A stretch of 32,000 nucleotides of DNA, taken from the NCBI RefSeq assembly GCF_000427095.1, contig NC_021487.1, positions 1,629,146 to 1,661,145 on the forward strand, in the 5' to 3' direction. This DNA is from Chthonomonas calidirosea T49 (GTDB lineage Bacteria > Armatimonadota > Chthonomonadetes > Chthonomonadales > Chthonomonadaceae). The first letter of the stretch is position 1; each line of letters begins with the position of its first letter. A model generated the notes under the pieces. That model was not told where the DNA came from and made no database searches. It saw only the letters and a program-made list of their open reading frames with translations. The position numbers were made by a program, and so were the translations under genes. Of the stretch, positions 1-32,000 are shown in pieces.

Positions 1-1799
1 GCGGGCGCCTTCTCCCAGAGGTAGACGGCATCTGCCCAGCGTGTATCCATCGGGGTCGCACCCTACGCCGTGTGGCCAGCTACCTCCGTCCCTACCGTCT
101 GCAGGCGGTGGGCCTTGCCCTGCTTGGGGTTCTTACCACCACACTGAATCTCGTGCCGCCCAAGCTTCAAGCGCTCATCATTGACCATGTGTTCAGCACC
201 CACCGCAACTACACCTTTCTGCTTGAGATGGCCGGCATCTGGCTTGGGGTCGTTGTGGCGGCCACGTTCGTGCAGATCCTCAATGGCCGTCTCATCGCCT
301 ATCTTGCGGGGCATATCGCCGCTGATCTGCGCGCTGCCGTCTACCGCGCCGTCGAGTTCCTGCAGGTAAGCTACTTCGACAAGAAACAGGTGGGAGCTAT
401 CGTTAGCCGCATCACACAAGACACCGATCGCATCTGGGGGTTTTTGGTGGATGGCATGCCCTTCCTGATCGCCAACGCGCTCATGCTGCTGGGCATCGCC
501 TGCGTGCTGCTTTGGATTAACTGGCGCCTCACTCTCGCCATTTTAGCCCCGATGCCGATTGTGGTCATCCTAAGTGCCGTCTTTTGGAAGCCGATCAGCC
601 AGATGTTCTTTCGCGTAGGGCAAAAATGGGCGCGCTTCCATACGCACCTCAACGAGTCGATCTCCGGTATTCGCATCGTAAAAGCATTCACCCGTGAAAA
701 CACCGAGTTCGCCAAATTTCAGGCGTGCAACAGAGAGCTCCGCGATGCAGGTATACAGGCCGATACCCGCTGGTACACCGTGTTCGGCGCGATGACGTTC
801 TTCATCGCCTCCGGTGGCTTGATCAACTGGGTTTACGGGGGCTGGATGGTCTATCGCGGACAGATGTCACTGGGCAACTTCGTGATGGTGAACTCCCTGT
901 TGGGGCTCGTTTATGGCCCACTCATGTGGTTTGGCGACCTTAATCAGTGGTTTACACGCGCCATGGCAGGAGCAGAGCGCATCTTTGAGGTGATAGATGC
1001 CGAGCCTGAACCGCATGCGCGCGGTGGCATTCGCCATGCGATCGTGGGCGAGGTGGCATTCTGCGATGTGCGCTTCGGTTACGATAAGTCGAACCCGGTG
1101 CTAAAAGGGCTTACCTTCACCGCGAAGCCGGGCGAGATGATCGGCCTAGTGGGCAAATCGGGCGCCGGCAAATCTACCACCATCAATCTCATCTGCCGTT
1201 TTTACGAGCCGGATGCGGGCGTCATCCGCATAGATGGCATAGACTATCGGGAGATCGCCCTGGAAGATCTTAGGCGCCAAATTGGCATCGTTCCCCAAGA
1301 GCCTTTTCTCTTCCACGGCACCATCGCCGAAAACATCTCTTATGGACGCCCAGATGCCCGTTTTGAAGAGATCGTGGAGGCCGCAAAGGCGGCTAACGCC
1401 CATCAATTCATTCTCGCCAAACCGGACGGCTACGACACCGTGATAGGAGAGCGAGGAACCAAGCTCTCCGGTGGTGAGAGGCAGCGCATCGCCATCGCCC
1501 GCGCGATCCTGCACGACCCTCGTATCCTCATCCTCGATGAGGCCACCTCCTCTGTGGATGTGGAGACAGAAAAGCAGATTCAAGAGGCCCTACAGCGTTT
1601 GGTGAAAGGTCGCACAACCTTTGCCATCGCTCATCGTCTCTCCACGCTGCGAAACGCCGATCGGCTCATCGTACTGGAAAAAGGCGAGATCGTTGAAACG
1701 GGCACACACGCCGAGCTGATGGAGCGCCAGGGCGTGTTCTATAACCTCGTGCAGACGCAGTCTCAAGTAACTCAAATCATCGAGATCGGCACAGTATAG
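1..1799 (+). CDS. ABC exporter, fused permease/ATPase (MsbA/multidrug-exporter type); 5' end probably outside the window
   Basis: An N-terminal multi-helix ABC membrane domain is followed by an NBD with Walker A GKSGAGKST, signature LSGGERQR, Walker B ILILDEATS and H-loop AHRLST. The frame is open from nt 3. The only start before the body is GTG at 72, with no SD, so the gene likely begins upstream. The in-frame upstream peptide is ...DGICPACIHRGRTLRR. Confidence 0.9.
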   Translation, partial: GRLLPEVDGICPACIHRGRTLRRVASYLRPYRLQAVGLALLGVLTTTLNLVPPKLQALIIDHVFSTHRNYTFLLEMAGIWLGVVVAATFVQILNGRLIAYLAGHIAADLRAAVYRAVEFLQVSYFDKKQVGAIVSRITQDTDRIWGFLVDGMPFLIANALMLLGIACVLLWINWRLTLAILAPMPIVVILSAVFWKPISQMFFRVGQKWARFHTHLNESISGIRIVKAFTRENTEFAKFQACNRELRDAGIQADTRWYTVFGAMTFFIASGGLINWVYGGWMVYRGQMSLGNFVMVNSLLGLVYGPLMWFGDLNQWFTRAMAGAERIFEVIDAEPEPHARGGIRHAIVGEVAFCDVRFGYDKSNPVLKGLTFTAKPGEMIGLVGKSGAGKSTTINLICRFYEPDAGVIRIDGIDYREIALEDLRRQIGIVPQEPFLFHGTIAENISYGRPDARFEEIVEAAKAANAHQFILAKPDGYDTVIGERGTKLSGGERQRIAIARAILHDPRILILDEATSSVDVETEKQIQEALQRLVKGRTTFAIAHRLSTLRNADRLIVLEKGEIVETGTHAELMERQGVFYNLVQTQSQVTQIIEIGTV

Positions 1800-1808
1800 G
1801 AGGCCGTA

Positions 1809-2297
1809 ATGGAACACGAACCCCCAAAGGTTGCGAACCTCAGACTGTTTTACGCTCCCGCTGACCAGCTTCGGCTTACCGTGGATGAGGAGCGCTCCTA
1901 CCTCACCGTGAAACCGGTATGGGCGGCACCCCTTTCGCATCCGGGGCGCTATCTCTGTCTCCTTGATGCGAGAGGAGAGGAGATCGTCATGATCGAAAAC
2001 CCGCGTGACCTACCGCCCGATTCTTGGCAGGCCGTGCAGATGGAGCTACGAAGGCGCTACCTTACCGCCTTTGTGAAATGCATTCTCAACGTGCGCGTGG
2101 AGTATGGAGCTACCTACTGGTCGGTTCATACAGATCGCGGAGAGCGCGAGTTCGTGACTCAGAGTCTGCAGGAGAACGTGCACTGGTTCTCCCCAACACA
2201 TCTGCAACTCATAGATGTGGACGGCAACCGCTTTGAAATACCCGATATCCGTGCTCTTGACCTTCGTAGCCAGATGCTGCTAGAGAGCGTGCTCTAG
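1809..2297 (+). CDS. DUF1854 family protein (ABC-transporter-associated)
   Basis: The ATG lies 9 nt after the ABC stop, with AGGAGG at 1798-1803 and a 5-nt spacer. The 162-aa sequence (LRLTVDEERSYLTVKPVWAAPLSHPGRYLCLLD...EIVMIENPRDLP) matches my recollection of DUF1854, a family typically found directly downstream of this ABC exporter type. Confidence 0.7.
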   Translation: MEHEPPKVANLRLFYAPADQLRLTVDEERSYLTVKPVWAAPLSHPGRYLCLLDARGEEIVMIENPRDLPPDSWQAVQMELRRRYLTAFVKCILNVRVEYGATYWSVHTDRGEREFVTQSLQENVHWFSPTHLQLIDVDGNRFEIPDIRALDLRSQMLLESVL

Positions 2298-4813
2298 CTC
2301 TGCACACTTCTGCCATGGAGGGCACGAAGCGCACACAGCACAATCGGCACGAGCTCCGCAGTGGGTGGCAAGGTATTGGCTTTGTCAAGAAAGTCGAGAA
2401 GCACACGCTTTTCCGATTTTACATGGGATTTTGAGAGGTGGCGCGGCGCAGCAAGAAGTAGGGCAAGCGCGGTCGCATTCTCGTTGTGAAGCAAGGCGGC
2501 CTCAATGTCGGCAATGGGAAAGTTTCGCGGCAGCTCGGAGATCACCTTCAGCAGCGCCCCTTCCCCTTCACGCTCCGCATACGACAGCAGGCCGTAGACG
2601 CAATCCCCTATCCCCAACAGACGCCCAACGGCATGGGCTACCTGCCGACGTGCCACGGGAGAGGGAAGGCGCGCAAGCTGCTTGGCAAGTGCAAATGTCG
2701 CTCCCGTATCTGTTAACCGCACGAGCGCATCGGCAAGAATAGGAATGAGCGATGGCTCCGTATCTGGCTGTTCGAGCAGGGAGCGGAGGAGAGGAAGCGC
2801 GCTTTTTTCCCCTATATCTCCCAAAGCGCGTACAATAGCCCTTCGCAACGGGTGCCCAACGGGCAATCGCTTAAACCGTTCGCTCAAAGGCTGCACGGCT
2901 TTTGAAGCGCCTGCTTCGCCCAAAGCGAACGTAAGGGCTTCGAGTCGCTGACCATCCTCTTCCGTTGAGAAGAGACGAATAAGCGCATCAACCGCATCGG
3001 CCCCGCCCAACTTACCGAGCGCACGCACCAACGCGAAGCGATCGCTTTCGGAAAGCGCCTCTTGGGGGCCCTTCAACAGCGTGATCAGGGCCTGATTGGC
3101 GCGCCTATCTCCAAGCTTCCCTAAAGCCCTAGCGATCTCCCCAACAATATCGGTGCCGGTATCTTCAAGCGCCTTTAAAAGCAGATCCACAGCGCTTGTA
3201 TCTGCCGTCTCCCCCAAAGCCCGAGCGGCCTCGGCACGTACCGCTCGGCTGGGATCGCTTAAAGCTCTCCCTAGCTCCTCTATGGCGAGATGACTGCCTT
3301 TTTCCGTGAGCCCTTCGGCCGCTCGTCTCCGAGCCTCCTCCTCGGCCGCCCTTTGTAACGTACGAATATAGCGCCATTGGCGTAAACCAGAGCGGCCTAG
3401 ATCTTGAAGCACTTTTGTGGTCGAAACGGCCCCCTTATCTTCCAAAGAGCGCAGAAAAGGTAGCGCGGCTAGACGCATGACGGCTGCCAAGGCAAAAAGA
3501 AGATGATAGTTAATGATGGACAGGCCGAACAGCGAGATATGAACGCCAGCAAGCATCTGCAGAAGAATACCACCCACCATAGGGGCGATACCACCGATAA
3601 GGCCTGTAACTGCAGAGAGCGTGGCAGCATAGGTGGCCGTGCGTTGCGGTGGACTGCAGGCTATAATGAGATTGAACTGCGTCAGCCCGACCCCTGCCCA
3701 AAACAGACCACTGCCTAAGCTGTTGAATAACAGCAGAATAAGCGACAAAACGAGGTGATGAGGACTTGTGGGTATCCAAAAGAAGGGTAAGGTGAAAACG
3801 CCCACAACGTTCAAAACCAAAATCGGCTTGTTGCCAAACCGATCGGCCAAAAACCCCCATAAAGGCATCCCCAACATATTGCTGACCCCTACCACGGCAG
3901 CGAGTATCTGCATCCAAACATAGTTCAGACGGAGTATCTGCAGACCGTAGGCCGTAAAAAAAGGGGCGGCCACGAACTGACCAATGCAGAACACCGCGCT
4001 AAATAGCAGCAGCGCACGAAAGTTTGGATCGGCAAACGGAGCCCGATAGTGGTCTAGAAAACTTTGTCGTGACGCTTCCCCTTGGGTCGTAGCGGAAGAG
4101 GGCGTCGGCTCCGGCTGACGTAGAATCAGCACAAGAGAGAGCACAGCGCCCAATAGGCCTGCCGCAAAAACCACCGCAAAACCCATTGCTGGTTGCCGTC
4201 GGCTATGCACCATATAGTCGAGAAACCAGGCGGCCAACATGCCAACCAGCATGCCAACAAAACCAGCCACCATGTTGCGCCGCCCAAAATAACGGCCTCG
4301 ATGATCGGGCGGAACAAGGTCGGACATCCAAGAAGTCCAGGCAGGTTGAGGCATACTTGTAAGGATGGAAGAGAGCGTAAAAAGCAACAGAAAACCCACT
4401 AGTGCCAACGACCTTGGCAAGAAGAAGGGCAGAAGCAGAATGGGCAGCCAAAGCATGCGCCCATAAAAAGAGCACCAGGCCACAAACGGCTTACGGGCGC
4501 TTTTCTGCTCGGCCCAGTAGGCTGCAATCGGTTGGGTAAGAGCCGCTAAGGTGGGAATAGCGCTTAGAAGGCCGATGGCAAAACTGTCTGCATGAAGCCA
4601 AAGAGCAAAACCTGTGAGAAAGGCGCCACCGGTAAGCGTGATCCAGACCGTGGCCGCTGCCCCCTCCCAAATAGATATCTGCAGCCCTTGCAGCACCTCC
4701 CAACGGTTCAGGGAACGCGCGTTGGAGCTCTCTGCCTTTTGCTCGTGTTGCGTTTGAGTGCTCTCCATTCCTCCTAAAATCCGGCGAAATAGAGGTGTGG
4801 CATCGTATGCCAT
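2294..4813 (-). CDS. MFS transporter fused to a C-terminal HEAT-repeat (PBS-lyase-like) domain
   Basis: Of 839 aa, about aa 35-455 are hydrophobic with roughly 12 helices and MFS-like loops (DLVPPDHRGRYFGRRN; LADRFGNKP). About aa 500-735 carry repeated HEAT_2-type units (AVRAEAARALGE.., IARALGKLGD.., LVRALGKLGG.., IVRALGDIGE..). Confidence 0.8.
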   Translation of the reverse strand: MAYDATPLFRRILGGMESTQTQHEQKAESSNARSLNRWEVLQGLQISIWEGAAATVWITLTGGAFLTGFALWLHADSFAIGLLSAIPTLAALTQPIAAYWAEQKSARKPFVAWCSFYGRMLWLPILLLPFFLPRSLALVGFLLLFTLSSILTSMPQPAWTSWMSDLVPPDHRGRYFGRRNMVAGFVGMLVGMLAAWFLDYMVHSRRQPAMGFAVVFAAGLLGAVLSLVLILRQPEPTPSSATTQGEASRQSFLDHYRAPFADPNFRALLLFSAVFCIGQFVAAPFFTAYGLQILRLNYVWMQILAAVVGVSNMLGMPLWGFLADRFGNKPILVLNVVGVFTLPFFWIPTSPHHLVLSLILLLFNSLGSGLFWAGVGLTQFNLIIACSPPQRTATYAATLSAVTGLIGGIAPMVGGILLQMLAGVHISLFGLSIINYHLLFALAAVMRLAALPFLRSLEDKGAVSTTKVLQDLGRSGLRQWRYIRTLQRAAEEEARRRAAEGLTEKGSHLAIEELGRALSDPSRAVRAEAARALGETADTSAVDLLLKALEDTGTDIVGEIARALGKLGDRRANQALITLLKGPQEALSESDRFALVRALGKLGGADAVDALIRLFSTEEDGQRLEALTFALGEAGASKAVQPLSERFKRLPVGHPLRRAIVRALGDIGEKSALPLLRSLLEQPDTEPSLIPILADALVRLTDTGATFALAKQLARLPSPVARRQVAHAVGRLLGIGDCVYGLLSYAEREGEGALLKVISELPRNFPIADIEAALLHNENATALALLLAAPRHLSKSHVKSEKRVLLDFLDKANTLPPTAELVPIVLCALRALHGRSVQS

Positions 4814-4876
4814 CGTCCACCGGCAACTATGTTACCTTGAAGGAAGCCTATTGCCGCCTCCCTTTTTAAGGGGTAA

Positions 4877-6934
4877 ATGCAGGATTCGCCCGAGAAGATG
4901 AAGAAAAAAGTTTTCAGAAACCTTATTGACAAAGGAGTTGCAGAGGAAATGACCGTCGAAACGATAGGCGGTACCGCAGGATGGCAGCTCGACTACGCCT
5001 TTCCTCCTCCGCCGGAGTTCGCACGCCAAGCTAATATACGTGACCCAGAGATCTACGACCGCGCTGCAGCGGACTTCGAGAAGTTTTGGGCCGATTTCGC
5101 TGCAGAGCTGGACTGGATGCAGCCGTGGCACCGCATTCTTGAATGGAACCCGCCTCACGCCAAATGGTTCTTGGGTGGCAAGCTCAACGTGAGTGTCAAC
5201 TGCGTAGACAGACACCTCAAAACACATCCCGATAAAGTCGCCATTTTGTGGGAGGGCGAGCCAGGCGATATGAGAACGCTTACCTTTCGACAGCTGCATA
5301 AGGAGGTGAACCAGTTCGCAGCGGCCTTGCATTCTATAGGGGTGTCCAAAGGCGATCGGGTGACCATCTACATGCCGATGGTTCCTGAAGCCGTCATCGC
5401 CATGCTGGCTTGTACCCGCATAGGTGCAATGCACTCCGTGGTCTTCGGCGGCTTTTCGGCCGATAGCCTGCGCGAGCGCACCAACGATTGCGGTGCCAAA
5501 GTGGTGCTGACAGCCGATGGCTATTGGCGGCGCGGCAATATCGTGCCCCTGAAAAAGACAACTGACGAGGCTCTCACCGGTTGTCCAACTGTTGAGAAGG
5601 TCGTTGTGTTGCGCCGTATTGGCGAACAGGCCTCGATTACCATGCAGCCTGGCCGTGATATTTGGTGGCATGAGCTGGTGGCCTCTGCGCCTGCAGAGTA
5701 TCCTCCTGAGCCCATGGACTCGGAAGACCCTCTCTACGTGCTCTACACTTCCGGCAGCACCGGAAAGCCGAAAGGCATCTTGCACACGACTGGCGGCTAC
5801 CTTACCGGGGTGTATGCCACCACGAAAATGGTTTTTGACCTTAAACCCAACGACATCTACTGGTGCACGGCGGATGTAGGTTGGGTAACAGGGCATTCCT
5901 ACGTGGTCTATGGGCCGCTGGCCAATGGGGCTACCGTTGTTATGTACGAGGGATCGCCCGACTGGTCACGCGATGGCAAACCGTGCCAAGATCGCTTTTG
6001 GGACATCATCGAGAGGCATAAAGTAACTATTCTCTACACGGCACCAACCCTTATCCGTGCCTCTATGAAGTGGGGCGAGGAGCCACCCGCTCGTCACGAC
6101 CTCTCTAGCCTGCGGTTGCTTGGCACGGTCGGCGAGCCGATTAACCCAGAAGCGTGGCTTTGGTACCATAAAAACATCGGACACGAGCGCTGTCCCATTG
6201 TGGACACTTGGTGGCAAACCGAAACCGGCGCGATTATGATCTCGCCTCTGCCCGGCATCACCACCACGCGTCCGGGCAGTGCCACTAAGCCGCTCCCCGG
6301 CATCTTTGCCGACGTGGTGGACGAGCAGGGTAACTCCTTGCCACCAGGGCAGAAGGGCATTCTTGTGATTACAAAGCCCTGGCCTTCCATGCTGCGCACG
6401 CTCTGGGGCGACGACGAGCGCTATAAACAGGTCTATTGGTCGCGCTATCCCGGCCGGTACTTCCCCGGCGACGGCGCCATGCGCGATGCCGATGGCAACT
6501 TTTGGCTGCTCGGCCGAGTAGACGACATCCTGCTGGTGGCCGGCCATAACATCTCCACCATGGAGATGGAAAGCGTGCTAGTGGAGCACCCGGCGGTTGC
6601 GGAAGCAGCCGTCATCGGAAAAGCCCACGAGATAAAAGGCCAAGCGCCCGTAGCCTTTGTCATTGTGCGCCAACAATATGCTCCTCAGGATGCCGCGGCA
6701 GCAGAGAGGCTACGACAAGAGCTGAAGGAGTTTGTCGCTAAGAAACTAGGGGCTATCTGCCGACCCGACGATGTGATCTTAACCGCCGATCTTCCAAAAA
6801 CGCGCTCCGGCAAAATCATGCGGCGCCTTCTACGCGACATCGCCGAAGGACGTGTGCTTGGTGACACGACGACATTGGCCGATCCTACGGTTGTAGCAAA
6901 TCTGCGCAAAAAGTACGAGGGGACGGAAGCCTAA
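4877..6934 (+). CDS. acs: Acetyl-CoA synthetase (AMP-forming)
   Basis: Full-length Acs-like sequence with AMP-binding motif [18 protein letters not shown], and C-terminal [14 protein letters not shown] containing the regulatory Lys. The start is uncertain: ATG at 4877, 4898 or 4949. Starting at 4949 (MTVETIG...) gives a more typical N-terminus of 661 aa. Confidence 0.93.
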
Positions 6935-7025
6935 GCGAATCGTTCGCCTTCATCCGCGATGTCTCAAAAGCAGACAAGAGATAGCCAAAAATTTGCTTTT
7001 GAGTGGACGCGAGAGGAGCGAGATC

Positions 7026-8429
7026 GTGAGTTGGGCATCGTCGGAAGCGCGGCGGCTTGAAGGCGATAGGCTACAAGCGCAGGGGCAATACGAGCAGGCT
7101 CTAGCATGCTATCAGCAAGCGATAGCCCTAGAGCCTGCCAACATCTATGCGCTGAACAACATGGCCGTTCTCTTGGTAGAGCACAACGGTGCGCAGGATG
7201 CCGAGGAGATTTGTCGTCGTGCCCTCTCGATGCGAGGTGACCTAGCTGAACTGCACTACAACCTAGGACGTGCACTGGCCAAGCAAGAACGCTTCCATGA
7301 AGCCATCGCTGCCTATGAACATGCGCTAGACCTTGCCCCTAACATGGCCGAGGCCTATAACATGCTCGGCAACGCGTGGCGCGCTTTGGGCATCATTGAT
7401 AAGGCGGAGCACTGCTATCGGCAAGCGGTTTCTCTGAAGCCAGAATCGGCCGAGTTTCGGGTAAATAGAGGGCTTACCGCTCTTTTACAAGGTCGTTATG
7501 AGGAGGGCTTCGCCGATTTTGAGCGCCGCTTTGCGCTAGCTGCCGTTCATCTTCCCCCTCTCCCGCGGGGTCGCCCATGGCATGGCGAACCGCTTAGAGG
7601 ACGTACGCTATTGGTGCGATTTGAAGGAGGCTTCGGCGATACCCTCCACTTCCTGCGCTATCTTACGCCCATAAGAGCTGCAGGTGCGCGCGTGCTGCTG
7701 GAATGCCAGCCGGAGCTAGCTCGCCTACTGAGTTGGTGCGCCGATGCCGATGCTGTGATTTCCGCCGTGCGCCCCAATCCACCTTCCGAGCCATTCGATT
7801 TTCATGTCTCTCTGCTCAGCCTCCCCTATCATCTCTGGAAAACCCATGGGTCGCTCTCACAGTCCGTGCCCTACATTAAAGCGCCGCCCAAACTCGAGCG
7901 CGTCTGGCGAGAAAAACTCACTCAGAAAAGCGACGGGCTGCGCGTTGGGGTGGTTTGGGCAGGAAACCCATACTATCCCAACGACAAAAAGCGTTCGTGT
8001 CCCATCGAGCGGTTTTCATCGCTCTTTGAGGTCGCTGAGGCCGCATTCTACAGCCTACAAAAAGGAGGGGCTAGCGAGTACGCACAACCCATTCTCCGCC
8101 AATGGGGGGTACAAGACCTCTCGCAGGAACTGCGCGATTTTGCCGATACGGCGGCGGCCATCGCTGCGCTCGACCTCGTGATCAGTGTGGATACCGCGGT
8201 AGCCCATTTGGCGGGCGCCATGGGAAAGCCGGTTTGGGTGTTGTTGCCCTTCTCTCCCGATTGGCGCTGGGGCATGACAGGAGGAACCACCGTTTGGTAC
8301 CCTTCTATGCGCCTCTTTCGCCAGACTCAAAGAGACGATTGGCAGGGCGTTCTAGAGCAGGTTGCAGACCAGCTGCGAGCCGATCTCAAAAGCAAGGACG
8401 GCCTTAGGCCAACTTCGGCAGCGCCATAA
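7026..8429 (+). CDS. TPR-repeat protein with C-terminal glycosyltransferase family 9 (heptosyltransferase-like) domain
   Basis: The N-terminal ~170 aa are TPR units (AIALEPANIYALNNMA.., ALDLAPNMAEAYNMLG.., AVSLKPESAEF). The C-terminal part has GT9-like motifs (GGFGDTLHFLRYL, VWAGNP, DLVISVDTAVAHLAGAMGKPVWVLLP). I prefer GTG at 7026 (GAGGAG at 7013-7018, 7-nt spacer) over TTG at 6993. Confidence 0.75.
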   Translation: MSWASSEARRLEGDRLQAQGQYEQALACYQQAIALEPANIYALNNMAVLLVEHNGAQDAEEICRRALSMRGDLAELHYNLGRALAKQERFHEAIAAYEHALDLAPNMAEAYNMLGNAWRALGIIDKAEHCYRQAVSLKPESAEFRVNRGLTALLQGRYEEGFADFERRFALAAVHLPPLPRGRPWHGEPLRGRTLLVRFEGGFGDTLHFLRYLTPIRAAGARVLLECQPELARLLSWCADADAVISAVRPNPPSEPFDFHVSLLSLPYHLWKTHGSLSQSVPYIKAPPKLERVWREKLTQKSDGLRVGVVWAGNPYYPNDKKRSCPIERFSSLFEVAEAAFYSLQKGGASEYAQPILRQWGVQDLSQELRDFADTAAAIAALDLVISVDTAVAHLAGAMGKPVWVLLPFSPDWRWGMTGGTTVWYPSMRLFRQTQRDDWQGVLEQVADQLRADLKSKDGLRPTSAAP

Positions 8430-8937
8430 AGAAAGAGGCTATCGTTTTCGCGTCCTCTATCTCCCCCCGCAGAATCCGTTGATGCAGGTCCTCTATAGGA
8501 ACGAGGACAAGCTGAAGGCGCTCATCATGGTCTGCGTGTGCCTCTCCAACGGCCAGTTCCGTTGCTAAAAAAGCGTGGATTTTCTCCGATGAGTAGCCAG
8601 GGGCCACATAAAAAGCGCCCAGAAACAGCAGGTTTCCCGCTCGGTAGCCCGTCTCTTCCTCCAGTTCACGCGCAGCGGCCTCCTCAATTGGCTCGCCGCT
8701 CTCTAATGTGCCGGCAGGGGCCTCTAACAACACCTTGCCCGCCGGCAGACGAAACTGCCTCACCAGCAGCACATGCCCATCCTTCACGGGCACAATGCAC
8801 ACCGCGCCTCGATGCTCCACGATCTCCCGATGCGACACGGTGCCATCGGCCAAACGCACCTTATCTACGCGTAGATGCAGGATGCGTCCCCGAAATATCT
8901 CCTCGGAGGCAATGACCTCTTCTTTCAGTTCTTCCAT
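8404..8937 (-). CDS. Nudix hydrolase, ADP-ribose pyrophosphatase-like
   Basis: The Nudix box GTLESGEPIEEAAARELEEETGY sits in an ADPRase-like context (REIVEHRGAVCIVP...VRQFR). It lies 13 nt downstream of yvcK. Its 3' end overlaps the convergent TPR-GT gene by 26 nt. Confidence 0.85.
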   Translation of the reverse strand: MEELKEEVIASEEIFRGRILHLRVDKVRLADGTVSHREIVEHRGAVCIVPVKDGHVLLVRQFRLPAGKVLLEAPAGTLESGEPIEEAAARELEEETGYRAGNLLFLGAFYVAPGYSSEKIHAFLATELAVGEAHADHDERLQLVLVPIEDLHQRILRGEIEDAKTIASFFMALPKLA

Positions 8938-8950
8938 TCTGTTCTCTCAC

Positions 8951-10333
8951 CTATCTTTTTCTTAGCGATTTCCCTCCGATCAAGCCCATCAAGGCTTCGG
9001 CCAAGAGCACCGCATCGTGGCGCACCACATCGGTCTCGCTGATGAAAGCGCCTACAACCGGCCGATAGCCCTCTGCCTTTAGCCGATCGGTATCCGGTTC
9101 CACCAAAACGGATCCGGCACGCCGATACTTCTCCAATAGTCTCGGCTCTGGCACGGCATTGTTCACAACGACATAGGTGAACAGGCGCGGCCCCACATGT
9201 ATCTCAAGAGCGCGCACGTGGTCGCAGGCAGAAAAGCCGTCGGTTTCGCCCGGCTGGGTCATCACATTACAGACGTAGGCCTTCTGCGCCTGAGATCGTC
9301 GGATGGCTTCGGGAATGCCGGGCACCAACAGGTTAGGCAGAATGCTTGTAAAGAGGCTTCCGGGGCCTAACACGATGAGGTCGGCCTCGGCAATGGCATC
9401 TAAAGCCTCCTCTACTGGACAGATCTTATCGTTTGGATCGAGCGGAACGAGGGCGACCCGTTTAATACGCAGGGGCGACTCGACGATGGTGGTTTCTCCT
9501 TCTAAGATCGAACCATCTTCCATCTCTGCCCGTAGTTTTACCGGTGTTACCGTGGAGGGTAACACGCGCCCTCGAATGTTCAAAACACGGCTCGTCTCCT
9601 GCACGGCGCGCTCAAAATCGCCGTTATTGATGGCACACATGGCCGCTATCAACAGATTGCCAAAAGCGTGATCGCGCAGCCCCTCAGCGTACTCTCCCTT
9701 GGGCACACCGTCTCCGTTAGCGGGCAGCCGTTCACTACCCATGCTCGCGCGAAAGCGAAACTGGAACAGCTCTGTCATCTGCGGTTCGGCATCCGCCAGC
9801 GCCACCAGGCAGTTGCGAATATCGCCGGGCGGTAAAATGTTCAGCTGGCGCCGGAGCTTTCCGGAAGAGCCCCCATCGTCGGCCACAGTTACAATGGCCG
9901 TGATATTGCTGGTATAGCGCTTGAGACCGCGTAAGAGCGTCGAAAGCCCTGTCCCTCCGCCAATCACCACGACGCGCTTTCCCTGCGCTAACTTGCGGCG
10001 TGTGTAAACCACATCTACCAGACCGCCGCGCGCGATCTCTGGGTCGAGCGCGCTCATCAACGACTGAATAAGCTTACCTAAAGCGAAAAGACAGAGCACA
10101 CCGCCCAACAGAAAGAGACACAATCCGAACAACCCTGGGCGTATGCCCGCATGCAGATGCTGGATGATCCACTGAGCAAGTCGAAGAATAAGGGGTGGGC
10201 GACCACGATGGGCTTGCAGCATGATAGCAGCCCCTAGCAGGAAAAGAATAAGACCAATGAACCCCAAAGCGATCCAGCGCTTAACGTGCATGCCGGGGTA
10301 GAGCCATTTCCAAAGAGGAGAGCGTCGGTTCAT
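8951..10333 (-). CDS. yvcK: YvcK/CofD-like (UPF0052, gluconeogenesis factor family) protein with N-terminal two-helix membrane anchor
   Basis: RVVVIGGGTGLSTLLRGLK and a YvcK-like body follow a ~118-aa extension with two hydrophobic helices (WIALGFIGLILFLLGAAIML; GLFGLCLFLLGGVLCLFAL). It lies 3 nt after the rapZ stop. Confidence 0.85.
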   Translation of the reverse strand: MNRRSPLWKWLYPGMHVKRWIALGFIGLILFLLGAAIMLQAHRGRPPLILRLAQWIIQHLHAGIRPGLFGLCLFLLGGVLCLFALGKLIQSLMSALDPEIARGGLVDVVYTRRKLAQGKRVVVIGGGTGLSTLLRGLKRYTSNITAIVTVADDGGSSGKLRRQLNILPPGDIRNCLVALADAEPQMTELFQFRFRASMGSERLPANGDGVPKGEYAEGLRDHAFGNLLIAAMCAINNGDFERAVQETSRVLNIRGRVLPSTVTPVKLRAEMEDGSILEGETTIVESPLRIKRVALVPLDPNDKICPVEEALDAIAEADLIVLGPGSLFTSILPNLLVPGIPEAIRRSQAQKAYVCNVMTQPGETDGFSACDHVRALEIHVGPRLFTYVVVNNAVPEPRLLEKYRRAGSVLVEPDTDRLKAEGYRPVVGAFISETDVVRHDAVLLAEALMGLIGGKSLRKR

Positions 10334-10336
10334 CGT

Positions 10337-11242
10337 TCAGGCCTCCTTGCCATCGGGCGGTTCGGGCAGATCGCGATGGCGCACAGCAACGTGCGCACCT
10401 CGCCCTCGTAGATGCTCGGCTAGCGCTTCGGCTAACACCACCGAACGATGTTTACCTCCGGTGCAGCCTATGGCGATGGTGAGGTAGGCTTTCCCCTCCG
10501 CCTCATATTCAGGAAGAGTGTAATCAATGAGGGCCTCCATCTTCTCCAGTAGCGGCTTAGCCCTCGGATCGGAAAACACAAACTGCTTTACAACGTCGTC
10601 ACGTCCATCATGGGTTTGCAGCTCCGGCACATAATGCGGGTTACAGAGAAACCGTACGTCAAACACGAGGTCAGCGTCCACTGGAATGCCGTACTTATAG
10701 CCAAAAGAAAGCACCACGATCTGCAGGCCCGCCGTTTCCACATCGCCCCACATGTCTTGCAGCTGCCGACGCAGCGCGGTTGGGGTGAGCGTGGTAGTGT
10801 CCACAACGCGGTCGGCCATCGCCCGAACATCCTCTAGGAGAGCACGTTCAGCCTGAATGGCCTCTTCGATACTCTGTATATGTGGATACGCCAAAGGGTG
10901 ATAGAACGGATGCGGCCTTCGGCTCTCCTTGAAACGGGCGATGAGCACATGGTCTTCTGTGTCCAGAAAGAGCACCTTCACGGAATGGCCCTGGTCACGC
11001 AAGAGTTGCACATAAGGTTCAAACGACCCAATGGCCTCATGAATACGCGCATCTATCACAACAGCAACCTTTGCAAAACCGTTTTCCAAGCAGAACGCCG
11101 CCAGGTTCGGCAGCAAAGCAGGCGGCAGGTTGTCCACAGTAAAGTAGCCGCTATCCTCAAAGCCATGTAGAGCTGTCGTTTTCCCGGAGCCGGAGATCCC
11201 CGAGATCACCACAAGATGAAGTTGAGTTTGTCTATCGTTCAT
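10337..11242 (-). CDS. rapZ: RNase adapter / nucleotide-binding protein RapZ (YvcJ)
   Basis: P-loop GISGSGKTTAL, C-terminal CTGGKHRSV motif, and conserved synteny directly upstream of yvcK. Confidence 0.88.
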   Translation of the reverse strand: MNDRQTQLHLVVISGISGSGKTTALHGFEDSGYFTVDNLPPALLPNLAAFCLENGFAKVAVVIDARIHEAIGSFEPYVQLLRDQGHSVKVLFLDTEDHVLIARFKESRRPHPFYHPLAYPHIQSIEEAIQAERALLEDVRAMADRVVDTTTLTPTALRRQLQDMWGDVETAGLQIVVLSFGYKYGIPVDADLVFDVRFLCNPHYVPELQTHDGRDDVVKQFVFSDPRAKPLLEKMEALIDYTLPEYEAEGKAYLTIAIGCTGGKHRSVVLAEALAEHLRGRGAHVAVRHRDLPEPPDGKEA

Positions 11243-12105
11243 GGTCGTGCTACCAAGTACAGCTTACTGCCGGGGCGCAACCCCAGCGTTTTTGCCGCAT
11301 CTCCTTCTCGAATCGCCAGCTCCAGACGCCCTCCACTCCCTCTATAAGCCAACAAGCAGCCCACTTCCACATCGGAAAAAGTGCGCACCAGTGGCGCCTC
11401 ACCTTCCCCACATCTCACATACAGATGAGCTTCTTCTATGCCCCTATCGGCTATCCAGCGCTGCAACGTCTCTTCATCCAAATTGGTAATGAGATTTCCA
11501 AAACGATCCACATACAGCACGGTAAGCTCTAGAGCGGAACGACCTTGCGTATCTGTAAAGGCAGATGGCATCGGTACCTCCAACAGCTGCAAGGGGAGCA
11601 AAGCGCTCTCACCAACCTTCCAAACTGGGCCGATGGCCTCCAGCGGCAGTCCCTGCGCGAGGTGGGCCGCAAGAGGCGCAAAAATATCACGGCCATGAAA
11701 GGTCGCGCTTATGCGAGGCAACACATAGGCGCCTCCTCTACTAGCGCTCCATTTCGCCACTTTTAGCGGACGTTGCTTACGGATCGGCAGCGTCAGCAGG
11801 CCATTATCCGGGGCTACTAAGCGCGCAACCTCCGTTTCAACCACACAAATCTCCCTTTGGCTGCCCACACCGGGGTCCACCACAGCCACATACACCGTGC
11901 CGGCAGGGAAGTAGGGCAGAGCGGCCTCTAAGCGCGCACTCCCCTCTAGTACAGCTTGCGGAGTTACCTCATGGGTGAGATCAACGATCTGTGCCTGAGG
12001 GGCTATCGAGAGAATAACCCCCTTCATAACGCCCACATAGGTATCTCGTGTTCCGAAATCGGTTAATAGCGCAATCAGCGGAGGTTGTCTTGGTGTGAAC
12101 CCCAT
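11239..12105 (-). CDS. S-adenosyl-L-methionine hydroxide adenosyltransferase family protein (DUF62)
   Basis: The N-terminal LLTDFGTRDTYVGVMKGV motif and the overall length are typical of DUF62. A 4-nt overlap with the rapZ start suggests translational coupling. Confidence 0.8.
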   Translation of the reverse strand: MGFTPRQPPLIALLTDFGTRDTYVGVMKGVILSIAPQAQIVDLTHEVTPQAVLEGSARLEAALPYFPAGTVYVAVVDPGVGSQREICVVETEVARLVAPDNGLLTLPIRKQRPLKVAKWSASRGGAYVLPRISATFHGRDIFAPLAAHLAQGLPLEAIGPVWKVGESALLPLQLLEVPMPSAFTDTQGRSALELTVLYVDRFGNLITNLDEETLQRWIADRGIEEAHLYVRCGEGEAPLVRTFSDVEVGCLLAYRGSGGRLELAIREGDAAKTLGLRPGSKLYLVARP

Positions 12106-12265
12106 CGTCTTTCCTAGCCTTTAGGTCTCCATTTCCATTGTACCAGCATCGTGAGCCTTCGCGGCCTCTTCATACGACACCATCTTCGAGTTTGCACGAA
12201 CGGACAGTCGAGGTGAAGCGTATTTTGAGTAAGGGCATAAAAACCACACTACCGTGCTGCAGTGG

Positions 12266-12294
12266 TTGCTTTTGCCCCGCAACTAGGGTAGAAT
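12266..12294 (+). promoter_or_regulatory. Candidate sigma-70-type promoter for mrp (TTGCTT-17 nt-TAGAAT)
   Basis: TTGCTT at 12266-12271 and TAGAAT at 12289-12294 with an exact 17-nt spacer, about 36 nt upstream of the 12330 ATG. Sequence match only. Confidence 0.4.
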
Positions 12295-12329
12295 GGAAGC
12301 GGTTGTGGGCGATTGAAGGAACGGTATCA

Positions 12330-13436
12330 ATGGCTGAAATAAGTAAAGAGCAGATCTTAGAGGCGTTACGCGCAGTGGAAGACCCCGATCTCCACCGAGA
12401 CATCGTGACGCTTGGCTTTGTGAAAGACGTTCGGGTATGCGGCGGAAATGTTGCCCTTCGCATTGAGCTAACGACACCGGCTTGTCCGGTAAAAGACATG
12501 TTGAAGTTGCAGGTTGAAAAGCAGGTGCGTGCCCTCCCCGGTGTCGAGCAAGTGAACATCGAGATGACAGCCCAAGTGCGCTCTCGCCCCAACCCCGGAG
12601 AGCTTATTCCCAAAGTACGCCACGTGATCGCTGTAGCCAGCGGTAAAGGGGGGGTAGGCAAGAGCACCGTGGCCGCCAACATCGCCATCGCACTCGCCAA
12701 GACCGGTGCGAAAGTGGGTTTGCTCGACGCCGACATCTACGGTCCCTCTTTGCCAACCATGATGGGTGTGCGACAACGTCCCCTGATGAAAGAGACGCCG
12801 GCAGGTCCCAAGATCGTGCCTGTGCAAGCGCATGGCGTTTTGGTGATGTCGCTCGGCTTTCTCTTGGAGCCAGATAAGGCGGTAGTGTGGCGCGGGCCGA
12901 TGGTGGCCAGCGCGGTGCGGCAGATGCTCGGCGACGTGTTGTGGGGTGAACAAGACTACCTCGTTGTAGACCTTCCGCCCGGAACAGGCGATGCTCCGTT
13001 GAGTTTGGCGCAGCTCGTCCCTTTATCCGGTGTGCTTGTGGTCATGACCCCTCAATTGGTGGCACAAGAGATCGCCAACAAAAGCGTAGCCATGTTCCGC
13101 ATGCTTTCTCAAAATCGCGAACGACCTATCCCCATTCTTGGAGTCGTAGAGAACATGAGCGGTGGGCCTTTTGGCTCGGGCGGTGCTGAAGTGGCAGCCA
13201 AACAGCTCGGAGTTCCCTTCCTCGGCCGTATTCCGCTCGATGCTGCTATCTGTGCCGGCGGCGATTCGGGCGTGCCGGTGGTCATCGGTGCCCCCGAATC
13301 GGAAGCGGCCTGCGCCTTCTATAAAATCGCCTCCTCTTTGGCCGCGCAGGTTAGCATTCTGCAGTATGCCCAAGACATTGAAGCGGCCACTGGTGACCGC
13401 ACAGATTCGCAGCAGAGCATGACAACCGAAACATAG
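12330..13436 (+). CDS. mrp: Mrp/NBP35/ApbC-family Fe-S cluster carrier ATPase with N-terminal DUF59 (MIP18) domain
   Basis: DUF59-like N-terminus (ILEALRAVEDPDLHRDIVTLGFV), deviant Walker A SGKGGVGKST, and VENMS motif. I chose ATG at 12330 (GAAGGA SD, with a candidate promoter at 12266-12294 just upstream) over the ORF-track start at 12138. Confidence 0.88.
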   Translation: MAEISKEQILEALRAVEDPDLHRDIVTLGFVKDVRVCGGNVALRIELTTPACPVKDMLKLQVEKQVRALPGVEQVNIEMTAQVRSRPNPGELIPKVRHVIAVASGKGGVGKSTVAANIAIALAKTGAKVGLLDADIYGPSLPTMMGVRQRPLMKETPAGPKIVPVQAHGVLVMSLGFLLEPDKAVVWRGPMVASAVRQMLGDVLWGEQDYLVVDLPPGTGDAPLSLAQLVPLSGVLVVMTPQLVAQEIANKSVAMFRMLSQNRERPIPILGVVENMSGGPFGSGGAEVAAKQLGVPFLGRIPLDAAICAGGDSGVPVVIGAPESEAACAFYKIASSLAAQVSILQYAQDIEAATGDRTDSQQSMTTET

Positions 13437-13459
13437 CCGTCGCGCAAAGGCGCGGCGGC
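13436..13459 (+). terminator. GC-rich hairpin overlapping the last base of the mrp stop codon (no U tract)
   Basis: GCCGTCGCGC-aaag-GCGCGGCGGC: a 10-bp stem with one G-U pair. The downstream sequence is not T-rich. Confidence 0.35.
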
Positions 13460-13626
13460 CAGCGTCGCGCCCAAAAACCATGCTTCCCAACTTTTTCGAG
13501 GGGCCGACGCAGCGATGCGAAGGCTCCTCGAACTTTTTAGAGGCTTTGTACGAAAAAATTGCTCTGCTTTCCAACAATTTGAAAGAGAGTGCACCGACAT
13601 GCAACCATCGGAGAAAGGATAACAGC

Positions 13627-14946
13627 ATGACAAAAACGAAAGACATCCTTGCCCTCAACGAAGAGGGTTTGTTAGCAGAGGTGCTCGGATACGAAACCAA
13701 GGAGGTTGCCAAAGAGGCCCACGGCGCCGAGATAGATACCTATGCAGGGCATCATCTTATAGATTTTACAGCGGGCATTGCCGTGCATGCATGTGGGCAC
13801 ACGCACCCCGAAATCGCGCGGGCCATTAGCGCCCAAACCCATCGGGTACTTCATGTGTCGGATACCATGCGTCATGCCCCTCAGCTGGAGCTTGCCGACT
13901 GGATGCGCCGCCTTCTCAATCGCCTGCTTCCCGGCCCCTCACCTTGGACGTTTCTTTTCATGAACAGCGGCAGCGAGTCCATTGATGCTGCCGCCAAGCT
14001 TGCGCTGAAGGTGACCAAGCGTAGCGAGTTTCTCGCATTTGCCGGCGCGTTTCATGGTCGTACCCTCTTTGCCACCGCGCTCTCCTACTCCAAAATGGCC
14101 CATCGCACTCCCTATATGGGGCTACTCTCCTCACTTCGCGAACATATCTTTCATCTACCTGCACCACGATGTCAAAGCTGTTTCATCGGCCAAAAACGTG
14201 CCTGCTGCTGCCTCGAATCGCTTGAACAGCTACTGGAGGAGCGTAAAGAACGGATCGCCGCCCTCTTCTTTGAACCTCTCCAAGGCGAAGGCGGCTACGT
14301 GCCCCTAGACCCTCGCATGGCACAACAGATGCAAGCGCTTTTGCGCAAGCACCATGTGCTGCTGATAGCCGATGAGATTCAGACCGGTTGGGGTCGCACA
14401 GGAAAGTGGTTTGGTTTGGAGCATTTAGGGGTAGAGCCCGATATCCTCGTTTTCGGTAAGGCCGTAGGTGGAGGGTTACCTTTGGCCGGCTTGGCCGCAC
14501 GCAAGACGCTAATGGATCAATGGGAGCCTGGCGAGCACGGAACCACCTTCGGAGGCAACCCAGTGGCCTGCGCGGCTGGTTTGGCTACCCTGCGCATCAT
14601 CGAGCGCGAGGGTCTGGTGGAGCGCGCTGCAAAACTCGGAGGGGCCGTTCAACAGCGTCTTCGCCCCTTCGTCGGTGCTTACGGGGTGGCTGATGTGCGC
14701 GGCTGGGGCCTTATGATAGGAATCGAGTTCCGCGACGCACAGGGGCAACCGGCCTACGCACGTTGTGAGCAGATCAAGCAGAGGGCGCGGGAAAAAGGTC
14801 TCCTGTTACTTACCTGTGGTGCACGCATAGGAGATCCGTCCGTAGATAATGCCACTCTGCGCCTCATCCCACCGCTGAACATCCCGGAGGAGACGCTTTG
14901 GAGGGGTCTGGACATCCTGCTTGAGGTTATTCGCGAGACGGCTTAG
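13627..14946 (+). CDS. Class-III pyridoxal-phosphate aminotransferase (ArgD/GabT-like)
   Basis: Motifs DFTAGIAVHACGHTHPEI, LIADEIQTGWGRTG and FGKAVGGGLPL (PLP lysine). I chose ATG at 13627 (AAAGGA SD, 7-nt spacer); the in-frame upstream extension from 13480 is not family-like. Confidence 0.85.
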   Translation: MTKTKDILALNEEGLLAEVLGYETKEVAKEAHGAEIDTYAGHHLIDFTAGIAVHACGHTHPEIARAISAQTHRVLHVSDTMRHAPQLELADWMRRLLNRLLPGPSPWTFLFMNSGSESIDAAAKLALKVTKRSEFLAFAGAFHGRTLFATALSYSKMAHRTPYMGLLSSLREHIFHLPAPRCQSCFIGQKRACCCLESLEQLLEERKERIAALFFEPLQGEGGYVPLDPRMAQQMQALLRKHHVLLIADEIQTGWGRTGKWFGLEHLGVEPDILVFGKAVGGGLPLAGLAARKTLMDQWEPGEHGTTFGGNPVACAAGLATLRIIEREGLVERAAKLGGAVQQRLRPFVGAYGVADVRGWGLMIGIEFRDAQGQPAYARCEQIKQRAREKGLLLLTCGARIGDPSVDNATLRLIPPLNIPEETLWRGLDILLEVIRETA

Positions 14947-15715
14947 AGGTTGCCGGTCGGCGAGCGACATAGAATAGCCTATCGGAGTAGGGTGCCGGCG
15001 GACGCAATGTGTAGGCATGATAGACAGCGATCTGGTCAAAACCGGCTTGAGTAAGAAAAGCGCGCACCTCCTGCTCCCGATAGGCATATTGCCAATGTAC
15101 CTCCTCGAAGACTTTCTGAGAGCCATCGGGCGCTCGCCAGATGAAATGCATATCCACCCGGCAGAGCCTCTTTTCGGGGAAGTAGGTACTTCGCCAATCA
15201 TAGAGCAGCGGTTCATCGCTTCCGAGATTGTTCTGATCGAAAAAACGATTCTCTAACGCATATTCGGTGTTAAGGTCAAAAATAAACAGCCCTCCCGCAG
15301 CCAGGTGGTTTGCCACCCGTTGAAAGGCCTGTGCAAGACGTTTCGGTTCAATAATGTAGTTAAGACTATCAAAAAGGCTCACACAGAGCTCGAAGGGGGC
15401 CTCGGGAAGATCAAGCTCAGCGGCATCCTGTACATAGTAGCGAATGGGGAGTTGACGCTGTGCGGCCTTACGCTTTGCCTCCTCGATCATCGCAGGGCTA
15501 ATATCTACCCCGACTACCTCCATCCCCATCGCGTGGAGCTGCTCGGCGACATTGCCCGTGCCGCAAGCGAGGTCGAGGGCCCGCTTCGGGTGTGCTTGGC
15601 GCTCTTGAAGGAGCCGTTGCAGATAGCGTGCCCACTCTTCATAGGGTACCCCTTGCATAAGGGTATCGTAAAGAGGGGCAAGCGGCTGGAAGGCGCTCTG
15701 TTTACTCATCGGCAT
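14927..15715 (-). CDS. Class I SAM-dependent methyltransferase
   Basis: Motif I LDLACGTGN with a downstream VVGVDISPAMI. Its 3' end overlaps the convergent aminotransferase by 20 nt. Confidence 0.75.
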   Translation of the reverse strand: MPMSKQSAFQPLAPLYDTLMQGVPYEEWARYLQRLLQERQAHPKRALDLACGTGNVAEQLHAMGMEVVGVDISPAMIEEAKRKAAQRQLPIRYYVQDAAELDLPEAPFELCVSLFDSLNYIIEPKRLAQAFQRVANHLAAGGLFIFDLNTEYALENRFFDQNNLGSDEPLLYDWRSTYFPEKRLCRVDMHFIWRAPDGSQKVFEEVHWQYAYREQEVRAFLTQAGFDQIAVYHAYTLRPPAPYSDRLFYVARRPATSKPSRE

Positions 15716-15733
15716 GGACTTTGGGTGGCCCTA

Positions 15734-17434
15734 CTAAGGCATAGCCGTCGCCGGTGGCGGTGGGTAGAGCGTCGCAAGGTTAAGAAACGGCACGGCGTCG
15801 TAACCCGTTCTCCGAAACAGCAACTCGATTGTTGGCAGAGGATCTAGTGGCAGCTGCAGGTTCATTGTTGGAGGAGCTGTTTTCGTTGCAAGTTCAAAAA
15901 GGCGCTGTGCCTCTGCCGCGTTCTTTTGAGCTAGATAGTAGGCCGAGAAAGCCAATAACACATCTGGAGCGGCGGGCATATCCGCATTCAATTTGGAAAG
16001 AATGATGAAAGCTTTTTGCGGCTGCGCCAGCTCGGTAAGCAGAAGGGCCTTGAGAATGAAAGCGCTCGGACACTTTGGATCGCTCTGCAGAGCTAAATCG
16101 CAAAGGTCTACTCCCATATTGAACAGGTGTTCTTTAAGCTGCAAGGCCTTGCGCACCCCATAATCGAGATAGGGACCTGGCTGGAAGGGAGCCAAAGAAA
16201 GCGCATTGGCGCTCGCTCTATCCGCAATGCCCAAGTCTGGTGAGGTCATCGCCAGCAAGTAGGTGGCATCTCCCGATTCGGGCAGCATAGAGGCCGCCTT
16301 CTGCGCGAGATCGTTGGCCTCGCGACGATTTCCAAGCTGCAGGTTTGCCCATGAGGCCACGATCAGCTCTGCAGCCGAGGGCTGATCCATGTCGGGTTTT
16401 AGGAGGGTTAAAGCGCGTTCGGGATAGTGCAAGCGCACGAGTAATAGGCCAGCCACCGCATGCGATACCGCATCTGCACGATGCTCGATCTCCAGTATTT
16501 TCAATAAGCTGGATGCCTCCCGGTACTGTTCCGTGTAAATATAGGCCAATGCAAGACGGTTCACCGCTTCAACGGGGGCTTTATCGCCGGAGGCAAGCGG
16601 TTTATAGGTGTCTACGGCCTCTTGATAGTGCCCTGCATTTAGCAGAGCATCGCCTAGAGCTAGTGGAGTGCTGGTCTTGTTGGCACGCACGGCCTCCACA
16701 GCGAGATCGGCAGCCTTGTGCTGAAGCGCAAGAGCCGCTCGAATTTCATCTACGGCGTGCTGCTCATCCGCCCCTGTAGCGAGAGCGATCCGCATGCGAT
16801 AGGAGGCAAGATCTAACATCGCCTCACTGCTGCTGTCAATATTTTTCAGACCGGCCAAAAGTTGTTCTGCTTTCTCATAGTCTCCTGTCTGCGCGTAGAT
16901 CTTAGCGAGCACACGTGCCGCTAACACGTTATTCGGGTCGGCTTTCAGGGCGCGTCGGCTATAGCGACGGGCAGTATCGAGGTCGCCGCCGGTTAAAGCC
17001 TGGTCGGCCTTTTGGGCCAACGCCGTAGCGCCCTCATCTAAATGGTTGTCAATAACGAGCTGCAGCGTGGCCGAGGCCGTATTACCGTCAATATCCGTTG
17101 CAGTGACTTTTAAGGTATGAGGCCCCTCTTTATCGGGAATGGTGTCCCAAAGAAACTCGTAAGGCACGCTCGTCGCTTTCGCTCTCTCCTGCCCATCCAC
17201 GTAAAAGTCCACCTCTGTGATCAGATTAGGACTAGACACATGGGCCACAATGCGCGTGACATCGCTGATATGGTCACCATCTTTAAGGTCAAAAGTTATC
17301 TTGATGTCGGCCTTGGCCCCTGTCAACGACGCAAACAGGAGAAAAAGACCGGCCAGCAGATGCCCCCAAAGCGCAACCGCACGGCGGCCTGGTCTGGAAG
17401 CAGCTCTAAAAACCGTTTGTGAGCACATTCTCAT
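15734..17434 (-). CDS. Exported protein: N-terminal bacterial Ig-like domain plus long TPR-like helical repeat region
   Basis: Signal-peptide-like N-terminus (LLAGLFLLFASLTGAKA). Ig-like segment VDFYVDGQERAKATSVPYEFLWDT...GPHTLKVTATDIDGNTASATLQLVI. The remainder is Ala/Leu-rich TPR-like repeats. Confidence 0.7.
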   Translation of the reverse strand: MRMCSQTVFRAASRPGRRAVALWGHLLAGLFLLFASLTGAKADIKITFDLKDGDHISDVTRIVAHVSSPNLITEVDFYVDGQERAKATSVPYEFLWDTIPDKEGPHTLKVTATDIDGNTASATLQLVIDNHLDEGATALAQKADQALTGGDLDTARRYSRRALKADPNNVLAARVLAKIYAQTGDYEKAEQLLAGLKNIDSSSEAMLDLASYRMRIALATGADEQHAVDEIRAALALQHKAADLAVEAVRANKTSTPLALGDALLNAGHYQEAVDTYKPLASGDKAPVEAVNRLALAYIYTEQYREASSLLKILEIEHRADAVSHAVAGLLLVRLHYPERALTLLKPDMDQPSAAELIVASWANLQLGNRREANDLAQKAASMLPESGDATYLLAMTSPDLGIADRASANALSLAPFQPGPYLDYGVRKALQLKEHLFNMGVDLCDLALQSDPKCPSAFILKALLLTELAQPQKAFIILSKLNADMPAAPDVLLAFSAYYLAQKNAAEAQRLFELATKTAPPTMNLQLPLDPLPTIELLFRRTGYDAVPFLNLATLYPPPPATAMP

Positions 17435-17458
17435 TGTTCTCCTAAAAACTCGTAAAGG

Positions 17459-18745
17459 TCACTGCGTATTGAGGCCTAACGTTACCCGTATGGGCCCTCC
17501 GCCCGCAGTATAGATCACCTCCGCCGGGTAGTCGTCTGGGGGAGTGAGGGATGCCTGCAAAACACGCAGCGTGAAGTTTGCCACGACCGCCTGCCCTGGA
17601 GCAAGATTGGGAAAGACGGCAGCGTCGGCAGGGTTACACTGCAAATTGGCCGGCAGCTTGTCGAGGAGCATACCCAGCTTCACCAAAGCGATGGTGTGCA
17701 GGCCTCCGTTGGAGAGGGTCAACTGAACCTGATAGCCTTGATTTTGATTCATAGGGTCCTGAGCGAGGAGTGGCAGCACGGTCATGTCGGGTGCTATTCC
17801 GAGCAAAACGGTTCCGATGATGGAGAGGTGGTCGGCGACACGACCAAGCGCATCCTCAAGTGTCTTTCCTAAATCTGCCGGTACAACATGGTCTATGCGA
17901 TAGTTTCGACACAAGCTTTGCGCCTGCCCGACGATAAGAGAAGCGGCCTTAAGGCTTTGAATGCACTCCTCCGAATCGGAGGCATTCAAAAGCCGATGAT
18001 AGTCCGCAGAGCCTTCATAGAGGATGTGACGCAGGCGATCGGCAGCGCTTCGCCTCTGCTTTGCAAACTGATGCAACGCTTCGAGCGTATCTGAAAGCGC
18101 CTGAAGCAGCGCGCTTCTTTCGTCTGTAAAGCGGTAGAGGGCAAGCTCGCCTGGCGCGAGACGATCGCGTTTCTCCACGATGCCGGCTCGCTTTAAAATC
18201 ACTCCCTGAAACCAGTGCAGGTCAAGCCCCGGTGGGCTCTGCACGGCGATGGTGCGAAGGGCTACCTGCGGTGAGATGATCGTTGAGAGGCTCTCGATCC
18301 GATAGATACCTGCTGACAAGGAGGTGCTCAGTTGGAGGTCTATCGGTTGTGTTGAGGTGTTTTGAACAAAGACCCCTAACCCCTCGGCAGTGACGGCAGC
18401 ATAGGCTACGAGGCCGGGCGTCACCGAATCGGAGTTTAGGTGGATGGCCACAGGAGTACCATCCAAACGCCCCCATTCCCACCACATCTGACGGTTACGG
18501 AACGCACTAGGAACCTGTTCAAGGCTGGCCTTAATAAGCTGAAGACGATTGGGGTCTGCTGTCAGCACCTGAGTGGGGTTCACGGTGATTTGCACATTGA
18601 CAGGGGCGACAAAGTCGGGCGTTTGTGCGGTGATTTGAGATTGAGTGCCCAACAACGCGACCACCATTCCTCCCGCAAGAGAGACGCTAACCAGGGTATA
18701 GAGCCATCGCCTATTTTTTGGGAGGAGGAAAAAGTTACCGTTCAT
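17459..18745 (-). CDS. Hypothetical exported or membrane-anchored protein with no recognisable family
   Basis: 428-aa ORF with an N-terminal hydrophobic anchor (WLYTLVSVSLAGGMVVALLG). An ATGA overlap with the upstream DUF951 stop suggests coupling. The next gene follows after a 24-nt gap. I recognise no motifs. Confidence 0.6.
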   Translation of the reverse strand: MNGNFFLLPKNRRWLYTLVSVSLAGGMVVALLGTQSQITAQTPDFVAPVNVQITVNPTQVLTADPNRLQLIKASLEQVPSAFRNRQMWWEWGRLDGTPVAIHLNSDSVTPGLVAYAAVTAEGLGVFVQNTSTQPIDLQLSTSLSAGIYRIESLSTIISPQVALRTIAVQSPPGLDLHWFQGVILKRAGIVEKRDRLAPGELALYRFTDERSALLQALSDTLEALHQFAKQRRSAADRLRHILYEGSADYHRLLNASDSEECIQSLKAASLIVGQAQSLCRNYRIDHVVPADLGKTLEDALGRVADHLSIIGTVLLGIAPDMTVLPLLAQDPMNQNQGYQVQLTLSNGGLHTIALVKLGMLLDKLPANLQCNPADAAVFPNLAPGQAVVANFTLRVLQASLTPPDDYPAEVIYTAGGGPIRVTLGLNTQ

Positions 18746-18966
18746 TGTCCCTTCCCTCTCACCGACGCATCCTCATCGGGGCTGAGCACCTTCCGAATAC
18801 GCCGTTCGAACTCCTCGCGCGGCAGCATCACACGTCGCCTACAGCGCATGCAGACGGCGGCGATATCGGCCCCCACGTATGTTACCGTCCACAGATCGCC
18901 TCCGCAGGGATGTTTTTTCCGCAGTTGAACGGTCATACCCACCTTAATAGGAATGCATTCGGGCAT
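18742..18966 (-). CDS. DUF951 family small protein (putative Zn-ribbon)
   Basis: 74 aa with the pattern RKKHPCGG..W.V...GADI...C..C.R.V.....F typical of DUF951 as I remember it. The two Cys pairs are HPCGG and CMRC. Confidence 0.7.
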   Translation of the reverse strand: MPECIPIKVGMTVQLRKKHPCGGDLWTVTYVGADIAAVCMRCRRRVMLPREEFERRIRKVLSPDEDASVRGKGQ

Positions 18967-19014
18967 AGAAGCCCTCCTTAGGCTTCTCCTCTAGGTTGGG
19001 CCGGGTGTTGCTCA

Positions 19015-20157
19015 TTAAGCCCTGTTTGCAAGCAAAGGAGACCCCTCTGGCACACCTAGCGGTAAAAGTTGGTACTGTGTGGTGCGACGCATCGGTTCGT
19101 AACCTGCAGCCCGAATCAAGCGCTCTATCTCCTCAATCGGCAGGGTAAACACGCAGCCGGCAGCCGAGACCACATTCTCTTCCATCATGGTGCTGCCGAA
19201 ATCGTTGAGGCCATAGCGCAGCGCGATCTGGGCGATCTTCGGCCCTTGGGTAACCCATGAGGCCTGCATATGGGGCACATTATCGAGCATAAGCCGTGAG
19301 ACGGCCACCGTACGCAGATAGTCGAAGGCGGAAGCACGCTCCATCGGCAGCTCCGTTCCCTCCGGTTGGAACGACCAAGGAATAAAAGCCGTAAAGCCCC
19401 CCGTTTCATCTTGCAGCTCACGTACACGCAGCAGATGCTCAATGCGATCCTCATAGGTCTCTACCGAGCCGTACATCATAGTGGCCGTCGTGCGTAGGCC
19501 GGCTTTATGAGCCTCCCGCATACAGTTTATCCACTCGTCCGCCGTGTCCTTATAGGGCGCAATGATCTCACGCACGCGATCGGTCAGGATCTCGGCTCCG
19601 CCTCCCGGCACACTATCGAGCCCTGCGGCTTTAAGCCGTTGAAAGAGCTCAGCAAGAGAGATTTTGCTAATTTTCGCGATATAGATAAGCTCGGCGGGAG
19701 AGAAAGCATGTATGATCACACCATAGGCACCAAAACGCGCCTTAATACTGGCTAAGAGATCTTCGTACCACTCTAGTTTCAGCTTTGGGTTGAGCCCACC
19801 CTGCATGAGGATTTCGATGCCACCTAAATCCACCATCTGCTGGATTTTCTCGAAAATCTGCTCTTTCGTAAGCACGTACCCCTCTTCATGACCAGGTACC
19901 CTATAGAAGGCACAGAACTTGCAACGAACCCAACAGACGTTGGTGTAGTTGATATTGCGTCCGACGATGTAGGTAACGATATGATTGGTGGCGGGATGCA
20001 GGCGCTCACGAACCACGTTGGCTAGATGAGCGAGTTCGGGCAGACAGGGATAGTGGAAAAGCCAAAGGCCTTCCTCTGCCGTCAGACGCTCTCCAGCGTA
20101 GACCTTATCGGCAATGTGCTCTATAGAAAGAGGCGCGATGGATTGCAGGGTTGGCAT
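19015..20157 (-). CDS. Radical SAM enzyme of the futalosine menaquinone pathway (MqnC/MqnE family)
   Basis: Radical SAM cluster motif CWVRCKFCAF, plus VPGGGAEIL, ATMMYGSVET and TGGFTAFIPWSFQP, typical of the CofH/MqnC/MqnE clade. I cannot separate MqnC from MqnE by eye. Confidence 0.85.
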   Translation of the reverse strand: MPTLQSIAPLSIEHIADKVYAGERLTAEEGLWLFHYPCLPELAHLANVVRERLHPATNHIVTYIVGRNINYTNVCWVRCKFCAFYRVPGHEEGYVLTKEQIFEKIQQMVDLGGIEILMQGGLNPKLKLEWYEDLLASIKARFGAYGVIIHAFSPAELIYIAKISKISLAELFQRLKAAGLDSVPGGGAEILTDRVREIIAPYKDTADEWINCMREAHKAGLRTTATMMYGSVETYEDRIEHLLRVRELQDETGGFTAFIPWSFQPEGTELPMERASAFDYLRTVAVSRLMLDNVPHMQASWVTQGPKIAQIALRYGLNDFGSTMMEENVVSAAGCVFTLPIEEIERLIRAAGYEPMRRTTQYQLLPLGVPEGSPLLANRA

Positions 20158-20288
20158 GAAACAAACTCCATGATATCGCTAACAGCTCATTATACCCGCT
20201 AAACCCAACGAGCCCTGCATGCCTCGCGGATAACGCCTTCGTGACCACAGCCCATACCCAGACGTAATAGTAAACAGGAGGTGCGGCC

Positions 20289-20627
20289 TTGAGCGATCTA
20301 CACTTTCATCATATAGCGGTTGAGGTACCCCATATCGCTGAGGCAGTGGAATGGTACAAAAATACTCTGCCCAACGTGCGGGTGCTCTATCAAGATGCAA
20401 CTTGGGCTTTTATTGAAGTGGGTGGGGTGAAGATAGCTTTTGTTCTTCCCTCCCAACATCCTTCGCATATTGCTTGGCGTGTTGGAGATGAGACGTTGGA
20501 GCAACTAGCACAGCGGTTCGGTGCTACCATAAAAACGCACCGTGACGGCTCCCGCAGCTTCTATCTTAAAGCCCCTGGTGGCTTTCACATCGAGATCATC
20601 TCTATGGATGAGAGCTCCTTAAAATAG
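20289..20627 (+). CDS. VOC (glyoxalase/bleomycin-resistance/dioxygenase fold) family protein
   Basis: 112 aa with a TTG start preceded by AGGAGG (20276-20281). HHIAVEV at the N-terminus and HIEII near the C-terminus fit a single VOC module. Confidence 0.65.
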   Translation: MSDLHFHHIAVEVPHIAEAVEWYKNTLPNVRVLYQDATWAFIEVGGVKIAFVLPSQHPSHIAWRVGDETLEQLAQRFGATIKTHRDGSRSFYLKAPGGFHIEIISMDESSLK

Positions 20628-20654
20628 CCTCTCCGTTGCGACGTCTATAGGAAG

Positions 20655-20681
20655 TAGAGGCGATCCGGTAGTTCGCCTCTA
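20655..20681 (+). terminator. Hairpin 28 nt downstream of the VOC gene stop
   Basis: TAGAGGCGA-tccggtagt-TCGCCTCTA: a 9-bp stem followed by aaccatttct, which is only weakly T-rich. Confidence 0.35.
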
Positions 20682-20871
20682 ACCATTTCTCCCGGAAAGC
20701 TCCCATTTGAAGCGGCACTCGCTCGGTGAGCGCCATCGTCTCAACAAGCATAAAGGGCTTGCTTGAGCCCTGCCTCCCTTGGTTACCGACTGCAAGATGG
20801 AGTAGGCTAGATGAGGTGCGAACCCACTTCGCCACTTCAATCGATTGACCTCGACTCAACAGACAGCCCTG

Positions 20872-21777
20872 CTAGCGATTCTCTTTCATTACCTGTAGAA
20901 GGGCAGTGCTGGCCTCGAAAAGCTGCTTCGTTTGAGCTTTCATCTGCTCCCACTGCTCGGGGGTGCAGTTAAGCCATTCCTGCACATCGGGGTGGAGGGC
21001 ATGGGGCTGCGTATGTTCTGAAGCCACATAGCCGCACTCCCAAGCCAAAATATCGCCGGCATGTACCGCCGCCACGAGATCGAAGTTCTCACTTCTCAGG
21101 GAGGGACGGTGGTGCTCACCGATCATGGCCACGAGGTGTGATGGAAAGTTCCAGTGCTCGGCAATGCGACGTCCGACCGTGAGATGGTCAATCCCTAAGA
21201 CCATGCTCTCCGCCTCGTCCGAGGTCTTCTTCTCCCTAGCGGCAAAGGCCATGGTAACTGCATACTGAACGGGAAAATAGCTGTCCAAATACAGCGCCCC
21301 AATGTCGTGTAGCAATCCGCCGATGAAGCTCTCTTCCTTGGCGTTGCGCGTGCGGGGCAGACGTTGTTGAGCTATAATACAGGAGGCCACCGCAGCGGCG
21401 ACCGAATGCTCCCAAAAGGCTGTACGGTTTAGGCCATAGGGCATAGATTTATGATTGAGTTGTCCAAAGGCGGAAACGCCTAGCACCAGGTTCCGCACCG
21501 TGTTATAACCCAAAATGACTACGGCGTGGGTTAGCGTGCTGATCCGTTTCGGAAAACCGTAGTAGGCCGAATTCACAATGCGCAGAATCTTCGAAGCCAA
21601 CCCCTGATCCATAGAGATGAGCCGGTTCAGCTCCTCGGCCGACGAATTCGGATCGTTTACAGTTTGTAGAATCTTGCTGACTACCGCCGGCAGGGGCGGC
21701 AGATCGGAGAGTTTTTTCTCCAGTGTCTGTTGAAAGACGTTGCGATCAATACGTACGGATTTAATTTCAGGCGGCAT
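20872..21777 (-). CDS. HDOD domain protein (HD-related output domain)
   Basis: LPPLPAVVSKILQTVNDPNSSAEELNRLISMDQGLASKILRIVNSAYYGFPKRISTLTHAVVILG is a textbook HDOD N-terminus, with LLHDIG later. The start overlaps the cheA stop by 11 nt. Confidence 0.85.
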   Translation of the reverse strand: MPPEIKSVRIDRNVFQQTLEKKLSDLPPLPAVVSKILQTVNDPNSSAEELNRLISMDQGLASKILRIVNSAYYGFPKRISTLTHAVVILGYNTVRNLVLGVSAFGQLNHKSMPYGLNRTAFWEHSVAAAVASCIIAQQRLPRTRNAKEESFIGGLLHDIGALYLDSYFPVQYAVTMAFAAREKKTSDEAESMVLGIDHLTVGRRIAEHWNFPSHLVAMIGEHHRPSLRSENFDLVAAVHAGDILAWECGYVASEHTQPHALHPDVQEWLNCTPEQWEQMKAQTKQLFEASTALLQVMKENR

Positions 21778-23944
21778 GTGCTTTCACTCCTCTCTGATGG
21801 TTAGCAAGGTTCAGAATGCCCTCAACGTCAAGAATAAGGGCCATGCGTCCATCCCCTAAAATGGTGGCGCCGGACACTCCTTGAACATCTCCAATGAACT
21901 TGCCAAGCGTTTTTATCACGATCTCTTGTTCCCCGATAAAGCGGTCCACAATGAGACCGATCCGATCGCGTTCCAAACCCACGACAACCACATTCAAAGC
22001 TTGCTTCTCCGGTTTGTGCTTGCATTCCGATCTCACAACGGCAAGGGTTTTGTTGGATTGAGCTGTATGAGCGGGCAGAAGGTTTTGAAGATGAGCCAGA
22101 CGCAACGTCTCCCCACGCAGGAGAATGGTAGGCTGGCGACGCACCGAGCGCACGTTTTGGAGGTCAACTCGCAGGGTTTCAGCTACCGAGTTGAGCGGGA
22201 TAGCATACACGGCCTCTCCTACGCGCACCAATAGGCTGCGGATAATGGCTAAAGTAAGCGGCAGGCGGATGCAGAAGCGTGTGCCTTTGCCCACCCAGCT
22301 TTCGATGTCTATGGTGGCTCCTAGGCGCTGTAGATTGCTGCGTACGATGTCCATACCTACCCCTCGACCCGATACATCCGATACCTGCTGCGCGGTGGAA
22401 AAGCCGGGGGTAAAGATGAGAGCGATGGCCTCGCGATCGGAGAGGCGCTGAGCGGCCTCGCGAGACATCAGCCCTTTTTGAACGGCAGCCTCGCGCATCT
22501 TGGTGGGGTCTATGCCGCGGCCATCGTCCTCTACTTCTATAATAATGTGGTTCTCTTGATGTCGAGCGCGCAACCATACCGTACCAGCGCGGGGTTTCCC
22601 TAATCGCTCTCGTTCTTCTGGCGGCTCGATGCCGTGGTCAACGCTGTTGCGCAGCATGTGAATGAGGGGGTCTCCGATGGCTTCAATGACGGAGCGATCG
22701 AGCTCGGTCTCTTTGCCTTCGATCTCGAACTGAAACTCTTTGTTGAGACGCTTGGCAAGGTCGCGCATCATCCGTGGAAAGCGGTTGAACACATTCTCGA
22801 TCGGCAGCATGCGCGCTTTCATCACCTCATCTTGGAGCTGATCGGTGATGCGGGCAATATGTATGGCGACCTCCTGGAGATGCTCCATCGTGGCATCGTT
22901 CCCTAGCTGATGCTCGATTTGAGCGCAGAGTTGGGCAATACGCGTGCGGTCAATGACAAGCTCCCCGATGAGGTTCATCAGGTTATCTAGACGGTTTACA
23001 TCTACCCGAATGGTCTGAGGTTGAGGGGCTGATGTTGTTTGTTGGCCTTTCTCTTTTGACAGCTCTTCCTTAGAAGCCGCTTGGACCTCTGTTTCATGAA
23101 GGCCTGTGGGCTCTACGTTCGCGGCTGTTTGCGGCTTCGTAGAGGCTGGCGGCATCCATGGCACTATGTTTACACCGACCACTTCGCTAATGCGCTCCAC
23201 TTCAGCGCGCAGCTTTTCCACAGGTTGAGTCGTGGCAACAAGAACGGTGAAGCTTGTCCCAAAGCGTTCTTCCTCCAAAGCGGCTTCATCTGGCCAGGTA
23301 TGTAAGACCGCTCCCACAGCCTCCAGCCCTTGCAGTACCATCAGCGCCCTTACCGACTTCAACATGGAGTCGGGGGCGAGAGAAACGTCTATACGATAGA
23401 GCGCATGGCCGGTGGCAAGCGCTTGTTGGCACGCCTCCAAGGTGCTTTCGGAAAGAGCGAGCTCCTCCCCTTCGGTGGTTTGGGAGGGAGAGGCGTTCAT
23501 AGTAGGGTCTTGGCAATGGGCCACAGCGCGCAGTTGGGCTGTGAGCGCCGATGTCTCATGCTGTGTTGTTCCCGTATCGGCTATCTCGATCAGCATGACT
23601 TTGAGGGCGTCAAGCCCTTGAAAGAGCACATCAACGAGCTCAGGTGTCACCTCGATTTGCCGGTTTCTCAGCAGATCGAAGAGGTCTTCCATCGCGTGCG
23701 TCAGATCGCCCATGGCCTGATAGCCCATAGCACGCGCCGCGCCTTTCAGGGTATGTGCGGCCCGAAATATCTCCTGCAGCAGCTCCGATGAGGCCTCCTG
23801 CTCAAGTTTTAGGATGTCCTGTTCCAAAAGCTCGATCTGCTCGTTGGCCTCCTGCAGGAACACCTGAAGAAACGAACGCATCTCCTCGTTCATCACAGAG
23901 CTTCTTTCCTTACTATGGGCATTATCGTTACCGTCCGCTGACAT
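21767..23944 (-). CDS. cheA: Chemotaxis histidine kinase CheA
   Basis: Hpt with AAHTLKGAARAMG; a P2-like segment; dimerisation IRVDVNRLDNLMNLIGELVI; HATPase motifs HMLRNSVDHGIE, DDGRGID and GRGVGMD; and a C-terminal CheW-like domain. ATG at 23944 overlaps cheW by 17 nt and has no SD. ATG at 23893 (MNEEMRSF) has an AAGGAAAG stretch upstream. The start is unresolved. Confidence 0.93.
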   Translation of the reverse strand: MSADGNDNAHSKERSSVMNEEMRSFLQVFLQEANEQIELLEQDILKLEQEASSELLQEIFRAAHTLKGAARAMGYQAMGDLTHAMEDLFDLLRNRQIEVTPELVDVLFQGLDALKVMLIEIADTGTTQHETSALTAQLRAVAHCQDPTMNASPSQTTEGEELALSESTLEACQQALATGHALYRIDVSLAPDSMLKSVRALMVLQGLEAVGAVLHTWPDEAALEEERFGTSFTVLVATTQPVEKLRAEVERISEVVGVNIVPWMPPASTKPQTAANVEPTGLHETEVQAASKEELSKEKGQQTTSAPQPQTIRVDVNRLDNLMNLIGELVIDRTRIAQLCAQIEHQLGNDATMEHLQEVAIHIARITDQLQDEVMKARMLPIENVFNRFPRMMRDLAKRLNKEFQFEIEGKETELDRSVIEAIGDPLIHMLRNSVDHGIEPPEERERLGKPRAGTVWLRARHQENHIIIEVEDDGRGIDPTKMREAAVQKGLMSREAAQRLSDREAIALIFTPGFSTAQQVSDVSGRGVGMDIVRSNLQRLGATIDIESWVGKGTRFCIRLPLTLAIIRSLLVRVGEAVYAIPLNSVAETLRVDLQNVRSVRRQPTILLRGETLRLAHLQNLLPAHTAQSNKTLAVVRSECKHKPEKQALNVVVVGLERDRIGLIVDRFIGEQEIVIKTLGKFIGDVQGVSGATILGDGRMALILDVEGILNLANHQRGVKAHAA

Positions 23945-24416
23945 CGGAGGGCTTCAGCACGGCCTCCACATTGAGGAGGATGATCAGCTCGTCCTGGTGC
24001 TTTCCGACGCCTAGAACAAACTCTGAATCCACCGTCTCGACCATCTCGGCAGGCTTCTCGATGAGGGTTTCCGAGAGTCTCAAAACCCCCACGACGCTAT
24101 CTACCTCAAGCCCCACGAGGCTGCCGTCATAGTTCACAACGATAACGCGCTGGCTCGAAGCCGACGTCCTTGCTTCCGCCGCTGGCTCTTCCGCTTCGGG
24201 GAGCCCTAAACGACGTCGCAGGTTAACGATCGGCACAATTTTGCCGCGTAGATTGATGATCCCCTTTAAGTCTTCGGCCGATCGGGGAACGTGGGTAACC
24301 TCTTGAGGCCGAATGATCTCATTGATCGCGGCAATTTCGATGCCGTAGGTCTCTCTGGCAAGGCGAAAGGCAACGAGTTGCAGCTCGCGTTCCGCCGCTT
24401 CGGTCGTAGGTGCCAA
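23928..24416 (-). CDS. cheW: Chemotaxis coupling protein CheW
   Basis: 162-aa CheW-like fold (LVAFRLARETYGIEI..INEI....VTHVP.....KGIINLRGKIVPIVNLRRRLG). TTG start at 24416 with a GGGGG stretch 11 nt upstream. Confidence 0.9.
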   Translation of the reverse strand: MAPTTEAAERELQLVAFRLARETYGIEIAAINEIIRPQEVTHVPRSAEDLKGIINLRGKIVPIVNLRRRLGLPEAEEPAAEARTSASSQRVIVVNYDGSLVGLEVDSVVGVLRLSETLIEKPAEMVETVDSEFVLGVGKHQDELIILLNVEAVLKPSDVSGR

Positions 24417-24457
24417 AGTTATCTTAACCCCCTTATCTCATGGCAATTGCGAAGCTA

Positions 24458-24486
24458 TTTTCGGTAAGAATAAGAGGGAGCTTTAG
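24458..24486 (-). promoter_or_regulatory. Weak sigma-28 (FliA/SigD)-like promoter candidate upstream of cheW
   Basis: The minus strand reads CTAAAG-15 nt-ACCGAAAA. Against the consensus TAAA-N15-GCCGATAA, the -10 matches 6 of 8 and the spacing is off by one. It lies 41 nt upstream of the TTG start. Confidence 0.2.
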
Positions 24487-24649
24487 CATTTTAGGAGGGC
24501 GTGATAGCCAAGTTGGGAAGAAAAGCACAATCGTTTGCGCAAAAGGGAGCTGGGAACGATTCTCGACAGCAAGCCTATCAGGGGAAGTAAACGACCACTG
24601 CTTTACAGTTCTCTTTCGCACCGTGCCCCCAGACCAAACAGGTGCGAAC

Positions 24650-24677
24650 GTAGGGGCGCAGAGACCTGTGCCCCTAC
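24650..24677 (-). terminator. Hairpin overlapping the trmFO stop codon (no U tract)
   Basis: GTAGGGGC-12 nt-GCCCCTAC: an 8-bp stem. The stop codon (24674-24676) lies inside the right arm. Confidence 0.3.
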
Positions 24678-26074
24678 TTCCAGTCGGCCTCGATCTGTTG
24701 GGCGAACGCAGAGATAGCCTCAAGGGCGCGCTCTGCTTTTAGACGCGCCTTTTCTCGTTTATCGCGCACCGTGAGGCCTTGCAGTTCGGGCACAAGCCCC
24801 CAGTTGGCGTTCATCGGGGCAAAATGTTTGGGGTCGGCCTCCACTAGATAGTGGCAAAGGGCGCCCAACACGGTTATTTTGGGTGGCACGGCGGGCGGTA
24901 AACCTTTCAGCCATCGTAGGGCATTGATGCCGGCGATCATCCCGATAGCTGCCGACTCCAGGTAGCCTTCCACGCCCGTGATCTGGCCGGCCAAGAAGAT
25001 TCCGGGATGCTTTCTCAGTTCAGCGTGTGCCGTAAGCACCAGCGGTGCGTTTACATAGGTGTTACGGTGCATCACGCCATAGCGCACGAACTCAGCGTTC
25101 TCAAGGCCAGGGATCATTCGAAAGATGCGCTTCTGCTCGCCCCATTTCAAGCGCGTTTGAAACCCCACCATCCCCCAAAGGGTGCCCTCCCGATTCTCCT
25201 GCCGCAACTGCACCACCGCGTAGGGGCGCTTTCCAGTGCGTGGGTCTATCAACCCTATTGGCTTCATGGGGCCGTAGAGAAGGGTTCGAGGTCCGCGCCG
25301 TGCCAACTCTTCAATAGGCACACACATTTCAAAGAACACCATCTTTTGTGCCGGCTCCGCCTGTTCAAAATCGTGCAGAGGGGCCAACTCCGCATGGCAA
25401 AGCGCCTCCCAGAAGGCCATATACTCTTCTTTGGTAAGGGGACAGTTCAGGTAGTCTGCGCTTATCGCCGTCTCGGTTGCGCATTCGGCAGTGGCTTCGC
25501 CACCCACCCCTTCTTGCCTGGCGCCGCGCCCTCGCCGCGAGGCGCGAAATAGGCGGCTCCAATCCAGGCTTTCGCCAAGCACGGTGGGGGCGACCGCGTC
25601 GTAAAACGAGAGGGCGGTGTTGTCCGTAAGCTGCTTCAGCTCCTGTGCCAGCGCATCCGAGGTAAGCGGACCGGTGGCGAGAATGAGGGGGCGCGCCTCA
25701 GGGAGTTGCGTTACCTCCTCTCGAATCACGGTGATGTTTGGATGGCTCTCGATGGCCGCGGTAACGTCACATGCAAACCGTTCACGGTCTACCGCCAAGG
25801 CCTCTCCAGCCGGCACCGCATGGCGCTGAGCGATAGGCAGAATGAGGGAGCCGAGTCGACGCATCTCCTCCTTTAAAACGCCACTCGCGTTGGTCAGCAA
25901 CGTGGATTTAAAAGAGTTAGAGCATACCAGCTCGGCTAGGTTCGCCGTACGGTGCACCGGCGTCTGACGTTTGGGACGCATTTCGTAAAGGTGCACTTTT
26001 GCACCACGCTGTGCACACGCCCACGCAGCTTCTACTCCGGCAAAACCGCCACCGACAACGGTTATCGTCTCCAT
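24674..26074 (-). CDS. trmFO: Methylenetetrahydrofolate--tRNA-(uracil54-C5)-methyltransferase TrmFO
   Basis: FAD-binding N-terminus ITVVGGGFAGVEAAWA, plus CSNSFKS, YLNCP and GQITGVEGYLESAA. I chose ATG at 26074 (METITVVGGG) over the 27-codon upstream extension from 26155. Confidence 0.92.
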   Translation of the reverse strand: METITVVGGGFAGVEAAWACAQRGAKVHLYEMRPKRQTPVHRTANLAELVCSNSFKSTLLTNASGVLKEEMRRLGSLILPIAQRHAVPAGEALAVDRERFACDVTAAIESHPNITVIREEVTQLPEARPLILATGPLTSDALAQELKQLTDNTALSFYDAVAPTVLGESLDWSRLFRASRRGRGARQEGVGGEATAECATETAISADYLNCPLTKEEYMAFWEALCHAELAPLHDFEQAEPAQKMVFFEMCVPIEELARRGPRTLLYGPMKPIGLIDPRTGKRPYAVVQLRQENREGTLWGMVGFQTRLKWGEQKRIFRMIPGLENAEFVRYGVMHRNTYVNAPLVLTAHAELRKHPGIFLAGQITGVEGYLESAAIGMIAGINALRWLKGLPPAVPPKITVLGALCHYLVEADPKHFAPMNANWGLVPELQGLTVRDKREKARLKAERALEAISAFAQQIEADWK

Positions 26075-26180
26075 TTTCTGTTGCGCTCCGCTTTCGCAGC
26101 ACCTGGGGTGATTCTTGTTTCCACTCTTGCCTGTTGAGCGAAGAGGGCACCCCAACCAAGCTACAACCCCTATGATACCC

Positions 26181-26207
26181 TACCCTTCTCCTTTCAGGAG
26201 AAGGGTA
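26181..26207. other. Perfect 12-bp inverted repeat with a 3-nt loop between the muramidase gene and trmFO
   Basis: TACCCTTCTCCT-ttc-AGGAGAAGGGTA; all 12 pairs checked by hand. No U tract on either strand. Confidence 0.5.
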
Positions 26208-26288
26208 AGGAGATGGAGCCGTTATACGCTTACGCAAGCTGACATCCTACATTCTCCATCTGCTATTCGCCATTCCCTTGAATTGACG

Positions 26289-26324
26289 AAGGCGTCGGGC
26301 TTAACATCGCAACACCGACGCCTT
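26289..26324. terminator. 10-bp hairpin abutting the muramidase stop codon
   Basis: AAGGCGTCGG-16 nt-CCGACGCCTT. The T run (TTTT) follows it on the plus strand, although the adjacent gene is on the minus strand. Confidence 0.4.
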
Positions 26325-27023
26325 TTAGACCTGAGGGGGATGGAATGAGTTAGCAGGCAAGCGAATGCAAGCCGGAATAGGAATACCGAACAGCCCACAT
26401 AGAGCTCGAATATCCTCACCGTGAAAACGATCCCGATCGGTCTCTTTCACCGAGGGGATGCCGGGAACGGTTCCTCGAGGAGTATACTGCCAAAACGTCC
26501 ACTTTTGCCAGCCCTTGGGCAATCGTGGGTTGGGCTGCCCCGTGTAGTGAGCCACCCAAAGCGGATGCCCAGAATAGGCATCCGTGCCGTCCATCCACTC
26601 GTCCCAAAAGGCGGGGCTTGTGTAGATGATGGGCAGCTTACCTATCATGGTGCGCGCCGTGATAAGAAACATGGAGACAGCAAACTGCAGGCGCGCTTTG
26701 CCAATGCGTTGGGCGCCCTCAAGGTCTTCCAAATCGAGAGCGATGGGCAGATCTCGGGCGGGGTCGTAACCGGCACGACGGGCTGTGCGGATGCAGAACT
26801 CGGCTTGCCAACCACCTGGCTCATCGCAACGGAAGTAGTGATATACTCCGCGCACTATCCCCACAGAACGCATGCCGGAGAGGTTCCTTTCTAAATAGGG
26901 GTCAACAATGCTTGTCCCTTCGGTGGCTTTACAAAAAGCGAACCCGATCCCCCCACACTCCACCTGCTCCCAGTCAATGCCGTTGTCGTCGTGACTTATG
27001 TCTACTCCTTCTAGCAACGCCAT
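26325..27023 (-). CDS. Glycoside hydrolase family 25 muramidase (endolysin-like), no signal peptide
   Basis: GVDISHDDNGIDWEQV...GFAFCKATEGTS..D......N......G...GVYHYF is the GH25 N-terminal signature. It is a 232-aa single domain. The SD AAGGAG abuts the ATG with unusually short spacing. Confidence 0.85.
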   Translation of the reverse strand: MALLEGVDISHDDNGIDWEQVECGGIGFAFCKATEGTSIVDPYLERNLSGMRSVGIVRGVYHYFRCDEPGGWQAEFCIRTARRAGYDPARDLPIALDLEDLEGAQRIGKARLQFAVSMFLITARTMIGKLPIIYTSPAFWDEWMDGTDAYSGHPLWVAHYTGQPNPRLPKGWQKWTFWQYTPRGTVPGIPSVKETDRDRFHGEDIRALCGLFGIPIPACIRLPANSFHPPQV

Positions 27024-27172
27024 CTCCTTAAAAACGTTCTCTCTGCCTCTTCGTTACAGAAAACCTTGCAAAACCTCCCTTATCCGTTAGACAGAGAGAA
27101 AGGCAGAAAAAGCTCCGAAATTCCCTTCCAAAAATGCTAGTTTTTTCGGCTACAAAAGGGAAAACTAGAGAG

Positions 27173-27217
27173 TTTACTTGCCCGCCGATGCATCTTAGGC
27201 ATTGGCGGGCAAGTAAA
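27173..27217 (-). terminator. Long hairpin immediately after the 84-aa membrane-protein stop
   Basis: TTTACTTGCCCGCC / GGCGGGCAAGTAAA forms a 14-bp stem, with an inner ATGC/GCAT 4-bp extension. On the minus strand it is followed by ctctctagTTTTcccTTTTg, a T-rich tail that is not immediately adjacent. Confidence 0.45.
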
Positions 27218-27219
27218 AG

Positions 27220-27474
27220 CTAGGAATTGGAATTAGATGAGCCTTCTAACTTCTGAGCGGTACGTTGAATAGCTCCGTCGGCCCAGGTCTGAATCTGTTG
27301 CGCCAATACCGGAATCACCTTCTGCAGCTCCTCCTGAACCAGCGGACGCACCGCATCGGGCACAACTTTGCTTTTGATCTTAAGCTGGTCAGCCCGAATG
27401 GTTAACATCCGATGCAACACTCCACCCAAAAACCCCAACGTGAGGGGTACAAGGTGCGATAAAAAACTGCCCAT
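27220..27474 (-). CDS. Small single-pass membrane protein (holin-like candidate)
   Basis: 84 aa with an N-terminal hydrophobic helix (LVPLTLGFLGGVL) followed by an amphipathic helical tail. Its position just upstream of the muramidase fits a holin. No SD precedes the ATG, so the call is tentative. Confidence 0.45.
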   Translation of the reverse strand: MGSFLSHLVPLTLGFLGGVLHRMLTIRADQLKIKSKVVPDAVRPLVQEELQKVIPVLAQQIQTWADGAIQRTAQKLEGSSNSNS

Positions 27475-27593
27475 AGTTTTTGCGCGCAGAAACCGCCGAC
27501 CTAACTAGAGGGTGCGGTTTGCGGGCGCTTTTCTCCTTTCCTTTTCGTTTTGACGGTCGGTGAAGAACCTCATTTCGGCAATGGGCACGCCGC

Positions 27594-27872
27594 TTAAAAC
27601 GCTTGGTAGCGCCCGCTGCGTCTTCGATAGCGAATGGCGATATCTAGCTTCTCCTCGATGCGCGCGAGGCGGGCATTCAGTTCCGAAAGCGTCTGATCGC
27701 GCTGCTCGTTACGCGCCTGCTCAGCCCGCATTTCGCTCTGAACTCCACCAACGCGCTCCTCCAACAGGGCAAGCCGATTGGCCTGACGAATCAACGTGGC
27801 AACGGCCGCTCCGATCCCACTGATCAACGAAACTGTGGCCATAGCCACCGTTATTGGCTCTGTGCTGGTCAT
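27594..27872 (-). CDS. Small membrane protein: N-terminal TM helix plus coiled coil (holin/lysis-accessory candidate)
   Basis: 92 aa with TM helix ITVAMATVSLISGIGAAVATLI, then a heptad-like region LLEERVGGVQSEMRAEQARNEQRDQTLSELNARLARIEEKL. SD GGGGAGAG lies just upstream. Confidence 0.55.
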   Translation of the reverse strand: MTSTEPITVAMATVSLISGIGAAVATLIRQANRLALLEERVGGVQSEMRAEQARNEQRDQTLSELNARLARIEEKLDIAIRYRRRSGRYQAF

Positions 27873-27893
27873 CTTCTCTCCCCTTTGTGCACC

Positions 27894-28154
27894 TCAATAC
27901 AGCCCAATAAGGAGCGCACCGTTTGTGCTGGAGCCAGTCGCCCACACCTGCTGAACGGCAATAGGGTTATAGCCTTTTATAAAAGGGATGGTGAGCTGGT
28001 CTCCGCCCAGCGTGGTGACATGAAGCGTGCAATCGGCGCTCACCAAAATCCCACGAGCATAAGGAACACCGCTCACGCTGGCTGCCACCAGCTGGGTGTC
28101 GCTGGGCGCGATAAGCCAGGCGCGCTGGGCTGGGTTTGCAGGAGGAATATTCAT
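27894..28154 (-). CDS. Small phage structural protein, resembles the head-spike-base family (RcGTA Rcc01079-like)
   Basis: 86 aa with strong SD AAGGAGGG and a 5-nt spacer. The start overlaps the upstream stop (ATGA). The pattern IAPSD..L......ARGILV....L.V.T.GG....I.F..G..PI.V..V.ATG.......LIGL matches my memory of that family. Confidence 0.55.
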   Translation of the reverse strand: MNIPPANPAQRAWLIAPSDTQLVAASVSGVPYARGILVSADCTLHVTTLGGDQLTIPFIKGYNPIAVQQVWATGSSTNGALLIGLY

Positions 28155-28483
28155 CTGCGCCCTCCTTGTTTGCCCCCTGTACCACTCCTTAACGAGCCCG
28201 CCAGCACCTGCTTTTCCAAAGCATCTACCCGGCCTTTAAGCCGCTCCCACTCCCTCGCCATCTCCTCAAACGTAGGCAACCGTCGCTCGCTGCCGTCCGG
28301 AAAAGCTGCGGGGAAGGGGGCAAGCTTAGGGTCTTCCGGCCCTGCAACGGTCTGCACCTCCAACATCGGTTCAGCGCAAACGGCCTCACTTATCTGCGAA
28401 ACCAACAGCCATTTTTGGCAGGGGTACAGCACCCCCTCCACACGAAAGCCCCGCCCTTGTCCTCGACATCGCACAGCATACAT
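28151..28483 (-). CDS. Phage-associated hypothetical protein
   Basis: 110 aa preceded by a very strong SD (GGAAGGAGGGGAGGAGAG) 24 nt after the capsid stop. The C-terminal half is helical (FEEMAREWERLKGRVDALEKQV). No family recognised. Confidence 0.55.
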   Translation of the reverse strand: MYAVRCRGQGRGFRVEGVLYPCQKWLLVSQISEAVCAEPMLEVQTVAGPEDPKLAPFPAAFPDGSERRLPTFEEMAREWERLKGRVDALEKQVLAGSLRSGTGGKQGGRR

Positions 28484-28507
28484 CTCTCCTCCCCTCCTTC
28501 CAAAAAG

Positions 28508-29437
28508 CTATGCGGTGGCATTGGAACCGTAAGCAAGCTGCCAAAGTCCATAGCCCTGCACGTAGCGCCCCCGCACGGTGAAATGGTAGCGCTCGCGAAT
28601 GCGGGCCTCCGGCATGTCCATGTCGGTTTCGAGCGTGATCGGCACGTCGCTGCGATTCTGGATAACAATGGGTTTCACCTCGCGACTGCAGTCCAGCAAG
28701 AACCATTGATAGCCTGAAATGTAGGGATTGATCACCAGCTTATAGCGGCCATTAAAGTAGTTGCGATAGGGGGTAGAGGGCACCCCAGCCGTGCCCACCT
28801 CGCCAGGCTGGTACACGATGTCCTGAGCCACAAGGTTCCATGCGCGCCGCGCCAACAGCGGCCCCACCACCAATGTGTCGGGCACCACATGCATCGGAAT
28901 GCCCTTGTCATCTACAAAGCTCATCATCGCGGTTGCGGCGGCCTCTAAAGACGCATCGCTGAGAGGCGCGGTGGTGATGTTGCTCTGAATAGGGCTGCTT
29001 CCTTCCTGATGATTCGCATTGAAGAAGTACTGCCCATCATAGCAAAGCTGCGAAAACCCAGCTACCAACCCCTGAAACGCCAGCTGATTCCAGTGCCGCA
29101 CCGGCTCCTGAGCCAGCTCCCGAACCCGAAGCATGATCAGGCCGTACTGATCGTCCTCGATCATGCGCCTATCAATCACCAAAGCACCCTTGTAGAGAAT
29201 ATCGGCCAGCTGATAGGTATCTTCTCGAAGCGCCTGCTCTTTTATCTCATCGGCAAACGGCTGCATAACCGCTCCACGACCAAGCCAGGCGTAACGCTGA
29301 ATGGGCAGGGTCGTCGGCAGCTCCGTGGCGATCTGGCGCCAATCCGCCTTTTCGTTGGCCTCCAAATAGGCGTTGTTAAACTCCGTTTTGATCCCCGCCT
29401 GCGTTAACAAAAGCAGGTCGGATGTCACAATGGCCAT
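28508..29437 (-). CDS. Major capsid protein, Mu gpT-like family (HK97 fold)
   Basis: 309 aa. The motifs CYDGQYFFNANH and WFLLDCSREVKPIVIQNR correspond to conserved blocks I recall from Mu gpT, and the N-terminal block ...F..AY......W..IA......P...Y.WLG also fits. SD GAAGGAG with a 9-nt spacer. Confidence 0.9.
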   Translation of the reverse strand: MAIVTSDLLLLTQAGIKTEFNNAYLEANEKADWRQIATELPTTLPIQRYAWLGRGAVMQPFADEIKEQALREDTYQLADILYKGALVIDRRMIEDDQYGLIMLRVRELAQEPVRHWNQLAFQGLVAGFSQLCYDGQYFFNANHQEGSSPIQSNITTAPLSDASLEAAATAMMSFVDDKGIPMHVVPDTLVVGPLLARRAWNLVAQDIVYQPGEVGTAGVPSTPYRNYFNGRYKLVINPYISGYQWFLLDCSREVKPIVIQNRSDVPITLETDMDMPEARIRERYHFTVRGRYVQGYGLWQLAYGSNATA

Positions 29438-29499
29438 ATCGTTTCACTCCTTCAAAAGTCCATCCAATGCAACAAGCAACTTAACAGGAGAGATTGCCT

Positions 29500-29931
29500 C
29501 TAGCGAACCGCGACATCAATGCGAATGCGAACGTCGTTCGCATCCTCCACCCCAACCACATAGCCCACCAACGTGTTTGGGTTGGAGCCGTTGGTGGCGT
29601 TTGTCGTCAGCGTCTGATCGTCGAGCGCGTAGATGGCATCTCCTACCAAATTTTGTGAGGCAGAGGACAGCGCGAACACATAGGTGCCCGTCTTCTGTAC
29701 GCGAATGCTCTGTGCCCCCGCTGGTCCTCCGCTGTTATCTATGGTCTCGTACGCGACGCCCAAAAAGTTATCGGCGGTAACTGCCGCACCCGCCCTTGCT
29801 GGGTAGGCGTATCCGTCGGCATTATAAGCCACCACCAACGTTCCCTTGTTGATGCGCACCGCGCCCATTTTGTAGGCCACGATCTGCCCCGGTTTCCTTT
29901 GAGCCTCGCGCGGCCCTGTAGATGCTGCCAT
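29500..29931 (-). CDS. Putative head decoration/cement protein (DUF2190-like, beta-rich)
   Basis: 143 aa located between the protease/scaffold and capsid genes. Gly/Val/Ala-rich beta pattern (FLGVAYETIDNSGG...IRVQKTGTYVF....LVGDAIYALDDQT). SD AGAGGAG. Confidence 0.55.
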   Translation of the reverse strand: MAASTGPREAQRKPGQIVAYKMGAVRINKGTLVVAYNADGYAYPARAGAAVTADNFLGVAYETIDNSGGPAGAQSIRVQKTGTYVFALSSASQNLVGDAIYALDDQTLTTNATNGSNPNTLVGYVVGVEDANDVRIRIDVAVR

Positions 29932-29965
29932 CCTAAACGTCTCCTCTTGTTAAAAATCGTGCTCT

Positions 29966-31441
29966 CTATTCTCTCGCCGCTAACAGGTTCTCCGCAAACG
30001 CCTCCTGTTTCTCCGGCGTGGTAAACCCCATCTTAATGGCCATGGCTCGCTGCGCTTCCGATAGCCGTTCCCAAGCGCTGGTTGCTCCCCGCTCTTCAGC
30101 GGGGCCTGGAAGGAGGCAGGGTGCTGACACTCGCCGGCCTCCACCCGCAGCCTCCACACCAAACCTTGCATCGGCCTCCAGATTCCAGGCGAGCGCTTTG
30201 GCTCTCACAACCTCGATCGGCTCGAAATCCACCTGCGCGCCTATGGTCGTTCCGCTCTCCGCGCCATAAAGACGTATGGCCGCTCTTTTTGCCTCTGCCC
30301 GTGCCTCCTCAAGTGCACCGAGGCCGAGCTTCGCCATCTCTAGCCGATGTCGCAAGTCTGACGCTGAAACGATGCCGTGCTCCTGCAACAGCTGCACAAC
30401 CGCGCTGTCGAGCTCACTAACAGCCTCTATCGGCTGTGTCGTCTCCTCTCCAAGAACCCCATCGCTATCCAACAAGGCCTCCTCCATCTCCAAAACGGCC
30501 TCTAGCTGCTTCGCAGGCTCCTCCGCCTTCGCCATCACCTCCTGCCCTCGCCGCAAAGCGGAGAGAATCTGCCGCACTCCCTCTTTCCAATGCATGGACA
30601 TCTCGCTCCTTTCTCCATCCCTTCTATCCATCCGTTGCCGCACCTGCGCGCGGGCGCGTAAACGTTTCAACGCCTCCTCAAACGAAAGCACCTCATCCAC
30701 CAACCCCACCTGCACAGCCTGATGCCCTACAAAAAGCCCTCCGCGCGCGACCTGCTGCAGCTGCTGCTCAGTAAGAGCCCGTCGCTGCCGCACAAAGCGG
30801 GTAAATATCGCTCCCACCGTGCCCACATAACGCTCCAAATAGCGCACATCGGCAGGTAGAAGCGGCTGACCTGGCGCTCCTACCCGCTTGCGTGGGCCGG
30901 TAGCAACCGCATGCACCCGCAAGCCAGCCCGCTCTAACGCGCGACTGCTGTCGGTAACCACCAACAAAGCCCCTACCCCTCCCACCGTCGCCGTTGGGTT
31001 ACAGTAGATGGCATCGGCAGCACAAGCGATCCAGTAGGCCGCACTACACCCGATATCTTCGATGTAGGCCGCTAAAGGCTTACGCCGCGCGAATTGACAG
31101 AGGGCCATCGCCAGGTCATGCGTGCCCGCCACTTGCCCTCCCGGCGAATCGATGCGCAGCAGAAGAGCTCTCACTTTCGGATCGCTGAACGCTTGGCCTA
31201 CCGCAAAACGCGCCCAACGCGTGGAACATCCTCCCTCCACCACCTGCTTCGTTAACCGACCCACCAGATTGAGCACCGCAACGCCATCCTCAAGCACTTG
31301 AAAACCTGGCCCAGTCTCCAGCAAACCAGCCCTCTGTTCCTCGGGTAGCGTTGCCTGCAACACCCGCGGCTCGGAGGCAGCCGCCTCCGCATGGGGTTCC
31401 AACGCCCACAGGGCATCCTCCGTTAACCAACCGTTTCCCAT
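29966..31441 (-). CDS. Prohead protease (S49/SppA, ClpP-fold) fused to a C-terminal coiled-coil scaffold-like domain
   Basis: S49 core with LLLRIDSPGGQVAG and the candidate nucleophile in IGCSAAYWIACAAD. From about aa 270 it is a long Glu/Ala/Leu/Arg-rich helical region. I prefer ATG at 31441 (AGGTGA SD, 5-nt spacer); the ORF-track GTG at 31450 is 3 codons upstream. Confidence 0.88.
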   Translation of the reverse strand: MGNGWLTEDALWALEPHAEAAASEPRVLQATLPEEQRAGLLETGPGFQVLEDGVAVLNLVGRLTKQVVEGGCSTRWARFAVGQAFSDPKVRALLLRIDSPGGQVAGTHDLAMALCQFARRKPLAAYIEDIGCSAAYWIACAADAIYCNPTATVGGVGALLVVTDSSRALERAGLRVHAVATGPRKRVGAPGQPLLPADVRYLERYVGTVGAIFTRFVRQRRALTEQQLQQVARGGLFVGHQAVQVGLVDEVLSFEEALKRLRARAQVRQRMDRRDGERSEMSMHWKEGVRQILSALRRGQEVMAKAEEPAKQLEAVLEMEEALLDSDGVLGEETTQPIEAVSELDSAVVQLLQEHGIVSASDLRHRLEMAKLGLGALEEARAEAKRAAIRLYGAESGTTIGAQVDFEPIEVVRAKALAWNLEADARFGVEAAGGGRRVSAPCLLPGPAEERGATSAWERLSEAQRAMAIKMGFTTPEKQEAFAENLLAARE

Positions 31442-31467
31442 GATTTTCACCTATCGCTTTTAAGAAA

Positions 31468-31481
31468 TAGCGAGATCGCTA
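31468..31481. promoter_or_regulatory. Operator-like palindrome upstream of the protease/scaffold gene
   Basis: TAGCGA-ga-TCGCTA, with a further ATCGCT half-site at 31453-31458. It lies 27-40 nt upstream of the ATG at 31441. Confidence 0.25.
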
Positions 31482-31502
31482 ATTCCCATTTCATAAGCAT
31501 TC

Positions 31503-31544
31503 GGCGCAGGAGACTCTTGCTGAAAGGCAAGAGAAGAATGCGCC
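31503..31544. other. Compound hairpin in the ORF-free region upstream of the capsid operon
   Basis: The outer stem is GGCGCA/TGCGCC and the inner stem CTCTTGC/GCAAGAG, with a symmetric 5-nt internal loop. It is followed on the plus strand by T-rich ttccatcttttcctttg. Confidence 0.4.
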
Positions 31545-32000
31545 TTCCATCTTTTCCTTTGCCTAAAAAAGTGCTTTCCTGACAACGATCAAATTGACTG
31601 TGCAGGTCACGTAAGGCACCGAATGCCGCGTACTAGAAAAGCCGCTTCCTTCACTACCCCAGCTGCCCAGATCGTCGAGACGGTTGAGGCATCAGAAAAT
31701 GCCCTAACCCTGCGGCGAACACCAACTTCGCAAGCACCAATAGAGAGGGTGAGCATGATATCGAGAAGGTGAATTCTCCTTGCTAGCAGCATGGGAATCA
31801 TGCTTAGCCGCTATTAGAGAGCCACGCGGCACAGCAAGTCGTTGGACGATCTGTGATGAAGATTCACCGTCGGGTCTTTGTCAACGTTTTAGCTGAGCGT
31901 AGTTCATCCAAGCACTTACGGTCTCTAAAGCTAGAGATAAAAACCGGTAATTTTTCAATCGATCTGTCGTTCTGTTCTAAGGTATCTTGCCTTAACGAGT

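Follow-up and report, generated by a model that had tools for sequence, protein, structure and literature searches.

The head and lysis genes of Chthonomonas calidirosea T49 analysed here belong to a virus-derived set of particle genes that is distributed over two chromosomal loci and kept by selection. As read from the sequence, this set is probably a domesticated prophage, either GTA-like (gene transfer agent) or PBSX-like, and is predicted to make particles. The window, i.e. the whole stretch of 32,000 nt that was analysed, covers the right-hand two-thirds of the first locus (locus A); the second (locus B) lies 1.16 Mb away in the opposite orientation.

Gene content of the window

The block is composed of eight minus-strand ORFs, found at the coordinates and on the strand given in a preliminary description that had counted nine. 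The first encodes an S49 head-maturation protease (29966..31450, 494 aa; Peptidase_S49 3.7e-32 over residues 121-270, phrog_53 1.1e-52) with an Ala/Glu/Leu-rich C-terminal region (16% A, 15% E, 11% L over the last 220 residues) that is presumed to serve as scaffold. The next product corresponds to a capsid decoration/cement protein (29500..29931, minus strand, 143 aa; phrog_1731 1.3e-21) whose Phage_cement_2 match of 4.5e-5 is barely over the Pfam cut-off and whose gene adjoins that of the capsid in all relatives analysed. The major capsid protein (28508..29437, minus strand, 309 aa) belongs to the Mu gpT family (Mu-like_gpT, PF10124, 2.3e-51; phrog_371 4e-55) and is predicted, by this family membership, to adopt the HK97 fold. 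The block ends with a GH25 muramidase, the endolysin (26325..27023, minus strand, 232 aa; Glyco_hydro_25 8.7e-40, phrog_291 4e-28), after which comes the host gene trmFO (24674-26155; GIDA 1e-93). For these products and for trmFO, profile matches agree with the families initially assigned, and the capsid motifs quoted at that time are present.

Small genes separate the capsid gene from GH25. The first, p110 (28151..28483, minus strand), has no family match among Pfam and PHROG profiles and is regarded as a small, conserved virion-module protein, its N-terminal ca. 60 residues being conserved in relatives L003, L004 and L012. As previously noted, its gene forms an ATGA overlap with that of p86 (27894..28154, minus strand), a small protein with a weak match to phrog_12296 (1.5e-5) and with homologs located after the capsid gene, either directly or past p110, in L003, L004, L005, L007, L012, L020 and L096; this position suggests a head-completion or connector protein. 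Conserved 3' of p86 in L003, L007 and L012 is p92 (27594..27872, minus strand), which displays a transmembrane segment (residues 6-28) followed by a coiled-coil-like tail and is a candidate holin or lysis-accessory protein. Finally, p84 (27220..27474, minus strand), always directly upstream of GH25, may be a holin-like partner; the gene caller favours a 62-aa form starting at 27408, and a motif (...IRxxQLKIK) is common to p84 and to the pre-GH25 gene of L007 (98 aa) and L003 (72 aa). Two single-pass membrane proteins had been proposed in this region, of which p92 is clear while p84 has a weaker, hydrophobic N-terminus. Strong SDs had likewise been attributed to most genes, and purine-rich SDs were found for six of the eight.

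A conserved GC-rich hairpin (27177..27213, minus strand) occurs right after the p84 stop codon and is followed by a ca. 150-nt AT/T-rich spacer and then by the GH25 SD, an arrangement already seen in the preliminary description. Both isolate L002 and L020 display compensatory changes in its stem, its loop is reverse-complemented between isolates, and 10 of the 141 differences between L001 and L002 cluster there. It may be terminator-like or a protein-binding palindrome. At the other end of the block, what had been described as more than 400 nt devoid of any credible ORF is in fact a 550-nt divergent intergenic region (31451..32000, unstranded) shared by the protease gene and the opposite-strand pAdhesive_15 gene, which starts just past base 32000. 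This region probably carries the promoter of the head operon; no sigma-70 consensus match was found in it, and in a scan of 26000-32000 sigma-70 promoter and terminator sites were no commoner than in shuffled sequence. Rfam gave no match on the window, in which neither tRNA nor att-type landmark was found. The base composition of the block is host-like, as first thought, with a GC of 0.58 vs 0.56, a GC3 of 0.645 vs 0.616 and a codon-usage correlation with the host of 0.93 (host-subset mean 0.957).

Packaging genes beyond the window and tail-side genes at a second locus

Extending the contig past 32000 revealed a TerS-like gene, TerL and a portal gene ca. 1-4.4 kb beyond the right edge. Portal and terminase had appeared to be lacking because the window edge cut the locus, a caution for analyses of this kind in which "missing" genes may simply lie past the boundary. 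Locus A comprises TerS-like, TerL (phrog_38 2.4e-76, with Walker A, APPQVGKS, and Walker B), portal (phrog_3753 8e-19), the opposite-strand adhesin-like gene, S49 protease/scaffold, decoration protein, Mu-gpT capsid, p110, p86, p92, p84 and GH25. The window alone, with a capsid, a protease/scaffold and a decoration protein and with neither portal nor terminase, had raised the idea of an encapsulin-like shell released by lysis without DNA packaging. This idea is now very hard to sustain: encapsulins are shells without portal or terminase that enclose a cargo protein, whereas here the adjacent portal, TerL and TerS-like genes are kept and constrained (dN/dS 0.07-0.12) and no cargo gene was recognised.

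Locus B was located through a conserved 274-aa protein (P0135) and encodes a secreted SGNH esterase, c194, c274, c108, c180, a 412-aa Phage_tube_2 protein, c227, c75, c232, an 849-aa beta-rich protein with discoidin/Fn3-like features (c849) and c367. These genes have orthologs among the tail-side genes of two relatives, L003 and L013, and loci A and B have zero genes in common. The statement that tail genes are absent therefore holds for locus A but not for the genome. The tube assignment relies on a match above the Pfam cut-off (4.3e-16); a word-indexed search with the tube protein of a relative had missed the C. calidirosea homolog, a false negative that was revealed with a different query. 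No tblastn match to the tube protein was obtained in 50,697 phage genomes and its structure model (pLDDT 37) was unusable, while that of c274 (pLDDT 63) matched only generic Ig-like folds in PDB and BFVD. When the c274, tube and c849 sequences were compared to PDB nothing significant emerged, the best hit being 8xan, a "major tail structural protein" (E=0.008). Tape measure, sheath and baseplate were not recognised among the element genes, and no 9-12 nt k-mers common to the intergenic regions of the two loci were found. Locus B also contains a SocA/Panacea antitoxin-like ORF.

Host genes are present at all four ends of loci A and B, and Pfam annotations of 7-10 kb of host flank at each end include no integrase, transposase, repressor or replication gene. 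These observations bear on two further alternatives. The first is a temperate prophage that is functional and, apart from an unusual gap, ordinary, for which the preliminary description had proposed as a sign that portal, terminase and tail genes follow directly to the right. Portal and terminase genes do lie there, and canonical contiguous relatives are known from other Armatimonadota and from IMG/VR, but the tail-side genes are at locus B, modules for integration, lysogeny and replication are lacking from the flanks, and the contiguous copy of a sister species (see below) is also directly flanked on its left by the host genes glyK and p303; we consider such a prophage very unlikely. The second is a capsid-forming satellite, or cf-PICI (10.1101/2025.02.11.637232; PMC10085698), which would make its own heads and borrow tails from a helper phage. 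Taken by itself, locus A does resemble a head-and-packaging-only island, with TerS, TerL, portal, protease, capsid and small connector candidates and no tail. Such satellites are however defined by an integrase, an AlpA-type regulator and a primase or replication gene, together with the lack of their own tail and lysis genes. Locus A has no integrase, AlpA, primase/replicase or regulator and includes its own GH25 lysis genes; matching tail-like genes are co-inherited and form one block with the head genes in the sister species, and the element stays at a single site and appears to diverge in step with its host. The earlier suggestion of a satellite borrowing the missing parts is thus just as improbable as that of a temperate prophage.

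The sister species and the origin of the split

In a sister Chthonomonas species, the A and B halves occur as one contiguous block of ca. 24 kb with about 82% nucleotide identity, next to a syntenic left host flank (glyK, p303) of similar identity (ca. 82%), and the union of the two C. calidirosea loci matches this contiguous element. The break point in C. calidirosea coincides with the GH25 stop codon, at the boundary between GH25 and the lipase gene. Homology to the sister-species contig stops at position 13064 of L001, i.e. 26374 of the window; the sister GH25 ends 11 codons sooner and the locus-B lipase gene starts ca. 20 nt further on. The last 11 codons of GH25 (about 26328-26360) are new sequence resulting from the splitting rearrangement. 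The opposite orientation of the two loci suggests that the split arose by a single inversion of ca. 1.16 Mb. The gene upstream of locus B was sought beside trmFO in relatives, which yielded two metagenome loci that are too distant and have neither arrangement. In four Chthonomonadaceae lineages the same gene set is found in four different arrangements, with all ORFs intact. The two-locus state of C. calidirosea results from a split, recent and specific to this lineage, of a ca. 24-kb block that is otherwise contiguous. The deletion remnant initially considered does not agree with this situation, since the two loci together miss nothing of the gene set of relatives and the tail-side genes were moved by rearrangement.

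Selection and inheritance

Comparison with the sister species gave dN/dS values of 0.015-0.23 for 16 element genes (p84, c227, c75, c232, c849 and c367 being left out), at dS values of 0.37-1.6 for the element and of 0.55-0.63 for host flank genes. The capsid has 98% protein identity despite a dS of 0.68 (dN/dS 0.015), and values for the other head genes are 0.15 (protease), 0.044 (decoration protein), 0.11 (p110), 0.047 (p86) and 0.23 (p92). Between two isolates that both have the split, locus A displays 29 synonymous vs 11 non-synonymous differences (omega 0.12, p=2e-10) and host flanks an omega of 0.20; p84 accounts for 2 synonymous and 0 non-synonymous changes. Silent-site divergence between these isolates is similar for locus A and host flanks (pS 0.0149 vs 0.0121), and the SNP density of the element equals that of the flanks. 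At locus B, none of the 4 proteins compared is truncated in any available isolate sequence, which means four isolates in the case of the tube and three variants for each other protein. No change affects the 412 amino acids of the tube across isolates, and only 13 amino-acid changes were counted over 1902 codons between the T49-type and P488 sequences, where roughly 60 would be expected under neutrality. Evolution is fastest in c849 and c367, which are putative distal or receptor-binding proteins.

A rival explanation in this context is an inert cryptic-prophage remnant that, having lost its early genes, was then broken by a rearrangement and has yet to accumulate disabling mutations. It would account for the absence of lysogeny and replication genes at the element ends and for a split that is recent relative to isolate divergence, and it could draw on the opposite-strand, host-like adhesin gene (pAdhesive_15) that interrupts the head operon and is frameshifted in this assembly. 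This assembly is however 454/Ion Torrent-based (PMC4959169), and L002 and L020 both have an intact copy of the gene. Neither stop codons nor frameshifts were found in the called element genes of both loci or in comparable isolates and relatives; intactness alone is weak evidence because the time since the split is short (pS about 0.015), and it is the skew between non-synonymous and synonymous changes that carries the argument. Low dN/dS over the above dS range at a shared chromosomal site, and an omega of 0.12 among isolates in which the split had already occurred, make an inert remnant unlikely. Maintenance of the element, which had been put forward from the outset together with a split GTA-like system, is supported by this purifying selection and by the other virion genes at a separate locus. 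The element is best read as vertically inherited, with a dS resembling that of host-flank genes and a shared left flank, as observed for one sister species and one flank.

Comparison with known particle systems

GTAs are endogenised gene sets, often at several loci, that neither replicate nor integrate autonomously, are mostly inherited vertically and co-diversify with their host; they package near-random host DNA, their gene set exceeds what a particle can hold, and the DNA is delivered to recipients (PMC9662315). Their genes are kept by purifying selection, and those of RcGTA in Rhodobacter capsulatus are spread over five loci, those of VSH-1 in Brachyspira over two (PMC5026251). As known from its genes, the C. 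calidirosea element likewise comprises only structural, packaging and lysis functions, is endogenised at more than one locus between core host genes with flanks free of replication and integration genes, and is under purifying selection (including locus-B proteins). Vertical inheritance is suggested by the comparison with one sister species, and the distance between the two loci would keep a C. calidirosea particle from packaging the set as one unit. It differs from known GTAs in its independent origin, with a Mu-gpT capsid and an S49 protease in the phylum Armatimonadota, for which no described GTA was found in the literature. Unlike in RcGTA and VSH-1, the two-locus state corresponds to the recent split of a contiguous block and, unlike in GTAs with a separate lysis locus, lysis genes are located between head and tail-side genes.

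PBSX of Bacillus is a chromosomal element producing non-infectious, DNA-containing particles that are freed by its own lysis genes; it is contiguous and under the control of its own repressor and sigma factor. On gene content, the C. calidirosea element is similarly chromosomal, equipped with its own lysis genes and predicted to be non-infectious, but it is split in two, and no sequence relationship to PBSX was shown. A PBSX-like killer particle, that is, phage-derived machinery domesticated as a bacteriocin and maintained because it serves interference competition instead of gene transfer, would leave the same signature of constrained structural, packaging and lysis genes as the favoured domesticated prophage, and the rapid evolution of c849 and c367 would suit it. 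Genomic data do not separate killing from transfer, and the search for toxin or immunity genes yielded nothing beyond the SocA/Panacea antitoxin-like ORF; a killing role specifically seems rather unlikely, though somewhat less so than an inert remnant.

The head genes themselves resemble the head module of Mu, B3/D3112-like phages and Mushuvirus in having a PF10124 capsid and the order protease/scaffold, capsid, small head-completion genes. The best matches among characterised phages are Mushuvirus and Pseudomonas Mu-like phages, and identity to any deposited phage is just 31-33%. In contrast to Mu, the protease is of the S49 and not of the gpI family (no PF10123 match) and a cement protein is added; the element has neither the DDE transposase A/B nor other Mu early genes, and precomputed Pfam annotations of its flanks include no transposase.

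Proposed function and significance

The domesticated prophage would still assemble portal-containing, protease-matured and decorated capsids, which TerS and TerL would fill with DNA and which locus-B parts, supplied in trans, would complete; holin-like proteins and GH25 would then let particles exit the cell. Because 1.16 Mb separate the two loci, the whole element would not fit into any one particle and could thus not spread as a virus, while a Mu-sized head might in principle accommodate the contiguous ca. 24-kb block of the sister species.

A compact cassette of scaffold-like, cement and capsid genes is conserved and constrained in more than 70 species of Fimbriimonadales and other Armatimonadota, with portal genes nearby at variable positions. 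It is conceivable, though less likely than not, that Armatimonadota harbour an independently evolved GTA lineage built on a Mu-gpT-type head, in which C. calidirosea particles may package host DNA and the cassette of these species may represent another or earlier domestication of this kind. Only a small number of GTAs, from a small number of lineages, have been established by experiment, and it is an open question how frequently domestication turns phages into particles that serve the host. The signatures of such a domestication, namely the lack of selfish modules, a fixed site, purifying selection and intactness after a split, are seen here in a little-studied phylum, and the particle prediction is directly testable since C. 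calidirosea is culturable and four isolates have been sequenced. If such a GTA lineage does exist, dispersed and host-maintained virion genes would be a phylum-wide trait of Armatimonadota.

Packaging, head and lysis genes of locus A

Eight consecutive ORFs were found on the minus strand between positions 26325 and 31450, with the coordinates and strand of the preliminary description, which had announced nine ORFs but itself listed eight. They encode an S49 protease (PF01343, 3.7e-32; phrog_53, 1e-52) with an Ala/Glu/Leu-rich tail of 220 residues, a decoration or cement protein (phrog_1731, 1e-21; PF09956, 4.5e-5), a capsid protein of the Mu gpT family (PF10124, 2.3e-51), two small proteins left without family assignment by the scans (p110 and p86), p92, p84 and a GH25 muramidase (8.7e-40). 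The identities first proposed by eye for the protease, decoration, capsid and GH25 proteins were upheld by these Pfam and PHROG family scans, and the capsid motifs, the ATGA overlap, the Shine-Dalgarno sequences, the hairpin and AT-rich spacer ahead of GH25 and trmFO as downstream neighbour (GIDA, 1e-93) are all present as described; base composition and codon usage both resemble those of the host. Of the two single-pass membrane proteins that had been proposed, p92 has one clear transmembrane segment but p84 only a weaker hydrophobic N-terminus. The hairpin located 3' of p84 (27177-27213, minus strand; 12225-12261 in L001, the C. calidirosea sequence carrying locus A) has stem substitutions that compensate one another, both among isolates and in the sister species. 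Its loop in one isolate is the reverse complement of that in the other, as a flip of the palindrome would produce, and 10 of the 141 isolate differences fall in this region.

The sequence past the window was taken from the 3.44-Mb C. calidirosea chromosome (GCA_001458035.1), which shows no mismatch to the window over 13,493 bases. Past base 32000 occur, in this order, a pAdhesive_15 gene on the opposite strand, a portal gene (phrog_3753, 8e-19; 58-66% identity to the portals of relatives), a TerL gene (phrog_38, 2.4e-76; Walker A and B motifs) and a TerS-like ORF, after which come p303 and glycerate kinase, the host genes of the left flank. The portal and terminase genes reported as absent are therefore present just beyond the last base, and their apparent lack was a window-edge artefact.

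The TerS-like ORF (241 aa; L001 2996-3721) overlaps the TerL frame (L001 3414-4898) by ca. 300 nt, including the Walker A motif of TerL, and in the sister species, too, neither frame is interrupted; the TerS homolog of L007, a relative, has 159 aa only. The pAdhesive_15 gene, encoding an ice-binding-like adhesin (L001 6410-7436) and lying between the portal and protease genes, has been conserved, with a length of 381 aa in the sister species and 350 aa in a second isolate; the 454/Ion Torrent-derived assembly shows it broken by two single-base indels, a possible sequencing artefact.

Tail-side genes at locus B

In relatives, additional conserved virion-module genes follow the capsid block. When a 278-aa protein of this module was used as query, a C. 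calidirosea homolog, P0135 (CTKA_01688), was detected 1.16 Mb from locus A on that chromosome and oriented the other way. In CDLG01000001.1, locus A spans approximately 3,125,955-3,136,072 and this second locus, locus B, approximately 1,961,160-1,974,328. This second locus comprises a secreted SGNH esterase with an Ig-like domain, c194, c274, c108, a GT2 gene on the opposite strand, c180, a 412-aa Phage_tube_2 protein (4.3e-16, exceeding the Pfam cut-off; phrog_290 "minor tail protein"), c227, the mutually overlapping c75 and c232, a SocA-like ORF, a beta-rich and Trp-rich 849-aa protein with discoidin-like and Fn3-like regions (c849), and c367. Its genes are orthologous with tail-side genes in the relatives L003 and L013. 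A host polysaccharide cluster lies downstream; a 324-aa ORF and type III Cmr genes lie upstream. Loci A and B have no gene in common and both occur in 4/4 sequenced isolates. The reported absence of tail genes is true of locus A but not of the genome. The element genes included no recognisable tape measure, sheath or baseplate, and c849 is non-helical; structure prediction gave no usable tube model and an uninformative c274 model. No regulator was found at the loci, nor any motif common to both. An ordinary prophage is very improbable given that the element is split in two loci and that early genes are missing from both loci and from the 7-10 kb of host flank read at each end.

Several further features were observed around this module. 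In C. calidirosea, c232 and c849 are separated by a SocA/Panacea antitoxin-like ORF (16113-16496 in L015, the sequence carrying locus B); no gene was called at the matching position in the sister species. The upstream type III-B CRISPR Cmr genes (L015 2135-5934) look fragmented, with Cas10/Cmr2 in several ORFs, reflecting either pseudogenisation or homopolymer sequencing errors. Sugar-modifying genes are found within or beside the virion module of several lineages (L015 11220-12197, L013 9196-9903, L178 11236-12531, L176 12834-13448 and L177 16047-17267): GT2 (two cases) and Acyl_transf_3 genes are on the opposite strand, and the GT34-like and GT9 genes of canonical relatives share the strand of the module. 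Tblastn gave no match between the two GT2 genes, and the sugar-modifying genes may correspond to independent insertions or to virion or receptor glycan modification.

Origin of the split

In a contig of a sister Chthonomonas sp. MAG (GCA_035294505.1; L020/L178; capsid protein 98% identical, nucleotide identity ca. 82%), the whole set is contiguous and reads glyK, p303, TerS-like, TerL, portal, adhesin-like gene, protease, decoration, capsid, p110, p86, p92, p84, GH25, lipase, c194, c274, c108, c180, tube, an opposite-strand acyltransferase, c227, c75, c232 and c849. The part homologous to locus A extends from the common host flank into the last ca. 50 nt of GH25, and the part homologous to locus B begins in the lipase gene, which starts ca. 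20 nt past the GH25 stop. In C. calidirosea the cut has left 11 new C-terminal codons on GH25, followed by trmFO. This junction recurs in an independent de novo assembly of the isolate L002, indicating that the split is real and older than the isolate divergence. We infer a single inversion of ca. 1.16 Mb, which is compatible with the opposite orientations of the loci. The inter-species comparison relates to one MAG lineage, whose contiguity finds support in two samples and in a further 50-kb contig bearing close variants (at least 90% identity) of the capsid, portal and tube proteins. The apparent "head plus lysis only" content is thus the combined result of the window edge and of chromosomal rearrangement.

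The order capsid, small genes, GH25 is also found in three further Chthonomonadaceae assemblies (L007/L018 and L017), and in more distant canonical relatives p86 is directly followed by c274; the embedded lysis cassette is therefore a family-level feature rather than the scar of a deletion. The same genes, all intact, occur in four Chthonomonadaceae lineages with four differing arrangements. In the L007/L013/L018 lineage the portal gene (L007 14299-15720) has moved away from TerL and lies tightly packed between c274 and c108, some 6 kb past the capsid gene, and in another lineage neither TerL nor portal was found near the head genes. These arrangements fit a host whose genome is known as "disorganized" (PMC4959169).

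Purifying selection on the element

Sixteen element genes (leaving out p84, c227, c75, c232, c849 and c367) were compared with the sister species and gave dN/dS values of 0.015-0.23, among them capsid (0.015), decoration (0.044), p86 (0.047), portal (0.073), tube (0.081), TerL (0.088), GH25 (0.10), c274 (0.12), protease (0.15) and p92 (0.23); adjoining host genes have ca. 0.2. The dS values are 0.37-1.6 for element genes and 0.55-0.63 for adjoining host genes. Between two isolates that each already carry the split, locus A as a whole has 29 synonymous and 11 non-synonymous changes (omega 0.12, p 2e-10 versus neutral), the eight in-window genes 16 and 4 (omega 0.08, p 2.6e-7) and the host flanks 24 and 15 (omega 0.20, p 8e-7), with similar silent-site divergence in element (0.0149) and flanks (0.0121). 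The four locus B proteins compared are full-length across all available isolate sequences, with no amino-acid change in the tube protein of four isolates and 13 changes over 1902 codons in total, as against approximately 60 expected under neutrality.

These selection data contradict an inert remnant, which is accordingly unlikely, and fit the maintained unit envisaged in the preliminary description, whose premise of a missing portal and terminase does not hold. The encapsulin-like shell also proposed there is the least probable reading, portal and terminase being both present and constrained.

Compact head cassettes in other Armatimonadota

Among species-representative genomes, 166 matches to the capsid family were confirmed, and the best 80 of them, judged by record title, are Armatimonadota or unclassified MAGs; the closest deposited phages have capsid identities of at most 33%. 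Conservation in 74 species of Fimbriimonadales and other Armatimonadota is limited to a compact cassette (e.g. L049 8790-10930), made of a ca. 290-aa protein with weak Mu-gpI/head-protease/scaffold matches, a cement protein, a gpT capsid of 301-314 aa and two to three small ORFs. The cassette is placed among core host genes with variable flanks, and no TerL was detected by tblastn within 10 kb at the 74 loci. Sister-species pairs are syntenic over the entire locus, with a capsid dN/dS of 0.006-0.10; most values for the other two genes stay under 0.13, two closely related pairs reaching 0.3-0.5. Eleven of the 74 loci have a genuine portal gene nearby, in varying positions; that of L022 (16731-17825; phrog_113, 2e-75; matches to PDB portals down to 3e-14) is ca. 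6.7 kb away from the capsid gene and adjoins an ABC transporter. Given these constrained cassettes and variably placed portals, dispersed virion genes under constraint may be a phylum-wide theme in Armatimonadota.

Sigma-70-family genes adjoin the head cassette in some relatives (L010/L011 7163-7888, in L010 directly upstream of the protease; L049 12913-13539) and may act as dedicated regulators; no such gene was observed beside loci A or B of C. calidirosea.

Nature of the element

The element is phage-derived, encodes packaging, structural and lysis functions only, has no selfish modules and lies under constraint at a fixed chromosomal site. It appears to co-diverge with its host, as judged between species from one MAG lineage. 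A cf-PICI-like satellite, a form of the satellite raised in the preliminary description, would borrow its missing parts; it is highly unlikely here since an integrase/replication module is missing from the loci and the flanks read, lysis genes are the element's own and the cognate tail-like genes belong to it.

The element would still build protease-matured, decorated, portal-bearing capsids, which TerS/TerL would load with DNA and which locus B parts supplied in trans would complete; the p92/p84/GH25 cassette would then lyse the cell and release the particles. With its genes 1.16 Mb apart, the element cannot transmit itself and therefore most likely acts, judging from its genes, as a gene transfer agent (GTA) or a PBSX-like particle. 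A killer-particle role would account for the same data as gene transfer, and is given a small but real share of the probability. In its endogenised state and its purifying selection, the element fits the genomic criteria for GTAs of PMC9662315 and PMC5026251. It stands as a credible GTA-like element, not described before, from a bacterium of the Armatimonadota that can be cultured.
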